NCBI GenBank assembly: GCA_937899865.1
Contig: CALBRH010000051.1
Coordinates: 32,001-96,000 of the forward strand
Reading direction: 5' to 3'
Source of the DNA: an uncultured euryarchaeote
Lineage (GTDB): Archaea > Thermoplasmatota > Poseidoniia > Poseidoniales > Poseidoniaceae
DNA length: 64,000 nucleotides
In this document: positions 1-64,000 of the stretch, in pieces
How positions within the stretch are numbered: the first letter of the stretch is position 1
Layout of the letters: the number at the start of each line of letters is the position of its first letter
The notes under the pieces: model-generated
What the model was told of the DNA's origin: nothing
The model's input: only the letters and a program-made list of their open reading frames with translations
Databases searched by the model: none
Position numbers and translations under genes: made by a program

Positions 1-1089
1 AAATAATGATGGATGTTTTACCTTTAGTGGTTGAACCCACAGTAATTCTGGCAGATTTTCCCTTTCGATTATCACTACCATTTCCCAATGTATTCGAATA
101 AGTGGAGAAAAAATTGTTCCAGGCCAGTCACCTTTTGGAGGTGTAATAGTTGTCTTTCCTGATTCAACATCTACGATCTCAGATTGTTGCATGATACGCA
201 TTGGTCTTAGGAATAATCCACCTTTTATTTCGGTAGTTTGCATTGGCGAATCTTCACCGCCTCCAGTTCCATCATCCAAATCTACTGACCAGTGGTGTGG
301 TAACTCTGTAGTAAGGCCCGGGGGTGGCTGGCTATCACTTTCACGTCCAAAAGCTCCCATTAATGCATCTCGACTTGGAGGTAATACGCCAACACGCCAT
401 AAGACAGACATATTTTTCCAATTTTCTTTGGTTTCTGGGAAATTTATAGTTGCTACCAAATCTTCACCAGATGTACTTTCACTATGGAACACAATCTCTG
501 GATTCTTAGGTTGTGACTTAAGGAATCTTCTTTGTTTAATTAAATCGGAAAAATTTGCAGTAACTCGCATAATTATTGGGACAAATAAAATTGGCACTAC
601 TATTACTGCCAGTACAGGATAATCCAACAAACCAAATCTAACTCTACCAGTGCCAATACTAGGAACTCCCCAAACGCTAAGTATTGGTTCTAAAAACAAA
701 TATGTTAAAGCAATTAAGAGTACGGAAACCGAGAAGTTCATAATTTTCCTTGCCTGTTTGTGAACAACATTTGGTGTAAGATACCAGCCTGTTCTTTGTT
801 TACTAACTACTGATTCTTTAGGAACTGCTTCAAGCATTTCTTGTGCGTGATTTTCATCTAGTTTTAGAGTATCATTATCCAATGTATAACGTCTTTCAAC
901 CAACCATGAAGATTTGTGACCAATTCGAAATGGTGGTGGAAGATTTCTTATTTTTTCATAAGCTTCTGATTCAGATATATCACTTGCAATTTCAGTCTTT
1001 CCAATCGCAATAGGTAGTAATTCAGGCTTGAATCTATAACTCTCAAAAGGAGGATATTTAATCCGCTCTTCTAAGAAAAGTTTACCCAT
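1..1089 (-). CDS. Hypothetical membrane protein, 3'-truncated by the window edge (not in ORF track)
   Basis: Hand translation from ATG at 1089 (MGKLFLEERIKYPPF...) stays open to position 1. SD AGGTGA lies just upstream. Two hydrophobic segments (FSVSVLLIALTYLFL; VLAVIVVPILFVPIIM). Confidence 0.8.
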   Translation of the reverse strand, partial: MGKLFLEERIKYPPFESYRFKPELLPIAIGKTEIASDISESEAYEKIRNLPPPFRIGHKSSWLVERRYTLDNDTLKLDENHAQEMLEAVPKESVVSKQRTGWYLTPNVVHKQARKIMNFSVSVLLIALTYLFLEPILSVWGVPSIGTGRVRFGLLDYPVLAVIVVPILFVPIIMRVTANFSDLIKQRRFLKSQPKNPEIVFHSESTSGEDLVATINFPETKENWKNMSVLWRVGVLPPSRDALMGAFGRESDSQPPPGLTTELPHHWSVDLDDGTGGGEDSPMQTTEIKGGLFLRPMRIMQQSEIVDVESGKTTITPPKGDWPGTIFSPLIRIHWEMVVIIERENLPELLWVQPLKVKHPSLF

Positions 1090-1099
1090 TTAAATCACC

Positions 1100-2326
1100 T
1101 TAACTAAATATCAATTTCATACCGGCTTTCAATGCTAATTTTCTAAATGCAGGGACTTTTCTAATTAGAGCCATGCCAAGTGGAACTGGTTTTTCGATAT
1201 CTCCTACTTGATTGATTAATTGAATTATTTCAGGCTTTGCAAACTGCTCGAAATTTCTGTCTAGTTCATCATCTTCACAATCGCTAACTAGTAAATTCCT
1301 CAAAGATCTTGCACGATTTTGCTCCTTACGCATTTTTTCAAAGTGATTTTTAGCAATTGACTTAAGTTTATCTTCACTCAAATCATTAAGATTGATTGCA
1401 ATAGATAACTTGTCGACAATGCCGTTGATTTGTTCAAAACCAGGTCCAATGCCTCCGCCAGTTGTAGGCTTAGCCATTCCAGCCGCATCACCAATTAACA
1501 ATACTCTATTTTTGTAGGCCTTTTTCACCATACCACTAGGTACCGGTCCACAATAGCGGGCTGTTTCTCTAACATCACTGAATCGTTCTTTCCAAAGTGG
1601 ATGATTCAATAGATTATGATAGCATTCCTCTATACTTTTACCATCCAAACGGTCAGCGGTTGACCATAGTCCGATTCTACAACTATCATTTCCTGAAGGA
1701 ATTACCCAAGCAAAAAACCCTGGTGCAATTTCTGAACCAGAATACATTTCTAACCAGCGCTTTCTATACTGATATCCTACAACTTCTGTCTGGAATCCAA
1801 TCATGAGTTCTTTTGGACGCCCCATTTTGAAATATCTTCGTGTCCATGAATGGGCACCATCACATCCAATCAGTAATTTTGTTGAAATCTGTATTTCATT
1901 TCCGTCTTTATTCACTGTGAGAATTACTCCATCAGACTTTGCATCTGCATTTACTGGTTTTGAATTCAACCATAATGTTGCACCTGAAGTCATTGATTGT
2001 CTGACAACAGCTTCATCGAATAACTTTCTACAAACAACGTATGTCCTTACTGTTCCACCAGTTCCTACTGGTACTAATGTTCCCGATGGTCCATGAATTA
2101 GTGCGCCATCAATCTCTTCCAAAATAGTATCATACAATCCAACCTGTTTCATGGCATTTGGAGTAACAAGTCCTGCACATTGAAATGGTCTGCCGATTTC
2201 ATTGTGTTCTTCAAGTAGCAAAACACTATGGCCAAGTTTAGCAAGTATGTTAGCAGTATGACCTCCAACTGGTCCTGCACCAACGATAACAACATCCCAA
2301 TCATGAGAAGTTATCAACTCGTCCAT
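1100..2326 (-). CDS. Geranylgeranyl reductase family FAD oxidoreductase (digeranylgeranylglycerophospholipid reductase-like)
   Basis: VVIVGAGPVG FAD motif, CAGLV, GFFAWVIP, LIGDAAG..KPTTGGGI. Confidence 0.88.
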   Translation of the reverse strand: MDELITSHDWDVVIVGAGPVGGHTANILAKLGHSVLLLEEHNEIGRPFQCAGLVTPNAMKQVGLYDTILEEIDGALIHGPSGTLVPVGTGGTVRTYVVCRKLFDEAVVRQSMTSGATLWLNSKPVNADAKSDGVILTVNKDGNEIQISTKLLIGCDGAHSWTRRYFKMGRPKELMIGFQTEVVGYQYRKRWLEMYSGSEIAPGFFAWVIPSGNDSCRIGLWSTADRLDGKSIEECYHNLLNHPLWKERFSDVRETARYCGPVPSGMVKKAYKNRVLLIGDAAGMAKPTTGGGIGPGFEQINGIVDKLSIAINLNDLSEDKLKSIAKNHFEKMRKEQNRARSLRNLLVSDCEDDELDRNFEQFAKPEIIQLINQVGDIEKPVPLGMALIRKVPAFRKLALKAGMKLIFS

Positions 2327-2382
2327 GATACTCTCTCAGTCAAGTTTGGTTTTATTGTTATGTCGACAATTTACTATAATGT

Positions 2383-5136
2383 CTACTTTTTAGCAAATTT
2401 ATAACCAACCGCTTGATTCTTTTTCAAGTACAAAATAGATGTAAATTTATTTCCAGTTTTCCTAGAAACAAAATCATCAAATGGACCAATTTGTCCTTTT
2501 TCAATCAACATCTTAGCTTCTTCTCGAGTAATTTCTCTTGAAGACATTTCTCGTGCGATTTGAATTTTACAATCAGAGCCATCATTTGCAGGTTGGTAAA
2601 AAGTTGGAGTTTCAATAATTTCTTCTTTAGTTTTTGGACAAATCGCCACAACACCTTCAACAACAGGGAATTGCTTAGCATCAGCAGCTGCTTTTCTTGG
2701 TGGGAATTCAAACTTGACTCGATCTCCATCAAGCTTCAAGAAAGCACTAAACGGTCTACCCTTCTTCGAGGTAAAATCTTCTAATAGAGCAGATTTTCCT
2801 TCAAGCAATATTGATTTTGCTTCCTCTGGAGTAATTTTCCTCTTACACATTTCTTTAGATAACCCTCTAAATTTACATTCTTGATTATCACATGCATACA
2901 TTGTAGAATTTAGCCTAATTGTTCCTCTTGAACATGCTGGACATTCACATAATTCATCGTCATCTGATGAAGAAGTAGACTCTCCTCCACCAACAAATTC
3001 TACACTACCATTTTCATTTATCTTGACACTGGCAACATATGGTTCTCCATTTCTATTAAAGAAACCATGTAAATCAGTTAACTCTTTTTCCTCTAACAAA
3101 CGCTTTGCAGTATCATTGTCAAACCATCTTCCACTGGTATTCTTCCAAAATACAAAATCACAACTTGAACCCTTTCCTTCATTTTTGGGACACAAATAAG
3201 AAAGTACTGTTTCAGTTAAATTTTCATCACATTTTAGACAGCATCCTATTGTTTCCATTTTCTTAAACAACTCATTTCTATCATGATTTTTGATTCGAGT
3301 GATCATTTCTTCGGCCTTATCATAGATTACTTGCATATATTGTTCTCTTGAAAAATCTCCATTTTGAACAGAAGTCAATTTTGCTTCCATATCACCGGTT
3401 AACTCAGGAGATGTAATCCATTCCACAGGTATTGCTCGTAATAATTCAATTAACTTAATTCCACCAGGGGTGGCTCTTAAACTACCTGAACGTGCTCTTT
3501 GAATGAAGTTTCTAGAAATTAATTTTTCAATTGTGTCAGCCCTTGTAGCAGGAGTCCCAAGCCCTTTACCTTTCATTGCTTCTGCTAATTCATCGTCATC
3601 AATACTTCTTCCTGCATGTTCCATTAAGGACAGTAATTTTGCTTCTTTAAGTCGATTTGTTGGTTTTGTCATTTCTTCCTTGAATTGGTGTTTTAGTGCT
3701 TGTGTAATTGCCGGGTTTGTTTCTAATGAATTCCACTTTTCTGGAATAGTATTACTTTTTGGCTTTACTTCTCGCCATCCAGCCTCTTTAAGGATTCTAA
3801 CTTGCTTTTTGAAATCTTGATTATTTTTTGTACTAATTCTTGTTTGAACATCCCATATTGCTATTGGATGGAATGAAGCCAAAAATTGTCGACAGATTAG
3901 ATCATATAATTTTGCAGCATCTTGACTTAGGTTGGATTGTGGTAATTTTCCAGTCGGTATTATAGCGTAGTGGTCTGAAACTTTACTATCATTAAAATTA
4001 CGTGAAACATTAGTTAATCCATTTTGCTTTAATCTTTCAGTATGCGGGTTGAGTTGGTCTTGAGCACCAAGTTGAGCAATAGTTTTGCTTATGGATTCAA
4101 TCATATCTTCAGGCAAATATCTGGAATCAGTACGTGGATAGGTAGTTAATTTGTGTGTGTCATATAGTTCTTGAGCAACAGATAGAGTTCGCTTTGAAGT
4201 CCATGACCACATACTATTTGCCTCTCTTTGCAGGGTAGTAAGATCAAAATTTAGTGGAGGATTTTCTTTTGAGTCTCGATGTTCTTGCTTAGTTGAGAAA
4301 TCTCCATCTGCATTTAACAAATCTTCGAGCATTTTCTTTTCCTTTTCATCAATGATACGATGAGCTTTAGTTAGAGGATTGTCTTTATCCTCCACGTTGT
4401 CACGGCGTTCCCATCTGCCGGTCCATTCACAATTTTTTGATTTGAAATCAACCTCTAGTTCCCAGAATGGTTCAGCTTTATGACCTAAAATTTCTAATTC
4501 CTTATCGACAATCAATGCTAAGGTAGCAGTTTGAACTCTTCCAAGTGACATTGATGTGCCATCATTTCTACCAGTCCTCAAAAATGTAGATGCGATTCGA
4601 GAACCATTCATCCCGATAATCCAATCCGCCTCTGCTCTACTTACTGCAGCATCTCTTAGGCGAGAATAAGTGTTTGAATCCAACCTGTCATTATAAGCCT
4701 TCATTATGGAATCTGGAGTCATAGATTGCAACCACATTCTACTCATTGGTACTTTTGACTTTGAAAATTCTACAATTCTTCGAAAGATTAACTCTCCTTC
4801 TCTAGCAGCATCACAAGCATTTACAATTTCAGTGCAATTTTTGGCTGAAATAAGTTTCTTAATAGCGGTTAATTGTTTTCGATTATTGCCTCTACCACTA
4901 CTTGGCTTAAGTTCAAATTTCTCAGGAATAAAAGGTAGCATATCGATACTTTTTCGCCAATCTTTCAATCTATCGTCATATTCCTCTGGCATTTTTAACT
5001 CCAAAAGGTGCCCTACTGCCCATGTTATTACAAGGTCATCTGACTCCCAATGAGTGTCAGTTTTTTTGGTTACACCAAGGACTTTGGCAATGTCTTGTGC
5101 AACACTCGGTTTTTCAGCGATAACGACAATTGCCAT
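2383..5136 (-). CDS. topB: Type IA DNA topoisomerase, bacterial topoisomerase III-like, with C-terminal repeats
   Basis: IAEKPSVA and DAAREGE TOPRIM motifs, GRVQT, TYPRTD (active Tyr), GLGTPATRA. Three F.S(K/R).G..F.A.L-type C-terminal repeats with Cys pairs. SD GGGAGG. Confidence 0.88.
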   Translation of the reverse strand: MAIVVIAEKPSVAQDIAKVLGVTKKTDTHWESDDLVITWAVGHLLELKMPEEYDDRLKDWRKSIDMLPFIPEKFELKPSSGRGNNRKQLTAIKKLISAKNCTEIVNACDAAREGELIFRRIVEFSKSKVPMSRMWLQSMTPDSIMKAYNDRLDSNTYSRLRDAAVSRAEADWIIGMNGSRIASTFLRTGRNDGTSMSLGRVQTATLALIVDKELEILGHKAEPFWELEVDFKSKNCEWTGRWERRDNVEDKDNPLTKAHRIIDEKEKKMLEDLLNADGDFSTKQEHRDSKENPPLNFDLTTLQREANSMWSWTSKRTLSVAQELYDTHKLTTYPRTDSRYLPEDMIESISKTIAQLGAQDQLNPHTERLKQNGLTNVSRNFNDSKVSDHYAIIPTGKLPQSNLSQDAAKLYDLICRQFLASFHPIAIWDVQTRISTKNNQDFKKQVRILKEAGWREVKPKSNTIPEKWNSLETNPAITQALKHQFKEEMTKPTNRLKEAKLLSLMEHAGRSIDDDELAEAMKGKGLGTPATRADTIEKLISRNFIQRARSGSLRATPGGIKLIELLRAIPVEWITSPELTGDMEAKLTSVQNGDFSREQYMQVIYDKAEEMITRIKNHDRNELFKKMETIGCCLKCDENLTETVLSYLCPKNEGKGSSCDFVFWKNTSGRWFDNDTAKRLLEEKELTDLHGFFNRNGEPYVASVKINENGSVEFVGGGESTSSSDDDELCECPACSRGTIRLNSTMYACDNQECKFRGLSKEMCKRKITPEEAKSILLEGKSALLEDFTSKKGRPFSAFLKLDGDRVKFEFPPRKAAADAKQFPVVEGVVAICPKTKEEIIETPTFYQPANDGSDCKIQIAREMSSREITREEAKMLIEKGQIGPFDDFVSRKTGNKFTSILYLKKNQAVGYKFAKK

Positions 5137-5190
5137 GATTTACCTCCCACCGGCGGCGATACTTGAACCCTCTCCATGGACAAATATTTA

Positions 5191-5210
5191 CTAGATACTA
5201 TAGTATCTAG
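5191..5210. promoter_or_regulatory. Perfect 20-bp palindrome CTAGATACTATAGTATCTAG upstream of topB, candidate operator
   Basis: Seen directly. On the minus strand it is immediately followed by TAAATATTTG (TATA-like). Confidence 0.5.
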
Positions 5211-5231
5211 AGAAAATTCAGCATGTAAAAG

Positions 5232-5663
5232 TTAGAGATTTTTTTTGCGAGAAATTCTAAATTCTATCTCATTCCAACGACCCTCTTGAACTGAATCTAC
5301 ACAGCCATTGCATCCTGGATAACCAGCATCTAATAATTGTAAGCATGATTCAATCAAAGCTTCAAATCCTTCACTAACATCCATTTCTATCCAGCAAATA
5401 TCTTCTTCAGGCCTCTCCTTTCCAAGGTATATGATTGGTAATGGATTTTCTTCAGATGTATGGTAAATCCAAATATCTTCATTGTCAACACGGTCATGAA
5501 TTGGAAAAGTAGTTCTTTGAGGTATTTTTTCAGATATATGGTCTGATAATTTTCTGATCTGTTCTAAGTATTTTATATCAGATTTAATCGTAATTTGTTC
5601 CAATCTAACCATTCTTCGAGCAGATTCTCTGACTACAGGCCACAAGGGGTGAATCATCTGCAT
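5232..5663 (-). CDS. Hypothetical protein with C-terminal GYPGCNGC (CxxC) motif
   Basis: 143-aa ORF filling the gap between topB and pyrD; no family recognised. Confidence 0.65.
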   Translation of the reverse strand: MQMIHPLWPVVRESARRMVRLEQITIKSDIKYLEQIRKLSDHISEKIPQRTTFPIHDRVDNEDIWIYHTSEENPLPIIYLGKERPEEDICWIEMDVSEGFEALIESCLQLLDAGYPGCNGCVDSVQEGRWNEIEFRISRKKNL

Positions 5664-5716
5664 AATTGGGCCAATGAGGGGTAAGTCTTGAATGATGCCG
5701 TCGCTGAGAAGTAATC

Positions 5717-6841
5717 ATGGGGCTGATGTATCGAATCTTTATCCGGCCCACGCTAGTCTTTCAAGATTCAGAAAAAGCCCATTTAAGATCTGTCAAAATG
5801 CTTAGATTTCTGTCGAACAATAGAATGACAAAATTTTTCCTCTCAACTATTTACAAACCAAATAAAAAATTGTCTATATCTCTGTTTGGATCTAATTTTA
5901 TTCATCCATTTGGCCTAGCAGCTGGGATGGATAAAAAAGGTGAAGCAATAAATGGATGGGAGTCTATTGGCCTATCATTTGCAGAAATTGGGGGAGTAAC
6001 TATGCTTGAACAACTTGGTAATCCTAAACCTAGAATGTTTAGGTCATCTAAACACAAAGCATTAGTTAATCGAATGGGCTTCAATAATCCTGGCTCGGAA
6101 AAAATGCAACATTCACTTGAGAAGCATTACAATAAGTTTGGCAAACCAGGAATTCCTATATGGATTAACTTAGGTAAATCGAAACTAACTGATAATTCGG
6201 ATGCACATATTGATTATTCAACAACTTTAGAAAGACTTTGGGATTATGGAGATGTTTTTGTAATCAATGTGTCATCACCTAATACTCCTAATTTAAGAGA
6301 TTTACAAGACGAAGAAGAATTAAGAAAAATTATCATGGCTTGTATGAATGTTAACAATACCCAAGCGAAAAATCGTAAACTTGAGCCTAAACGAATCTTA
6401 GTAAAAATAGCTCCAGATATGACTTTGGAACAATTGGAGCAAATTGTTAATGTTGCAGTAGAAACTGGTTGTTCTGGAATAGTTGCCACTAATACTACTA
6501 TTTCTCGACCTTCTGAACTTAGTAATGATGCGGCATTACAAGAGCAGGGTGGTTTGAGCGGAAAGCCAGTAAAAGAACAATCTACAGAATTCATAAAACA
6601 CATCTATAAATTTACTAATGGCTCATTACCAATTATTGGTGTTGGTGGTATAATGAGTGCTGATGATGCATGGGAGAAGATAATAGCAGGAGCAAGCTTA
6701 ATTCAAGCATACAGTGGTTTTGTTTTTCATGGACCCGGTTTGACTAAGGATGTTGTTCGAGGTCTTAACAGAAAATTGAAACAACATAACCTGTCCAAAA
6801 TAGAAGATGCAATCGGCCTAATGCATAAGGAGAGTGATTGA
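5717..6841 (+). CDS. pyrD: Dihydroorotate dehydrogenase (quinone, class 2)
   Basis: GLAAGMDK, GNPKPRMFR, NRMGFNNPG, INVSSPNTPNLR, GGLSG, IIGVGGI. Confidence 0.95.
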   Translation: MGLMYRIFIRPTLVFQDSEKAHLRSVKMLRFLSNNRMTKFFLSTIYKPNKKLSISLFGSNFIHPFGLAAGMDKKGEAINGWESIGLSFAEIGGVTMLEQLGNPKPRMFRSSKHKALVNRMGFNNPGSEKMQHSLEKHYNKFGKPGIPIWINLGKSKLTDNSDAHIDYSTTLERLWDYGDVFVINVSSPNTPNLRDLQDEEELRKIIMACMNVNNTQAKNRKLEPKRILVKIAPDMTLEQLEQIVNVAVETGCSGIVATNTTISRPSELSNDAALQEQGGLSGKPVKEQSTEFIKHIYKFTNGSLPIIGVGGIMSADDAWEKIIAGASLIQAYSGFVFHGPGLTKDVVRGLNRKLKQHNLSKIEDAIGLMHKESD

Positions 6842-7219
6842 ATGTTCACTCGTAGAACAAGACTACTAATCACTGGCGGGTTGCTGACTCTTATCATTCT
6901 TGGAGCAGTTATTTTGCAATCACCCGAACCTACTAGAACAGTAGATGAAATCATGGAGAGTCCAAATGGATATGTTGGTGAAGATATTGCCATAAGAGGC
7001 GAAGTTAAAGATGGCACCATTAATAATTCTACAATGACATTTATTTTGCATGGTTCAGATTATGAAATATTAGTTGATTTTGTTGATGCTTCTGTATCTA
7101 ATGGTCTTGATGATAACAGGACAGTATATGCTAAAGGCGTACTGAAATTTATTGATTCCAAATATGTATTTGAGGCTGAAATAATCAAAACTTCGTGCCC
7201 TTCCAAGTATGAAGAATAA
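6842..7219 (+). CDS. ccmE: CcmE-like heme chaperone, CxxxY variant
   Basis: N-terminal TM anchor, OB-fold-like body (IRGEVKDGTI...VYAKG...FEAEII), C-terminal SCPSKY. Confidence 0.75.
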   Translation: MFTRRTRLLITGGLLTLIILGAVILQSPEPTRTVDEIMESPNGYVGEDIAIRGEVKDGTINNSTMTFILHGSDYEILVDFVDASVSNGLDDNRTVYAKGVLKFIDSKYVFEAEIIKTSCPSKYEE

Positions 7220-7259
7220 ATTTGTCTCACCGTTCTGTTAAAATACCAATCAATCGACG

Positions 7260-7554
7260 GGATGGCGGGATAGGTGGGGAGCTAGGCGTACCCTGTACCA
7301 CAAATCGTCTTCATGGTGGACTGAACGCCTTGGAGCGGCGAGAGCGGCTTTATGGTTCCTACATGCGGACGTTGATGTCTCGCCCCTACATGACTCGGGT
7401 GTCATGAACCGTCTCCGGAAGGAAACGGGAAATGAATAACTGGGGAATCAGGTCAGGCCGGGAACGGAGCAGCCCTACTTAGGGCCATGAGTGCTGTGGG
7501 GTAGCGGGATGGAGAAAGTGTGTGGATTTGGCCATAAAGTACGAGCGTCCATCC
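7260..7554 (+). ncRNA. ffs: Archaeal signal recognition particle (7S) RNA
   Basis: GC-rich island in AT-rich DNA. Domain-IV motif GGTCAGGCCGGGAACGGAGCAGCC near 7451-7474. 5' GGATGG pairs with 3' CCATCC. TTAAAATA box about 20 nt upstream. Ends approximate. Confidence 0.9.
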
Positions 7555-7566
7555 TTGGAATTCCCA

Positions 7567-8061
7567 CTATATATCAAAAATAACATTGCCTACCCATGCA
7601 GGACCAATTAATTCAGGAATAGAATCATCATCAGATCTATATGATTCTCCATCAGATAATTCAGTAATCATTAATTCATGTGATGTTACTGCTTTGATTT
7701 CTAAATTCCTATTGACGCTATCAGAATCTATCCACGATACTTGAACTTCACAAGTCAATCTTCCTTCTAATTCTTTTATCATACATTGAGCATCAACAAG
7801 AAATTTGTTTTCTACTTCCAATTTATACAGCACTTCCTCAAGCCAAACCAAAATTAGTGATTCATAATCATTTGTAGATGAATTAACTTCAACATTCCAT
7901 TGAGCAGTATGCCTTGTAAATGTGTGCAATATTTTTGCCTGTTCTTCTGGAATTAGTAAATTCAACATTCCGAGAGATATTTCTTTGAACAAATTGGGAA
8001 GTGAATTTGAGAATCCACATATTCCAATATCAGCCTTAGTCTCTAGAGTCCAAAAACTCAT
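7567..8061 (-). CDS. Archease family protein
   Basis: N-terminal TKADIG (ADI motif), LEEVLY, C-terminal EIKAVTSH and VIFDI. Start refined to ATG 8061. Confidence 0.8.
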   Translation of the reverse strand: MSFWTLETKADIGICGFSNSLPNLFKEISLGMLNLLIPEEQAKILHTFTRHTAQWNVEVNSSTNDYESLILVWLEEVLYKLEVENKFLVDAQCMIKELEGRLTCEVQVSWIDSDSVNRNLEIKAVTSHELMITELSDGESYRSDDDSIPELIGPAWVGNVIFDI

Positions 8062-8068
8062 AATGATA

Positions 8069-9130
8069 TCATCTCTTTGAAACTTGAAGATTCCAAGCAA
8101 TCTCACCAACACGGTGAATCAACATCTCCTTACTCAATGAAAAAGAATCTGTTGCCTCTGCACTAAGGATGCATTCACACGCAGCATTGGTCAACAAGGC
8201 AGTATCAGAAACACTGAATTCGTTGGATATAGATACTGCAATTGCTACAACTGCCGCATCAATTAATCCAATCACTTGTCTTAATTCAGGTAAGGTACAT
8301 GGAACATGAACAGTATCTTCTAATTGAGAATATATAGTAACTCCATCACCACCTGCTAGGACTACGAGATGTTTCCAACCATAGGATTGAATTAGTGATT
8401 CAGCAGCAACAGAATCATCATTTTCTCCTATTCTACGTTTCATTAGTTCAAAACCTCTAGATTGAAAAATTATCCAATCCACTTCATGTGTTCTATGAAG
8501 TCCAGTTAACTTTGGATCAGCAATTATTGGAATATCATTTTTCTTCGCATGTTTAGTTATTCTTTCTACTCCTGAATCACAAACCACTCCTTGGCCATAA
8601 TCAGAAAAAATAACACAATCTACATCATTAAGGTTAGTTATTGCTTGTTCATAGATTGCTTCAAGGGCTGATTCAGATATTGGTTCATCTTCTTCCACAT
8701 CCCATCTAAGTAACAATTGTTCACCTTGAATTAGGCTTTCACGACTAGCGAGCATTCTAGTTTTCACAGTAGTTATTCTGTCTTCAATAATAGCAATGCC
8801 AGAGGTTTCAACATTTTTATCTTCAAGATATTGAATAATTTTTGCGCCGGCTTTATCATCGCCAACCACACCGAATATTTTGCCATTATATCCCATTGAC
8901 TGAAGTCCACGAGCAACATGTGCAGCTGCCCCTACATCTTCTTCTCTGTGAGTTTCTCTAAGTACTGGAACAGGTGCTCTTGAGTTCAAATTATTTGCAT
9001 AACCATGGATGTAGCAATCCAACATAATATCACCGATTAACACGATATTGCCAAAATCATCTTGATTTAATGTTTCAATAATAGAATTCAACTTATCATG
9101 TTGTTCAAGTTCTATATCGGTCATCCCCAT
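8069..9130 (-). CDS. PfkB-family kinase resembling the HldE/RfaE heptose-7-phosphate kinase domain, stand-alone
   Basis: IGDIMLDCYIHG..RAPVPV, GAAAHVA, TTVKTR, SDYGQGV, IADPK. The C-terminal GAGD motif reads GLID. Confidence 0.7.
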   Translation of the reverse strand: MGMTDIELEQHDKLNSIIETLNQDDFGNIVLIGDIMLDCYIHGYANNLNSRAPVPVLRETHREEDVGAAAHVARGLQSMGYNGKIFGVVGDDKAGAKIIQYLEDKNVETSGIAIIEDRITTVKTRMLASRESLIQGEQLLLRWDVEEDEPISESALEAIYEQAITNLNDVDCVIFSDYGQGVVCDSGVERITKHAKKNDIPIIADPKLTGLHRTHEVDWIIFQSRGFELMKRRIGENDDSVAAESLIQSYGWKHLVVLAGGDGVTIYSQLEDTVHVPCTLPELRQVIGLIDAAVVAIAVSISNEFSVSDTALLTNAACECILSAEATDSFSLSKEMLIHRVGEIAWNLQVSKR

Positions 9131-9162
9131 ATTGTCCCCTCATTACATCGCAGTTGTTTAAA

Positions 9163-10122
9163 TCACTTTATGCTGTCGAGAATTTTTGCCAACAAGTTAG
9201 CATGCTGTTTGTCACTTATGCCAAGAGATTCTCTTAAGGTACCCAGCATTGCTTCCTCATCTTCAGTAATTATTCCATCTATTAATGCTGTTTCCAAAGT
9301 TTTGTAATAGGTATTCACATTTTCAGGGTATACTGGTTCTTTTTTAGCTAAGTTCAACAATTTTTCATGCACTTCATCTGAAATTCCATAGGCTCCTCTA
9401 AATGTGTCAAGTAATGTCAATTCATCATCTATCAATTGGTTATCAAATAATGCTTGACTAAGCATCTCAAGATAGATGTCTTCAGGTGGAGATATTTCTA
9501 TTGAATCACGAGCTTCTTCTGATAATCTTTTCACTCGTTCAGGATGCATTCCCAAAAATTCTACAACCCCTGATATCAACTGATGCTCGTCATGAGTTAT
9601 TATTCCATCTTCCCATGCACAAGCGAACATCAATCTAACTAAATCTTCACTTGATTGAGCATCCATTGATACCTTTCCAGAAGCCATAGAGATTGATGAT
9701 ATGATTGGCTTATCGTGGTAATGTAAATGTTCATCAATGTGAGACAAAATTTCAAGAATTCTTCTATTGTTCTTTGGTATTTCACGAATCTGTATAGATT
9801 TCCCCTCACAACTTACCATTGTTGCAAGAGTTTGATCGACGAGTAATTTGGCTCTTGTTCTTCCAGTAGTAGACAAGGAGTATACCTTTCTCCTTTGTTT
9901 TGCTCCAGGAACATGTCTGTTGCAAATAGTAATTTCTTTTGCCTTTTCAAGTCGCTTAAGTGTTCTTGGTACATGCTTTCGCTGTACATGAACGGCTGCA
10001 GAAATTCCAGCTTGAGTTAATGCAACAGGCGCTTCCCATTGATTAGTTGGTAATATATTGTCAAACAGGTGAATGAGCATTCTTTGCTCAGTAGTTAACT
10101 TACCCAGATAACCATCAACCAT
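9163..10122 (-). CDS. Winged-helix DNA-binding protein with three C-terminal TerB-like helical repeats
   Basis: LTQAGIS..VHVQRKHVPRTLKRL...RRKVYSLS wHTH. Repeats AWEDGIITHDE, ALFDNQLIDDE, ALIDGIITEDE. Confidence 0.65.
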   Translation of the reverse strand: MVDGYLGKLTTEQRMLIHLFDNILPTNQWEAPVALTQAGISAAVHVQRKHVPRTLKRLEKAKEITICNRHVPGAKQRRKVYSLSTTGRTRAKLLVDQTLATMVSCEGKSIQIREIPKNNRRILEILSHIDEHLHYHDKPIISSISMASGKVSMDAQSSEDLVRLMFACAWEDGIITHDEHQLISGVVEFLGMHPERVKRLSEEARDSIEISPPEDIYLEMLSQALFDNQLIDDELTLLDTFRGAYGISDEVHEKLLNLAKKEPVYPENVNTYYKTLETALIDGIITEDEEAMLGTLRESLGISDKQHANLLAKILDSIK

Positions 10123-10209
10123 ATACGCACCAATTACCCGTTGTAGTAACAGCAAATAGAGTCAACGGTAATCCGTTTGTATAATATGCCAGTCATTCGA
10201 CCGATAAAC

Positions 10210-11301
10210 ATGGGCCGTCAGTCAAGAAAGTACAATCCACGTACACGTACTAAACGACCCATAGGATTGCAAATAGATACGGAACAATCACCCAACAAAC
10301 CTCATCCAATTCCATCAAAATTAGGAGATAGGTGGTTTTTACCTAATCCATTAGGCGCTAGATTAAACCAAAAAAGTGGTCTAGGGTTAAATGTTGAAAA
10401 TGGAATTTCACTTGAATCAATTGAAGTATTGTTTTGTCATTGGAATAGACATGTCCCATTAGAATCAAACTGGGTTGGTCATATTTTAGATGATGATAAA
10501 GACTTCATTGCTAAATCAGTAATTTTCGATGTTTCTAGATCAGGCGGAGAAATAGTAATACCAGTAGGAAACATTTCTAATTTCACTTATTCAAAACAAA
10601 CATTTGCATTAAAATGGTCAAGAAATAAGTCTCATTTTAATAGTAAACCAATATCACAGATGCGATGGTTTTGGGCATCAGAAAATGTTGACTGGGATGA
10701 ACTTAAAAATTGGGTTAATGAAGTAATTACCAGTGAATGTATCCCTGAAGTATTCGTTATTGATGATGAAATGGATATTACAATGTATCGTCTAAGTTAT
10801 GAAAATTTGCAAGGTAATCAAGAAGTTTGGGACGATTTGTCAGATACTCAAAAAAATACAATTGAATCAATGCTTTCACAGAGAAAAGTCACCAAATCTG
10901 GGTGTTTTATTGATGGCTTGGATAATTGGCCTTTGTCTTCAATTGGTGTTGAACATCTATCGGGTATTAATCTGCGTAATGAAGAAATTGAGTGGTTGCT
11001 GTCAAAATATCAAGCAAAAGAAAATAACATCTCACTATTTTCACATTTAGTTGATTCTGGTTGCATATTGCGTCCAGGTTTCAAATATGGTTGCAAATGG
11101 AGAGTTTATGATGACGATGTTGGAAAATCACATGCTCCATGGTTGCTACAACCACTTGATGAAGCACCAAATTCTTGGGAGCAAGTATGTTTAGCAGTTC
11201 GATTAGCTGAAGGCGTTCACAAAAAGTGGGTATGTGGATTGAATGAAGATAAGCAGTGGAAATACCTTAACATTGCACGATGGTTACCAGGCCGTGTTTA
11301 A
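10210..11301 (+). CDS. endA: tRNA-intron endonuclease (long, two-unit form)
   Basis: RPGFKYGCKWRVY, SHAPW, AEGVHKKW carry the Tyr/His/Lys triad. Start uncertain (10177, 10186 or 10210). Confidence 0.85.
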   Translation: MGRQSRKYNPRTRTKRPIGLQIDTEQSPNKPHPIPSKLGDRWFLPNPLGARLNQKSGLGLNVENGISLESIEVLFCHWNRHVPLESNWVGHILDDDKDFIAKSVIFDVSRSGGEIVIPVGNISNFTYSKQTFALKWSRNKSHFNSKPISQMRWFWASENVDWDELKNWVNEVITSECIPEVFVIDDEMDITMYRLSYENLQGNQEVWDDLSDTQKNTIESMLSQRKVTKSGCFIDGLDNWPLSSIGVEHLSGINLRNEEIEWLLSKYQAKENNISLFSHLVDSGCILRPGFKYGCKWRVYDDDVGKSHAPWLLQPLDEAPNSWEQVCLAVRLAEGVHKKWVCGLNEDKQWKYLNIARWLPGRV

Positions 11302-13394
11302 TCATCGATTGGTCTGCCCCATGCATCGACTGGAACCTGTTCAAATGCTGTCTCAGTTACCGGATATTGTTTTGGTAATTCTTCATTGTCATTTTTTGTC
11401 GAATCCTTCATGGTCAAGAATATCCATAATGCTGCAAAAATACAAGCGAGACCAACCATTTGAGAAGGACTAACGTAATCATTTAATGATTTAGTTACAG
11501 AACTTTCAGCGGTAAGTACAACATCAATATTCCATTGATTGTCATTACTATCAGTAATTTCAATAACTCCATTAACGATCATGTTATTGGTTAACAATTC
11601 TTTAGGTTCAATTTCAATGATAAGATAATCATCTTCACCAGTTAGTCTCAAGGTTTGTTGACTATCGGCAATTCGTGACAATGGCCCATCAATTTTGTAC
11701 TGAAAGTTATGACTTCCACTACCTGTGGTATCTATTGGGATAGAAACTTCACTATTGCCATTAACTGGTATAGTGTTACTGAAACTGCTATCTTTAGGTA
11801 ATATCGATAGAGATAAAACCTCAATATCTAAGTCTACAACTTCATTTCCACATCCCAGTGTCCCAACAAGGCGAGTTTTTGAGTTATGTTGAGCGGCTGA
11901 ATTAAATCTAATTTCTAAGTCTGTTGTTTCACCAGCAATAAGTTGGTTAGCAGAAATGGAAACTAATCTACCATCGGTTGATGTCAGTTGATTATCTAAT
12001 ATACAAGTTACAGAAGATGTAGCACTAAATGGAATTGGTTCATTTAGTAAAGATGTTATTGAATAGTTAGGTAAGTCAACACTAAATTCAGAAACACATG
12101 AATCTGACTTGAATAAAATTTCAACTTGATTTTGTATTACTATTTCAGCATACCAATCAACTAGAATACCATCATGGTTGCGTATTTCTATCCCTTTACT
12201 ACCAAATGTCGTTCCATTAATGAAAATATCACTCGCTTGACCTTCATTAGAACCAGTTAACAATTCATCATTTCCATCAGCCTCAATTATCTTTAGATAT
12301 GGTCTCTTATTATTTACATTCAATTCATTATCATCATAACCACTTACTGTAGTATCTTGATAAGAAACTAATACTCCATTACCAGGTAATTCATCATCAA
12401 ATAAATTATCACCTCTATATTCTATCCAAACATACTCTCCTTCACTTATTGGGATTTTATAATCTAATTTTATTTTGTCAAGAGAAGAAAATATAATGCT
12501 ATTTGCAGAACAATGATCAGCCTCTTGAACCCAGTTAAAAATCACATTTTCATAGTTGTCAAGCCCTATGGTTTCTAGTGTTGAAGACATTGGTAGAGCA
12601 GGAGTTTTTCCATCATCATTCCAATTGCCACTGGCCATAATATCCCAATCTCCAACCCCTTTCCATACCGATGTTTGTTGACCATCTGAAGGATACAAAT
12701 CATAGGCTCCCATTTGATGTAACATCTCATGCATAGCTGTTCCAAATCCTTCCATTCCAGAACCCAAACTAGCCATGGCATAATGTCCAATAGACAAATC
12801 ATCGTCGAGTTCAATCAACTCTTCAAATGTAGTGAAATGTGACCATATTCTATTCGAGTTCCCACCAGTTTCTTGCCCAATTGTAGTATGCAAAATCAAT
12901 AATCTATCCACTATTCCATCATTGTTTAGATCATATTTCTCCCAGTCGACACTTTTCTTATTGGCAAGAACTACTTCTTCAGCTAGTTGCATTGGCAAAT
13001 GTGTGCCGTCATTTGAGGAATCTCTTTCCACACCATTATCAGCACCGTAATCTGCCAAATTACCAATTGCAGTAGTCATAACTGTATGAATATCGATATT
13101 CACTGTGACACTACCTCTGGAAAGTTCAGAAAAATATTCATTTGCATTAGGGATAAGCATTGATTCTGCTTCAGATATAGCAGTGTTTGGATTGGTATTT
13201 CTTCCATTAAAATCAACTATCAATACTGGCCAGTATTCATCATTTTGAATTGACAGAGTTTCAATATCATCATCTTGAACAATTATTGAATTACTTTTCA
13301 ACCATTCTTCAATAACAGAGTCATTAGTAAAGGAAAATATGGCTGCGGATAGCAGCAAAAAGATTAGTGGGAATCCTAACCATTTCCCCTTCAT
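11298..13394 (-). CDS. Membrane-anchored M6 (immune inhibitor A-like) zinc metalloprotease
   Basis: Signal/TM N-terminus, DLNNDGIVD, HEMLHQMGAYDLY, WDIMASG, C-terminal TM. Confidence 0.85.
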   Translation of the reverse strand: MKGKWLGFPLIFLLLSAAIFSFTNDSVIEEWLKSNSIIVQDDDIETLSIQNDEYWPVLIVDFNGRNTNPNTAISEAESMLIPNANEYFSELSRGSVTVNIDIHTVMTTAIGNLADYGADNGVERDSSNDGTHLPMQLAEEVVLANKKSVDWEKYDLNNDGIVDRLLILHTTIGQETGGNSNRIWSHFTTFEELIELDDDLSIGHYAMASLGSGMEGFGTAMHEMLHQMGAYDLYPSDGQQTSVWKGVGDWDIMASGNWNDDGKTPALPMSSTLETIGLDNYENVIFNWVQEADHCSANSIIFSSLDKIKLDYKIPISEGEYVWIEYRGDNLFDDELPGNGVLVSYQDTTVSGYDDNELNVNNKRPYLKIIEADGNDELLTGSNEGQASDIFINGTTFGSKGIEIRNHDGILVDWYAEIVIQNQVEILFKSDSCVSEFSVDLPNYSITSLLNEPIPFSATSSVTCILDNQLTSTDGRLVSISANQLIAGETTDLEIRFNSAAQHNSKTRLVGTLGCGNEVVDLDIEVLSLSILPKDSSFSNTIPVNGNSEVSIPIDTTGSGSHNFQYKIDGPLSRIADSQQTLRLTGEDDYLIIEIEPKELLTNNMIVNGVIEITDSNDNQWNIDVVLTAESSVTKSLNDYVSPSQMVGLACIFAALWIFLTMKDSTKNDNEELPKQYPVTETAFEQVPVDAWGRPIDD

Positions 13395-13430
13395 AGAGTT
13401 AGCAAGACTCCTTTATCTATCAAATGTTGG

Positions 13431-14438
13431 TTATTCTGCTAAATCTTGATACTGATTCAAAGTGATGTTTACATCTGGGGCAATATGTTCTAATCCTCGC
13501 CAAACTTTATCATTTTTACAGCAATGTATGGCTAAATTATTGGGTTTGTGTATAATGATTAATTTGAGCAAATCATCTTGAAGATTTTTGTCTTGACAGA
13601 TGTTTTTCATTACTAGATGATCATCAAATCCTGAACTCAAATCTTCTTCACAATTGCATGATATATTCAGTGTTGAAATTATGTCGCCTTGTGATGAAAA
13701 TACTTTCTCAATCTTGACATTATATTTAGGTGACTTTGTAGTCCATGGCCGGGAAAAGAACTCAATTAGACCTAGGGTAATTATTGTGATCAAAACTCCA
13801 TTACTTGTTCTCTCATAGTAAGACAATAAAGAGACTAATGCTATGAATCCATAGACTCTAATCCTCCACCAATTAGCGTTACTTGAATCGAGATTACCGG
13901 TTAATCCTGAAGAGATCATAATTGAACTGGAAATTATCACAAGTACTTGTATCCATAATATCATTGTGGCAAAATAAATTAATGAAATTGCATCATATTT
14001 TGTCACAAAACCATATTCAGTGTGGATATTATGACCTAATTGATAAAATAATGGGAGTACTTCAATGACAGTGATATAACTAACTATTAGGAATAATATT
14101 GGTGCCATCATTAATGTAATTTTGACCATTTTTCGCTCACTATTAGTCAGTCCAGGTTTTGAAAAAGTCCAAAATTGGAAATTCACTAAAGGCGTTATAG
14201 TGATAAATCCAAGAAAACCAGAAATTATCCATCGCAATTCTGACCATTTTTCAGGTTGGTATAAGTTTAGGCAATCTGCTGAACATGGATTAAAAATACT
14301 GACAAAGTATTCCAATACTACATCAATTTTCAATAGCCATGGTATAGATGATATAATCCAAATGAATAGTAAAATTCCAAATCTCGCAAATAATTCATTT
14401 GTGTGAGTTGCTAAACGAGTATTTGAGTCACTACTCAA
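13431..14438 (-). CDS. tatC: Twin-arginine translocase subunit TatC with Cys-rich C-terminal extension
   Basis: HTNELFARF, FWTFSKPGLTNSER, multiple TM helices. TTG start uncertain. Confidence 0.75.
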   Translation of the reverse strand: MSSDSNTRLATHTNELFARFGILLFIWIISSIPWLLKIDVVLEYFVSIFNPCSADCLNLYQPEKWSELRWIISGFLGFITITPLVNFQFWTFSKPGLTNSERKMVKITLMMAPILFLIVSYITVIEVLPLFYQLGHNIHTEYGFVTKYDAISLIYFATMILWIQVLVIISSSIMISSGLTGNLDSSNANWWRIRVYGFIALVSLLSYYERTSNGVLITIITLGLIEFFSRPWTTKSPKYNVKIEKVFSSQGDIISTLNISCNCEEDLSSGFDDHLVMKNICQDKNLQDDLLKLIIIHKPNNLAIHCCKNDKVWRGLEHIAPDVNITLNQYQDLAE

Positions 14439-14459
14439 ATTGAGACTCAGGTGACCACC

Positions 14460-15410
14460 TCACACCAAATCGGTGTATTGCTTTGGCGCTCTTGCTTGTA
14501 CAACAGTACGATAAACACCAAATATTGCCCATAGCATTAACATTCCTGTAAGAAGTTTTATTCCCCATGATTGCGAAGAATCTACTGACCAAGCAAACAA
14601 CAAGATTGCAACAATTGATAAAATACCTCTTCGAACACCTTGTGGTACTGCAAGACTCATGTCCAAGTGTGGTGGACCTCCACCAAATCTCCTCTCATAG
14701 AACTCACCTTGAACAACTGCACCAATTATTATGATAGACAGAGTAGTCCAATAGAATAAGTTTCCATTATTGAAGAAATCTTCTGCAATACCTTCTTGTC
14801 TTTCTGCTTCTAAAGCAGCTGGATCTTCTTCTGCAACGAATAGTGAATCATAATCTCCTACACTAATCGTTCTTAGTTGCAAGTTGTCAGAATCGTCTTC
14901 AAAAGTTGTATCTGGAGCACTAATCGAGAATGACAAAATATTCCACAAATCTCCACCGTCAAATTCACCGTTTCCATTTACTGCATTTCCGACAAGTTGG
15001 AAAGAAACACTACCAATATCCGAATCAGGAGCAGTCCAAGATACTATCCAATTATTGCCAGGCTCAGATTGTGAAAGTGCTCCAGGTTCATCAGTTACAG
15101 TTTGTGAACCTTCTCCAGGAGTTAATGTACCAGAATTATAGTCCCACAATAGGTAACCACCGATCTCATTTGATGCATGCTGTAATGATATGGTGAAATC
15201 ATATGTTTCTCCTATCGAGTATGATCTAGGCACTCCTGAAATAGAGACAACAACTTCCGTAGAAGGTGCACCATCTCCATGGCATGTACAACCAGTATCA
15301 ATTACCATATCTGAACCATTTTTCCATGGTGGGCCGTTAGGATTTGCAATAACAGGGGCGACTAATAACAGAGCCAAAATCACGATAATAAGCCGCGGCT
15401 TCATAGTCAT
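14460..15410 (-). CDS. Secreted/membrane Reeler-like (choice-of-anchor V-like) protein with GCTCH motif
   Basis: Signal peptide, GCTCHG, WTAP..G.V.F..VGNAVNG, three C-terminal TM helices. SD GGGTGA before ATG 15410. Confidence 0.65.
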   Translation of the reverse strand: MTMKPRLIIVILALLLVAPVIANPNGPPWKNGSDMVIDTGCTCHGDGAPSTEVVVSISGVPRSYSIGETYDFTISLQHASNEIGGYLLWDYNSGTLTPGEGSQTVTDEPGALSQSEPGNNWIVSWTAPDSDIGSVSFQLVGNAVNGNGEFDGGDLWNILSFSISAPDTTFEDDSDNLQLRTISVGDYDSLFVAEEDPAALEAERQEGIAEDFFNNGNLFYWTTLSIIIIGAVVQGEFYERRFGGGPPHLDMSLAVPQGVRRGILSIVAILLFAWSVDSSQSWGIKLLTGMLMLWAIFGVYRTVVQARAPKQYTDLV

Positions 15411-15483
15411 CTCAGTCTCACCCAGTTTTTCGAAAAATTGCATACCTTTGAACATTACCTAATAATATTAAGAAAAGTTGTAA

Positions 15484-16950
15484 TCATGATTCTTTAATTG
15501 CATTATTCAATTCAGTCATCATCTTCTTTCCATCACCAAACATCATCATAGTTTTGTCCATGTAGAATAGGTCATTATCTACACCAGCATAACCAACCGA
15601 TAAAGAACGCTTGATAATGACAACTGTTCTTGCTTGATCAGCATCAATAATTGGCATTCCAGCAAGAGGTCCTTCACCACTTCTTGCTGCTGGATTAGTT
15701 GTATCATTGGCACCAATAACTAGAGCAACATCACAATCAGGGAATTCAGAATTAATTTCATCCATTTCTATAAGCTGTTCATATGGTACATTAGCCTCAG
15801 CTAAAAGCACATTCATATGACCTGGCATTCTACCAGCAACTGGATGTATTGCGTAGGAAACTTCAGTATCGTATTTTTCAGAAATTATATCTGCAAATTC
15901 CTTTACTTGGTGTTGGCACTGAGAAACAGCCATACCATATCCAGGAACTATGATCACCTTTTGTGCACCATCCAACATCATAGCAACCTCATCAGCATCA
16001 GAACCAACCTTGGTTCTTGTTAGAGATGCTTTCTCTCCGCTACCACCGAATGATTTGAAGAGAACATCTGGAAGAGTTCTATTCATTGCCTTGCACATGA
16101 TGAATGTTAAGATTAAGCCAGAGGCTCCAACAAGCGAACCAGCAACAATAAGAACGGAATTTCCAATAATAAAACCGGTAAAGGCAGCAGCAATTCCAGA
16201 TAAGGAATTCAGCAGAGATACTACAACAGGCATGTCAGCACCACCAATTGGTAATACCAAGATAATTCCAAGTAGACTTGAAATTCCAATGATTGCCCAT
16301 AGATAATCTGTGTTTCTAGGGTCATCAATGCTCAAGTAAATCAAAGTAAGAACAGTAAGCATTAGTATTACTTTTACCGGATTTAGCCAAGTTGGCCCCC
16401 AAGTAGGTGTATTGAGCCATTTCCTTCGTCCGCGTTCATCCTTTTTAGTGAACGGGATGTAAATGCCACCTTTTAGTTTAAACATAGCTAGCAATGAACC
16501 GGTTAGTGTCATCCAACCAACCAAAGCGGATAATCCCGCTGCAATCATAATGACTTGTATATCTAGTCCAGTTGGAAGTGCAAGGCTAGTGTCCTCTATG
16601 TATCTCCATGTTTCAGATAGTGCAACTAATGCAGATGCAGCTCCACCAAATCCATTGAACAATGCTACTAATTCAGGCATTCCAGTCATTTCTACCTTTA
16701 CAGCCATTACATATCCTATTAGTGAACCAATAAACAGTCCTGCAATAATTAGTGTCCATTGTGCTTCTGTATCTGCTAGTTGCATGTCAATTATTGTGGT
16801 AACTACAGCAACCAACATACCCATAGCACCCAATTGATTACCACGAGGAGCAGTTCTTGGATGGCCTAATTTTTTCAGACCGAAAATGAATAGTGCTGCA
16901 GCAATTAGATAACCAATAGAAGTCCATTCGCTAATCTCCATTTTAGGCAC
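15484..16950 (-). CDS. pntB: NAD(P) transhydrogenase beta subunit
   Basis: GGADMPVVVSLLNS, PGYGMAV, HPVAGRMPGHMNVLLAE, GANDTTNP. Confidence 0.96.
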   Translation of the reverse strand: MPKMEISEWTSIGYLIAAALFIFGLKKLGHPRTAPRGNQLGAMGMLVAVVTTIIDMQLADTEAQWTLIIAGLFIGSLIGYVMAVKVEMTGMPELVALFNGFGGAASALVALSETWRYIEDTSLALPTGLDIQVIMIAAGLSALVGWMTLTGSLLAMFKLKGGIYIPFTKKDERGRRKWLNTPTWGPTWLNPVKVILMLTVLTLIYLSIDDPRNTDYLWAIIGISSLLGIILVLPIGGADMPVVVSLLNSLSGIAAAFTGFIIGNSVLIVAGSLVGASGLILTFIMCKAMNRTLPDVLFKSFGGSGEKASLTRTKVGSDADEVAMMLDGAQKVIIVPGYGMAVSQCQHQVKEFADIISEKYDTEVSYAIHPVAGRMPGHMNVLLAEANVPYEQLIEMDEINSEFPDCDVALVIGANDTTNPAARSGEGPLAGMPIIDADQARTVVIIKRSLSVGYAGVDNDLFYMDKTMMMFGDGKKMMTELNNAIKES

Positions 16951-17254
16951 CTCCTTTCTTCTTTCCTGCGATCATATTGAGCATACGATTTGTAACAGCA
17001 AAACCACCTACAACGTTAATCATTGCTAACACAACAGCTACAAATGCCAGTAAACCTGAAACCATTGTATCGCCGCCCTCAAATGCAACATTTGCACCAA
17101 TTAATGCGCCAACAATACTTATTCCTGAAATAGCATTTGCTCCACTCATTAGTGGTGTATGCAAAGTTGCTGGTACTTTTGTTATCAATTCGAATCCCAA
17201 AAAGATAGATAGCACAAATAGAGTTATACTCCCAATTAATAGTTCGGGTGTCAT
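16943..17254 (-). CDS. pntAB: NAD(P) transhydrogenase alpha subunit, membrane part
   Basis: KVPATLHTPLMSGANAISG, NVVGGFAVT.RML. Confidence 0.93.
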   Translation of the reverse strand: MTPELLIGSITLFVLSIFLGFELITKVPATLHTPLMSGANAISGISIVGALIGANVAFEGGDTMVSGLLAFVAVVLAMINVVGGFAVTNRMLNMIAGKKKGGA

Positions 17255-18414
17255 TGTAAAACCCCCGCAAGTCTTGATTGCTTTTCATGCATTTTGCCAT
17301 CCATACAAATCAACACACCACCCATTCCATTGACATAAAAGTCTGAACCTTCGGGTGCGCCAAATAATACATCATCATCATCAGACAAGGTTAATTCTCC
17401 TTCCTTTACCAAAGAAGTAATGAAAGTTGTAAGATTATTGGAGTATAGCATACTTGCAGTATTTGCTATTGTACCTGGCAAATTTGAAGTTCCAACAATT
17501 ATTACCCCATTTTTAGTAGTAATAATTTCACCTTTCTTAGTATCTTCACAATTACCTCCGACATCAGCATTCATGTCAACAATTACTGCTCCTGATTTGA
17601 ATTCGCTAACCGCACTACTTGGAACAGTAATTGGAGCAGGTCTACCAAAAATCCTTGCAGTGGTAATTACTATATCAGCATCTTTTGCAACTCCACATAC
17701 AGTATCGTTAACCTTCTGAATAAATTCTGGAGTTAGAGGTTTTGCATATCCAGATTCGTCTTCAAAATCATCCATGCCATCAACTTCGATGAATCTTCCA
17801 CCAACAGATTCAATTTGTTCTGCAGCAGATTTCCTAACATCGGATGCATAAACTACCGCACCCAATCTTTTTGCTGTAGCTATTGCTTGTAGCCCTGCTA
17901 CACCACTACCCATCACAACAACTTTTGCAGGCCTCACTGTACCAGCGGAAGTAGTCATCATTGGAATACCCTTAGGAACATTAGCCGCACCTAATAGAAC
18001 AGCTTTGTATCCAGCGAGATTATCTTGACTTGAATTTACATCCATTGATTGTGCTCTTGATAACCTTCTTGGAATCATATCCATAGACATCAAGGTAATG
18101 TTTGAATCCATGCATTGTTTGACATATTCTGGATTTCTAAAAGGATCTGCTACACATACTAGATTGGTTTTTTCTGCGATACCTTCTACACCTGGGAAAT
18201 TAATGCAGATTATATTCTCACAACTTAGTGCATCCTTACGTGAAACAATCTTTGCTCCCGCAGCTTCATAATCACTGTCATGGTAATTAGCAGATACTCC
18301 TGCGTTCTTTTCAATACAAACTTCAAATCCTGCTTTCAACAGTTTTTTTAGACTTGATGGAACTATCGCTACTCTTGTTTCTTTTTCCGGTTCTTTTGGC
18401 ACACCTAGTCTCAT
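17251..18414 (-). CDS. pntAA: NAD(P) transhydrogenase alpha subunit, NAD(H)-binding part
   Basis: GVPKE..ETRVA, RAQSMDV.SSQ, GSGVAGLQA, DIVITTA. Start refined to ATG 18414. Confidence 0.93.
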   Translation of the reverse strand: MRLGVPKEPEKETRVAIVPSSLKKLLKAGFEVCIEKNAGVSANYHDSDYEAAGAKIVSRKDALSCENIICINFPGVEGIAEKTNLVCVADPFRNPEYVKQCMDSNITLMSMDMIPRRLSRAQSMDVNSSQDNLAGYKAVLLGAANVPKGIPMMTTSAGTVRPAKVVVMGSGVAGLQAIATAKRLGAVVYASDVRKSAAEQIESVGGRFIEVDGMDDFEDESGYAKPLTPEFIQKVNDTVCGVAKDADIVITTARIFGRPAPITVPSSAVSEFKSGAVIVDMNADVGGNCEDTKKGEIITTKNGVIIVGTSNLPGTIANTASMLYSNNLTTFITSLVKEGELTLSDDDDVLFGAPEGSDFYVNGMGGVLICMDGKMHEKQSRLAGVLQ

Positions 18415-18543
18415 TTTGACCACCAACCCGAGTAAAATAATCTGGGTCAATATGAGCCAGTCAAAGGCGGCTTTTAGATAACACGCTTGAAAACGCTTAC
18501 AGTTAGTGAGGGCTTTTCTACCATCTAACTTATTTTATGTCTT

Positions 18544-18554
18544 TTACTGGAGTA
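18544..18554. promoter_or_regulatory. TTACTGGAGTA motif upstream of mdh, identical to the core of the 36351-36370 palindrome
   Basis: Exact 11-nt match to 36355-36365, in the divergent pnt/mdh intergenic region. Confidence 0.3.
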
Positions 18555-18571
18555 TTCTAAAGGGGATTAAA

Positions 18572-19510
18572 TTGTCAAACTCTCGGAAAAAAATCGCAGT
18601 AATTGGTGCAGGAAATGTTGGGGCCACATGTGCATTTGTCTTGGCTCAGAAAAAGCTTGGAGATATTGTATTACTTGACATATACGAGGGTTTTGCTAAG
18701 GGTAAAGCATTAGATATGTCTCAAAATGGCCAAGTGCTAAACTATGATGGTAACTTAACTGGCACTTCTAATTATGAAGATATTGCAGGTGCTGATGTGG
18801 TTGTTGTTACTTCAGGATTTCCACGCCAGCCAGGGATGACTCGTGAAGATTTGATTGCTAAGAACGCAAGTATTGTTCAACAAGTAGGTGAAGGTATTAG
18901 AGATCATGCGCCTGAATCGATTATTATTATGGTCACTAATCCTCTGGATTTAATGACTTATCACATGCAAAAAGTCACAGGATTCCCTTCACATAGAGTC
19001 TGTGGCCAAGCAGGTGTTTTAGATAGTGCACGAATGACTCATTTTATTGCTGATGCAGTAGGTTGCTCTGAAGAAGATGTCCAAGCGATGGTTCTTGGTG
19101 GACATGGAGATACAATGGTGCCACTACCTAGATTTACTACTGTTGGTGGAATTTCTATTACTCATCTTTTGGATGAGGAAACGATTGAATCTATATGCAA
19201 GAGGACAGCGTCTGGTGGTGGCGAGATTGTTAAGTTATTAGAGAGAGGTTCCGCATTTTATGCTCCAGGTTCCGCAGCAGCAATTATGGCAGAAGCAGTA
19301 TTAAATGATCGCAAGAGATTGATTCCCGCATCTGCACTTCTCTCAGGACAATACGGACTTGATGATGTATACATTGGAGTGCCTGTTATTCTTGGAGCAG
19401 GTGGAATTGAGAGAATTATTGAACTTGATTTGAGTGAACAAGAATTAGCTAGCCTACAGGAATCTGGAAATTTCTATAAGTCTCAATTAACAGATATTCT
19501 TGGATACTAA
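18572..19510 (+). CDS. mdh: Malate dehydrogenase (LDH-like)
   Basis: GAGNVG, GFPRQPGMTREDL (Arg specificity residue), LDSAR, GGHGD, GSAFYAP. TTG start at 18572 after AGGGGA. Confidence 0.93.
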   Translation: MSNSRKKIAVIGAGNVGATCAFVLAQKKLGDIVLLDIYEGFAKGKALDMSQNGQVLNYDGNLTGTSNYEDIAGADVVVVTSGFPRQPGMTREDLIAKNASIVQQVGEGIRDHAPESIIIMVTNPLDLMTYHMQKVTGFPSHRVCGQAGVLDSARMTHFIADAVGCSEEDVQAMVLGGHGDTMVPLPRFTTVGGISITHLLDEETIESICKRTASGGGEIVKLLERGSAFYAPGSAAAIMAEAVLNDRKRLIPASALLSGQYGLDDVYIGVPVILGAGGIERIIELDLSEQELASLQESGNFYKSQLTDILGY

Positions 19511-20196
19511 ATTTTCTGTAAAAGTAGTGATTTTTCACTACCTTTAGTAGATGCCTTTGACATATCTATCAAATCATTATTTTGACTAATCAGTTTGTAC
19601 ATGCCTTTTTCGCGAGTTCGCATTCTTGTCAATATCTCTTGTCCAGTAAAACACCCTTTGTTTTCATGAACTTGATAATTTAGCCCACATTGGTATGGAT
19701 TACGATTACTTGAAACTTCATAACCATGCCATGGAATTAAATTATTAACTCGCCAGTTGGTAAATGATTCAGTATTACCATCGAGTAATTTTCTAGTCAA
19801 TTTACTTGAGTACATTTCAAATGAATATGAATTATTTATCGTAACAATTGTTGTTTCACTTAGAGTTGCTACTGGTTCATCATTAATGGTTTCATCATAA
19901 ACTATGTCAACGTGATTTAGTTCACTAACATCGTTGATTATCACATCTTGTGAGAGTATTTTACTATTGAGGAAATTTTTCAACTCGGCTAAATCCTCAC
20001 AAATTGTAATTGAAATTAGCATATCATTTAGCATGAATAAATGTAATTGAGCAATAATTTTAGCACGATTAGAAAGCACTAATGTGTCGATGACTGAATT
20101 TGATTGAAAATCTATCATATTACTGGACAGGCCGTCTAGAAATCTAGCACAATCCTTTCCTGTGAATATTAGTATATTCGCATCATCAAATGCCAT
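19507..20196 (-). CDS. YgfZ/Iba57-like folate-binding Fe-S maturation protein
   Basis: TGKDCARFLDG, KGCFTGQE signature. Start refined to ATG 20196. Confidence 0.8.
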   Translation of the reverse strand: MAFDDANILIFTGKDCARFLDGLSSNMIDFQSNSVIDTLVLSNRAKIIAQLHLFMLNDMLISITICEDLAELKNFLNSKILSQDVIINDVSELNHVDIVYDETINDEPVATLSETTIVTINNSYSFEMYSSKLTRKLLDGNTESFTNWRVNNLIPWHGYEVSSNRNPYQCGLNYQVHENKGCFTGQEILTRMRTREKGMYKLISQNNDLIDMSKASTKGSEKSLLLQKI

Positions 20197-20213
20197 CCTG
20201 GGCAATTTATCAC

Positions 20214-20594
20214 CTATGCAAAAGATTCGCCGCAACCACAAGAAGATTTAGCATTTGGATTATTTATTTTGAATCCTCCACCCATCAATCGATCTTCGTA
20301 ATCAATTTCAATTCCATCTAGTAAATGGCTAGATGAGTTGGGAACTAATATCCTAAAACCAGCTATCGATAGTTCTTGACAATCAATATCTGTATTATCT
20401 ACGATTTGTAAGTCGTACATATATCCTGAACATCCACCAGATAGAACTCCTACTAATAGTGCCATACTTCTATCCTCACCAAATGCTTGTTCAAGCATTG
20501 ATTTTGCATTTTCAGTAACAGTCAAATTAACATTAACAACGTCTGGTTTCTGAATAATTACCGGACTCGCACTCTCACATGTTCCGCAATCCAT
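20214..20594 (-). CDS. A-type Fe-S carrier (IscA/HesB family)
   Basis: GGCSG, IDY, NPNAKSSCGCGESF, plus an extra N-terminal CGTC. Confidence 0.92.
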   Translation of the reverse strand: MDCGTCESASPVIIQKPDVVNVNLTVTENAKSMLEQAFGEDRSMALLVGVLSGGCSGYMYDLQIVDNTDIDCQELSIAGFRILVPNSSSHLLDGIEIDYEDRLMGGGFKINNPNAKSSCGCGESFA

Positions 20595-20646
20595 GCCAAT
20601 CCCAACCTGTCCCTCTCTATCAATATGTGCATCAAATGGTTAGCAA

Positions 20647-21999
20647 TTAATCTATAATTGAGATTTCATAACAGCATGAATTTGTATCATCAATACATTG
20701 ACGTTTGCAAGATTCTATTGTTTTGTTATATCTTTCCTTGACTACACCAGCAATAACACTTTCATCCATATTACAGAACATCCATGACGTTTCTGGCTGT
20801 CCATCACAAGCATTTCCATCATAGACTGTAATGGTATTTGGTGGTAATTGATCAAATTCAATTTTACCCATTCCTAGATCTTTCCATTCTGATTTGATAT
20901 TGTCCCAAAATTTCCTATCATCAGAGATATTTTGAAGTTTCACTGCTAATTCTTGCCCTATTCTAAAGCCCACATCCTGGAATAATTGATTTGTATTAAT
21001 TCCTAGTGCAGCAAGGGTATTTGATTGAGGTATTATGTCATTGCTGATTATTTCACCACCACGTGTTAAAACCGCATTTGTACTATTACTCATTCCTATT
21101 TTCATTGATTCCTTAAATTTCTCATAAAATGAGCCATCTCCCAAAGTTAGTCTAAGTGGTTCAGTCATCAATCCATCAACCATTTTTGCTTTAGCTGTAT
21201 TGTAAGAAGTGGCAGCATTCCATTGGATTCTCAATAATTCACTTTGAGCACTTAGTAGCATGTCCGATTCCATCAAAATCGCAGTATCTTCTTTTCCACG
21301 GCCAGTAGGAGATTCTTCGGTTTGAACGAATTGTATACCTACTTCATTATCGACAAAGACGCCACACAAATTGAAATCTGGATGATGTCGGATTTCGATT
21401 CTTGAATCCAAATTATCATAAAATCTGATTGTTTTTTCATCAATACAAACTACAAGTTTAACATCTATGTTACGATTGATTGCTTCATTAATCGAATCCA
21501 TACAACCCGACCTAAGCATATGCAAAATGCCCCATTTACCAAGTAGCAGCCATATGTGCTCTTCAGCCTCCGCAACTATTGATTCAATAGTGGCATGAAT
21601 TGAATGACGGTCTTTTAATACAGAGAATGAATCTTCTTGATAGTTAATTTGATTGGAAATTATGGCAAAATTTTCCGATGTATTTAGTGAGTCTAAATTG
21701 TCATTAATCCTACGTAAATCCATTTCCTTAGTTCTAATAATTTGTTTGAAAACATCACTAATTGTCATACCAAAAAATCTTATTGGCTTATCCAGTGTTG
21801 CTTTCACTAATCCTTTTTCTTGTAATTTTTTCAATGAATTATATGCATCCATTCTAGAAAGTCCCATTCGTTTACCAATTTCACTAGCTTTTGCCGGTGG
21901 TTGACTTGCCATATCAATAATCAGTAGTGCGTGTTTTTCCTCCAAACCAGCCTCAACTAATTTTTGAACAATCACTTGATTATCTATCAATAGATTCAC
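20647..21999 (-). CDS. TrmB-family transcriptional regulator with C-terminal V4R-like domain
   Basis: TrmB HTH (ASEIGKRMGLSRMDAYNSLKKLQEKGLV..P.RF), PLD-like effector region (FVDN..G), V4R-like tail (W..LGMG, CDG..FC, C..CCYEI). Confidence 0.8.
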   Translation of the reverse strand: MNLLIDNQVIVQKLVEAGLEEKHALLIIDMASQPPAKASEIGKRMGLSRMDAYNSLKKLQEKGLVKATLDKPIRFFGMTISDVFKQIIRTKEMDLRRINDNLDSLNTSENFAIISNQINYQEDSFSVLKDRHSIHATIESIVAEAEEHIWLLLGKWGILHMLRSGCMDSINEAINRNIDVKLVVCIDEKTIRFYDNLDSRIEIRHHPDFNLCGVFVDNEVGIQFVQTEESPTGRGKEDTAILMESDMLLSAQSELLRIQWNAATSYNTAKAKMVDGLMTEPLRLTLGDGSFYEKFKESMKIGMSNSTNAVLTRGGEIISNDIIPQSNTLAALGINTNQLFQDVGFRIGQELAVKLQNISDDRKFWDNIKSEWKDLGMGKIEFDQLPPNTITVYDGNACDGQPETSWMFCNMDESVIAGVVKERYNKTIESCKRQCIDDTNSCCYEISIID

Positions 22000-24197
22000 C
22001 TTTTCTTTTTGTTCTGTTCTTTGATAAGAATATTACATCTCCTAATTTGATCCTTAGTACGCTTAATCTCTTCTTTAGATAATCCTCTTGGTATTGCTTG
22101 TTCGAAGCATTTAACAGAATCTTGATATCTTTCCATCTCAGCATATGCTGTCCCCATATTGTACAATGTTTTTCCACGAACCTCTTCAGGTTTAATCAAC
22201 ATTGCTTGATGATAAGATTCAACACATGCAGGATAATTTTCTAGATAATAAAATGCATTTCCTCTTCCATTTAAGATTCTAATTACCATTTCATCATCAT
22301 CTGCAAAAGATGGCAATGCTCTATCAAAACATGACAATGCTTCTGCATACTTACCCGCCTCTATCAATGCTACTCCTTGGTTGTACCAAGAAATATCTTG
22401 ATTAGCAACTGCATTGGATTCAGGGTTACGGAATTCCTCCTGAACCAACGAACTAGATTGAACTTCCAAAGCAGCTTTTGCTAAGTCAACCTCTGGGTTC
22501 GGAGTTGTCTCAGGTACAGGTTGCTCGATTTGAGGTCGAGATAATAATTCATTTGCGCTCATCATTTGTTCTTGATTCACTTCTACAGGTTGTTCTACTA
22601 TCTGATTGGTTTGTGGAATCTGCATGGCTGCATTATCTTGTTGTGTTTCTGTTGAAGAGGTTGCAGAAGAGATATCAGGTGCAACCACACCTCCACCTCT
22701 TTTAGCTAGTTCTTCCTCAATTTCTTTAGCTTTGATGCTACACTTTTCAGCAGTAGTATTGTCACCAGCCGCATAAAGAGCCTTTGACAAACCTCGCCAA
22801 GTTTCAGGGTCATTACGTTCCGATTGAATTAGACCTTTCCAAATCTTAACTGATTCCATGTGATTGTTTGCCATTGTATGTGCTCTAGCATGTAATTTAG
22901 TATCTCCTTGGCCAAGCAAATCCAGTGCTGTTTTTGCCATCTCAGGTCCTTCTGGTAGAGTAGGAGGAATTCCTGCTTGCAATTCCAATACTCTCGATTC
23001 ACCTTCTGCTAGTTCAATCAATGTTGTTGCCAATTCTAATCTAACAGGGCTTTCAGGATCTGCTGCAATGATAATTGTGGCAGCAGATAGATATGCTTCA
23101 GGGTCTTTTAATTCCATTGCCAGTGGCGCCCACTTCTGTGCTGCTTTGACATATGACGGGTCTTCTCGTAATGCATTAGAATAGCATGTAGAAGCCTCTT
23201 TTAACAAACCCTTTCTTTGCTTTAATGAACCCAAGTTATACCATCCCTTAGGATTTGATGGGTCTAATTTTTGTGCGTGTTCAATTGCAGAAATAGCATG
23301 ATCTTGTAAATCTAATCTTGCCATTGCTCCACCAGCTATCAACCATGATTGAGGATGCTTAGATGCTTCATTTTTCAGATGAGGTTTGAGTAGTGCAAGA
23401 GCACCCTTTGCATCACCTGATTGAATCAAATTTTTGGCTTCATTAGCCATATTGTCTAAGTCAAGTACATTGTCCATTTCAGTCTCAATAGGGACTACAG
23501 GTAAATCTGGAATTGCTTGAACTACTGGTTGAGATACTTCGATTCTGTCCTTAATGTCTTCAGTTGCAATTACTACTTCAGCAGCAGAACGCAATTCTTC
23601 TATGTCTAATTGCTGATTATCATCTGCATCATGATGAACTGCTTCATCTAGTAGTGCATTTACATCACTTATACCAGTTTCTTGAACAACTGTTTCTACA
23701 TCTTCTTGGTCAAATGATTCAATTTGTTCTACAGCTTGCATAGATTCTAATGGCTTTGTAGAAGCACTGCCTTGACATCTATTTTTTACATCCATAATTG
23801 TGGGATGTCCAGGGTAGAACTCTAATGCTTTCAAAGCCATACTATAGGCTCCAACTTGATCTCCTATACGCTCCAACAAGATGCATAAATTGGCAGTAGC
23901 TGGAGCATGATTTGGATTTACATCAAGGCATATTTGAAAAGCCTGTCTTGCCCCTCTTGCATCTTGTTGTGCTTCAAGCAAGACTCCTCTGTTGAACCAT
24001 GCCATGTCTGAGGATGGGTCGAGTGATATTGCTTTGTTAAAGGCTGCAAGTGCAGTTTTTGAATCACCAGATCTTGAAGCTTCTTCACCACTTATCAATA
24101 GAGACTCAACTTGGTTGACAACATTATCATCGTTGCTTTCTTGTTCCTTATCGGTTAATTGGTCCATAAGCCTCATTCTATTGGCGTAGAGACTCAA
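21996..24197 (-). CDS. Tetratricopeptide repeat protein
   Basis: Multiple TPRs (AWFNRGVLL, GWYNLGSL, WYNQGVAL, LYNMGTAY) separated by acidic linkers. Start may be ATG 24176. Confidence 0.85.
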   Translation of the reverse strand: MSLYANRMRLMDQLTDKEQESNDDNVVNQVESLLISGEEASRSGDSKTALAAFNKAISLDPSSDMAWFNRGVLLEAQQDARGARQAFQICLDVNPNHAPATANLCILLERIGDQVGAYSMALKALEFYPGHPTIMDVKNRCQGSASTKPLESMQAVEQIESFDQEDVETVVQETGISDVNALLDEAVHHDADDNQQLDIEELRSAAEVVIATEDIKDRIEVSQPVVQAIPDLPVVPIETEMDNVLDLDNMANEAKNLIQSGDAKGALALLKPHLKNEASKHPQSWLIAGGAMARLDLQDHAISAIEHAQKLDPSNPKGWYNLGSLKQRKGLLKEASTCYSNALREDPSYVKAAQKWAPLAMELKDPEAYLSAATIIIAADPESPVRLELATTLIELAEGESRVLELQAGIPPTLPEGPEMAKTALDLLGQGDTKLHARAHTMANNHMESVKIWKGLIQSERNDPETWRGLSKALYAAGDNTTAEKCSIKAKEIEEELAKRGGGVVAPDISSATSSTETQQDNAAMQIPQTNQIVEQPVEVNQEQMMSANELLSRPQIEQPVPETTPNPEVDLAKAALEVQSSSLVQEEFRNPESNAVANQDISWYNQGVALIEAGKYAEALSCFDRALPSFADDDEMVIRILNGRGNAFYYLENYPACVESYHQAMLIKPEEVRGKTLYNMGTAYAEMERYQDSVKCFEQAIPRGLSKEEIKRTKDQIRRCNILIKEQNKKKR

Positions 24198-24266
24198 TCA
24201 TAAGGGTTACTTATCTATGTACGAACAGACACTTACATTCAATAACCTTGAATACTTGGGATATGT

Positions 24267-24815
24267 ATGGGAAAATATCCTTACAAGGTACTTGGGTTAA
24301 GTGGAGAATACCGTCCAACTTCAAAGTGTGGAATGCTGGTTAATCATGCTCTAAATATCGCAGAATCATTAGGTGCTGAAGTACATTTTTGGGACTTGGA
24401 TGTAAAACCACTTCCGATAGTTGGTGAAGAAGGTTGTTGGGAAAATGAAAATGTCAAGGAATTTCAAGAACTTGCTACTCAATGTGATGCATTTTTGGTT
24501 TCATCACCTGAATATCACGGTACAATGTCAGGGGCCATGAAAAACACCTTTGATTGGCTTTACAGCAAGCATGTAAAAGGCAAGGTTTTCGGTTTAATGT
24601 CAACTTTAGGTGGAGCACAAAACTCGAATACTTTGAATCACATGAGAATAATGCTAAGATGGATTCATGGTTGGCCAGTTCCTGAACAATTAGCCATTGG
24701 TAAAGTTAAGGAAGCATTTGATGAAGATGGTAATTTAGTAAGTGAAGAAACTAAAGAAAGATTACAAAATTTAGTTGAATCAGTGCTGGAAAATACTAGA
24801 AAATTATCACAGTAG
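24267..24815 (+). CDS. NADPH-dependent FMN reductase family
   Basis: SGEYRPTS, SPEYHGTMSGAMKNTFDW, GKVFG. Confidence 0.88.
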   Translation: MGKYPYKVLGLSGEYRPTSKCGMLVNHALNIAESLGAEVHFWDLDVKPLPIVGEEGCWENENVKEFQELATQCDAFLVSSPEYHGTMSGAMKNTFDWLYSKHVKGKVFGLMSTLGGAQNSNTLNHMRIMLRWIHGWPVPEQLAIGKVKEAFDEDGNLVSEETKERLQNLVESVLENTRKLSQ

Positions 24816-25556
24816 GTGTTCCTATTGTCAAGACCAAAATTTGAAGATGAATTTGGTGGAACTTATGTCTTGATTGAACCGGGTAAATTTACCATGGGGG
24901 ATTTAGTCGGAGATGGATTGGATAGAGAATTACCTAATCATGAAGTTGAGATTCAATCACCTTTTTTTATTGGACAAAGACCAGTTACTCAAATGCACTG
25001 GGAAGGTATTATGGGTCATAATCCATCAAAATTTCAAGAAGGTTGGAGTTCTGGATTACGCCCAGTGGATTCAGTATCCTTCCATGATTGCATTGATTTC
25101 ATTAATAAATTAAACAAATATCACAATTCAACACCTAGATTATCATTACAAGGTATTTGGCGACTACCGACGGAGGCTGAATGGGAATACTGTGCTAAAT
25201 CAGGAACTGAAACAAAATGGAGCTTTGGAAATTTTGATGGTGATTTAGATGATTATGGTTGGCATGCAGGCAATTCAGGAGCATCTACAAGAGAAGTTGG
25301 GCTTAAGAAAGCAAATAATTGGGAATTATACGATATGTATGGCTTAATTTCTGAATGGTGTCAAGATAATTATCGAAAAGATTACACAATTAAATCTAAG
25401 CAAAATTCATATCTTGATGGATCTGATACTTATTGTACACGTGGAGGTAGTTGGTTTACTGAGAGTGATTCAACAAGAAGTTCCGCTAGAGGACAAGCCA
25501 ATGTAAACAAAGTTAGTGACGGAATCGGAATTCGATTGGTATGGGAGCCACTTTGA
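24816..25556 (+). CDS. Formylglycine-generating enzyme-like (SUMF1) domain protein
   Basis: F.MG, RLPTEAEWEY, N.W.LYDM.G...EW, RGGSW, GIRLV. Confidence 0.85.
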   Translation: MFLLSRPKFEDEFGGTYVLIEPGKFTMGDLVGDGLDRELPNHEVEIQSPFFIGQRPVTQMHWEGIMGHNPSKFQEGWSSGLRPVDSVSFHDCIDFINKLNKYHNSTPRLSLQGIWRLPTEAEWEYCAKSGTETKWSFGNFDGDLDDYGWHAGNSGASTREVGLKKANNWELYDMYGLISEWCQDNYRKDYTIKSKQNSYLDGSDTYCTRGGSWFTESDSTRSSARGQANVNKVSDGIGIRLVWEPL

Positions 25557-26045
25557 TTATTCTTCCTCAAGAAAAATTCCTAATTTATCATCAAGTGGCT
25601 CTAGGGTTTGATTGGTAGGTGTAATACCCTGTTCTATTGACCATTTACCTGTAAATTCATCATTCAATATCGTCATGAGATTTTTTTCTTTGAGCAAGTT
25701 AATTCCTGCTGCTGTTCGGTGAATTACTGGTGCAATGTCTTCATGATATAGCGAATCAAGAATCTCGCAAATATCTTCAAATTTTCTTGTTCCATCACAT
25801 AGTTGCCATAACATGCTATTTTTCACATCAAGTGGACGTCTAATTTCTCTAGGTGCTCTAAACATCTTTGCTAAAATTCGCTCAAATCTATTGAATCTTT
25901 TCTCAATTCTAAGTATTACTTTTCTCCCGCTTATGTTATTTAATTCTGGTTTAACACCAATATCACCAAAGTATCCCCACCATACAGGAAGCCTACATGG
26001 GTATTTACCATACATTACGTGATCTTTGATTCCTGATATGCTCAC
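25557..26045 (-). CDS. PqqD/RRE-like domain protein
   Basis: LD..NSMLWQLCDGTRKFEDICEIL pattern. GTG start with SD GAGGTGA. Confidence 0.6.
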   Translation of the reverse strand: MSISGIKDHVMYGKYPCRLPVWWGYFGDIGVKPELNNISGRKVILRIEKRFNRFERILAKMFRAPREIRRPLDVKNSMLWQLCDGTRKFEDICEILDSLYHEDIAPVIHRTAAGINLLKEKNLMTILNDEFTGKWSIEQGITPTNQTLEPLDDKLGIFLEEE

Positions 26046-26054
26046 AAGTTCACC

Positions 26055-26228
26055 TCAAAAATCAATTAAAGTCCAAAATAACATTGTTGTCATTGCAATT
26101 ACTCCAGTATATGCCGATAATTTTGTGAGTTCAACTTTTTTGGTAAAATTTTTCAAGTACCAAGTTGAAACTCCACAGACAGAAATTACTACCCAAAGAG
26201 CATACCACAGCGCTGGATAATCTGCCAC
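26055..26228 (-). CDS. 57-aa two-helix membrane protein (not in ORF track)
   Basis: Hand translation MADYPALWYALWVVISVCGVSTWYLKNFTKKVELTKLSAYTGVIAMTTMLFWTLIDF. GTG lies 1 nt after the upstream stop; the stop overlaps the next gene's SD. Confidence 0.7.
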   Translation of the reverse strand: MADYPALWYALWVVISVCGVSTWYLKNFTKKVELTKLSAYTGVIAMTTMLFWTLIDF

Positions 26229-26229
26229 A

Positions 26230-29200
26230 TTATTGCCTGTTGTTCATATCTAAATATTGTTGCCCATAATACTTCCATTGTTCAATAGTCCAACCTTGCG
26301 GAAGTCCTGTTTCAGGAATCGGTGGTGAAATTACTTCATTCAAATGTTGTGAATTATTCGTATTTTGTGTCGGCTCTGGATTTTTAGACTGAATTTGATT
26401 ATGGGTTGTCATGCTAATTGGTGGTCCAGAAATCGGAGGTCCAGATACTGGCTTGACAATATCAACATCATCTTCTTCATAGTGACTTCTTCGCCTGATT
26501 AATATTACCGATACAGAAATAGCAATAATCAATCCTACAACAACAAAACTGCCAATTGTTGCTGGTGAAAAACTTGCAGAGTCTTGTACTGATATAGCAA
26601 AGGAGTATTGAACTTCATTATTGGAAATTAATGCATTATTAGAGTCGTAAATTTTTACAGCAATTGAGCCGTCATATATTTCTCCTTCATTTACAACTTC
26701 ACAATAGAGTGAATTTTGACGGTTTATCGAATTGATAATATTATCTTCAATTGTAATTCCACCTTCATCTATGACCTTTGAATCACAAATTAGTCTCCAT
26801 TCTTGTGGAGTTGAAAATATCACTAAATAGGTTTCATCGCTCGTTGCTATTGTCGATATATTGAGCCACATATAGCCAAAATCTTCAGTAATAATTTGCT
26901 GGTTATAATCCAGATTTGTTGATATTTCTTTAACATAATCAACTACAATATTGGTTCTATGAGTAATAGCTTCGAAATCATTAGAAGAACTTGATAGCGT
27001 AAAATCAAACACTATTACAGAATCAATTGGGATATCATTTGGTATCACTAAATCAATTCTAATTTGTCTAATGCTATTTTTGTCTATTGTTATTGGATGA
27101 TATTTGTTAAATTCATATGCTACACCAGTGTTTCCTAATGACATAAATGCAGTCATTAAGCCTTGATATGAATCACTATACAGATTAGCAAAAATACGTA
27201 AATCACTTTCTTGAATATTACCAAAGTTATTGATATCTAAATAGAATGTTGTACTATTACCAACTCCAGAACTAATTGTTTGGATATCATTGGACAGAAA
27301 TAAATCCCTAACGATGACTGTAATTAAGTTAAGTGAAATTGAATTATCAGATATATCGATGTCATCTCCATACATAGAAGGCATAGCATTGATATCAATT
27401 TCAAATATTAGACTATGATCTGTGCCTGATGGTACATTTATCACTATGTCGATAAGTTTGGTTGAACTTAACTCTGAAATTTCACCAAGTTGTATATTGC
27501 CACTAATAATCTGATTATCTATCATAAAACTTGTATTCCATGTTTCAGGTATTCCATCTATTGACAAATCTACAGGTACTGGCCCATTACCCAAATTATT
27601 TAGTTCTACAGAGATGATATTTTGGCTACCAGGTACTAGATTTCCAGGTGATTCAAGCAATTCCATCCCAATATTATTTACTTGAGATATTTCGAAATTA
27701 TCAACTATGCTAGAAGCAAATATTTCACCACTTCTTTGAGAAATTATAGATGCTAGATAACCTGGGCAATCATCTCCTACTTGAGCAGTAACTGGTGCAG
27801 TTAATTTAGCACTAAATGTCCCCGTATCTCCTGAATTCAGATATAATGTCGCAGGAGTGATTTCACTAATCTCCCAATTAGTTGTCCCTTCAAAAACAAC
27901 ATCTGTTTCAAAAATATCTTGCACAGAAGCATTATTGAATACACTAAAAACAACAATATCACTATCACCAGGTTTAATCAATTTTGCATTTCCAACCTGC
28001 TGCATGTTTGGTGTAATTGTTGCATCACTAATCATGCTTGCAACAATTTCTATACTTATTGAATCAGTTCTAGAGGAATCATTTTCAGATACTGCAATTA
28101 TATCAAATTCTCCGATTGAATCTGGTACTGCATCACTTCCGATAGTATAGGTTAGCATTATTGGCACTGAAAATCCAGGTTGGACTAAAATTTCTGTTGG
28201 TTGATTCCAAGAAAAGGAAACACTCCAACCAATTGGTAAGTTGTCATAATCGAGTGATAACATAAACACATCAGGTGCACCGCCACTATTAGTGATTGAA
28301 ATTGATGTAACACATGATGAACCTGGTACACATCTTGGAATACTTAACTGCGGTAGAAATTCAGGAATTCTATCTGGTATGACTTCTAATTGTATGACAA
28401 TGCTTGAAGATATACTTTGATGAGTTTTACTAGTTGAAGTAAATGTGATTGGATAAAATCCCTGATTTTCGCTGTCCCTGGGTTGGAAATTAAGTTCAAT
28501 TATCTTGCTCTCACCTTTTTCTAAAAATACTCCATTTGATTCAGTAATACTTACTCCACTTGTTTGTGAAAAGTAATATTGCCAATCATTTGGTATTCCA
28601 GAAAGAGATGGTGTAAAAGTCTCTGAAACATTTCCAGTATTTGTCAGTTGAATTGTTGCTTTACCCCATGAGTTTGGGACTGCACCATTTACCCCGACAC
28701 CCGATGTTGCAATTCCGTATTCCTCTTCACGTAATTGCTGGTCATAAATTATGACAATATCATCCATCCAAAGTCCAATATCATTATTTGTTGCATCACT
28801 TGTAAAACCAAATCTATATTGTGAATTGGCATGGAAATTAGATTGTGGCGTAGGTATTAACGGCGATGTTGCCCCAGCATTGTTTACTGACCAAGTTTGC
28901 CAAGTTGTTATATCGCTACTCATTGTTCCAGTAATACTAGCTAATTCAACCCAAGAATTACTTGGGTTCATACTGTAAAGTCTTACAAAATCCCCACTTG
29001 CCAAACTGCCAGTATAGTAAAATGAAATTCCATTAGTTCTAGTTGGGTTTGATATTGCATCAGACATATCAAATACAGGTGTTATCAAATTGGTTGCTAA
29101 ATTTGCACTATAAGTAGAACTTTGTCCATTGCCAATATGACAAGCGCTTCCTTGTGATAACGATGATTCACTATTCATACCCCATTCTTGCCCAACAGTC

Positions 29201-29772
29201 CATAAACTTAGATCATCACAATTGAAGTAATGACTTGCAACAGTAAATGTACTCGTCATTACGTCATTTGAAGGATTGTCATCTACAACTGACATTGAAG
29301 GTGTTATTATGATACTGTGATTTCCTGAATATGTCGGTATTAATTTGAATGATGATATGGCATTACTTTGCCCTCTTATTGAATTAACTTGGTTAGTGGC
29401 ATTAAAAATTTCAAAATCCTGATATTCATTATGGATAATCAAAACATTTAGATCTAAATTTGGGGAATTACTGTCTCCAATATTACTAATTTCAATTTGG
29501 ATTTCAATCTGTGTGTCAATTACTGCATCAGTCACAAATAATGAGTCAGGCCTGTTGAAATTGATAGGAGGTGTATTAGAGGAAAACATTTGATATTTAG
29601 AACGGTCAACTGCATCTGGATATGAATAAGAAATATCTGTTACTGTAAGGTCTACACCAGTTGCTTTTGCTGAAGTATAAGATATGTTAGATTCGTTTTC
29701 TTGAAGGGTAACATTTGTCATAGACTGCATTGATAGTAATAAAACTAACAAAATCGCAACCTGTATTCTCAT
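26230..29772 (-). CDS. Large membrane-anchored surface protein with CARDB/NEW3-like Ig repeats and a jelly-roll-like segment
   Basis: Signal peptide, repeated .ITN.G..D.F.L units, GLWMDDIVI, C-terminal TM followed by RRR and PPIPETGLPQGWTIEQWKYYGQQYL. Confidence 0.8.
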   Translation of the reverse strand: MRIQVAILLVLLLSMQSMTNVTLQENESNISYTSAKATGVDLTVTDISYSYPDAVDRSKYQMFSSNTPPINFNRPDSLFVTDAVIDTQIEIQIEISNIGDSNSPNLDLNVLIIHNEYQDFEIFNATNQVNSIRGQSNAISSFKLIPTYSGNHSIIITPSMSVVDDNPSNDVMTSTFTVASHYFNCDDLSLWTVGQEWGMNSESSLSQGSACHIGNGQSSTYSANLATNLITPVFDMSDAISNPTRTNGISFYYTGSLASGDFVRLYSMNPSNSWVELASITGTMSSDITTWQTWSVNNAGATSPLIPTPQSNFHANSQYRFGFTSDATNNDIGLWMDDIVIIYDQQLREEEYGIATSGVGVNGAVPNSWGKATIQLTNTGNVSETFTPSLSGIPNDWQYYFSQTSGVSITESNGVFLEKGESKIIELNFQPRDSENQGFYPITFTSTSKTHQSISSSIVIQLEVIPDRIPEFLPQLSIPRCVPGSSCVTSISITNSGGAPDVFMLSLDYDNLPIGWSVSFSWNQPTEILVQPGFSVPIMLTYTIGSDAVPDSIGEFDIIAVSENDSSRTDSISIEIVASMISDATITPNMQQVGNAKLIKPGDSDIVVFSVFNNASVQDIFETDVVFEGTTNWEISEITPATLYLNSGDTGTFSAKLTAPVTAQVGDDCPGYLASIISQRSGEIFASSIVDNFEISQVNNIGMELLESPGNLVPGSQNIISVELNNLGNGPVPVDLSIDGIPETWNTSFMIDNQIISGNIQLGEISELSSTKLIDIVINVPSGTDHSLIFEIDINAMPSMYGDDIDISDNSISLNLITVIVRDLFLSNDIQTISSGVGNSTTFYLDINNFGNIQESDLRIFANLYSDSYQGLMTAFMSLGNTGVAYEFNKYHPITIDKNSIRQIRIDLVIPNDIPIDSVIVFDFTLSSSSNDFEAITHRTNIVVDYVKEISTNLDYNQQIITEDFGYMWLNISTIATSDETYLVIFSTPQEWRLICDSKVIDEGGITIEDNIINSINRQNSLYCEVVNEGEIYDGSIAVKIYDSNNALISNNEVQYSFAISVQDSASFSPATIGSFVVVGLIIAISVSVILIRRRSHYEEDDVDIVKPVSGPPISGPPISMTTHNQIQSKNPEPTQNTNNSQHLNEVISPPIPETGLPQGWTIEQWKYYGQQYLDMNNRQ

Positions 29773-29811
29773 AACCGGCTCAATTTAGACAGAACCTGTA
29801 ATCTATATGAG

Positions 29812-30642
29812 TTAATTGGCTTCCAATTCAGAAGTTACAGATTCATCAACTTCTTGCTCAGCCTTTTGTAATTTTAATTCATTTTTTCGTTCTTTGGCTC
29901 GTGCAGCAAAATACACTGTAAATGATGGTATTAATATCATCGAAAAGCATCCAACAACAGCGGCAACCGCCCAAAGAAATTCTGTTCCGGCATCAACAGA
30001 AAATACTTCGATACTTTCAAAATCCTCATTTACTGTAATTAGTGATAAACCTGGAGCAGTGCTTTTATTACCTCTTTCGATAACCTCAACAATTATTACT
30101 GAAGGTGAGTGCACATATTCTATAATATCTCTTGCTTTTTCTTCTGCTTCATCAAGAGATTTAGCATATACAGTACCATTATTTCTCCGTCCAGGATCGG
30201 TTGTAGTCATGGATATAATCGAATCATCTCCCCCTTCTTCAATAATTGCCTCATGTGTGTTGTTGAAGTAACACTTATCTGCGCAATTAAAATCTTCAGC
30301 GTCTGGGTCGCCAAGCTTAGTATGGCTGTAGAGGCCAGCAGAACTAGTCAATTTGATTATAGCATTTCGAGATAGGTCACTCGCACTTGCATTTACCCAA
30401 GTAAGATTTACTCCATCAGCAGTGAATGTCCACCTCCAGTTAGTCAAATTCCCCTCCTCATCATACAGTTTCACTGGTTCTGAAGATGAATCAATTGTTG
30501 TTTCTGTTTCTGTAGTGTAGAGATAATATGATGGGGATATTGTAGCGCCATATACTGCATAAGCAAGCAAAAATATTAGAGTAAATGATAGCCCTAAAAG
30601 CGTCCGAAGTAAGTTCGGGTTTTGGGCTAACGCCTTCTGCAT
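29812..30642 (-). CDS. Hypothetical membrane protein (two TM helices flanking an extracellular domain)
   Basis: Hydrophobic N- and C-terminal segments, CADKC pair in the loop. Start uncertain. Confidence 0.7.
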   Translation of the reverse strand: MQKALAQNPNLLRTLLGLSFTLIFLLAYAVYGATISPSYYLYTTETETTIDSSSEPVKLYDEEGNLTNWRWTFTADGVNLTWVNASASDLSRNAIIKLTSSAGLYSHTKLGDPDAEDFNCADKCYFNNTHEAIIEEGGDDSIISMTTTDPGRRNNGTVYAKSLDEAEEKARDIIEYVHSPSVIIVEVIERGNKSTAPGLSLITVNEDFESIEVFSVDAGTEFLWAVAAVVGCFSMILIPSFTVYFAARAKERKNELKLQKAEQEVDESVTSELEAN

Positions 30643-30769
30643 GTTTGTTCCTACAATTACCCCTTCAATAACACTTGCATTTTTCATAATTTTCAAGTTA
30701 TGGCTCTACATTTGCACCCGTTTCATTGATATAGGGGAGTTAAGTCGGCAAAGTGCTTGGTGTTGTTAC

Positions 30770-31261
30770 ATGACCACATATTATGATATCCCCGCTGACA
30801 TGCTTATTCCAGCATTAGCAGAAAAACTGTCCGAAATGAAGGACATATCACAACCTGATTGGTCCAATTTCGTAAAAACTGGTGCTGATCGTGAAAGACC
30901 TCCAACCCAGTCTAACTGGTGGTCTATTAGAGCAGCTTCGGTTTTACGCAAAGTTGCAAAGCAAGGTCCAGTTGGTGTTACAAGTTTAGCACAAGACTAC
31001 GGAAAAAGTGTCAACAATGGTGCGAGTCCAAATACACCGGGAGTTGCATCAAGGCATATCGTTAGAACTGTTCTACAGCAACTTGAATCTGCTGGACTTG
31101 TTGAATTAGTTGCTACCAAGGAAATAGAATCAGCCGATGGTAAGCAACAATTATACTCTGGAAGAAGAATTACTTCGACAGGACAAAAATTGCTCGATGA
31201 AGCAGCACATTCTTGCAGAGATATGGCCAATGATATGTATCCAGGTCTAGCAAAGTATTGA
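30770..31261 (+). CDS. rps19e: 30S ribosomal protein S19e
   Basis: W..FVKTGADRERPP..NWW.IRAAS.LRK, LQQLE.AGLV, GR.IT..G. Confidence 0.95.
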   Translation: MTTYYDIPADMLIPALAEKLSEMKDISQPDWSNFVKTGADRERPPTQSNWWSIRAASVLRKVAKQGPVGVTSLAQDYGKSVNNGASPNTPGVASRHIVRTVLQQLESAGLVELVATKEIESADGKQQLYSGRRITSTGQKLLDEAAHSCRDMANDMYPGLAKY

Positions 31262-31282
31262 GGAAGTGGGAGTTTGTCAATT

Positions 31283-31642
31283 ATGTCTGCAAGCGGGGAT
31301 GACCAACTGGCAGCACTTCGCGAACAACGAAGATTAGAATTGCAGAAACAATTTGAATCTCAAGCTATGGCTCAAGCTGATGCAGAGATTGATTCGCAAA
31401 TCAAAAATGCTGAATCTATGGCAGTTTCTAATGCTATGAAACAATTACTTACCAGTGATGCAAGGTCTAGGATTACTAGAATCTCGCTAGCAACTCCTGA
31501 AAGAGCAGAATCGATTAGAAAAATGATAATTAATTTACATGAAAATAACAAATTCGTTCCGCCAATGAACGATGAAATGTTGAAATCTATATTGGCATCA
31601 CAATCCAAGAGCCGCAATAATGCGTCAATTAGAAGAATCTGA
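31283..31642 (+). CDS. PDCD5-like dsDNA-binding protein
   Basis: L..LREQRR.EL, LT.DAR.R...I.LA.PE.A; canonical position after rps19e. Confidence 0.85.
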
Positions 31643-31655
31643 GAAGGTGCTCGAA

Positions 31656-31811
31656 ATGTCAAAAAATAAGCCAGCAGCAAAGAAAATCCGCCTAATGAAG
31701 GCAACCAAGCAAAACCGCCGTGTCCCTGTATGGGTCATGTTAAAGACCGACCGAAATACTGTATCTCATCCAAAGAGACATCATTGGAGACGCAGTAAAC
31801 TACAGAGGTGA
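31656..31811 (+). CDS. rpl39e: 50S ribosomal protein L39e
   Basis: [12 protein letters not shown]...[12 protein letters not shown]. Confidence 0.95.
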
Positions 31812-31816
31812 TTATA

Positions 31817-32092
31817 GTGGCAAGACCAAATGAATCAGAATTGATTGTCCCTCTAAGGAAGGCTTGGAACATTACTCGCTACAAACGTGCTCCAAGAGCA
31901 ATTCAAATTATCAAAGATCATGTTGTTCAACACTTGAAGGTTAAGGAAGATGAAGAAGTTTGGATTGATCCTTCAGTTAACGAAAAGATCTGGGAACGAG
32001 GTATTGAAAATCCTCCACGTAAGATTCGTCTACAAGTTATTCGACACGATGAACCAGATATTCCAATCGAAGTTAAATTATTTCAGGAGTGA
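31817..32092 (+). CDS. rpl31e: 50S ribosomal protein L31e
   Basis: VPLR..KRAPRAI..IK, IDP.VNE.IW.RGI..PP.KIR. GTG start after GAGGTGA. Confidence 0.93.
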   Translation: MARPNESELIVPLRKAWNITRYKRAPRAIQIIKDHVVQHLKVKEDEEVWIDPSVNEKIWERGIENPPRKIRLQVIRHDEPDIPIEVKLFQE

Positions 32093-32097
32093 TAATT

Positions 32098-32289
32098 ATG
32101 GGAAATATTAGACCAAGTTTTATCAAAATCAGAGCAATTGCATTAGTAGAACAACATGGAGACAAATTTACAGATGACTTTGACCATAACAAGTTAATGG
32201 TATCACAACTAACCGATGTTAGTTCTAAGAAACTACGTAATTGGATTGCCGGATACGTAACTAGATACCGACAAAGAAGAGTTGATTGA
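32098..32289 (+). CDS. rps17e: 30S ribosomal protein S17e
   Basis: MGNIRP..IK, FT.DF..NK, SKKLRN.IAGYVT. Confidence 0.95.
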   Translation: MGNIRPSFIKIRAIALVEQHGDKFTDDFDHNKLMVSQLTDVSSKKLRNWIAGYVTRYRQRRVD

Positions 32290-32299
32290 GGCCTTTTGA

Positions 32300-32509
32300 A
32301 TGCCAGTGCGCATTGATTGGGATAGACATCCAGTCAGCATTCATAGTGAAGATAAATCCGAGTTAGAGGATTTAATCGAGTATTTGAAAATTAAACATTC
32401 CATTCTTAAGCGTTCAATAATTATGGATGATAGAGAGTCAGGCGGATTTTTGTTTTTTGTATACCAACCTTGTGACCCAAGATGGATTGTTGAATTTTAT
32501 AATAGGTGA
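32300..32509 (+). CDS. Small hypothetical protein
   Basis: 69-aa ORF fitting between rps17e and trmJ; its stop overlaps the next SD (AGGTGA). Confidence 0.7.
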   Translation: MPVRIDWDRHPVSIHSEDKSELEDLIEYLKIKHSILKRSIIMDDRESGGFLFFVYQPCDPRWIVEFYNR

Positions 32510-32513
32510 TCAT

Positions 32514-33338
32514 GTGGGTGATAGAAAGGATATTCCTTTACCAAGTTCATCTTATGAATTGGTGCTAATATGCGTAGATACCAGTCATCCTGGAAACCTT
32601 GGGGCTATTTGCCGTTCAATGATGAATTATGGCTATGACAAACTAAGGCTGGTTAATCCTCTATGCGACCCTAATGATATTGAAGCAAGAAATCGAGCCA
32701 AACATGCTGGTCAAATACTTGATAACGTTCAAATTTTTGAATCATTAGAAGAATCAGTAAAAGATTGCTCTTTAGTTGTTGGTACATCTGGTAAAAGAGA
32801 AGTTGGCCCAAAGACATCATTTAGGCACTTTAGTTTCCCATGGGACTTATCTAAAAGGTTCAATGAATCCAGCAATAAAATTGCTCTTGTTTTTGGCGGC
32901 GAGGGTACAGGATTGTCTACTGAAGATTTACAAAAATGTGATTTCCTAACTACTTTGCCGACATGGGAGGGATACCCAATAGCTAATCTTTCACATTCTG
33001 TCAATGGTTTTCTCTATCAACTCCATTCTGACAGAGTAAGAAATCAACAAGGTATTGATGCAGGATTACCTGAAATTGTACCTATTGAGGGAGATTTATC
33101 TCCTGAATTAAGAGATACCTTTCTAGAAGCAGTAGAGCAATTCAGTTTATCTGTGCCCGGTAATCAAGAACGAAAAGACAGTATTAAGAATTCATTAACG
33201 AGAATGGTAATGAAATCATCTCCTACTAATGATGAAGTTACTAGATTGATTGGCGGACTAATTGATGCTACCACATCATTACAATATACAACCAATGATG
33301 AAAATTGGAAAAAGAATCGTCGTCGAAGAGTTGAATAG
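32514..33338 (+). CDS. trmJ: SPOUT RNA methyltransferase, TrmJ-like
   Basis: HPGNLGAICR.M.N.G, A..RA.HA, ALVFGGE..GL, YP.ANLSH.V. GTG start at 32514. Confidence 0.85.
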   Translation: MGDRKDIPLPSSSYELVLICVDTSHPGNLGAICRSMMNYGYDKLRLVNPLCDPNDIEARNRAKHAGQILDNVQIFESLEESVKDCSLVVGTSGKREVGPKTSFRHFSFPWDLSKRFNESSNKIALVFGGEGTGLSTEDLQKCDFLTTLPTWEGYPIANLSHSVNGFLYQLHSDRVRNQQGIDAGLPEIVPIEGDLSPELRDTFLEAVEQFSLSVPGNQERKDSIKNSLTRMVMKSSPTNDEVTRLIGGLIDATTSLQYTTNDENWKKNRRRRVE

Positions 33339-33339
33339 A

Positions 33340-33789
33340 TTATTTGTGCCAACTTGCAACAGATTTAGGAGTCTCCCATACATGCATAGCAACTAATTGT
33401 AGCTTATTTCCGTATGTCGAAACAATATGTGGCTCAACTTGTTCAAATGCCCATTTTGCTAAATTTTCTGCTGTTGGTATGAAATCTACAACAACAGTTC
33501 TATGGTCATCGCCCATGCATTCTAATGCTTTCAAAGCAGTCTCATCACCTCGATAAACAACAAAAGCATGATCAACGACATCATGTACTTCCCGTGTTAG
33601 TATAGTGCTAATATCTGAAAAGTCCATCAGCATACCTTCATCAGATACTCCGCTAACATCAACAACATCTCCTTCAATTTCTGCCTCAAACCTATATCTG
33701 TGTCCATGCAAATGTTTGCACTTACTTTTGTGATTAGGAACTCGATGTCCTGTATCAGTTTCAACATATCTTCTAATTCTTGTAACCAT
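33340..33789 (-). CDS. queD: 6-carboxy-5,6,7,8-tetrahydropterin synthase
   Basis: GHRVPNH..KC..LHGH, MDF..I, DH, PTAEN, VWETP. Confidence 0.92.
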   Translation of the reverse strand: MVTRIRRYVETDTGHRVPNHKSKCKHLHGHRYRFEAEIEGDVVDVSGVSDEGMLMDFSDISTILTREVHDVVDHAFVVYRGDETALKALECMGDDHRTVVVDFIPTAENLAKWAFEQVEPHIVSTYGNKLQLVAMHVWETPKSVASWHK

Positions 33790-33791
33790 TA

Positions 33792-34934
33792 TTATTCCTC
33801 CTTGAAAATTAGTGCAGCAGAATTAATGCAATATCTTTCGCCGCCATACTCTTTTGGACCATCTTCAAACACATGTCCAAGATGTGCATCACATTTTGAA
33901 CATTTGACTTCAATTCTTACCATGCCATGACTATTATCAGTAATTCTTGCTATATTGGCATCCACTGATTCTGAGTGAAAAGCAGGCCATCCACAGCCAG
34001 AATTATATTTGCTTTGAGAACTAAAAAGCAGATGATTACAGCAAATACAGTAGTAATTTCCCTTAACAAAATGTTTGTCATATATTCCAGTAAATGCTCT
34101 TTCAGTAGCACTATTCCGAGTAACTTGATACTGTAGTTCAGTTAATTTTTCCCGATATATTTTGTCCATATATTCTTTTTCTACTGATAAAGCATGGTCA
34201 AGAACTTGCTGCCAATCTTGTTGGTACATTACAGGGTCTTTTCTACCAATAGCATGAAATGCCAAAATTCTTTCAATATCTGAGCCAGTTTTTCCTGAAC
34301 TTCGACCTTGTTCATCAGGATCATATGACGTGTTAGTATTGGCAAATATTGTGTCAAAATCTAAGCCTAAATGTTCGCAAGAAACAATAGCATCACGTAG
34401 TATTGATTCCTTGTCACCATCGATATATGGCAAATCCAAATTCACATTTTCACTATCCCAATTACCTTTTTCAAAAGCCTCATTCAAACTTTGATAAAAT
34501 TCAGGCCTGCAATCAGGATATATTGCATGATCTCCCGAGTGCACTCCAAGAGAAATAGAAACATTACACTCAAATTGTTTGCTAAGACTTAGTGCATAGC
34601 CATAAATCATTGAAGAAAAAATAGCGTTCCTATTTGGTACAACGGTAGATTTCATTTGTTGTTCTTCATAGTGGCCTTTTGGTACATCTTCATTTGAGGT
34701 TAATGAACCAGTAAACATTGACATTAATGAGGATAAATCTACTACATTGTGAGAAATTTTGTATCCATTTTCAGATAAATAATCGATGTTGTCTTGTGCT
34801 CTTGATAATTCTACAATATGTTTTTGTCCATAATTGAAACCAATTGTATAAACAGTATTTCCTTCTCTAAGTAGTCGCAATAACAACGATGTGGAATCCA
34901 TACCACCACTGAGGGCCATAACTGCAATTTTCAT
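33792..34934 (-). CDS. queC-msrB: QueC (7-cyano-7-deazaguanine synthase) fused in frame to methionine-R-sulfoxide reductase MsrB
   Basis: aa 1-255: SGGMDS, YGQKH..E, VVPNRN, YPDCRPEF. aa 256-380: LT..QY.VTR..ATE..F, CICC, SGCGWPAF, CSKCDAHLGHVF.DGP, RYCINS. Confidence 0.92.
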   Translation of the reverse strand: MKIAVMALSGGMDSTSLLLRLLREGNTVYTIGFNYGQKHIVELSRAQDNIDYLSENGYKISHNVVDLSSLMSMFTGSLTSNEDVPKGHYEEQQMKSTVVPNRNAIFSSMIYGYALSLSKQFECNVSISLGVHSGDHAIYPDCRPEFYQSLNEAFEKGNWDSENVNLDLPYIDGDKESILRDAIVSCEHLGLDFDTIFANTNTSYDPDEQGRSSGKTGSDIERILAFHAIGRKDPVMYQQDWQQVLDHALSVEKEYMDKIYREKLTELQYQVTRNSATERAFTGIYDKHFVKGNYYCICCNHLLFSSQSKYNSGCGWPAFHSESVDANIARITDNSHGMVRIEVKCSKCDAHLGHVFEDGPKEYGGERYCINSAALIFKEE

Positions 34935-35587
34935 TAGTCAATCCCCATCCATTTATGCGTTTGTAGTGATAATCTCCATTTTGGATTATTTTTAACAACT
35001 GATTCGGTCAATGCGAAATTTTTACCGTTCCATTCAACAGTCTCTGATTCCATGTAGCAGGGTTGGAGATATAGATTAGAAAAACCATCAATTAAATTAT
35101 CATAAAGTGATAAATCCTGGCCTATGTATACACATTTTAACTCATCACCAGTTCTTTGCTTAATCTTAGAGTTTGGATATAATTGATCTTTTGGCGAAAC
35201 ACAGATCCAATCAATTAATCCATCATCTATTGGTATTGTACCATTAGTCTCTATCGATATATGATAGTCTCTTGCTTTTAGCAATCTTTGTAGTGGCCAC
35301 AAATCATTGAGCATTGGCTCGCCACCAGTGAAAATAATATTTTTGCAATCAAATTCCTCTATCTTGTTAATGATGCTTTGACAATTCATTTTGTCATATT
35401 GCAAGAAGTCAGTATCACACCACTCACATCGCAAATTGCAATTGCCAAAGCGAACAAATACATGAGGTATGCCAGCACGAAATCCTTCACCTTGTACGGA
35501 ATGAAAAATCTCTACAATATCATATTCACACGCAAGATCTGAATCTGTTTGTGCAGAATCTTGATTATCAACAGTTAAATTTTGCAT
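34934..35587 (-). CDS. queE: 7-carboxy-7-deazaguanine synthase (radical SAM)
   Basis: EIF.S.QGEG, CNLRCEWCDT, TGGEP, IETNG, SPK, WRLSLQTHK. Confidence 0.93.
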   Translation of the reverse strand: MQNLTVDNQDSAQTDSDLACEYDIVEIFHSVQGEGFRAGIPHVFVRFGNCNLRCEWCDTDFLQYDKMNCQSIINKIEEFDCKNIIFTGGEPMLNDLWPLQRLLKARDYHISIETNGTIPIDDGLIDWICVSPKDQLYPNSKIKQRTGDELKCVYIGQDLSLYDNLIDGFSNLYLQPCYMESETVEWNGKNFALTESVVKNNPKWRLSLQTHKWMGID

Positions 35588-35596
35588 ATTATTTCC

Positions 35597-36157
35597 TCAA
35601 TTGTTGATTAATTGGAATAATTCTTGCCTTGCTTCTGCTTTGTCAAAAAATACACCTCGCATAGCAGATGTAGTCATCAAAGCATTAGCTTGCTTGACGC
35701 CACGACACCTCATGCATCCATGTGCGGCTTCTATTATTACTGCGCAGCCCAGAGGTACTAGATGCTCTTCTAAATCATCTGCAATACCTTTGGTAATTCT
35801 TTCTTGATTTTGTAATCTCCTTGCATGGCATTCTACGATGCGCGACAGTTTAGAAATCCCTACAATCCTATCTACTGGTATGTAAGCAACATGTGCTTTT
35901 CCGTTGAATGGTTGAAGATGATGTTCACAAGTGGAGTGAAATTCAATATCCTTTAACAAGACAATACCGTCATAACCTTCACCATTGAATGTTGAACTTA
36001 GAATTGTTTTGGCATCCATATGATAACCACCAAATATTTCATCCCAAGAATCGATTACACGATTAGGAGTATCAAGTAATCCTTCTCTTTCAACATCTTT
36101 TTCCAGGTATCCTAAAAGTACCTTAACAGCGTCTTTAGCTTCATTTCTTGTTGGCAT
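35597..36157 (-). CDS. folE: GTP cyclohydrolase I (FolE type)
   Basis: REGL.DTP.R, STCEHH..PF.G, GISKL.R, LQ.QER.T, A.H.CM..RG. Confidence 0.95.
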   Translation of the reverse strand: MPTRNEAKDAVKVLLGYLEKDVEREGLLDTPNRVIDSWDEIFGGYHMDAKTILSSTFNGEGYDGIVLLKDIEFHSTCEHHLQPFNGKAHVAYIPVDRIVGISKLSRIVECHARRLQNQERITKGIADDLEEHLVPLGCAVIIEAAHGCMRCRGVKQANALMTTSAMRGVFFDKAEARQELFQLINN

Positions 36158-36161
36158 AATA

Positions 36162-36323
36162 TCATCTCCCATTCCTAATATCTATCTCATCCAATTGATC
36201 TAACAGTTTTCTGCATGCGGTTCTAATTGCATCAGCAACACTGACAAATTTTTTCTCATCTCCAACGTGTTTTCTGATGTCGCTTAGAATTTCAGCTGGC
36301 ATATCTAACGACACTTTAGGCAT
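36162..36323 (-). CDS. 53-aa ribbon-helix-helix (CopG/Arc/MetJ-like) transcriptional regulator (not in ORF track)
   Basis: Hand translation MPKVSLDMPAEILSDIRKHVGDEKKFVSVADAIRTACRKLLDQLDEIDIRNGR: alternating beta-strand, helix, turn, S..DAIR helix. Stop is 4 nt before the folE ATG. Confidence 0.8.
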   Translation of the reverse strand: MPKVSLDMPAEILSDIRKHVGDEKKFVSVADAIRTACRKLLDQLDEIDIRNGR

Positions 36324-36350
36324 AATTTGTCCAATGTTTTACACCATTTA

Positions 36351-36370
36351 AGTATTACTGGAGTAATACT
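36351..36370. promoter_or_regulatory. Inverted repeat AGTATTACT-GG-AGTAATACT, candidate operator of the RHH-folE-que operon
   Basis: Perfect 9-bp arms, 28-47 nt upstream of the RHH ATG, abutting TTAAAT on the minus strand. Confidence 0.6.
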
Positions 36371-36464
36371 ATACGATTATTTCATTCTTTCATTGCTTTA
36401 TTTTCACTTATTCTTAAGCGAATGTTGAAGAAGCGTCAAGAATCGAATGATAATGATGAAGGCA

Positions 36465-37955
36465 ATGAGCAACGCGGAAGATGGACTCACGGCGCTAAAA
36501 GAAATTAGAAATAATTCTGGCAATATGGATACTATTGGCCTTAGTGATGAAGTAATAGAAAAATTCTGCAAATTAGATTCTAACTTATTGCAGGCCATAT
36601 CTGAAGCATTGAGTAATCATAGGGAGTTGCGCAATAGATTAGGCGATGAAGTGATGCAATCTAACGAAATAGATTTGGTTTCCAAACTCCAAGAAGATTT
36701 TGTCAATTTTTACGCACCGGCAACTGTTAATCCATATGTTGCTATGGCTGCTAAAGGTCCTTGGATCGTTACATCGCATGGCGCTGTTGTCCATGATAAT
36801 GGGGGGTATGGGATGCTTGGTGCAGGACATGGCCCTTCTACAGTAATTGATGCAATGTCGCAAAATTGGGTCATGGCAAATGTCATGACTCCATCATTTA
36901 GTCATAGCAGATTATCTAATGCATTAAGGAAAGAATTGGGCCATACTAGGGGTAATTGTCCCTTTTCTAAGTTCATCTGTATGAATAGTGGTTCCGAGTC
37001 AATGACTGTTGCATTAAGAATCGCTGATATTAATGCAAACAATCAGACTGCTTCTGGAGCTAAGTATGAAAATTTCCCGATTAAAATGGTTGCAGTTGAA
37101 CGCAGTTTCCATGGTAGGACAGACAGGCCAGCACAAATTTCAGACTCCTGTAAATCAGGTTATGATAAGAATTTAGCAACATTTCAAAATAGAGACAATC
37201 TAATATTAGTCCCTGCTAATGATTCAGCTGCCCTAGAAGAAGTGTTCAAAAGATCTGTAACTGAAAAATTCTTCATTGAATTAGTCGCTATTGAACCAAT
37301 TCAAGGTGAAGGTAATCCTGGTATGTGCGTCACTAGAGAATTCTATGATGTAGCAAGAAGATTGACAAAGGAACATGATTCAATGTTATTAGTTGATTCC
37401 ATACAGGCTGGAATTAGGGGTCAAGGATGCCTATCAGTAATTGATTATGATGGCTTTCAAGATGCTGAAGTACCTGATATGGAAACCTGGTCAAAAGCAA
37501 TTAATGCAGGACAATATCCTCTTTCAGTATTGGGTATGAATGAAAGATCTGCTTCAATGTATGTTGTTGGAATTTATGGTAATACCATGACAACTAATCC
37601 TCGTGCTTTAGAAACTGCAGTAGCGGTCCTAGGGCAGATAACACCAGAACTTCGTAATAATATCAAGGAACGTGGCGAAGAGTTTGTGGAAAAATTGAAA
37701 CAACTCGCTATTGAACTCCCTGGTACAATTACCAAGGTTCAGGGGACAGGTCTATTGTTAAGTGCAGAATTAGAACCAAGTAAATTCCCAGTTGTCGGAT
37801 TTGATGCAGTTGAGCCATGGTGCCGTCGTAAGGGATTAGGTGTTATTCATGGGGGCCATAATGCATTGAGATTTACCCCTCACTTTAGAATAACATCAGA
37901 AGAAATTGACTTAATTATTGATATTGTAAGAGCAGCTCTAATTGAGTTTTCATGA
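36465..37955 (+). CDS. lat: Class III aminotransferase, L-lysine 6-aminotransferase-like
   Basis: FVNFYA...PYVA.AA.GPW, GGYGMLG.GH, NSGSE, FHGRTDRPA, DSIQA, PDMET.SKA, YGNTMTTNPRAL, as recalled for the Flavobacterium lutescens-type LAT. Confidence 0.72.
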   Translation: MSNAEDGLTALKEIRNNSGNMDTIGLSDEVIEKFCKLDSNLLQAISEALSNHRELRNRLGDEVMQSNEIDLVSKLQEDFVNFYAPATVNPYVAMAAKGPWIVTSHGAVVHDNGGYGMLGAGHGPSTVIDAMSQNWVMANVMTPSFSHSRLSNALRKELGHTRGNCPFSKFICMNSGSESMTVALRIADINANNQTASGAKYENFPIKMVAVERSFHGRTDRPAQISDSCKSGYDKNLATFQNRDNLILVPANDSAALEEVFKRSVTEKFFIELVAIEPIQGEGNPGMCVTREFYDVARRLTKEHDSMLLVDSIQAGIRGQGCLSVIDYDGFQDAEVPDMETWSKAINAGQYPLSVLGMNERSASMYVVGIYGNTMTTNPRALETAVAVLGQITPELRNNIKERGEEFVEKLKQLAIELPGTITKVQGTGLLLSAELEPSKFPVVGFDAVEPWCRRKGLGVIHGGHNALRFTPHFRITSEEIDLIIDIVRAALIEFS

Positions 37956-39167
37956 AAGTGTAGTGACTATGTCTTCTCGCTTAAACTGCCTTGCTGCATA
38001 ATAGGCGGCAAGAGTGGCATACAGAATTGACGTTAGCATCCAAATTAATACATGTTCAACAATTACTCTATCTAACAATAATTCACGTAATGCCAGAAGT
38101 ATATTGATTACAGGTATACTAAACCAGAAACTCTCAATTCCATCTAAATTTATTACTTGAGTAAACAGTGCTGGGAAGATAATCAAAATAATGGCTGGAC
38201 CAAGTATTGAACCTGCTTCCTTAACACTGTGTGACCTCATTGCTAGAGCCAATTCAAGTGCGACAACCATAACTGCAAATAACATAATTGATATTATAAT
38301 CAGTATTATTGCTTCAATTGATAGATCTGGCACTCCGATAAAGTCTGAGGTGGCAAGATAGCCAATGGCAAATAGTAAACCAAAAATTTGCAATAATACT
38401 CCAACACTAGTAATTGTAGCAACTCCTAACCATTTCCCCATTAATAGTTCATTACGCGTACATGGCAGCCCTAACAAAGCTTCAAGAGTCCCTCTTTCAC
38501 GCTCACCAGCAGTCATGTCAATAGATGGCTGAATAGCACTTGAGAAAGTCCATATCGCCAAAACTAATGGTATGAATAGAGATAAAATTAAGCCGGCTTG
38601 TTCCCCCTCTGTTGCAACATCTGCAGCACTTGAATCGCCATCCCATCTTAATGGATTTAGAGTGCTATTGACATCTAATCCTCCTTCAGAAATACGTTTA
38701 GCAGTAATATTATCTTCAAACAATATTAAAGAGTTAATTATTCTACTTTTAGCCTCATTTGAACTTTCAGAAGTTGATAAATGAATAATTGAATAAAACC
38801 AAACGTCGCTTGAATAATTTAGCCTTAGGATGGCATCAAGCTCCATATTTCTAACTCTATCAAGATCTCCTAATGGTTCAGATAATGAGTCTGTAAAAGT
38901 AGTGTTAACCATAGTCAATGTTGTTGATGTTTGATTAAATAGAGATACAAAATCTTCGGGAAATTCGTTGTATTGAATCTCGATAGATACATTCATCGAA
39001 TCAAGTTCAGCAGCCTCTGATTCTAACAATATAGGGAATACAATAAACAGTACAGGGAACATTAGAATTGGAATAATGATTATTGCTACTATAGTTCGCC
39101 AATCTCTAACAAACTCAACAACTTCTTTTTTCGCAATAGTCTTTATGCGATTTACCGAATTACTCAC
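37950..39167 (-). CDS. ABC-2 type transporter permease (NatB-like)
   Basis: KKE..E..RD.R, AGERERGTLEALL..P, multiple TM helices. Confidence 0.88.
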   Translation of the reverse strand: MSNSVNRIKTIAKKEVVEFVRDWRTIVAIIIIPILMFPVLFIVFPILLESEAAELDSMNVSIEIQYNEFPEDFVSLFNQTSTTLTMVNTTFTDSLSEPLGDLDRVRNMELDAILRLNYSSDVWFYSIIHLSTSESSNEAKSRIINSLILFEDNITAKRISEGGLDVNSTLNPLRWDGDSSAADVATEGEQAGLILSLFIPLVLAIWTFSSAIQPSIDMTAGERERGTLEALLGLPCTRNELLMGKWLGVATITSVGVLLQIFGLLFAIGYLATSDFIGVPDLSIEAIILIIISIMLFAVMVVALELALAMRSHSVKEAGSILGPAIILIIFPALFTQVINLDGIESFWFSIPVINILLALRELLLDRVIVEHVLIWMLTSILYATLAAYYAARQFKREDIVTTLS

Positions 39168-40005
39168 TTTCAACCAACTCCTTTTCACCCACGATTTGTG
39201 GTGTTTTAGGACGGAATAATCTATTCCATAGCTTTGTTATACTCGATTCCTTTTTATCATCTTCAAATCTCATTCTTGCCTTTTCTTGAGTTAATTTCAC
39301 ATATGCTTCTTCAAGAGTTGAACAATTATTGATTTGAATTAAATCTTCAGGAGAGCCATCTGCCTTTACTACTCCATTGTGTATGATTATAATTCGATCA
39401 CATACTTGTTGTGCTTCAAATAACTGATGAGTAGAATATACAACTGTGCCCCCTTCCTGTTTTATTTGTTCTACTAGAGATCTAACAGTCCTGGCACTAG
39501 TTATGTCTAATCCCGCAGTTGGCTCGTCCAATAATAGTACTTTAGGGCCATGAGCCAATGCTCTAAGTAGAGCGGTTTTTTGCCGCATACCACGTGAAAA
39601 CCCCTTAGTATATCTTGATAGATTATCTTCCATATCTAAACTTTGAGCAAATTTCAAGGTTCTTTTCCATGCTATTGTATCATCTATCCCATATAATCGA
39701 CTATGATATCGAATATTTTCCCAAGCCGTCAATCGCGAATATAAACCAGTTGATTCAGGTACAACTCCCAAATTGTCCCTCATTAGGTGTACTGGTGTAT
39801 CATTTCCTAATGTCACAGAACCACTTGATGGCTGATATACTCCAGACATTAATCGCAAAAGAGTAGTTTTACCAGCTCCGTTGCTACCAACCAAACCAAC
39901 AACTTCACCTGAATTTATTTCAAAGGATACGCCATCCAATGCTACTACTTCAGCAAAGTTTTTGCGTACATTTGATATTTTTAGTAGTACATTTTGTTCA
40001 GACAT
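39160..40005 (-). CDS. ABC transporter ATP-binding protein (NatA-like)
   Basis: GSNGAGKTT, FSRGMRQK, LLLDEPT.GLD, STH. Confidence 0.92.
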   Translation of the reverse strand: MSEQNVLLKISNVRKNFAEVVALDGVSFEINSGEVVGLVGSNGAGKTTLLRLMSGVYQPSSGSVTLGNDTPVHLMRDNLGVVPESTGLYSRLTAWENIRYHSRLYGIDDTIAWKRTLKFAQSLDMEDNLSRYTKGFSRGMRQKTALLRALAHGPKVLLLDEPTAGLDITSARTVRSLVEQIKQEGGTVVYSTHQLFEAQQVCDRIIIIHNGVVKADGSPEDLIQINNCSTLEEAYVKLTQEKARMRFEDDKKESSITKLWNRLFRPKTPQIVGEKELVESE

Positions 40006-40007
40006 AC

Positions 40008-40313
40008 TCAACTAGCCCTGCCAGATTCAATAGCTTTGTTAAGACCCGGGTATTTCGTCTCAAGTTTTCTTGCCCTTTCTAATTGTTGTTTCAAATGGGA
40101 AAAAATCTCTTTCTGAGGCACTCCCATGTCAATCAAATTGGCAAACATCTCAAATGCACCATAAATCGAACCTGCATCTAAATACGCATCATTCGAGATT
40201 TTACCGCTATAACGGAGCGAATCAAGTCGTGTCGCAATAAAGTGTGCTTCGGCTTTCAATCTTGGTCCATCAATATGTGACAAGGCCATTAGTTGGTCAA
40301 CACAAGTTCGCAT
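40008..40313 (-). CDS. Hypothetical protein
   Basis: About 100-aa helical ORF co-directional between mce and the ABC ATPase. Confidence 0.6.
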   Translation of the reverse strand: MRTCVDQLMALSHIDGPRLKAEAHFIATRLDSLRYSGKISNDAYLDAGSIYGAFEMFANLIDMGVPQKEIFSHLKQQLERARKLETKYPGLNKAIESGRAS

Positions 40314-40335
40314 GATTATTAATAATCGAGATGGA

Positions 40336-40764
40336 TTATGATTGTTTCCTATTGCTTTGTGACAATTCAACTAAGACTCCGCCTGTTGATTTAGGGTGAA
40401 CAAAGGCAATTAAGCAGTTTTTAGAACCCCTTCTAGGCACTTCATCAATCATCTTAACTCCTGACTTGAGCAACACGTCAATTAATTGGTAAATATCATC
40501 AACTTCAAAACATATTTGTTGGATACCAATGCCTCTTTTTTCAATAAATCTCCCGATTGGTGTATCTTCACTTGTAGGCTCTAATAATTCGATCATTGCA
40601 GGTTTTTGCATATCATTTGCAATTGGTATAAATCTAGTAATCACACCCTGATCTAATACCTCTTCGTCTTTATCATCAGGTATTAGCCCGAGTAGTTTCC
40701 AAAATTTTTCTCCTTCATCAAGAGTATTTACTGCAATTCCAATATGATCCAATCTAATTCCCAT
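40336..40764 (-). CDS. mce: Methylmalonyl-CoA epimerase
   Basis: LDHIGIAV, IELLEP, F..KRG.GI.QI.F.V, AF.HPKSTGGVL.EL; adjacent to the mutase. Confidence 0.9.
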   Translation of the reverse strand: MGIRLDHIGIAVNTLDEGEKFWKLLGLIPDDKDEEVLDQGVITRFIPIANDMQKPAMIELLEPTSEDTPIGRFIEKRGIGIQQICFEVDDIYQLIDVLLKSGVKMIDEVPRRGSKNCLIAFVHPKSTGGVLVELSQSNRKQS

Positions 40765-40772
40765 ATAATCAC

Positions 40773-42341
40773 CTAAAATCCACTTGGAGCCATCCATGTT
40801 CCAAATTCATCTTTCATAGCTCCCATTATTTCTCCGAGTGTACAGTTATTTTTTATCGCTTGAATGACTATTGGAAATAAATTAGTGTCATTTTTAGCAG
40901 CATTTCGTATTTTATTTAATGATGACTCTACAGCATTATTGTCCCTAGAAGATCTTAGAGATTTTAATTTGTTACGTTGTATTTCACCTAACGCATCATC
41001 CAATTTCATAGCCTTAATCGGGACTTCTCCCTCCATCATTCCATGATTTACTCCAACAATTTTCCTTTTACCCAATTCAACATCTTTTAGATGTAAATAT
41101 GCTGAATTATGAATTTGCCTCTGTTGCCAACCTTCTTTGATTGCTGCCATAGCACCACCTTTAGCATCAATCTCTTCTATCATTGATAACGCAGCACTAT
41201 AGATTTCATCAGTTAGATATTCTACATAGTGAGAGCCACCAAGAGGGTCTACCACATCAGCAGCACCACTTTCTTCGGCAATAATTTGTTGAGTCCTCAA
41301 TGCTATTGTTGCACTTTCTTCAGTTGGTAAACCAATTGCTTCATCATATGAATTAGTATGCAAGCTTTGTGTGCCACCGCATACAGCAGCAAGTGCTTGT
41401 ATTGTCACTCGAGAAATATTGTTCAATGGTTGCTGAGCAGTTAGACTGACTCCTGCCACTTGTGTATGGAATCTGAGTTTCTTAGATTTTGGATTTTCGG
41501 ATTTATATCGCTTATCAATTAGATCATGCCATAATTTCCTGGCTGCTCTAAATTTTCCAATTTCTTCGAAGAAATCATTATGACAATTAAAGAAAAACGA
41601 CAATCTTGGAGCAAATTCATCTATGTCAAGACCAGTCTTTATTGCCGCATCTACATAATCCAAAGCGCTTGATAGTGTGAATGCAACTTCTTGTGTTGCA
41701 GTACATCCTGCTTCCCTAATATGGTAGCCACTTATGGAAATAGTATTCCATAGTGGAACTTCATTAGCACAATATGAAAAAATATCAGTTATTAATCTCA
41801 TACTTTCATCTGGTGGAAATACATATGTCCCTCTTGCCATATATTCCTTTAGTATGTCGTTTTGAATAGTCCCTCTAATTTTACTTGCAGGGACTCCTTG
41901 TTCTTCAGCTACAATGATGTACATTGCAAGCAAGATCATTGCAGGGGCATTGATAGTCATTGAAGTCGATACTTTGTCTAATGGTATATCAGACAATAAT
42001 TCGCGCATATCTTCCAAAGTTGAAATTGAAACTCCAACTTTGCCAACTTCTCCAAGAGATAATTCATCATCTGCATCCAGTCCTAATTGTGTTGGTAAGT
42101 CAAATGCGACCGAAAGTCCCTTCTGGCCTCTCTCAAGCAATAACTTAAACCTCTCATTAGTTTCTTTCGCACTAGAAAAACCAGCATACTGCCTCATAGT
42201 CCATAATCTGGAGCGATACATTGTTTCATGTATTCCGCTTGTGTATGGTGGTTGACCCGCAGCGGCCTTAGTATCAGCAAAAGATTCGGGAATATCAAGA
42301 CCTGACAAAGTCTTCCATTCGTCTTTGCGTTCTTCTGCCAT
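40773..42341 (-). CDS. Methylmalonyl-CoA mutase, substrate-binding (large) subunit
   Basis: LWTMRQYAGF, GLSVAFDLPTQ, GTIQNDILKEY, SISGYHIREAG, LHTNSYDEA; no B12-binding domain. Confidence 0.93.
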   Translation of the reverse strand: MAEERKDEWKTLSGLDIPESFADTKAAAGQPPYTSGIHETMYRSRLWTMRQYAGFSSAKETNERFKLLLERGQKGLSVAFDLPTQLGLDADDELSLGEVGKVGVSISTLEDMRELLSDIPLDKVSTSMTINAPAMILLAMYIIVAEEQGVPASKIRGTIQNDILKEYMARGTYVFPPDESMRLITDIFSYCANEVPLWNTISISGYHIREAGCTATQEVAFTLSSALDYVDAAIKTGLDIDEFAPRLSFFFNCHNDFFEEIGKFRAARKLWHDLIDKRYKSENPKSKKLRFHTQVAGVSLTAQQPLNNISRVTIQALAAVCGGTQSLHTNSYDEAIGLPTEESATIALRTQQIIAEESGAADVVDPLGGSHYVEYLTDEIYSAALSMIEEIDAKGGAMAAIKEGWQQRQIHNSAYLHLKDVELGKRKIVGVNHGMMEGEVPIKAMKLDDALGEIQRNKLKSLRSSRDNNAVESSLNKIRNAAKNDTNLFPIVIQAIKNNCTLGEIMGAMKDEFGTWMAPSGF

Positions 42342-42395
42342 GATGTCGCGAGTAGTTGGCGATTCATCAAAACTACTGTCAAAGCATTCGTTTGA

Positions 42396-42887
42396 CTAAC
42401 AATTGTCACTGGAACAGCTTGGGTCGCCACATCCGCTTTGGCTTTCACTAACGTCAACAACATCTACTTCGAAGGTCAAGTCTTTTCCTGCTAATGCATG
42501 ATTGAAATCAGCAGTTACAGTTTCATCGGAAAGTTCAGTGATAGTGAAAGGTGCAGGACCATGGGGCATTTGGGCTACTAATTGAAAACCTACTTCCAAT
42601 GCAGTTTGCTCTTCAAGTTGGGTAAATTGAGAGCGTGGTATTTGTAAAATTGCTTCCTCATCTCTGTGGCCATATGCTCTATCTGCAGTTAATGTAAAGG
42701 TCTTCTTTTCTCCTATTTCAGCCCCCATTAATTCTTCTTCAAATCCTGGTATCATTTGCCCCTTGCCGACAGAGAATGCCAAAGGATCTCTACCTTCACT
42801 GGAGTCAAATACTTCTCCTGTATCCGGCAATGTTCCTTTGTAGTGTACCTTAACATCCATTCCTTTTGCAACTATATTATTACCCAT
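42396..42887 (-). CDS. slyD: FKBP-type peptidyl-prolyl isomerase (SlyD-like)
   Basis: V.VHY.G, G.VFDSS, G.GQ.IPGFEE, AYG, DFNH.LAGK.L.F; short Cys-containing tail. Confidence 0.9.
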   Translation of the reverse strand: MGNNIVAKGMDVKVHYKGTLPDTGEVFDSSEGRDPLAFSVGKGQMIPGFEEELMGAEIGEKKTFTLTADRAYGHRDEEAILQIPRSQFTQLEEQTALEVGFQLVAQMPHGPAPFTITELSDETVTADFNHALAGKDLTFEVDVVDVSESQSGCGDPSCSSDNC

Positions 42888-42891
42888 ATTT

Positions 42892-43803
42892 TCATCTCCT
42901 TTTTGATATACTTTTAATTTCATTTTTCAGCTGTTCACTGATCTCTTCAGTAAGCACAAGTTCCAATGTTTTTTGGTCGATAAATTCCATTGCTGCATCA
43001 ATACTAATGCGTTCACCCTTCGCGATTATTTGACCGAGTACATTAGAACGATGTTCTTCGGGAACATCTGGATTATCTAAAATATCTCTAGCCACGTATC
43101 GGAACTCAAGAATTTTTTGCTTGTTTAGTTTCTTTTCTAAGCGTTGACGCCCACCGCCCTTTTTATCCATGCGCCGTGTCTTACGTTTTTTCTTTGAGAT
43201 TCCTGCAGAAGATTTATCGACGATTTGTATGGTTTTGAACACGTTTAGATTTTTACCAGAATAACCATCTAATGTTTCATCAGTCGAATTTAATTCAGGT
43301 ATATCGGCTTCAATTTCTTTTACTTCATCAGACTCTTCAACAGTTTCAACTTGAGGGGCCATTTCTTGTTTTGTAGTACTTTTCCTCAGTTTAGCATTGT
43401 CTTTTGATTGCTGAGATTTTCTTTTTAATTCAGCCAATCTTTCTTCACGTGAAGGTTTTTTCTCTGTGACGGTTTTTGCTGCAGTAGTTTGTGTAATTTT
43501 TGGAGCAATTACTTTTTCTTCAACTGGTTTTTGAACAACAGGTTGTTTAGCAGTTTGCAAGTCTTTTTTCTCTTCAGTAGTTTTAATTTCACTACCAATT
43601 TTTTTCCTCGCTTCTCTTTGTAAATCTTCTAATGACTTATTCTGTGATGGCTTTGTCGAACTTGCTTCAGCAGAATTAATTTGATTTTCCTGCCTACGTT
43701 TTTCCTTAGCCTTTTCAGCATGACGGCGATTCCTTTCCGCAGCAGCATTTTGTGCAAATGGATTGAATGGAACATCCTTTCTACGTCTATTACGACCATT
43801 CAT
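42892..43803 (-). CDS. Hypothetical highly charged protein with a compact C-terminal domain
   Basis: K/E-rich low-complexity body, C-terminal LNKQKILEFRYVARDIL...IIAKGERIS. Confidence 0.75.
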   Translation of the reverse strand: MNGRNRRRKDVPFNPFAQNAAAERNRRHAEKAKEKRRQENQINSAEASSTKPSQNKSLEDLQREARKKIGSEIKTTEEKKDLQTAKQPVVQKPVEEKVIAPKITQTTAAKTVTEKKPSREERLAELKRKSQQSKDNAKLRKSTTKQEMAPQVETVEESDEVKEIEADIPELNSTDETLDGYSGKNLNVFKTIQIVDKSSAGISKKKRKTRRMDKKGGGRQRLEKKLNKQKILEFRYVARDILDNPDVPEEHRSNVLGQIIAKGERISIDAAMEFIDQKTLELVLTEEISEQLKNEIKSISKRR

Positions 43804-43857
43804 TGAATATCCCCGATATATGGCTCACCATCGACCTCTTAAAACCGTTGGCTAATC

Positions 43858-44862
43858 TTAAGCCCAAATTATTGGCGTCTGGTCAGTTCGCAAGTATTGA
43901 TCAATCGCACTTGTCTCAAACTCAGTAACTCTTCCTGCATTAAGTTCTAACCAACCTAGTCTAGCAATCATAGTACCATTATCTATGCAGTACATTCTTG
44001 GTGGAGCAAAAGATTCGGATTCTCGTTCTTTACACATCAAATCACACATTATCCTTAATCGATTATTACAAGCAACTCCTCCGCCAAGTAAAAGTTCAGT
44101 TTTACCAGTATGAGATAGTGCTCTTTCTGCTACCTCGACGCAAGCAGAGAAAACATGTTCTTGCAAACTCCAACACACTGCTTCCAAAGGCTTACCATTC
44201 TCAACTAATCTTAGAGCAGCAGTCAAAACTCCTGAAAATGCCAGATCCATTCCTCGTACAGCATAAGGCAATTCCAATCCTTCCATACTAGCCTCTGGGT
44301 TTTCTTCAAGCCATTTTGCAGCCAGTTTTTCAATTACTGGGCCACCAGGAAATGGTATGCCTTGTGCCCTAGCAAATTTATCAAGCATATTACCAATACC
44401 AATATCTAGTGTCTCACCTAATACTCGATATTTTCCATCTAATCGTGCTATCACTTGAGTATTCCCGCCTGAAACATATAACAGAACAGGGTCATCACAG
44501 CCACATTGTTGTCGCCCAATTTCAATATGTGCTACACAGTGGTTTACTCCAATTAAAGGAACATCAAATTTAGATGCTAATCCTCTGGCAATAGATGCGC
44601 CAATACGTAAACATGGGCCAAGGCCAGGTCCTTGTGAATATGCAATAGAAGATATGTCTCCAGTAGAAAGTGATTGGCTAGCCAATGCTGCCTCTAGTAG
44701 TCTTGCTGCAGCTTCTTTATGGTGGTCTGCAGCTTCTCTTGGATGAATTCCACCTTTTTCTGGCTTAATCGTCGATGTAGATGAAGGGAATGGTATGCCA
44801 TTTTGATCTACTAAACCAAATGATAGAGTGTGTGCAGTAGACTCAATACCTAGTGTCCACAT
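43858..44862 (-). CDS. kae1: tRNA N6-threonylcarbamoyltransferase Kae1
   Basis: GIESTAHT, GGIHP, GPGLGPCL, VNHCVAHIE, VSGGNTQ, GETLD, DNG.MIA. Confidence 0.96.
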   Translation of the reverse strand: MWTLGIESTAHTLSFGLVDQNGIPFPSSTSTIKPEKGGIHPREAADHHKEAAARLLEAALASQSLSTGDISSIAYSQGPGLGPCLRIGASIARGLASKFDVPLIGVNHCVAHIEIGRQQCGCDDPVLLYVSGGNTQVIARLDGKYRVLGETLDIGIGNMLDKFARAQGIPFPGGPVIEKLAAKWLEENPEASMEGLELPYAVRGMDLAFSGVLTAALRLVENGKPLEAVCWSLQEHVFSACVEVAERALSHTGKTELLLGGGVACNNRLRIMCDLMCKERESESFAPPRMYCIDNGTMIARLGWLELNAGRVTEFETSAIDQYLRTDQTPIIWA

Positions 44863-44925
44863 ATTGCCTCACCCGTTTGTCCCATCAAGCCATTATTCTT
44901 GAACCCTCACCTATTCCCCTGTTAT

Positions 44926-46191
44926 ATGCGGACCGTTTTATTCAATTGCGGACCGATTGTCAGTTTTGACTCAGATGCACCTTTAGTTGGCCAAAATATG
45001 ACTAATGAGGACTGGTTAATCGCTGATGGAAAAGCAATTATTGTTGAAGGCAATCAAATTGCAGAAATTGTAGATTCAAAGACAGCATTGGATGATTATT
45101 CATCACATGTAGATAATTCCGAGACTTCATTATTTGATGCCAACGGAAAGGCAATCATTCCAGGTTTGATAGACTCTCATACACACATTGTTTGGGGTGG
45201 AGATCGTTCCAGAGAAGTTAGATTGAGGTTACAAGGAAAATCATATTCAGATATTGCTGCAATGGGTGGGGGAATTAATTCTACTGTTTCAAAGACTAGA
45301 ATGCTAACCCAAGAGCAGTTATTCCATACTGCTAAGCGCAGAGCATTAACTGCCCTATCTAATGGAACAACATTCATAGAGACAAAATCAGGTTATGGAT
45401 TATCTACTGAAAGTGAATTGAAACTGCTTTCTGTAGCGAAATTACTAGACCAAGACGAACATACTCCCGGGATTGATTCAACTTGGCTGGGAGCTCACGC
45501 AATACCGGACTCCCATTCATTAGAGTCGTATACTGAAGAGATTATTTCTCAGCAATTGCCTGCAATTGCTAAATCAGGCCTTGCAAGGTCAGCAGATGTA
45601 TTTTGTGAACCAGGTTGGTTTGGCATAGATGAGTCAAAGATGATTTTACAAGAGGCACGTAAACATGGACTTTCATTGAGAATGCATATTGATGAGTTTT
45701 GTGATGGCGGTGGTGGACAATTGGCTGCAGAATTAGAAGTTGACACAGCAGACCACGCACATTACACCAATGACGAAGCACGTGAAAGAATGAGAGAGGC
45801 TGGAGTTAATACTGGATTCTTACCAGGAACGCCATATTCTATGGGCGCGAATTGGCCAGATTTCAATGAAATGATTAATTTAGAATTGCCATGGACTATT
45901 GCGACTGATTACAACCCCAATAACCAAATTCTAAGTTTGCCTTTTATTGGCTCATGCTTAGTTCAGCGATGTAATGTTGATCCGTTGGCAGCTCTTGCAT
46001 CATGTACAATTAATGCAGGATTTACTACGCCGCATAATTCTGGATTAAGGCACGGTATTATCGCTCCTGGTGCAGTAGCGAATCTAAATATCCTACAATC
46101 TAATCAATGGGAGTCTTGGTGCTTGACTCCTGGGCATACGCCTGTGGATTCAACTATTATGGAGGGTGCTTTAGTCAATAATGAATTATAA
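44926..46191 (+). CDS. hutI: Imidazolonepropionase
   Basis: PGL.DSHTH, GGGI.STV, E.KSGYGL, AHA, DVFCE, H.DE, ATDYNP. Confidence 0.92.
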   Translation: MRTVLFNCGPIVSFDSDAPLVGQNMTNEDWLIADGKAIIVEGNQIAEIVDSKTALDDYSSHVDNSETSLFDANGKAIIPGLIDSHTHIVWGGDRSREVRLRLQGKSYSDIAAMGGGINSTVSKTRMLTQEQLFHTAKRRALTALSNGTTFIETKSGYGLSTESELKLLSVAKLLDQDEHTPGIDSTWLGAHAIPDSHSLESYTEEIISQQLPAIAKSGLARSADVFCEPGWFGIDESKMILQEARKHGLSLRMHIDEFCDGGGGQLAAELEVDTADHAHYTNDEARERMREAGVNTGFLPGTPYSMGANWPDFNEMINLELPWTIATDYNPNNQILSLPFIGSCLVQRCNVDPLAALASCTINAGFTTPHNSGLRHGIIAPGAVANLNILQSNQWESWCLTPGHTPVDSTIMEGALVNNEL

Positions 46192-46253
46192 TTATTTATT
46201 ATTTGTAAAGCAATTAATTTAATTAATTTTATTTGCGAGATAAGGTGATTTTC

Positions 46254-46571
46254 ATGCCAATACTAGAGACTGTAGTTTGTCAAACTGAAAAAGGTAAAGA
46301 GGCAAGATTTGAGAGAATGGTGAAATCAAGAGTTGAGCTTTCTAAGCGACAAGAAGGTTGTCTTACTTCCTGGTATGGAATTTCAAATTCTGATGAATTC
46401 CTCTTTCTTATTCAGGCAGCATATGACAGTATTGAAAAATTTCATGAAGTTAAGAAATTATTAGAAGATACTTTGGATACTAAAGATGGTGGTTTAGAAT
46501 CATGTTTAATTGGTCCACCATTGGTAGGTTTGTTCGAGATCTCTAAAGATTCGCTTAATTTGCCAAAATAG
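46254..46571 (+). CDS. Antibiotic biosynthesis monooxygenase-like (dimeric alpha/beta barrel) protein
   Basis: V....GKE..FE, EGCL, P..G.F pattern. SD AAGGTGA. Confidence 0.6.
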   Translation: MPILETVVCQTEKGKEARFERMVKSRVELSKRQEGCLTSWYGISNSDEFLFLIQAAYDSIEKFHEVKKLLEDTLDTKDGGLESCLIGPPLVGLFEISKDSLNLPK

Positions 46572-46829
46572 TGTACTACATTGTGTCGTATAACACACAT
46601 TATGCGTCATTGGCATAAATATGGTAGATTTACCTTTAACAAAAAATTAGCATATTGACGGCTCAGTATAGCGTTTGAGCCAAATAATTCAGTAACGAAC
46701 ACTCAAGAATTCTTTATTTTCTTGTAATACTCCCCCCATTAAAGCCCAAAACATGCAAAAATTAACAAAAACATATTCAACCAATAGAAGATTTGATATC
46801 AAAATTAATTTTCCAATAAATTGGTAGTT

Positions 46830-46982
46830 ATGTCAGAAGTATCTGGTTATTGTCTCAAGTGCAAAAAATATGGTCCGATTAAAGGTGGTTCTCTGATTAA
46901 GATGTCCAATGGTAGAACAAGAATGTCAGGTACATGCTCAATGCCTGGATGCGGTGGAAAGATTTCGAAAATCGTAAGCTGA
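46830..46982 (+). CDS. 50-aa zinc-finger protein, DUF5679-like (not in ORF track)
   Basis: Hand translation MSEVSGYCLKCKKYGPIKGGSLIKMSNGRTRMSGTCSMPGCGGKISKIVS: YCxKC...NGR...G.C..CG. Confidence 0.75.
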   Translation: MSEVSGYCLKCKKYGPIKGGSLIKMSNGRTRMSGTCSMPGCGGKISKIVS

Positions 46983-46999
46983 AATGAAAACCGATGCGG

Positions 47000-47008
47000 T
47001 TTAATATA
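47000..47008 (+). promoter_or_regulatory. TATA box of tRNA-Val
   Basis: TTTAATATA ending 24 nt before the tRNA 5' end, preceded by a purine-rich stretch. Confidence 0.55.
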
Positions 47009-47031
47009 CGCGACTATTCGCTTTAGATGTA

Positions 47032-47107
47032 GGGCTCGTGGTCTAGGGGTTATGACGTCGCCTTGACATGGCGAAGATCGAGAGTTCAATTCTCTCCGAG
47101 CCCACCA
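47032..47107 (+). tRNA. tRNA-Val(GAC), intronless, CCA encoded
   Basis: GGGCTCG/CGAGCCC acceptor stem, TCGCC-TTGACAT-GGCGA anticodon arm, GAGAG-TTCAATT-CTCTC T arm, ACCA end. Confidence 0.97.
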
Positions 47108-47178
47108 CTGATTTAAGATTATATGATGTTGAAAGGTGAAGTATTATTATTGGCTTCTGAAAAGCGAATAAAAAGAAA

Positions 47179-47499
47179 TCATAATTCTTCTATTTTCATT
47201 TCCGAATCAATGTTAACCTTAACTGGAGTTTCCTCCTCATCTCCATCAAAAGAAAAGTCTGTAGAACCACCATCCCAAGTTACTACGTCTTCACTTTGTT
47301 CAAATTCTTCTTCAATGATTTTCTGGTTTGGTCCCATTGAATATGCCAGTGGGTCAATGATTACATCTTCCTTCGGCTTTTCTTCAGGTTTTGGAGCATC
47401 ACGATCGACTAAGTGAGCAGTAGAATGGAAAGCACCACATCCTAAGCATCGAAATGATCCCTTTCTCTCTATGCAACCACAAACAGGACATTCTGCCAT
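47179..47499 (-). CDS. Small acidic protein with N-terminal zinc ribbon
   Basis: CPVC...CLGC followed by acidic low-complexity region with V.TWDGG..DF.F. Confidence 0.7.
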   Translation of the reverse strand: MAECPVCGCIERKGSFRCLGCGAFHSTAHLVDRDAPKPEEKPKEDVIIDPLAYSMGPNQKIIEEEFEQSEDVVTWDGGSTDFSFDGDEEETPVKVNIDSEMKIEEL

Positions 47500-47533
47500 G
47501 TTGTTGAAAAGATTCAATTTATCTAATATCATT

Positions 47534-49726
47534 TCAATCTTCTAAGAACATATCATCTTGATATCCTGTAACTAGGTCACCAGTGCCGTCTTCTTCGATA
47601 GTAACTAATCCTTCTTCGTCATCAAATTCAATAATTGTGCCAAAAACTTCCTCATCTTCCAAAACGAGTCCTATATATGATCCAATGTCGATTTCATCCT
47701 CGTCCCCATCATCATATTCATCATCATATTCTTCGTCAACATCTTCAGTTTCATCACTGTCGGAGTCAGCATCATCTGACTTATTTTCCTTCTCATCCGA
47801 GGACTCAATAATATCTTTCACTTCTTCTTTTTCAGAATCATTTTCGCGCATTGCTTTGACCTTTGCACGCCATGCTGGGACCTTAATTAACTGGACAAAT
47901 AAACCAGCAAAAAGACCAATTGTCCCAAGGATAATGAACATAATTCCATCCCAATAGAAACCGGCCGGCATTGAAATTTCGCTACCTTTACCAGCTAAAG
48001 GTGTTAGAGAATTTTTACACCCATCTATCTGTATTTTATCGTCGCATGGATATGCGTCTCCATTGACATATACTGTCCCATCAGAGGTTGTTGTTTGACC
48101 AAATTCAGTATCCAAGTAGACTGTTCCACCATTACCATCGACAAATGGTGCTAAAGTTCCATTGACTACCCACAATAGGATAAAGAAAACGAAACCGGTA
48201 TGGATAAGTGGCCATACAACATCTTTCCACTTCTTTGAAATCATTCTCTTTTGCCACTTCGAGGGGAATTCTTTCGCTTTTGATAGAGATGTACTCTCAT
48301 CAAAATCAGTTTCATCATGAGATTCCAATGTCTCAATAAATTCAATCATATCGATTGAATCATCACCATCAGAATCAAACATTTTCATCAATGAAGTAAT
48401 AGCATCTTGATCAACTTCTTCATTGGAATGTTCGGATAAGGCTTCTGAAAGTTCATTTCGGTTTATCTTGCCATCACCATTGGAATCGAGTTTTCTAAAG
48501 AATGACCCTGCATTAATGTCTAAGGCATCCATATACTCGATCAACAATTCAGTTGGGGTTTGAGTAATATCGGATTTCATATCAATATCCATTGATTCGA
48601 TGATATCAATTAATTCGAATGTATTGACTCTGTTATCAGAGTCTGTGTCAACAAGAGCGATGATTCCCAATATATCTGATGGAGACAAGTTCTCTCCTGC
48701 AATTTCCTCTATTCCTTTCTGTAATTCAGGGCCATTAATCAGTCCATCATCATCAAGGTCCATTGACTCAAACATAGAACGTATAGTCATGTCTTTTTCT
48801 TGGGCAGCGGTAACTAAAATTCTCAAATAATCTTCAGAAGAAGGTTCATCAACTTCATCATCTTCTATTCGCGCATCTTCAGAATCATCGTCTGATTCTT
48901 CCTCTTCTTCCGATTCGTCCTCGTTTGACGTGTCCTCAGAGGCCTCTTCAGCTTCCTCCTCATCGCCAGATTCATCATCTTCAGTCTCCTCTTCATCTTT
49001 AGATTCAACTTCTTCAACTACGACTTCTTCATCAATAGTTTCTTCCTCAGGTTTTGAATCATTAGATTCAGAAACATAATCTGATGCAGCCTTTTTCAAT
49101 TCAGCTTCAGTCAAGTAGTCATTATTATTTTCATCATAGTCTGCGGCAAATGATAAGAATTTATCCTTATCACTAATCTCATGCTTTTTCATTACTCGAT
49201 CAAGGACATTTTCTGAGTAATCTTTGGCTTTTCCAGATGGTTCATCTTGAACATCGTCAGATTCAGAAAGTTCTTCTCCATTGATTGCAGCAACTAATTC
49301 TTCAAGACTAATTACTCCATCACCATCAGTGTCAACCTCTGAAATCAATCTATCAATTTGTGATGGCGGTAAATCTGCTAAATTCATTTTTAATAGGCCA
49401 TCTTTTAATTCATCGTCATTGATAGAACCATCTGAATCAGAATCAAATTTAGAAAACAACATTTTTGCATCTATTCCAGTATTATTGAACCAGTTTCGCA
49501 AAACATCTAAGACATCGTCTGCTACAAAATAAACACCACATTCAGGGCAACTTTTCGAATCTAATGGTACCAATGCCTGACAAGCACCACATTCACCAAG
49601 TGCTTCATCGGATACACCGGAAAAACGGACCCCACACTCTGGACAATCTTTTGAGTCAAGTGGAATTATCGCTCTACAGGAGCCGCATTCAGCCATTGGA
49701 ATATTGTTTTCTTCAGTGTCGGACAT
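47534..49726 (-). CDS. Membrane protein with two double-zinc ribbons, seven EF-hands, two TM helices and an acidic SH3/Tudor-like C-terminus
   Basis: Tandem CxxC-x10-CxxC units; seven 12-residue DxDxDG..xxE-type loops; TM segments near aa 510-530 and 600-620. Confidence 0.85.
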   Translation of the reverse strand: MSDTEENNIPMAECGSCRAIIPLDSKDCPECGVRFSGVSDEALGECGACQALVPLDSKSCPECGVYFVADDVLDVLRNWFNNTGIDAKMLFSKFDSDSDGSINDDELKDGLLKMNLADLPPSQIDRLISEVDTDGDGVISLEELVAAINGEELSESDDVQDEPSGKAKDYSENVLDRVMKKHEISDKDKFLSFAADYDENNNDYLTEAELKKAASDYVSESNDSKPEEETIDEEVVVEEVESKDEEETEDDESGDEEEAEEASEDTSNEDESEEEEESDDDSEDARIEDDEVDEPSSEDYLRILVTAAQEKDMTIRSMFESMDLDDDGLINGPELQKGIEEIAGENLSPSDILGIIALVDTDSDNRVNTFELIDIIESMDIDMKSDITQTPTELLIEYMDALDINAGSFFRKLDSNGDGKINRNELSEALSEHSNEEVDQDAITSLMKMFDSDGDDSIDMIEFIETLESHDETDFDESTSLSKAKEFPSKWQKRMISKKWKDVVWPLIHTGFVFFILLWVVNGTLAPFVDGNGGTVYLDTEFGQTTTSDGTVYVNGDAYPCDDKIQIDGCKNSLTPLAGKGSEISMPAGFYWDGIMFIILGTIGLFAGLFVQLIKVPAWRAKVKAMRENDSEKEEVKDIIESSDEKENKSDDADSDSDETEDVDEEYDDEYDDGDEDEIDIGSYIGLVLEDEEVFGTIIEFDDEEGLVTIEEDGTGDLVTGYQDDMFLED

Positions 49727-49829
49727 AGTCACACCCAATTATCGGAATACTACCCATGATATAATGGTTGACGGGCATTTATGGCTCAAATGTATATATG
49801 ATTGGTCTTATTCGTAAACAGGCGAGACA

Positions 49830-50696
49830 ATGGAGTTAAGACCAAGTTGCGTTTATCTCTATGAGTTTTCAGATTATGCTAAGTTGTCCATGGATATTGA
49901 ATTATTGATGGAAATTAATAGTGAATCTCAATTTACACTTTTTTCTAGGTTACCAACCAGGAGGTTGATTGAAAGGTTAGATTTATCAAAAATAGATCAC
50001 TATTGGATAACTGAAAATGAAGGTAAACAGTCGATAAAACCTGATATTGAAAATATTTTCAACTTAATAATGAAAAATAATAATGATGGATTAAACGTGT
50101 ATTTAGTGGATGGTTTGGAATATATTTTAAGCAGCAGTAATAACGATGATCTATTGTCAAAAATGTCACAATTTACAGATGATCTCAAGCCGTTAAATTC
50201 AGCACTGATATATTGCATTGATAGTTTAGCATTCGATAACAAATGGATAATAAAATTAAGACATCTTAGTCAAATTTTACAAATTAAGACTCCAGAAGTA
50301 GTAGATGTTTCAATTACAGAAGTTGAAGATGAAGAAGAGGCAGTAGAAGTAATACAACATGAACTTGGCATTGATGGAGGTCCACGTTTAGCATATTTAG
50401 CGAGATTACCGGAAATTGGATTTACTAATGAGATATTAGTGAAAAGAATTCTTCAATGGAGGAGAATGGGTTTAGATGTATCTAAAATAGAGCCTGCTAT
50501 GTCATACTCTAGTAAAGAGGCTTATGAGCTCTATAAATTAGTGGAAGAAGATGTCAGACGGGCTACAGAATTAGAGAGATTTATTCATGCAAATCAAGAA
50601 CATTTGAACACTTCTGAAATAGCTACAGACTTATTTAGAATTAGACAATTAACTGGCTTGGATGAATTGGAACAAAAATATTACACTTCATCTTGA
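49830..50696 (+). CDS. DUF835-like domain protein
   Basis: F.R.P, YWIT, VY..DG.EY, F...L, plus C-terminal W...G.DVS.I helical region. Confidence 0.65.
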   Translation: MELRPSCVYLYEFSDYAKLSMDIELLMEINSESQFTLFSRLPTRRLIERLDLSKIDHYWITENEGKQSIKPDIENIFNLIMKNNNDGLNVYLVDGLEYILSSSNNDDLLSKMSQFTDDLKPLNSALIYCIDSLAFDNKWIIKLRHLSQILQIKTPEVVDVSITEVEDEEEAVEVIQHELGIDGGPRLAYLARLPEIGFTNEILVKRILQWRRMGLDVSKIEPAMSYSSKEAYELYKLVEEDVRRATELERFIHANQEHLNTSEIATDLFRIRQLTGLDELEQKYYTSS

Positions 50697-52235
50697 TAAT
50701 TTGAAATTTTCAGCCTCAATTCTAGCCAGCCATGAACCATTTCTTAAGTTCAATGCGATTTCCTTCAATTCATCACTAGTGCTGCGATCAGCGTCTAATT
50801 CAGGGGAGATATTTCTCAACAATTTAATTAAAGATTTAACCATAGGTGAGGGCGAATGTTCAGCATGTTTCAATGCTTCGCCAGCAATCAATAATTCACA
50901 TGCTAAAACTTCTGAAATTCTTAGACATGCTTGAAATAAATTCCAGCATGCTGTAGCACCCATACTTACATGATCTTCTTGGCCAGCAGAAGTGCTAGTT
51001 GAAAATGCAGTACGGGGGGATGAATGCCCGTGTAATTCTGCCAAAGCTGCACCTGCACTATATTGGACAATCATTAATCCTGATTCCAACCCACTATTAG
51101 TCGCCAAGAATGGTGGCAAATTACTCTTTTTTGGATCCAATAGTTGGTCCATCCGCCTTTCTGAAATAGAACCTAACTCAAATAATGACAAAGACATCCT
51201 ATCTGCGCATAATGCTAAAATTTCACCATGAAAATTGCCTTGAGATACTATTTGATGGCTATTACCTTTCTTATCTGGGAAAACCAATGGGTTATCTGTG
51301 GTGCTATTCAATTCTATACTTATTGTTGATTGCATAGCCAATAATGCTTCATAGACTGCACCATGAACTTGAGGAGTGCATCTAAATGAGTAAGGATCTT
51401 GTACCTTGTCACAATTAGCATGAGATGATAAAATTTCAGAACTCTTCATAATTTCTCTTATACGTTGCGCGACTATTTTTTGACCAGGATGTGGTCTTGC
51501 TTCATGCACTCGGTCATCTGTAGGCGTAATACTTCCTTTGAAACCGTCTAAAGAAGCACAATATATTACATCAGCAATAGGTAATAGATTGTTAAGAATA
51601 TCAAGTGATAAAATAGAATAACTTAACATTTGACTGGTGCCATTGATTAAAGATAAGCCATCTTTAGCCTGAAGTTCAATAGGTATGAGGCCGTTTTCAG
51701 TTAATACGTCACGTGTGACTAATAATTCACCTTCATCCGATACAATATTTCCCTCACCAATTAGTGTAAGTGCCATGTGGGATAAAGGCGCTAAATCGCC
51801 ACTTGCTCCAAGACTACCAATTCTTGGAATATATGGTGTGATTTGTAAGTTAACGAAATCGATTAATTGTTGAACTACGTTTGGATGAACTCCTGAGAAA
51901 CCTTTGGCAAATGAATTAATCCTAGATACCATCATTGCCCTAACAGACAATTTATCCATCATTTCTCCAAGTCCCGTAGCATGTGAGCGGATTAAATTAT
52001 TCTGTAGTTGTTGTAATTTATCAGAATCAATTGTCGTGTTAACAAGGGAGCCAAAGCCTGTATTAATGCCATAGACAACATCATCGGATTGTAAAATATC
52101 CTCCACAACAGCCCTAGACATAACTATTCTACTCCAAGCATCTTCAGATACCTCTAACTTTGCATTACCTGAGGCTATAGCCATTACTTCAGCGGTAGAC
52201 AATGTGTTACCATCTAGGAATACTGAGCGACTCAT
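50688..52235 (-). CDS. hutH: Histidine ammonia-lyase
   Basis: VYG.NTGFG, GSLGASGDLAPL (MIO), L.LINGT, QD.YS.RC.PQVHG, QEDHVSMG. Confidence 0.95.
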   Translation of the reverse strand: MSRSVFLDGNTLSTAEVMAIASGNAKLEVSEDAWSRIVMSRAVVEDILQSDDVVYGINTGFGSLVNTTIDSDKLQQLQNNLIRSHATGLGEMMDKLSVRAMMVSRINSFAKGFSGVHPNVVQQLIDFVNLQITPYIPRIGSLGASGDLAPLSHMALTLIGEGNIVSDEGELLVTRDVLTENGLIPIELQAKDGLSLINGTSQMLSYSILSLDILNNLLPIADVIYCASLDGFKGSITPTDDRVHEARPHPGQKIVAQRIREIMKSSEILSSHANCDKVQDPYSFRCTPQVHGAVYEALLAMQSTISIELNSTTDNPLVFPDKKGNSHQIVSQGNFHGEILALCADRMSLSLFELGSISERRMDQLLDPKKSNLPPFLATNSGLESGLMIVQYSAGAALAELHGHSSPRTAFSTSTSAGQEDHVSMGATACWNLFQACLRISEVLACELLIAGEALKHAEHSPSPMVKSLIKLLRNISPELDADRSTSDELKEIALNLRNGSWLARIEAENFKLSR

Positions 52236-52239
52236 TTAA

Positions 52240-54306
52240 TCACCCTATCAAGTCGTCAAAGATAGCATCATCGGTTATATTAGGTACTGTGACCTTTAAC
52301 ATTGGATTTATTTTCATAGCGTGATTAATTGCTTCTATTGCACCGTTGTTTCTTGCCCATGCTCTACGTGCAACTCCATTGTTTACATCCCAATGTAACA
52401 TTGATTCAATTTTCTGTGCTGCCTCATCACTTCCATCTATTAACATACCAAAACCACCATTCATTACTTCGCCCCATCCGACTCCACCTCCATTATGGAG
52501 GCTAATCCATGTGGCGCCTCTAAAGGCGTCTCCAACAAAATTCTGAACAGCCATGTCTGCGGTGAACATAGAACCATCCTTGATATTAGCAGTTTCACGA
52601 TATGGGCTATCTGTTCCAGAAACATCATGGTGATCTCTGCCGAGTACAATTGGTGCCGAAATTTCACCGCTAGCAATTGCTTGATTCATTGCTAAGGCAA
52701 TTTTTCTTCTACCAATATCATTAGCATATAGGATTCTTGCCTGGCTTCCAACAACCAGTTTATTATGTCCAGCTTGCTCAATCCATCTAATATTATCATT
52801 CAGTTGTTGTCTAATTGAAGAAGAGGATTCTTCAAGAAGATTTTCTAATACTGATTTTGCAATTTCATCAGTTTTAGCCAAATCATCAGGATTGCCTGAA
52901 GTACAAACCCAACGATAAGGTCCAAAACCATAATCAAAACATATCGGCCCCATTATATCTTCAACATAACTTGGATATCTAAATCCGCCATCATCAGACA
53001 TTACATCAGCACCAACTCTAGATGCTTCCAGCAAAAATGCATTACCATAGTCCCAAAAGAACATGCCTCTCTCCGATAAAATATCAATGGATTTAGCATG
53101 TCGCCTCAATGTCTCCTGAACTTCTCTAACAAATTTATCAGGCTCATTAGACATCATTTTAGTACATTCTTCATAGGTATAATCTGCAGGAAAATATCCA
53201 CCTTGATACGGGTTATGTAGTGAGGTTTGATCACTTCCGAGATCGACATCGATATTTCTTTCAACGATTCTCTCCCATAACTCAACAATGTTTCCAATAT
53301 AGCCAATTGATATTGCTTCTTTACGATTGGCGGCAGAAACCATAAGATCTATTGCTTCATCAATATCTCTTGAAACATTAGTTAACCAACCTTGCTCATA
53401 TCTTTTAACCGCTGCATGTTCATTGATTTCTGCTACTATACAAGCAGCACCAGATATTACTGCAGCCTTTGCTTGCGCGCCAGACATCCCCCCAAGACCA
53501 GAAGTGACAAATGTAACTCCGGACAAATCTTTTCCAGGTGGAAGATTCAAATGCATTCTAGCTGCATTGAGTAATGTTATAGTTGTTCCATGAACAATTC
53601 CTTGTGGCCCGATGTACATATACGAGCCAGCAGTCATTTGCCCATATTGAGTGACACCAAGAGAGTTCATCTTTTCGTAATCTTCTCGTGAACTATAATT
53701 TGGAATAACCATGCCATTAGTTATGACTACTCTTGGAGCATTTTTACTTGAAGGAAATAATCCAAGTGGATGTCCAGAATACATTACCAATGTTTGTTCG
53801 TCACTCATTTCGCATAAATATTGCATTGCCAATCTATATTGAGCCCAATTTTGGAATACAGAACCATTTCCTCCATAAGTAATCAATTCATGAGGAAATT
53901 GAGCTACAGCAGGATCTAAATTATTCATAATCATCAGCATTATGGCGGATGCTTGTTGTGAATTAGCGGGGTATGCTTCGATAGGATATGCTTTCATTTC
54001 ATATTCTGTAGGCCTAAATCTTTGCATGGTAATTCTGCCAAATGTTTCAAGTTCCTCAAGAAATTCGGCTGCTAAGGTTTTATGAAATTGTGCATCAAAA
54101 TACCTTAGAGCATTTTTTAATGCTAATACTTTCTCTGAATTATCTAATACTTTCCTTCGAGCAGGAGCATGGTCAACAGAATTATCAGTTCCAGGATGTG
54201 GAGGGAGATTGTTAGGGATTCCTTCTAGTAAACAATTCCTAAGAACCATCCAATCGGCTTCCATGAGTTTACCCAAGGCGAGGGATTCTTTGAGACTATT
54301 GCTCAA
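52240..54306 (-). CDS. hutU: Urocanate hydratase (long form)
   Basis: TYGGNG.VFQNWAQY, QMTAGS..YIGPQGI.HGT, GLGGMSGAQ, DQTS.HN, GRDHHD.SG.DSP.RET. Confidence 0.96.
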   Translation of the reverse strand: MSNSLKESLALGKLMEADWMVLRNCLLEGIPNNLPPHPGTDNSVDHAPARRKVLDNSEKVLALKNALRYFDAQFHKTLAAEFLEELETFGRITMQRFRPTEYEMKAYPIEAYPANSQQASAIMLMIMNNLDPAVAQFPHELITYGGNGSVFQNWAQYRLAMQYLCEMSDEQTLVMYSGHPLGLFPSSKNAPRVVITNGMVIPNYSSREDYEKMNSLGVTQYGQMTAGSYMYIGPQGIVHGTTITLLNAARMHLNLPPGKDLSGVTFVTSGLGGMSGAQAKAAVISGAACIVAEINEHAAVKRYEQGWLTNVSRDIDEAIDLMVSAANRKEAISIGYIGNIVELWERIVERNIDVDLGSDQTSLHNPYQGGYFPADYTYEECTKMMSNEPDKFVREVQETLRRHAKSIDILSERGMFFWDYGNAFLLEASRVGADVMSDDGGFRYPSYVEDIMGPICFDYGFGPYRWVCTSGNPDDLAKTDEIAKSVLENLLEESSSSIRQQLNDNIRWIEQAGHNKLVVGSQARILYANDIGRRKIALAMNQAIASGEISAPIVLGRDHHDVSGTDSPYRETANIKDGSMFTADMAVQNFVGDAFRGATWISLHNGGGVGWGEVMNGGFGMLIDGSDEAAQKIESMLHWDVNNGVARRAWARNNGAIEAINHAMKINPMLKVTVPNITDDAIFDDLIG

Positions 54307-55549
54307 TATTTGCCTTAAGGTCAGGTCGCCAATAAGTGAATATTATTCCTGAGAATATCATTAAACAGGAGAATGATATGAAACCAGAACGTAAAGACAA
54401 GTCGTGATATTCTACTAAAAATCCAGCAACAGATGTTGAAATTGCAGCAGTACCACCTAATATCAGCATATCCATAGAAAAGACTCTACCTCTAACTTCA
54501 TCTTCAACCCACATTTGTGTAAGTACTGTTGACAAAACCCAATTACCACCACTTGCTGCATGGGCTAGAATGATTAAAGCTACAGTAAATGGCAAATAAT
54601 AATCTAAGGAAATTCCGACAATGAAGTAAAATAATCCAGAAATTGAAACTAATATGCCAATAAGTGATGGCCATTTGGATTTATCTTTGAACAGCGCCCT
54701 AGCAATTAATGGCCCTATTCCAGTACCAACTCCTCTTGCAAAGAAGAACAAGCCAAATCCAAAAGCAGCACCATAACCAGTTAAATCTGCTCCAGCAAGA
54801 ACTAAGAAAACTCCTGCTAACCCTGCTCCAGCTAGATTCCATGATGATTTAGCAAATACAATTCTTAGCAATTTTTTATCTTGATATATTCTTGTCCATC
54901 CAATCTTAATATTCTTGAATGCAGTACTCAATAATGGCCCTTTGATCGATTTGTCAAATTTTTGTTCAAATGTTAGAGGAATCAATAGCAGAGAAGAAAG
55001 TAAAAAGGTGTATGAATCAATTATGAAGGCCATATCAGTACCCCATACACTAACAGTAATTCCACCTAACATAGCACCAATGCATAGTGCCGTAGACCAA
55101 GAAGCACTATCTATTGCATTAGCAGTGATAAGGTCTGCTTCATCTACAATATTTGGCAATGCAGCACGTTCAGCAGTAACATAAACGCCGTGAAGTAACA
55201 TCATAAAACCTGACAAAGTAATAAGCCACCACATGTCTTCTTTACCATCAACAAATAGGAATGAAAGTGCAACGAATATTTGAACAATATTAGACCATAG
55301 CATCAATTTTTTCCGACTAATTCTATCTGCTAATAAGCCATTAATAGGTTGAGAAATAGCAAAAAGTGCCATTCTAACAGAAAATAGTATTCCAAGTAAA
55401 AATTCTGAACCTGAATATTCTAAAATTAAGAAAAACAGTGCTATGGTATTGAACCATTCCCCAAGCAATGAAATTACAGAAGCTGCCCATAATCTACGGA
55501 ATTTGGAATTGGATAGAAAGAATTCAATATAGCCCTTAGTCAATATCAC
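54296..55549 (-). CDS. MFS transporter
   Basis: G.LADR.SRK motif A, about 12 TM helices, RGRVFS. Confidence 0.88.
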   Translation of the reverse strand: MILTKGYIEFFLSNSKFRRLWAASVISLLGEWFNTIALFFLILEYSGSEFLLGILFSVRMALFAISQPINGLLADRISRKKLMLWSNIVQIFVALSFLFVDGKEDMWWLITLSGFMMLLHGVYVTAERAALPNIVDEADLITANAIDSASWSTALCIGAMLGGITVSVWGTDMAFIIDSYTFLLSSLLLIPLTFEQKFDKSIKGPLLSTAFKNIKIGWTRIYQDKKLLRIVFAKSSWNLAGAGLAGVFLVLAGADLTGYGAAFGFGLFFFARGVGTGIGPLIARALFKDKSKWPSLIGILVSISGLFYFIVGISLDYYLPFTVALIILAHAASGGNWVLSTVLTQMWVEDEVRGRVFSMDMLILGGTAAISTSVAGFLVEYHDLSLRSGFISFSCLMIFSGIIFTYWRPDLKANIEQ

Positions 55550-57843
55550 TCCTCCTCATGCACGGGATTTTGTCCACTGATGGTACAAATAATCCACTTT
55601 GAGGTAGGAGTATTTGATATATCTGCAGTAGATTCCAAAGGCACTAATTCGTTGGCCTCTGGGAAATATGCTGCAATATTCCTTTTTGGTATTTTGTATG
55701 GAATAACTATCCACTGCTTTGATATTCTTACATTGCCATTGAAATGACTTGTTATATCGACATAATCTCTAGTTTTAATTTGTAAATCGAGCATATCATC
55801 AGGATTCATCAAAATGACTCTCCTGTTACCTTTAATACCTCTATATCTGTCATCAAGGCCATAAATTGTAGTATTGTATTGATCATGAGAACGCATAGTC
55901 ATCATGACAAATTGGTCATCTTCTATGTCTACATTTGGTAATGGATTACTTGAAAAGTGTGCCAATCCATCTGAAGTATTGAATTGACAACTGTCTTTGG
56001 GAGGATTGGGTAGGTAAAATCCATTTTCTTCACGTACACGATGATTATAATTGTCAAATCCATTAACGCATTGACCAATTAAATCCCTAATCTTATCATA
56101 GTTGTCTACTTGTTCAAGGAAATTAATTGATGAATCTTCAAGCGTCGTATCGGCAAGTTGTGCAACAATCCATGGTTCACTTCTTAACTCACTAGAAGCA
56201 GGTTTCAATCTACCTTCAGAGGTGTGAACAATACCCATTGAATTTTCTACTGTTACGAATTGAGGCCCTGATTTTTGTTTGTCAAACTCTGTTCTTCCTA
56301 AACATGGCAATATTAGCATCTCGTCAGATTGAACTAAATGTGAACGATTTAACTTAGTAGAAACATGTACACTCATTGATAGTTTGGAAACAGCCTTTGA
56401 GGTTCTTTTTGTATCGGGAGTCGCTGATATGAAATTACCACCTAAGCAAAATAAGAAGTCAACATCGCCTTTCTCCATTGCAATGATAGAATTAACTACA
56501 TCATATCCATGTTTCCTAGGCATTGTAAATTTCAAACCTTGCTCCATATTTTCAATGAATGAATCGCTAGGAGCCTCCCAGATTCCTACAGTTCGATTAC
56601 CTTGTACATTGGAATGGCCTCTTACTGGGCATAAACCTGCACCCTTACGTCCAATATGACCTCCCAATAGATGCAAATTGACAACTTCTTGAATCACTGA
56701 TACTCCATTTCTATGTTGTGTCAAACCCATAGCCCAACAGGATATTACGGATTTGGAATTAGCTAAAATTTCTGCAAGTCTGATGATTTCTTCTTTGCTA
56801 ATACCTGAATCTCGAGACACTCTATCCCAGTCTAGTAGTTGCAAAGAGTTTTCATACTGTTCATATTCAGAAGTTTTGTCATTTATGAATTTATGATCCA
56901 CTTTTTTAGAATCTATGATTAATTTATTGATACCTTGGAATAACGCTGCATCTCCACCAATCTTTATCGGTATATGTATATCAGATAATTTGGTGGATTT
57001 GAAGTTTAATTTCATATAATCTTGAGGATGTTTGAAGCGAACCAGTCCAGTTTCAGGTAGTGGATTGATATGAATAATTGTGGAGCCTTTTTTCTTGGCA
57101 TCGCTAAGTGCAGTCAGCATACGAGGATGATTAGTTCCTGGATTTTGTCCAATTACTAAGATTGTATCGGCATGATTGAAATCATCCAGCGTGACAGTAC
57201 CTTTGCCAATTCCAATTGTTGAAGTCAATGCTTTACCGCTGGATTCATGGCACATATTGGAGCAATCTGGTAAATTATTAGTCCCATACATTCTAACAAA
57301 TGCTTGATACAGAAATGCTGCCTCATTACTAGTCCTGCCAGATGTGTAAAAAACTGCATTATTGGGGCTATCTAGTGTATTCAATTTCTTTGATATTAGA
57401 CTAAATGCTTCAGTCCAGGATATGGGTTTGTAGTTTGACTCTCCTCTTTTCAAATACATCGGTTCAGCTATTCTACCTTGGCTATTGAGCCAATAATCAC
57501 TCCTCTGTGATAATTCTTTTACCGTATATTTGGCAAAGAACTTGCGGTTTACATTAGCCTTCATAGCCTCGTCCGCTACAGCCTTTGCACCATTTTCGCA
57601 AAATTCGAAAGGAGAGCTATGTTCTGGATCTGGCCAAGCGCAACCCGGGCAATCAAAACCATCTTTTTGATTAACCATTTTCAAAGTCTTGATAGTTTTC
57701 ATAGGACCCATTTTTTTGATTGAATGGACAGCGCTTGAGATCACTGCAGGTATGCCGGCGGCTGTTGATTTTGGACTAGATAATTTCAACTTAGATTGGT
57801 CGACGGGAGTTAAGCCATCGGTATTGCCGCCCATCGTAATCAT
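55546..57843 (-). CDS. FdhF/YdeP family molybdopterin oxidoreductase
   Basis: GFDCPGCAWPD, EFCENG, SGR.SNEA, PDCSNMCHESS, GHSNVQG, RSHDQ.NTT.YG. Confidence 0.93.
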   Translation of the reverse strand: MITMGGNTDGLTPVDQSKLKLSSPKSTAAGIPAVISSAVHSIKKMGPMKTIKTLKMVNQKDGFDCPGCAWPDPEHSSPFEFCENGAKAVADEAMKANVNRKFFAKYTVKELSQRSDYWLNSQGRIAEPMYLKRGESNYKPISWTEAFSLISKKLNTLDSPNNAVFYTSGRTSNEAAFLYQAFVRMYGTNNLPDCSNMCHESSGKALTSTIGIGKGTVTLDDFNHADTILVIGQNPGTNHPRMLTALSDAKKKGSTIIHINPLPETGLVRFKHPQDYMKLNFKSTKLSDIHIPIKIGGDAALFQGINKLIIDSKKVDHKFINDKTSEYEQYENSLQLLDWDRVSRDSGISKEEIIRLAEILANSKSVISCWAMGLTQHRNGVSVIQEVVNLHLLGGHIGRKGAGLCPVRGHSNVQGNRTVGIWEAPSDSFIENMEQGLKFTMPRKHGYDVVNSIIAMEKGDVDFLFCLGGNFISATPDTKRTSKAVSKLSMSVHVSTKLNRSHLVQSDEMLILPCLGRTEFDKQKSGPQFVTVENSMGIVHTSEGRLKPASSELRSEPWIVAQLADTTLEDSSINFLEQVDNYDKIRDLIGQCVNGFDNYNHRVREENGFYLPNPPKDSCQFNTSDGLAHFSSNPLPNVDIEDDQFVMMTMRSHDQYNTTIYGLDDRYRGIKGNRRVILMNPDDMLDLQIKTRDYVDITSHFNGNVRISKQWIVIPYKIPKRNIAAYFPEANELVPLESTADISNTPTSKWIICTISGQNPVHEEE

Positions 57844-57890
57844 TTTATTGTACCTAATTTGACTTTTCAAGTCTTGGGCTAAAATCATGA

Positions 57891-58664
57891 TTAGCCAATG
57901 ATTGTAGCACTATTTTGTTTAACGAAAGAGTAGATTGTGATGCCTAATTGTCTAGCGCATTCTGCAGCCAAGGTTGAACAAGCTCCAATTGATGCGATGA
58001 CAGAAATATTAGCTCTTGCAGCCTTTGCAACTATATCCCATCCACACCTACCACTTAATAACAAAATAAATTCACTCATTGTAGCATCTGTAATTGATTT
58101 ACCAACCACTTTGTCTACTGCATTGTGTCTACCTATATCTTCTGAAAGATATTTTAAATCCCCTGTAAAATTCAGTAATCCAGCACTGTGCATGCCGCCA
58201 GTTTTGGAGAATCCATCCTGCAAAGACTTCATTTGTTCTAGTCCCAAATGAAGTATTGATTCATCAAATATGATACCTCCTTCAACAATGGGTAAATCAG
58301 TAATTAATGTGTCAAGCCCATGAGTATTGCAGGCGCCACATGAAGTGGTAGTGATACCAGTAATTTTTGGTTGAGTTAGTAAGGGAAGTGATGAATTTAC
58401 CTGCGCTTTAATTCCGTCTTTGCTTGAAGTTATTATTACATCATTTGAACATATTTTAGCTTGCGCCCTTTCAATATACCCTTCCGACAGCAAATGACCT
58501 ATCAATAGATTCTCACAATCATTTGGTGAGGCCAATAATGTGGCAATTTTCTGTTCATTAAAATACAAGTAAATTAGTGATTCTACTGCTAAATTATCAG
58601 AAGAAATTGACAAATTTCCATCTTTTAACTTGGAAACTGGTACTTTTCTATGATTCATTGCCAT
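57891..58664 (-). CDS. fdhD: Formate dehydrogenase accessory sulfurtransferase
   Basis: TSCGAC, TGG.H.A, EDIGRHNA.DK, SGR. Confidence 0.92.
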   Translation of the reverse strand: MAMNHRKVPVSKLKDGNLSISSDNLAVESLIYLYFNEQKIATLLASPNDCENLLIGHLLSEGYIERAQAKICSNDVIITSSKDGIKAQVNSSLPLLTQPKITGITTTSCGACNTHGLDTLITDLPIVEGGIIFDESILHLGLEQMKSLQDGFSKTGGMHSAGLLNFTGDLKYLSEDIGRHNAVDKVVGKSITDATMSEFILLLSGRCGWDIVAKAARANISVIASIGACSTLAAECARQLGITIYSFVKQNSATIIG

Positions 58665-59208
58665 CACCACTACGTAAATGATCAATTTCAAAAAACTCAA
58701 ATTGTAAATTGACTAGTTCTTTGCTTGTCTTTGCAGAAGAATACTCTTCAAGAGGTTCAAAGTTCAATTCAATAAAGCGCTGACCCCATCTAAATGCTGA
58801 TAGTAAAGATATGGCTTGTTCTTTGTTCCCAGTTAAATAAGTGGCAGCGGCAAGAGCCTCTACTGTGGATAATTTACCTGGTTTACCCCAATTAACAGGA
58901 TTTGCAGCAAGAAATAATGGTAACATTCGCGGCTGTAATCTAGTTTGTCGCATCACTTTGTCGACGCTCGTTTCAATATGTTTCCACGAACAATCCAAAC
59001 CGACTAATGACCCATTTTTCTTAGTAAGAATATCATGGTCTTCTGGGCCAAAAATTTTACCACATAAGGGTTCTAAAATTATACCTTTTTTCGGTAAAGT
59101 ACTAATATTCTTATGCAGTTTAATATCGCCACGTTTTGAGGAAATTACAGCAGTATTTTTCTTAGGATCATCCTGTGCAAGCCACAGAGAATGAACTCGT
59201 ATAGACAT
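58648..59208 (-). CDS. tsr3: rRNA aminocarboxypropyltransferase Tsr3
   Basis: QDDPKKNT, LDCSW, R.LP...AANPVN.G...KLS..EA.AAA. Confidence 0.9.
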   Translation of the reverse strand: MSIRVHSLWLAQDDPKKNTAVISSKRGDIKLHKNISTLPKKGIILEPLCGKIFGPEDHDILTKKNGSLVGLDCSWKHIETSVDKVMRQTRLQPRMLPLFLAANPVNWGKPGKLSTVEALAAATYLTGNKEQAISLLSAFRWGQRFIELNFEPLEEYSSAKTSKELVNLQFEFFEIDHLRSGDGNES

Positions 59209-59694
59209 CTAATCACCGTTTTGATTGAAGAAATCACCAAGAGTCATCCCTCGACTATTTCCTTTAATCACTCTCGATGTCTCTGAAGGAGTACTTAACT
59301 CCATCAATGAAATTCCTAATACACGTTCAAATTTTCTTATTACTGAATCAGTAGGAGGTTTTCCAGACTCGGCTGATTTGATGACATTAACGGTCTCAGC
59401 CATTCTTTTTCCGAGTTCTGCTTGATTCCATCCTTTGGAGTTTCTAGCACTAGCAATCTTTGAAGCAAAGTTATCAACAAGTTCTTTCTCTTGTTTAGAC
59501 ATTATGTCATTCCGTCTTTTTGGTTTGAATGAAGTATTTGTCCTATTTTGTGACAATTTTATACCTGGAGCTACTTGCTTTGGATTTAATCCCAATTTCT
59601 CAACACACCTCATACAAGCATTAACATTTGCTTTACCCATCAATACTGACTTAGTGCTAACTTTCATCGCTCCGCAAATTTCACATTCACTCAT
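59209..59694 (-). CDS. mbf1: Archaeal multiprotein bridging factor 1
   Basis: CE.CG and C..C zinc ribbon plus HTH (I..AR...GW.Q..L, IE.G..P). Confidence 0.88.
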   Translation of the reverse strand: MSECEICGAMKVSTKSVLMGKANVNACMRCVEKLGLNPKQVAPGIKLSQNRTNTSFKPKRRNDIMSKQEKELVDNFASKIASARNSKGWNQAELGKRMAETVNVIKSAESGKPPTDSVIRKFERVLGISLMELSTPSETSRVIKGNSRGMTLGDFFNQNGD

Positions 59695-59745
59695 AGTCTC
59701 ACAAACACCTCCAGTACAACAATCAAAATGAAATTTATCATAATT

Positions 59746-61011
59746 ATGGCAGACTTCATAGATGATAGACGTCAGGATGTATTGATTGGCATGGTTGGCG
59801 AGGTAGATACTCCACCTAAAGATATCAAATCCTCAAATGAGGAAGAGTTGAAAAAACTCGAGGATGAATTTAGAGCATTGCAAGATCAAACACAAGATTT
59901 AATCAACGAAAGGGCTCATTTGGAATCTGAAATACGTACCTTGAAAAAGCGAGCAAATAGGCTTGATGAAGAAGTTCGAAGTCTCAAATCTCCGCCACTA
60001 ATAGTAGGGCATTTAGAGGACATACTAGACCAAGAAAGAGGAATTGTTAGGTCTTCAAATGGAACTGTTTTCCAAGTTGGATTAAATCAAAGACTTTCTC
60101 CAGAGGTATTGAAACCAGGAGTTAGAGTTGCACTTAATCAAGATACTTTAGCAGTAATTGAGGTTTTACATGATGCATGGGATCCAATGGTCAGTGGAGC
60201 AGAGATGGTTGAAAGGCCAGATATTAGTTATGATTCGGTAGCAGGCTTGGATGAGCAAAAAGAATCTGTAAGAGAAGCAATAGAATTACCACTTAACTCG
60301 CCTGAATTGTTTAGGAAAGTTGGAATCGAACCTCCTAAAGGAATATTGCTTGTTGGCCCGCCGGGTTGTGGGAAAACACTTCTTGCAAAGGCAGTAGCAA
60401 ATCATACTGATGCGACATTCATAAGAATGGTCGGTAGTGAGTTGGCTCAGAAATATATAGGAGAAGGTGGGAGAATGGTTAGGGAATTATTTTCCCTTGC
60501 TAAAGAAAAGGCACCATCAATAATTTTCTTAGATGAAATCGATGCTATTGGTGCAAAGCGATTAGATGGTTCAACTAGTGGTGATAGAGAAGTACAACGC
60601 ACATTAATGCAATTACTCGCCGAACTTGACGGTTTTGATGTATTAGAAAATGTCAAAATTATTGCTGCAACTAACCGCCCTGACATCTTAGATGAGGCGT
60701 TATTAAGGCCTGGAAGATTTGATAGAGTGATTGAAATACCTATTCCTGATGATGTTGGAAGAAAAGCGATATTGCAATTGAATATCGATAAAATGTCTAC
60801 CAAAAAGATCCAATTAAAGGCTATAATTGACAAAACATCAGGTTTCTCTGGTGCTGAAATAAAAGCAACTTGCGTTGAAGCAGGAATGATTGCAATTAGA
60901 CAAGGTAGAGGATATATTACTCAAGATGATTTCTTGGAATCTATTAAAAGAATTAATGTCAAGAAAATTAATGGTGGGCTTAAAGATTCACCAGACTCTA
61001 TTTACAATTAA
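59746..61011 (+). CDS. pan: Proteasome-activating nucleotidase
   Basis: Coiled coil, [38 protein letters not shown]-terminal IYN (HbYX). Confidence 0.95.
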
Positions 61012-61047
61012 GGCTAACTTCAAAGTCCGTCTAATTGAGCATACATC

Positions 61048-62094
61048 ATGGACCAACCTATAATTGAGTGCGTGCCAAATATTTCTGAAGGTAGAAATGA
61101 TGCGGTAATCAGTGAGATTGTCAAATCCATTACTCAAAGTGATAAATGTTCAGTTTTAAGTGTCGAGCCAGATTCGGATTATAATAGAACTGTAATTACT
61201 ATTGCAGGACATCCTGAAGCCGTTTATGAAGCAGCATTTCAATTGATTAAGGCATCGATTGAACTAATTGATATGAGTATGCATAAAGGAGAACACCCAA
61301 GATTAGGAGTTGTTGATGTTTGTCCTTTTATCCCACTTAATAATTATACAATGGAAGAATGTTCTAAATTAGCAGAAAGATTAGCAAAAGAAGTTTCTAA
61401 ACTATTCAATGTGTGCACTTTTCTTTATGGATATGCAGCAACAAATCCCGATAGAAAGTTGTTATCTACATTACGCAAAGGCGAATATGAAGGACTTAAA
61501 GCTCGTTTAGATAACAATGATGAAGTACATAGTGAAACAACAAGATTACCTGATTTTGGGCCTAAAGATTGGAACGAAACTGTAGCAAAATCAGGTGGAA
61601 TAACAATTGGGGCTAGAGATATTCTTATCGCGTACAATGTTAATGTTGATGAAAAAGATGCAGTAGTCGCGAAAAAGATAGGTTCTATAATTCGTGGTTC
61701 AGGGCGTTTAATCAAAACCTCAGATGGAAAAAAGATGAGAGTAAGAGGTATGATTCAAGAAATACAAGGAATGGGAGTAACATTAGATTCTCACTCAATT
61801 AGCCAAGTTTCAATGAATATTTTAGATGTCAATAAGTGCTCAATTCATAAAGCATTTGAAATTTGTAAATCAATCGCAAATGACCATTCAGTGGAATTAA
61901 AAGGTAGCGAATTAGTAGGATTAGTTCCGTTAAGTGCAATGGTTGAATCGGGGAAGTGGTTTAGTAATGATTCAAATGCTTCTACTGAAGAATTAGTCGA
62001 GTGTGCAATAAATGGACTAGGGCTATCCCAGTTAGAGCATTTTGATCCTAAGCAGCGGATTATTGAGTGGGCCTTACAGGAGGGAGTCAATTGA
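61048..62094 (+). CDS. Glutamate formimidoyltransferase
   Basis: IECVPN.SEGR, D.D.NR.V, H.G.HPR.G..DV.PF.P, GAR..L.A.N, QVS.N. Confidence 0.93.
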   Translation: MDQPIIECVPNISEGRNDAVISEIVKSITQSDKCSVLSVEPDSDYNRTVITIAGHPEAVYEAAFQLIKASIELIDMSMHKGEHPRLGVVDVCPFIPLNNYTMEECSKLAERLAKEVSKLFNVCTFLYGYAATNPDRKLLSTLRKGEYEGLKARLDNNDEVHSETTRLPDFGPKDWNETVAKSGGITIGARDILIAYNVNVDEKDAVVAKKIGSIIRGSGRLIKTSDGKKMRVRGMIQEIQGMGVTLDSHSISQVSMNILDVNKCSIHKAFEICKSIANDHSVELKGSELVGLVPLSAMVESGKWFSNDSNASTEELVECAINGLGLSQLEHFDPKQRIIEWALQEGVN

Positions 62095-62714
62095 ATTGGA
62101 TGGAAATGACATTAGAGGAGTTTCAAAAAACATTGGCATCTAAATCACCTACTCCGGGTGGTGGGACTGCAAGTGCTGTAGCATTGGGTCAATCAGCAGC
62201 ATTGATAGCTATGGTCTCAAATTTGACGATTGGTAATGAAAAATGGAAAGATGGATGGCAAGCAAGTGAATCAGCATTGGAAATTGCAAATAAGGTAATG
62301 GATGATGCTGCTACTTTGGCTACGGAAGATAGTAATGCATTTGACAAAGTTATGGATGCATTTAAACTACCAAAAGATTCTGATGAAGAAAAGCAGTTTA
62401 GACGTAATGAAATAAGGAATTCAACTCTGTATGCTGCAGAAATACCATACAAAACAGCTAATTTATCATTGAGTATTTTAGAACAAATGAAAGATTTGTC
62501 TTTACATGCTAATGCAAACGCGATTTCTGATGTAGGTGTTGCAGCACTGCTTGCTACAGCAGCATGTAAAGGGGCTCTATTCAATGTTGAAATAAATTTG
62601 AATAGCTTACCAGAGGATTATGGTGTTAGTATGAGGGAGAATTTATCTACGATAAACGAAAAATGTAGAGAATTATCAAAAGTCATAATGCACAATGTCA
62701 AGACAAGGTTGTAA
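62091..62714 (+). CDS. Formimidoyltetrahydrofolate cyclodeaminase family
   Basis: LAS..P.PGGG.ASA, D..AF..VM.AF.LP, N.NA.SD..V, NV..NL. TTG start overlaps the upstream TGA. Confidence 0.9.
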   Translation: MNWMEMTLEEFQKTLASKSPTPGGGTASAVALGQSAALIAMVSNLTIGNEKWKDGWQASESALEIANKVMDDAATLATEDSNAFDKVMDAFKLPKDSDEEKQFRRNEIRNSTLYAAEIPYKTANLSLSILEQMKDLSLHANANAISDVGVAALLATAACKGALFNVEINLNSLPEDYGVSMRENLSTINEKCRELSKVIMHNVKTRL

Positions 62715-64000
62715 TTACCTTACTTGAGAACCAGTAGATATATCGCCATCGATTGTAACTAATTTAACAACTCCATTGCCGTCATCAGCAGCCAACATCA
62801 TTCCTTGAGAAGTTACTCCCCTAAGTGGACGAGGTTTTAGATTAGCCACAAAAACAACAGATTTACCAGTTAACTCATCAATTGAATAGTATTCTTTTAT
62901 GCCCGCACAGATTGTCCTACCATCACTTCCATCATCAAGTGAAATTACATACAACTTATCCGCATTAGGATGGTCTTCGACTTTAACTATCTTGCCAACC
63001 TTTAATTCAACTTTCATAAAATCGTTGAAATCAAGATACTTTATTCCTTCTACTTCTTTGCTCATTTTTTTTCCTCCTTTTTTTCCACCTTTGACTGCAT
63101 GTGTGGCTTCTTTATCATCTGATTCGCTACCAGATGCTAAAGATTGTTCATGTTCTAGAATTTCTTCTAGATCTAATCTTTTGAATAATGGTTCAGGTTT
63201 ATCGTTGTTCCAAGTCATTTGACTGTTCCAATTTATGGCTTCAGACCAATTTACTAGTGAAACATCGCCTGGTTGACCTAATGAATGCCATAATTTTTGA
63301 GAACTAAATGGCATAAATGGTTGCATTACAATAGATAAGAACCGACAAATACGCCAGCCAAATGCTAAAGTTGCTAGTGATTCTTTTGCTTCTACTGAGG
63401 ATTGTTCATCTTCAGACAAATATTTCCAAGGAGTTGCTGCTTGAATGATTTGGTTACCGTATTGTGCTGCTTTCATCGCGGTCCTAAGTGCTTCTTTGAA
63501 ACGATGTTTGTTAAGAGATGTTGAAATTTCCAAATACATCGATTCTAATTTTTCTTTATGTTTGGAAGTTACATCACTGTTTTCTAAACCTTCAAATGGC
63601 CCATTGTCCCCAGAAGTTAAGCGAGAACCTAATGTCAAAATTCGATGGACGAAATTACCATATGCGGCAATTAATTCAGAATTGATTTTTTCAACAAAAT
63701 CTGGCCAATTGAAATCAGTATCATGATTTTCTGGCATATTTATGCTCAAGTAGTATCGAAGAGTATCTGCATCATAACGTTCCAAGAATGATGGCAACCA
63801 AACTGCATGTTTTCTAGATTTGGAAAATTGACCTCCAGCAAGCATCAAATATTCCATGGCGGGAACATTGTATTCCAAAGCTAACTGTCCAGCTTTCGGC
63901 AAAGTTACTGGAGTGCTATGGTCAAGGCCAGCATTTGCATGGTTAAGGCCCATTATTAATGCAGGCCAAATTACCGTATGGAATGGAATATTGTCTTTTC
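62715..64000 (-). CDS. metG: Methionyl-tRNA synthetase with C-terminal tRNA-binding domain, 5'-truncated by the window edge
   Basis: KDNIPFHTVIWPA read upstream of the track ORF, FSKSR, D.LRYY, E..DF, YGNFVHR; C-terminal OB fold (F..V.L.VG, HPNADKL, NL.PR...G..S.GM). Confidence 0.95.
   Translation of the reverse strand, partial: KDNIPFHTVIWPALIMGLNHANAGLDHSTPVTLPKAGQLALEYNVPAMEYLMLAGGQFSKSRKHAVWLPSFLERYDADTLRYYLSINMPENHDTDFNWPDFVEKINSELIAAYGNFVHRILTLGSRLTSGDNGPFEGLENSDVTSKHKEKLESMYLEISTSLNKHRFKEALRTAMKAAQYGNQIIQAATPWKYLSEDEQSSVEAKESLATLAFGWRICRFLSIVMQPFMPFSSQKLWHSLGQPGDVSLVNWSEAINWNSQMTWNNDKPEPLFKRLDLEEILEHEQSLASGSESDDKEATHAVKGGKKGGKKMSKEVEGIKYLDFNDFMKVELKVGKIVKVEDHPNADKLYVISLDDGSDGRTICAGIKEYYSIDELTGKSVVFVANLKPRPLRGVTSQGMMLAADDGNGVVKLVTIDGDISTGSQVR

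Follow-up and report, generated by a model that had tools for sequence, protein, structure and literature searches.

The queC::msrB gene of a marine Poseidoniales archaeon was found to encode a QueC domain and a complete MsrB domain in one uninterrupted open reading frame (ORF), placed inside an operon for preQ0 synthesis. The gene lies on the reverse strand (33792..34934) of a 64,000-nucleotide stretch of DNA (the window, to which all coordinates refer) and consists of 380 codons plus a stop, without any internal stop codon. The product is probably a bifunctional protein with two independently acting halves, derived from the collapse of overlapping gene boundaries, and the two activities would be linked only by co-expression. 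The in-frame passage from QueC into an intact MsrB within a preQ0 operon, which was the core of the original prediction, was borne out by the ORF, by both domains and their motifs, and by the neighbouring folE, queE and queD genes.

The domains were delimited with Pfam and NCBIfam profiles, an AF2 model and homologues. The QueC domain, a PP-loop ATPase, covers aa 4-228 (34251..34925, reverse strand) with SGGMDS at aa 9-14: PF06508 was matched with 138.1 bits (gathering threshold 22, E 3.7e-40, model positions 2-208 of 210). The QueC equivalog model TIGR00364 gave 128.6 bits, under its cut-off of 150.3, which marks the QueC half as a member of a divergent subfamily. The linker (aa 229-263; 34146..34250, reverse strand) contains a long helix at aa 241-263, predicted from the AF2 secondary structure. 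The MsrB (SelR) domain follows at aa 264-378 (33801..34145, reverse strand) with two CxxC pairs, the resolving Cys314 and the catalytic Cys369: it matched PF01641 with 159 bits (threshold 24.9, E 4.6e-47) and passed the MsrB equivalog TIGR00357 (170 bits, cut-off 113). In public databases, fused homologues are annotated after one half alone, as either "MsrB" or "QueC".

When 34 fused homologues were aligned, the MsrB residues C296/C299, C314 (in GCGWP), C345/C348, H351/H354 and C369 (in RYCINS) were invariant, as were the QueC motifs SGGMDS, NRNAIF and YPDCR. Mean pairwise identity was 0.69 in the QueC core and 0.70 in MsrB, values that suggest equal constraint on the two domains; the linker (0.51) was the least conserved part, and it is conserved as protein sequence among the fused homologues. 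The AF2 model of the whole chain (pLDDT 81, pTM 0.75) was compared with solved structures: TM scores were 0.72-0.79 with the QueC structures 2pg3 and 3bl5, and 0.75-0.82 with solved MsrBs found by Foldseek (45-50% identity, E ~1e-14). The whole-chain pTM of this model could reflect a defined inter-domain packing. When residues 1-256 (QueC) and 257-380 (MsrB) were submitted as separate chains, the complex prediction scored 0.02, a value which counts neither way. The methionine at the junction is aa 256 (codon at 34169), and no GGAGG-like motif was found upstream of it, in agreement with the earlier reading that this codon lacks a Shine-Dalgarno sequence. At the junction position, Met was present in 6 of the 34 fused homologues and Lys in 22 of 34; with Met in so few homologues, the MsrB part has no conserved internal start.

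The operon, transcribed from the reverse strand, has the order small ribbon-helix-helix-like (RHH-like) ORF, folE, queE, queC::msrB, queD. The putative RHH-like ORF at the operon head (53 aa; 36162..36323) overlaps the folE start; it was taken from the ORF list, and tblastn placed matches to it (70-94% identity) immediately before folE in 35 of the 39 Poseidoniales loci. The folE gene (35597..36172), for the GTP cyclohydrolase I of the first step to preQ0, matched Pfam GTP_cyclohydroI (E 1.9e-65) and scored above the NCBIfam FolE cut-off. The queE gene (34934..35587), for a radical-SAM 7-carboxy-7-deazaguanine synthase, matched Pfam Radical_SAM, and its best NCBIfam match was TIGR04508 (queE_Cx14CxxC; 139 bits, under the equivalog cut-off of that model). 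The queE stop overlaps the start of queC::msrB (ATGA), and queD (33340..33789), for 6-carboxytetrahydropterin synthase, begins 3 nt past the queC::msrB stop; this last gene matched Pfam PTPS (E 1.1e-26) and had NCBIfam QueD as its best match.

The source genome (2.01 Mb, 91% complete) contains one SelR match and one true QueC match, both in the queC::msrB gene, and the fusion is therefore predicted to supply the preQ0 of the cell together with its only MsrB activity. MsrA is encoded by a separate gene elsewhere, and one arcTGT-like gene (with TGT, C2 and PUA domains) is present. As judged from these sequences, the N-terminal domain would act as the only QueC of the cell, converting 7-carboxy-7-deazaguanine to preQ0 with ATP and ammonia, and the preQ0 would feed arcTGT for the formation of archaeosine in tRNA. 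The C-terminal domain would be the only MsrB: a zinc-containing, thiol-dependent enzyme that repairs Met-R-sulfoxide in proteins generally. What joins the two activities would be their common transcription and translation from the operon that the RHH-like ORF heads, rather than a shared chemical step or an obligatory complex.

Fused homologues were widespread within the order. An identical 380-aa protein was found on eight contigs and near-identical proteins in several more assemblies, and both Pfam domains were present at full length in more than 120 protein clusters (90% identity), down to 63% identity. The fusion protein was matched in 263 of 301 genomes of the same order, and the source names of fused homologues, where given, were Poseidoniaceae or Poseidoniales archaeon. 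For the SelR counts, genomes at least 85% complete were used and SelR was scored as fused when it lay within an open frame of at least 336 aa: exactly one SelR above the cut-off was carried by 139 of 166 such Poseidoniales genomes, and this SelR was fused in approximately 93 and a separate ORF in 45; an unfused msrB usually follows queC directly and precedes queD. The fusion thus occurs in many assemblies and is not limited to one, and close relatives carry either fused or adjacent genes, rather than all having queC and msrB apart. An error of sequencing or assembly in the source genome, erasing a stop codon or a frameshift between two separate genes, would need only the very small changes that separate unfused neighbours from fused forms, but it is next to impossible, given the eight contigs with the same protein, the uninterrupted frame in more than 120 clusters and approximately 93 genomes, and the conservation of the linker at the protein level. 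Recurrence in so many independent clusters and genomes rules out chance or misassembly.

No QueC-MsrB fusion was found outside Poseidoniales: only one full-length fusion cluster was returned from among 1.84 billion representatives at 50% identity. Twelve msrB loci were inspected in other Thermoplasmatota families, among them the sister family within the same class, and none had queC within 4 kb; MsrB elsewhere in the phylum, outside the order, is mostly stand-alone. As far as these samples go, the fusion appears to be confined to Poseidoniales.

The organisation of the locus was compared in 39 loci from 24 Poseidoniales genera (genera and individual genomes are designated g and G, respectively). 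The order folE-queE-queC-(msrB)-queD was kept in all 39 loci and 24 genera, in three states. The two genes were fused in g1, g2, g3, g10, g18, g26 and in part of g7, g16 and g25; msrB was an adjacent gene between queC and queD in g4, g5, g13, g17, g19, g21, g24 and in part of g7, g16, g23 and g25; and msrB was absent, with queC abutting queD, in g6, g14, g15, g20, g22 and in part of g23 (G037). Fused and adjacent states therefore coexist within each of the genera g7, g16 and g25. In g9, msrB was unlinked to queC. Only G194 and G206 had msrB on another contig, all other msrB-bearing loci checked being adjacent or fused; the G194 copy, whose contig measures 2.2 kb, falls with the MsrB of the sister family in the tree, and it may be mis-binned.

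The boundaries between the genes were compared in the same loci. In the unfused pairs of g5, g19, g21 and g23, queC and msrB overlap by 4 nt (ATGA), and in those of g17 and g24 by 11-17 nt; g4 and G100 of g7 have an in-frame ATG 0-3 nt past the queC stop, and a GGAGG motif is present at the queC end in two g4 loci. The fused proteins have at least two junction types: a long form of ~380 aa (g1, g2, g10, g25), in which the C-terminal helix of QueC and the N-terminal helix of MsrB are both kept, and a form of ~362 aa, ~18 residues shorter (g3, G136 of g7, g16, g18, g26). The operon is compact and its genes are translationally coupled, their ends overlapping by 4 nt, so that small mutations would repeatedly have merged or re-split queC and msrB.

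The history of these states was followed on a tree of concatenated FolE, QueE, QueC and QueD (operon tree) and on an MsrB tree. The fused and adjacent states required seven changes on the operon tree, at least three of them forced by well-supported branches, and msrB absence required six; the trees are unrooted, and these counts carry no direction of change. The short forms of g3, g7, g16 and g18 made up one well-supported clade of the MsrB tree. Together, the two junction types and the mixed genera indicate repeated fusion or fission. The queC-linked MsrBs clustered together, apart from other Thermoplasmatota MsrBs (SH-aLRT 91), which fits one capture with several later fusions and clean deletions; msrB probably entered the operon a single time, in the slot between queC and queD, in an ancestor at or close to the base of Poseidoniales. 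Horizontal exchange of the operon was also considered, as the tree splits g1 in two places, and was dropped: g1 monophyly was not rejected by the AU test (p = 0.41).

The loci without msrB were informative for the relation between the two domains. SelR was searched for anywhere in the genomes of the five genera without msrB (g6, g14, g15, g20, g22) and in G037 of g23 (87-98% complete), and none was found. At these loci the QueC motifs were the same as in msrB-bearing genomes: msrB was cleanly deleted while QueC was unchanged, and QueC therefore does not need MsrB. A rhodopsin gene was found in 0 of the 11 genomes of the five genera, as was SelR (0 of 11), and the rhodopsin-bearing genera all have msrB except g8 (one genome, in which queC was also undetected). 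This pattern fits MsrB as a dispensable general photo-oxidative repair enzyme, lost in lineages without light-driven physiology. The association between msrB and rhodopsin is given as a genus-level pattern, with no statistical test, because the lineages are related.

The QueC half belongs to a subfamily without the usual zinc site, characterised by the motifs SGG[ML]DS, GHYxExxMKxTVVPNRN and HSGDHxIYPDCR. By alignment with Cys4 homologues, the degenerate site was located at aa 203-219 (34278..34328, reverse strand), where the four zinc-binding cysteines are replaced by S203, S213, T216 and D219: the corresponding residues of close homologues (50-55% identical) are C...CGKCGSC, and the replacement by S, S, T/S and D is shared by all 39 Poseidoniales loci, whether or not they carry msrB. 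The loss is notable because the Cys4 site was described as highly conserved and functionally important in a QueC-family protein (2026 structural paper, PMC13639016); the uniformly zinc-free Poseidoniales QueC runs counter to that view of the site as a conserved, important family feature. The closest Cys-less relatives outside Poseidoniales (51-58% identical) are encoded on virus-like contigs, in one case beside DpdA (QueD-QueE-FolE-QueC-DpdA).

Such a protein, with all four zinc cysteines lost from QueC and four kept in the attached MsrB, invites the proposal that the zinc ribbon of MsrB stands in for the lost Cys4 knuckle and is needed for the folding or dimerisation of QueC, the more so as the zinc site is reported to matter in QueC-family proteins (PMC13639016). 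This compensation is extremely improbable and was rejected: the same Cys-less QueC occurs alone in the five msrB-less genera and in G037, and without a linked msrB in g9, Cys-less relatives are also unfused on the virus-like contigs, and MsrB is therefore no structural replacement. It also seems unlikely that the tethered, co-translated MsrB specifically keeps the enzymes of the preQ0 pathway active under photo-oxidative stress. Under this proposal MsrB would reduce oxidised methionines in QueC (Met12 of SGGMDS or Met94, for example) or in a partner, for instance QueE, and the fusion would provide repair in cis. In its favour, msrB has its place within the operon throughout the order, the fusion arose more than once, msrB was kept in every rhodopsin-bearing genus but g8 (with its single genome and undetected queC), and a Met in the PP-loop (Met12) is accompanied by the invariant Met94, where solved QueCs have Gln in the PP-loop. 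However, Met 6, 12, 71 and 94 are just as conserved in lineages without msrB, SGG[ML]DS is a trait of the subfamily that is also present in unfused, non-Poseidoniales and viral homologues, and the fused state was repeatedly lost or gained. As the only msrB product in the genome, MsrB has all other proteins of the cell to repair as well, which likewise counts against a specific coupling. Among the Poseidoniales loci compared, the conserved QueC methionines showed no co-variation with msrB presence, and comparison of the methionines and zinc-site substitutions with and without msrB gave no sequence signal of mutual dependence between QueC and MsrB.

Another reading gives MsrB a new substrate in 7-deazaguanine or tRNA metabolism, in place of protein Met-R-sulfoxide, and makes the fusion a two-step enzyme. 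The one point in its favour is the conserved operon position, and the role of such fusions was left open in a 2018 review (PMC6211008). It is very improbable, since the domain clears the MsrB equivalog threshold (170 against 113 bits), has lost none of the catalytic and resolving residues, shares 45-50% identity with characterised MsrBs and is encoded in a genome without other MsrB. Furthermore, to our knowledge, the route from GTP through preQ0 to archaeosine involves no sulfoxide and no redox step at QueC, which also counts against this reading. A more elaborate version of the coupling can be formulated: msrB, captured once in the Poseidoniales ancestor, would have been kept and fused again to queC since light-exposed synthesis of the archaeosine precursor needs local repair, and Met12 and Met94, at the ATP site of this zinc-free QueC, would form an oxidation-sensitive switch that is reset in cis and ties tRNA modification to the redox state of the cell. 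This version is doubtful, and more so than the simpler coupling. The original prediction, that MsrB protects or activates QueC or that tRNA modification is tied to oxidative repair, gained no support in the comparison: msrB was deleted with QueC unchanged, the methionines and zinc-site substitutions of QueC are the same with and without msrB, and fused and unfused states were switched repeatedly. Coupling beyond co-expression may exist but is the less likely case. The preferred reading remains that of two halves that act independently and are co-expressed. Beside it stands the observation that msrB kept to one slot of the preQ0 operon across two families, with operon proteins ~60% identical: this counts against the preferred reading, as such persistence exceeds what a purely accidental neighbourhood would predict.

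The architecture itself was already on record, contrary to the original statement, which knew of no described link between QueC and MsrB. An AANH-MSRB fusion, apparently restricted to archaea, was listed in "Methionine Sulfoxide Reductases of Archaea" (Maupin-Furlow 2018, Antioxidants 7:124; PMC6211008): 62 "AANH (QueC-type)-MsrB" proteins (Fig. 4B and Table S2), of which 61 come from Euryarchaeota, with a QueC-type N-terminal domain (IPR018317, Table S2). In that review the N-terminal domain was modelled on ThiI, and its adenylated substrate was left open as "X". The highlighted protein, UniProt A0A2D6JNB0, has the same domain order as the protein described here, and the likeness rests on cysteine spacing: Cys162, CysR334 and CysA389 correspond to Cys142, Cys314 and Cys369, the distances from the first cysteine being 172 and 227 residues in either protein. 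From the same architecture and identical spacing, it follows that the QueC-MsrB fusion had been recorded (PMC6211008). Here, by comparison, the N-terminal domain stands in a complete folE-queE-queC-queD operon and is the only QueC of the genome, and the adenylation substrate X is therefore most likely 7-carboxy-7-deazaguanine, as far as the genomic context can tell. To this record the present analysis adds the placement in a preQ0 operon, the confinement to Poseidoniales, the states in which msrB is adjacent or deleted, the two or more junction types, the zinc-free QueC and the rhodopsin pattern; as far as could be found, the Poseidoniales restriction, adjacent unfused forms, repeated fusion or loss and the missing zinc site are not in the review (PMC6211008). 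Literature searches returned no paper that links QueC and MsrB by name, and none specific to Poseidoniales and Msr.

The protein was also set against known systems. The canonical QueCs of B. subtilis (3BL5) and Pectobacterium (2PG3) share the PP-loop ATPase fold, SGGxDS, YPDCR and the role in preQ0 synthesis; the protein described here differs as a distinct subfamily, with the Cys4 site changed to S/S/T/D and with a C-terminal helix and MsrB added. The MsrA-MsrB, MsrB-MsrA and Trx-MsrAB (PilB) fusions likewise have MsrB in one chain with another enzyme, and in solved MsrAB fusions the MsrB part shares 43-45% identity with the MsrB domain described here. The partners in MsrAB and PilB share one repair pathway; for QueC, no chemical connection with Met-sulfoxide repair is known. 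The GAT-QueC fusion of Crenarchaeota, reportedly described by Phillips et al. in 2012, also joins QueC to a second enzyme domain in the archaeal archaeosine pathway, and its partner is said to have been proposed as an amidotransferase of that same pathway. The QueCs of viral 7-deazaguanine clusters carry no MsrB and serve DNA, not tRNA, modification.

The preQ0 operon context identifies the adenylation domain of the listed archaeal fusion as the QueC of the cell, and corrects the public annotations that name only one half of the protein. The three states of the locus (fused, adjacent or, in the genera lacking rhodopsin, cleanly deleted) illustrate how translationally coupled genes merge and split, and carry a warning that gene fusion alone is no proof of a shared pathway. 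If a real coupling were true, tRNA modification would be linked to the oxidative repair of proteins. The zinc-free QueC may be of interest for the study of 7-deazaguanine enzymes, and for metal economy and oxidative stress in surface-ocean microbes.

The zinc site of the QueC domain in the queC::msrB fusion gene (window 33792-34934, (-) strand) is degenerate: at window 34278-34328 ((-) strand; aa 203-219), the four cysteines of the family are replaced by S203, S213, T216 and D219. The four zinc cysteines were absent from every Poseidoniales QueC examined (loci L005-L070), which carried S/S/S-T/D in their place; the CCCC arrangement was kept in QueC homologues at 50-55% identity. A second Cys-less type of QueC, with S/D/S-T/S and a loop insertion, was observed among homologues of unknown origin.

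The Cys-less homologue P0137 is encoded within a QueD-QueE-FolE-QueC-DpdA cluster (L046, L047), on a contig whose other genes include those for ParB-methylase, a Cas12f-like TnpB and ribonucleotide reductase. This contig is probably derived from a virus with 7-deazaguanine DNA modification, and its QueC probably belongs to the same subfamily as the Poseidoniales QueC. Inteins were observed in several close QueC homologues (P0122, P0123, P0141, P0145, P0157, P0162 and P0166; loci L042 and L043), inserted between the conserved motif GDH (or GND), which they follow immediately, and IYPDCR. For P0123, the Pfam domain Intein_splicing is on record, and its contig is of viral appearance (YopX, AAA_23 and many ORFans).

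In genome G194, the sole msrB lies on a 2.2-kb contig (G194:C90, L041), its product clusters with MsrB from the sister family f4 at a support of 95, and queC (G194:C126, L040) has no adjoining msrB; the G194:C90 contig may have been mis-binned, or the gene may have been replaced through transfer. The fused gene of locus L024 (G269:C16) contains an in-frame TAG in its QueC domain, within the GHYE-EQMK motif that is otherwise conserved. Either this codon is a sequencing error or the gene has recently become a pseudogene.

Elsewhere in the Thermoplasmatota, some families have MsrB domains located in open frames of 410-456 aa (contigs G520:C12, G421:C16 and G369:C91). These frames hold no QueC and are candidate MsrB fusions of other kinds. 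In the order-wide genome search, no rhodopsin gene was found in the genera without msrB (g6, g14, g15, g20 and g22), which may be deep-water lineages.

The preQ0 operon is flanked by a divergent class-III aminotransferase gene (window 36447-37955, (+) strand) and, just downstream of queD, by a gene for a SpoU-family RNA methyltransferase (window 32427-33338, (+) strand). The operon is headed by a small ORF of 53 aa (window 36162-36323, (-) strand) that overlaps the folE start. Of 39 Poseidoniales loci, 35 have this ORF immediately ahead of folE (70-94% identity), and its sequence has a ribbon-helix-helix (RHH)-like appearance. This putative RHH-like protein is probably a regulator of the folE-queE-queC::msrB-queD operon.

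What the first reader, a model, noticed from the sequence alone, without database searches (positions are those of the whole stretch)
47534..49726. Archaeal membrane protein with seven EF-hands, two zinc ribbons and an SH3/Tudor-like tail
Loops DSDSDGSINDDE, DTDGDGVISLEE, DENNNDYLTEAE, DLDDDGLINGPE, DTDSDNRVNTFE, DSNGDGKINRNE and DSDGDDSIDMIE sit in helix-loop-helix context, mostly as calmodulin-like pairs. They are on the N-terminal, presumably cytoplasmic, side of a two-TM hairpin whose loop has a Cys pair. The tail IGSYIGLVL..EEVFGTIIEFD..EGLVTIEED looks like a small beta-barrel. Multi-EF-hand sensors are typical of eukaryotes and poorly described in archaea. Inference: a calcium-responsive membrane signalling scaffold.
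Basis: partly seen in the sequence, partly recalled or inferred. Interest (0 to 1): 0.72.

Follow-up and report, generated by a model that had tools for sequence, protein, structure and literature searches.

The report
Membrane-tethered multi-EF-hand protein of marine archaea
This is a real, conserved but unstudied gene of the abundant ocean archaea Marine Group II (Poseidoniales): it holds seven calmodulin-type calcium-binding sites, two zinc ribbons and a small Tudor-like barrel on the inner face of the membrane, travels with two partner genes, and is a good but untested candidate for calcium sensing in archaea.

Summary
Window 47534-49726 (-) encodes a 730-aa protein. It has a double zinc ribbon, seven EF-hand loops (six canonical and one weaker; 0.05 expected by chance) and a two-TM hairpin. 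The ~60-aa outer loop carries two invariant Cys. Two poly-acidic spacers and a 50-aa C-terminal five-strand barrel complete it; the barrel's best structural matches are Tudor, KOW and Agenet domains (Z 8.0, 1.3 A over 52 residues).

Charge distribution (231 vs 23 K+R over 28 homologues), the zinc ribbons and the lack of a signal peptide place both termini, and so the EF-hands, in the cytoplasm.

The family-specific C-terminal half was found only in Poseidoniales: 88/99 Poseidoniaceae and 15/99 Thalassarchaeaceae genomes.

The gene is translationally coupled to a 117-aa zinc-ribbon protein and lies head-to-head with a DUF835 (inactivated KaiC) gene. Seven small-genome genera lack these genes but keep the flanking hut genes.

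EF-hand number varies from 0 to 8 among orthologues. The EF-hands are therefore a variable input on a constant tether.

Calcium sensing or scaffolding is the best reading, but it is untested.

This scan has already reported the same family from at least ten other genomes, with the same conclusion. Interest is moderate: a new variant of a known kind.

The parts
47534..49726 (-). Gene for the 730-aa EF-hand membrane protein (stop codon 47534-47536)
   Evidence: Full-length homologues at 65-100% identity. 28 orthologues recovered from Poseidoniales genomes.
49538..49687 (-). Double zinc ribbon, residues 14-63 (four CxxC)
   Evidence: Pfam DZR 28.2 bits (cut-off 27.3) and UPF0547. All four CxxC are invariant in 28 homologues.
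49262..49480 (-). EF-hand pair 1, residues ~83-155 (loops at 95 and 132). This is the pair found in all 28 EF-hand-bearing orthologues examined.
   Evidence: The Ca-ligand positions and the LNLADLPPSQ linker are conserved across the order.
49061..49237 (-). Divergent EF-hand 3 (loop at 198) with a degenerate partner helix-loop, residues ~164-222
   Evidence: It fits the loop pattern, but scores only E 0.095 alone. It is present in only some orthologues.
48827..49051 (-). Poly-acidic spacer, residues 226-300 (61% D+E)
   Evidence: Its length and sequence vary between orthologues.
48305..48796 (-). Four-EF-hand calmodulin-like module, residues ~311-474 (loops at 323, 360, 414, 451)
   Evidence: phmmer against PDB: residues 313-467 align to a calmodulin/calcineurin B fusion at E 3.3e-16, and to calmodulins at about 1e-10. 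Pfam matches.
48140..48271 (-). Basic juxtamembrane helix (KWQKRMISKKWK) and TM1, residues ~486-529
   Evidence: Hydropathy. AF2 model with helices 14-20 and 22-48. Conserved FP..WQK.MMSK motif.
47951..48139 (-). Outer loop, residues ~530-592, with invariant C561/C570 and the NSLTPLAG and SSMP motifs
   Evidence: Alignment A1. Small beta-sheet in the AF2 model. Almost no K/R in the loop. No match in PDB.
47876..47950 (-). TM2, residues ~593-617, opening with the YWDG motif (Y and D invariant in alignments A2 and A4) and containing a G-x-x-G-x-x-x-G stretch
47687..47875 (-). Basic membrane-exit stretch (WRAKVKAMR) followed by a poly-acidic linker, residues 618-680
47537..47686 (-). C-terminal five-strand beta-barrel (Tudor/KOW/SH3-like fold), residues 681-730
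   Evidence: AF2 pLDDT 82.7. VIA-align: PHF19 Tudor 6wau Z 8.0, rmsd 1.3 A over 52 residues; SMN Tudor Z 7.6. Best Foldseek E 6.4e-3.
47179..47532 (-). Co-operonic 117-aa zinc-ribbon protein with an acidic tail and conserved short motifs (DPxxYS, WxGGSTDFxF)
   Evidence: It starts 1 nt after the upstream stop codon. It lies immediately downstream in all 28 loci. Alignment. No Pfam family.
49830..50696 (+). Divergently transcribed DUF835 (inactivated KaiC-like) protein, 288 aa
   Evidence: Pfam DUF835 41.2 bits, cut-off 33.1. It is adjacent and divergent in every locus whose flank was held. Its genus-level distribution almost matches that of the EF-hand gene. DUF835 is equated with iKaiC in PMC5847659.
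49758..49769 (-). Conserved BRE/TATA-like element AACCATTATATC, about 32 nt upstream of the ATG
   Evidence: The same (A/G)AAC(C/G)(A/G)TTATAT(C) box appears at the same distance in most of the 18 orthologous upstream regions. It has a single exact copy in the window. Promoter function is inferred.

Best explanation
The gene encodes a membrane-tethered, cytoplasm-facing calcium-binding scaffold specific to Poseidoniales (Marine Group II archaea).

Shown by computation:
- The protein crosses the membrane twice, with both ends inside.
- About 60 conserved residues with a probable disulfide are exposed outside.
- The double zinc ribbon, a two-EF-hand lobe, a divergent EF-hand and a calmodulin-like four-EF-hand module sit on the cytoplasmic N-terminal side, interrupted by a long acidic spacer. 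A second acidic spacer holds a small acidic Tudor/SH3-like barrel on the C-terminal side.

Inferred:
- The EF-hand lobes bind Ca2+ when cytoplasmic Ca2+ rises and change conformation, as calmodulin lobes do.
- This changes what the tether binds at the membrane. Candidate partners are the co-translated zinc-ribbon protein, whose disordered tail carries conserved aromatic motifs, and the divergently encoded inactivated-KaiC (DUF835) protein, a domain class used as an output module in archaeal signalling.
- The constant core of the family is zinc ribbons, TM hairpin and barrel. The number of EF-hands (0 to 8) is a lineage-variable regulatory input.
For: EF-hands:
- Pfam EF-hand_7 E 4.7e-31.
- Seven loops fit the pattern, against 0.048 expected by chance.
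- Calmodulin is the best PDB sequence match, E 3e-16 to 1e-10.
- The Ca-ligand positions of pair 1 are conserved across orthologues down to about 30% identity.

Topology:
- K+R on the flanks is 231 inside vs 23 outside over 28 homologues, and there is no signal peptide.
- The N-terminal zinc ribbons are invariant.

Barrel: AF2 pLDDT 82.7; Z 8.0, rmsd 1.3 A over 52 aa to Tudor domains.

Operon: a 1-nt gap to the Zn-ribbon gene, which lies downstream in 28/28 loci. DUF835 is divergent in every locus with a flank.

Joint presence and absence:
- Genera g14-17, 19, 23 and 24 gave 0/71 for both the EF-hand gene and DUF835.
- The same genera gave 59/71 for hutU.
- Five fetched loci there read Kae1-hutI-tRNA-Val-[other gene]-hutH-hutU, with all three genes missing.

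Context:
- DUF835 is described as an iKaiC output domain in PMC5847659.
- EF-hand pairs were found in 63/63 sampled Poseidoniales genomes but only 23/237 other Thermoplasmatota.
Against: - No Ca2+ binding, conformational switch or partner contact was tested.
- Synteny of the whole hutU-hutH...hutI-Kae1 region is conserved across the order, so adjacency alone is weak evidence.
- The joint absence of the trio may reflect a single deletion in one clade, that is, one event.
- Positional orthologues without any EF-hand exist (P0161, P0217), so the family works without Ca2+ input in some lineages.
- The barrel matches Tudor only at fold level. No Pfam Tudor, SH3 or KOW hit was found, and Foldseek E is only about 6e-3.
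- The long D/E tracts would also bind Ca2+ non-specifically, which fits a buffer as well as a sensor.
Confidence: 0.5

Rival explanations
1. Calcium buffer or structural calcium protein. The EF-hands and the poly-D/E tracts soak up Ca2+ leaking in from 10 mM seawater at the inner membrane face, or they only stabilise the fold. No signal is relayed.
For: 28% of residues are D or E, with two tracts of 56-61% D+E. The EF-hand copy number is highly variable (0-8), as expected if capacity matters more than geometry. There is one gene per genome.
Against: A buffer does not need invariant zinc ribbons, a conserved outer loop with a Cys pair, a conserved terminal barrel or a conserved partner operon. 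The acidic tracts are not conserved in sequence or length and look like spacers. EF-less orthologues keep everything else.
Confidence: 0.2
2. Calcium-independent membrane tether or adaptor. Its core job is done by the zinc ribbons, the TM hairpin with its outer loop and the barrel, for example linking an envelope or S-layer feature to a cytoplasmic complex. The EF-hands are dispensable decoration.
For: DZR, TM hairpin and barrel are the only parts present in all family members. P0161 and P0217 lack EF-hands. The outer loop is among the best conserved segments. The barrel also occurs inside a 1361-aa non-membrane protein (P0182) and in shorter membrane proteins.
Against: In this protein and in all 28 orthologues examined, EF pair 1 keeps its ligand residues. 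That pattern indicates selection for metal binding.
Confidence: 0.2
3. Two-TM cation (possibly Ca2+) channel or transporter subunit gated by its own cytoplasmic EF-hands. Oligomers would form a pore lined by TM2, with a ring of the invariant Asp of the YWDG motif at the outer mouth.
For: N-in/C-in 2-TM topology. Asp117 of the C-terminal-module alignments (Asp593 of the protein), at the outer end of TM2, is invariant, and TM2 contains a small-residue G-x-x-G-x-x-x-G stretch that could pack helices. A weak profile hit to the polycystin-2 S5-pore region (E 1.1).
Against: The polycystin hit is at noise level. The AF2 model shows beta-strands and a disordered stretch in the loop, not a re-entrant pore helix. 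No channel or transporter family appears in Pfam, PDB sequence or fold searches.
Confidence: 0.05
4. Extracellular, dockerin-like or structural Ca2+ repeats. The N-terminal region lies outside the cell and uses seawater Ca2+ for folding or for cohesin-type docking.
For: Dockerins and many bacterial surface proteins use EF-hand-like loops. The organism lives in 10 mM Ca2+ (general knowledge).
Against: No signal peptide or N-terminal hydrophobic segment at the true start. The positive-inside ratio is 231:23. Four Zn-binding CxxC pairs at the N-terminus suit the reducing cytoplasm. Pfam reports EF-hand pair models and no dockerin at E <= 1.
Confidence: 0.03

Closest known systems
Calmodulin and calmodulin-like four-EF-hand sensors (Pfam EF-hand_7 / EF-hand_1)
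   Same: Canonical 12-residue loops with Asp at position 1 and Glu at position 12, arranged in pairs. Residues 313-467 align over four EF-hands of a calmodulin/calcineurin B fusion at E 3.3e-16. The location is cytoplasmic.
   Different: Not a small soluble protein. The EF-hands are embedded in a 730-aa membrane-anchored chain with zinc ribbons, acidic spacers, a TM hairpin and a barrel. The EF-hand number varies from 0 to 8 among orthologues. Ca2+ binding and target binding are untested.
Bacterial multi-EF-hand proteins such as calerythrin, calsymin and the membrane-anchored EfhP of Pseudomonas (named from my own knowledge; not searched here)
   Same: Prokaryotic proteins with two to six canonical EF-hands. 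EfhP is also membrane-anchored.
   Different: Those are soluble, secreted or single-pass proteins. None, to my knowledge, combines a double zinc ribbon, a 2-TM hairpin and a Tudor-like barrel, and none is archaeal.
Tudor / Agenet / KOW small beta-barrels (SH3-like fold class)
   Same: Five-strand barrel. PHF19 Tudor Z 8.0 with rmsd 1.3 A over 52 residues; SMN Tudor Z 7.6; NusG KOW Z 7.3.
   Different: No sequence-level match to any Tudor, SH3 or KOW model. The invariant residues are Gly and Phe that look structural. A conserved methyl-lysine/arginine aromatic cage is not evident. The domain is very acidic, which argues against nucleic-acid binding.
DUF835 / iKaiC output domains of archaeal signalling proteins (Galperin et al. 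2018, PMC5847659)
   Same: The divergent neighbour carries DUF835 above Pfam's cut-off. This domain class is fused to REC and PAS domains in other archaea.
   Different: Here it is a stand-alone 288-aa protein with an uncharacterised helical C-terminal half. It is linked to the EF-hand gene only by conserved position and co-occurrence.
Poseidoniales-specific gene modules with calcium-binding domains (Meheust et al. 2022, PMC9258230)
   Same: That survey notes MGIIa- and MGIIb-specific modules of hypothetical protein families carrying calcium-binding domains and suggests a signalling role.
   Different: The main text devotes two sentences to this and describes no architecture, topology, partners or distribution there. 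I did not check whether this family is among those modules.

Membership tests
EF-hand (Pfam EF-hand_7, EF-hand_1; PROSITE PS00018-type loop) | 12-residue loop with oxygen ligands at positions 1, 3, 5 and 9, Glu/Asp at 12, and a hydrophobic residue at 8 | tested here: met
   Seven loops fit the pattern; shuffles give a mean of 0.048. All seven have Glu at position 12.
EF-hand (Pfam EF-hand_7, EF-hand_1; PROSITE PS00018-type loop) | Helix-loop-helix context and pairing of adjacent hands | tested here: met
   The EF-hand_7 (pair) model matches 4 stretches, E 4.7e-31. EF-hand_1 matches 5 stretches. Hand 3 has only a degenerate partner.
EF-hand (Pfam EF-hand_7, EF-hand_1; PROSITE PS00018-type loop) | Binds Ca2+ with micromolar or better affinity | not testable with these tools
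   Needs ITC, a 45Ca overlay or a mobility shift on the expressed fragment.
Calmodulin proper | Small soluble protein of about 150 aa with exactly four EF-hands in two lobes | tested here: not met
   A 730-aa membrane protein with extra domains. Only residues 313-467 resemble a four-hand unit.
Double zinc ribbon (Pfam DZR, PF12773) | Two tandem ribbons, each with two CxxC knuckles, scoring above the curated cut-off | tested here: met
   28.2 bits against a cut-off of 27.3, so marginal. The four CxxC are invariant in 28 homologues.
Tudor / SH3-like small beta-barrel | Five-strand barrel superimposable on solved members | tested here: met
   pLDDT 82.7. Z 8.0, rmsd 1.3 A over 52 of 57 residues of 6wau_A. 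Z about 8 lies at the upper edge of what that tool reports as typical for unrelated small folds.
Tudor / SH3-like small beta-barrel | Sequence membership in a Tudor, Agenet, SH3 or KOW family model | tested here: inconclusive
   No such Pfam hit at E <= 1 to 5. PDB profile search: best hit LSm5 at E 0.56. hhalign against a Tudor-like domain of the same genome gave probability 0.5%.
Tudor / SH3-like small beta-barrel | Aromatic cage for methyl-lysine or methyl-arginine | tested here: inconclusive
   Only two Phe are invariant, plus a usually aromatic residue before the invariant Gly at alignment position 31. Their positions in the model were not inspected.
Dockerin-type extracellular Ca2+ repeats | Secreted or extracellular location (signal peptide, outside orientation) | tested here: not met
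   No N-terminal hydrophobic segment at the true start. K+R is 231 inside vs 23 outside.
DUF835 / iKaiC (neighbouring gene) | Match to PF05763 above the curated cut-off | tested here: met
   41.2 bits against a cut-off of 33.1, residues 24-138. The ESM Atlas nearest clusters are DUF835.

The most novel reading that the evidence does not exclude
Poseidoniales run a lineage-specific cytoplasmic calcium second-messenger system that arose independently of the eukaryotic one. Every genome sampled carries EF-hand pairs, with 3-17 EF-hand_7 matches per Poseidoniaceae genome. These are recombined with zinc ribbons, Tudor-like barrels, a SAP domain and membrane modules. The conserved trio described here would be its core relay: an EF-hand membrane tether, a zinc-ribbon partner and an inactivated-KaiC protein.
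Probability: 0.2. Interest if true: 0.8.

Novelty: new variant of a known kind. Interest (0 to 1): 0.55.

Why it matters
Whether archaea use Ca2+ as an intracellular signal is largely open, and canonical multi-EF-hand proteins are rarely described in them. Marine Group II archaea are among the most abundant heterotrophs of the surface ocean and remain uncultured. This protein offers a concrete, expressible object: a soluble 480-residue cytoplasmic fragment with seven predicted sites and two candidate partners. With it, calcium sensing in archaea can be tested biochemically without a culture. Its domain combination is not described in the literature searched. It is, however, one lineage-restricted family of unknown function, already labelled 'EF-hand domain-containing protein' in public records. 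This scan has now met it repeatedly.

Tried and rejected
- Profile search of PDB sequences with the barrel (A3) and the TM hairpin (A4). Only noise came back: LSm5 at E 0.56 and polycystin-2 at E 1.1. I do not read the polycystin hit as evidence for a channel.
- Foldseek of the TM-hairpin model against PDB gave nothing below E 0.1. The ESM Atlas shape search returned only the family itself.
- In the 1.84-billion-protein search, P0186 matched the Cys-loop 16 times. It is a low-complexity tandem-repeat translation, and I dismissed it as spurious.
- Two weak hits outside Poseidoniales in the phylum search (E 7e-5 and 5e-4, 23-29% identity over the acidic region) are treated as compositional.
- hhalign of the barrel against the Tudor-knot/Agenet-like end of another EF-hand protein of the same genome showed no relationship.
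- Pfam on the 117-aa partner and on the C-terminal half of the DUF835 protein gave nothing significant.
- The bacterial sigma-70 promoter and terminator scan did not exceed shuffles and does not apply to archaea.
- The 80-aa and 97-aa ORFs overlapping the tRNA and the partner gene are shadow ORFs.
Full report
WHAT IS THERE

The window is archaeal. It holds an archaeal SRP RNA at 7263-7569. Close homologues of the flagged protein are labelled Candidatus Poseidoniaceae, that is Marine Group IIa.

One ORF runs 47534..49738 on the minus strand from a TTG. The ATG at 49726 gives a 730-aa protein, and orthologues begin at the equivalent acidic MSD/MTE start.

ANATOMY

- Zinc ribbons: residues 14-63 hold four CxxC knuckles. 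Pfam DZR scores 28.2 bits against a cut-off of 27.3. All four knuckles are invariant in 28 orthologues.
- EF-hands: seven loops lie at residues 95, 132, 198, 323, 360, 414 and 451. All fit a PS00018-type pattern, and all have Glu at position 12. Shuffled versions of this very acidic protein give 0.048 matches on average.
- Pfam support: EF-hand_7 E 4.7e-31 with four stretches, EF-hand_1 with five.
- PDB sequences: residues 313-467 align over a four-hand calmodulin/calcineurin B unit at E 3.3e-16.
- Hand 3 is the weak one, at E 0.095 on its own fragment. Its partner is degenerate.
- Acidic tracts: residues 226-300 are 61% D+E and residues 626-680 are 56% D+E. They vary in length and sequence between orthologues, so I read them as spacers.
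- Membrane helices: about 503-529 and 593-617.
- Outer loop: about 60 residues between the helices, one of the best conserved parts of the family. It has invariant C561 and C570 and the motifs NSLTPLAG and SSMP, and TM2 opens with YWDG.
- An AF2 model of this segment (pLDDT 76.8) gives an amphipathic juxtamembrane helix, TM1, a small beta-sheet, a disordered stretch and a long TM2. It matched nothing in PDB. In the ESM Atlas it matched only its own family.
- C-terminal barrel: the last 50 residues fold with pLDDT 82.7 into a five-strand barrel. The best matches are Tudor domains: PHF19 at Z 8.0 with rmsd 1.3 A over 52 residues, and SMN at Z 7.6. KOW and Agenet domains score close behind.
- The barrel match is fold-level only. 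No sequence model of these families matches.

TOPOLOGY

Over 28 orthologues, the 15-residue flanks on the N-side of TM1 and the C-side of TM2 hold 231 K+R. The loop-side flanks hold 23. There is no signal peptide, and the N-terminus carries zinc-binding cysteines. Both termini, and hence all EF-hands, are predicted to be cytoplasmic, and the two loop cysteines lie outside. This is a prediction, not a measurement.

DISTRIBUTION

I searched with the family-specific C-terminal half (residues 476-730), which avoids the promiscuous EF-hands.

- Among 200 genomes of the order it was found in 88/99 genomes of the window's own family and 15/99 of the second large family. In 250 genomes of other Thermoplasmatota there were only two weak, compositional hits.
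- A profile of the module found only 144 cluster representatives in 1.84 billion proteins, many of them fragments.
- Orthologue length ranges from 549 to 760 aa because the EF-hand count varies: seven in the window's close relatives, four in most, two in some. Two orthologues have an extra pair between TM2 and the barrel.
- Some positional orthologues have no EF-hand at all, only zinc ribbons, an acidic tract, a TM hairpin and the barrel (P0161, P0217).
- The hairpin also occurs twice in a zinc-ribbon-free, EF-free protein (P0157). The barrel occurs inside a 1361-aa non-membrane protein (P0182).
- The constant core is therefore zinc ribbons, hairpin and barrel, with the EF-hands as a variable insert.

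GENE CONTEXT

- A 117-aa gene starts 1 nt after the stop codon. It encodes a zinc ribbon followed by a disordered acidic tail with the conserved motifs DPxxYS and WxGGSTDFxF. It lies immediately downstream in all 28 loci.
- Upstream and divergent lies a 288-aa DUF835 protein. Galperin and colleagues class DUF835 as an inactivated KaiC output domain of archaeal signalling proteins (PMC5847659).
- The roughly 100-bp spacer between the two genes holds a BRE/TATA-like box, AACCATTATATC at 49758-49769. It recurs at the same distance in most orthologous upstream regions.
- The wider order, hutU-hutH / DUF835 / EF-hand gene-partner / tRNA-Val / hutI-Kae1, is also conserved. Adjacency alone therefore proves little.
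- More telling are seven small-genome genera. They gave 0/71 for both the EF-hand gene and DUF835 but 59/71 for hutU.
- In five loci fetched from those genera the flanks are intact, the three genes are missing, and in the one gap inspected an unrelated 246-aa gene fills the slot.
- This fits a three-gene unit. It may still be a single deletion event, which I could not resolve without a species tree.

WIDER SETTING

EF-hand pairs were found in all 63 Poseidoniales genomes of the phylum sample, with 3-17 matches per genome in the window's family. Among other Thermoplasmatota they were found in 23/237.

The window's own genome has EF-hand pairs in about eight further ORFs. Three of them are:
- a Tudor-like / EF-hand / Tudor-knot protein;
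- an EF-hand plus zinc-ribbon protein;
- a multi-TM protein with an EF pair and a SAP domain.

One published survey notes in two sentences that Poseidoniales-specific gene modules carry calcium-binding domains (PMC9258230). I found no paper describing this protein.

INTERPRETATION

The best reading (confidence 0.5) is a membrane-tethered, cytoplasm-facing Ca2+-binding scaffold. Its EF-hand lobes would modulate what the tether binds, with the zinc-ribbon partner and the iKaiC protein as the candidate partners.

The rivals are:
- a Ca2+ buffer (0.2);
- a Ca2+-independent adaptor with dispensable EF-hands (0.2);
- an EF-hand-gated two-TM channel (0.05), for which only an invariant Asp at the mouth of TM2 and a noise-level polycystin hit speak;
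- an extracellular dockerin-like arrangement (0.03).

None of the functional steps is shown.

EARLIER REPORTS FROM THIS SCAN

The scan has flagged this family on at least ten other genomes, with the same verdict. My results agree with those reports, with one correction. The module is not present in every Marine Group II genome: it was not found in seven Thalassarchaeaceae genera sampled.

VERDICT

This is a real, ordinary-looking but uncharacterised lineage-specific protein with a domain combination not described elsewhere. It is a new variant of a known kind, of moderate interest.

Noticed in passing
window 46830-46982 (+): An unlisted 50-aa gene for a DUF5679 small zinc-binding protein (Pfam 29.1 bits, cut-off 27) lies between the ABM-like gene and tRNA-Val. 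The 80-aa ORF at 46847-47089 on the other strand is its shadow. The gene is kept next to tRNA-Val even in genera that lack the EF-hand trio (58-aa ORF at L043 10511-10687).
   Followed up: partly
L005 1102-2403 (-), own genome contig C5: A 434-aa protein combines a Tudor-like domain (Tudor_2/Tudor_5 hits, below cut-off), an EF-hand pair (33 bits) and a C-terminal Tudor-knot/Agenet-like domain (Tudor-knot 26.2 bits, cut-off 20.8). This is a second EF-hand plus small-barrel combination in the same genome.
   Followed up: partly
L007 1-1884 (+) on contig C13, and L006 478-1965 (+) on contig C48, both in the own genome: Two further EF-hand architectures. One is a roughly 10-TM protein with a cytoplasmic EF pair and a C-terminal SAP domain. 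The other is a 496-aa protein with an EF pair and a C-terminal zinc ribbon. Together (EF-hand pairs in 63/63 Poseidoniales genomes sampled), these point to an order-wide EF-hand expansion.
   Followed up: partly
L043 10848-11588 (-), genome G027: In a genus that lacks the EF-hand/DUF835 trio, the slot between tRNA-Val and hutH holds an unrelated 246-aa gene. By eye it looks like an AlaX-type tRNA-editing domain (HxxxH and CxxxH motifs). I did not run it against Pfam.
   Followed up: no
window 44899-46191 (+) and 50688-54306 (-): The histidine-utilisation genes are split around the trio: the hutI-like amidohydrolase lies on one side and hutH-hutU on the other. This arrangement is conserved across the order. 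No hutG was seen in the stretch examined.
   Followed up: no
P0157 and P0168 (proteins from the representative library; source not known): Proteins of 609-639 aa carry two copies of the TM hairpin with the YPCD...C loop motif. They have no zinc ribbon, EF-hand or barrel, and they have a basic N-terminus. The hairpin is therefore an independent module.
   Followed up: no
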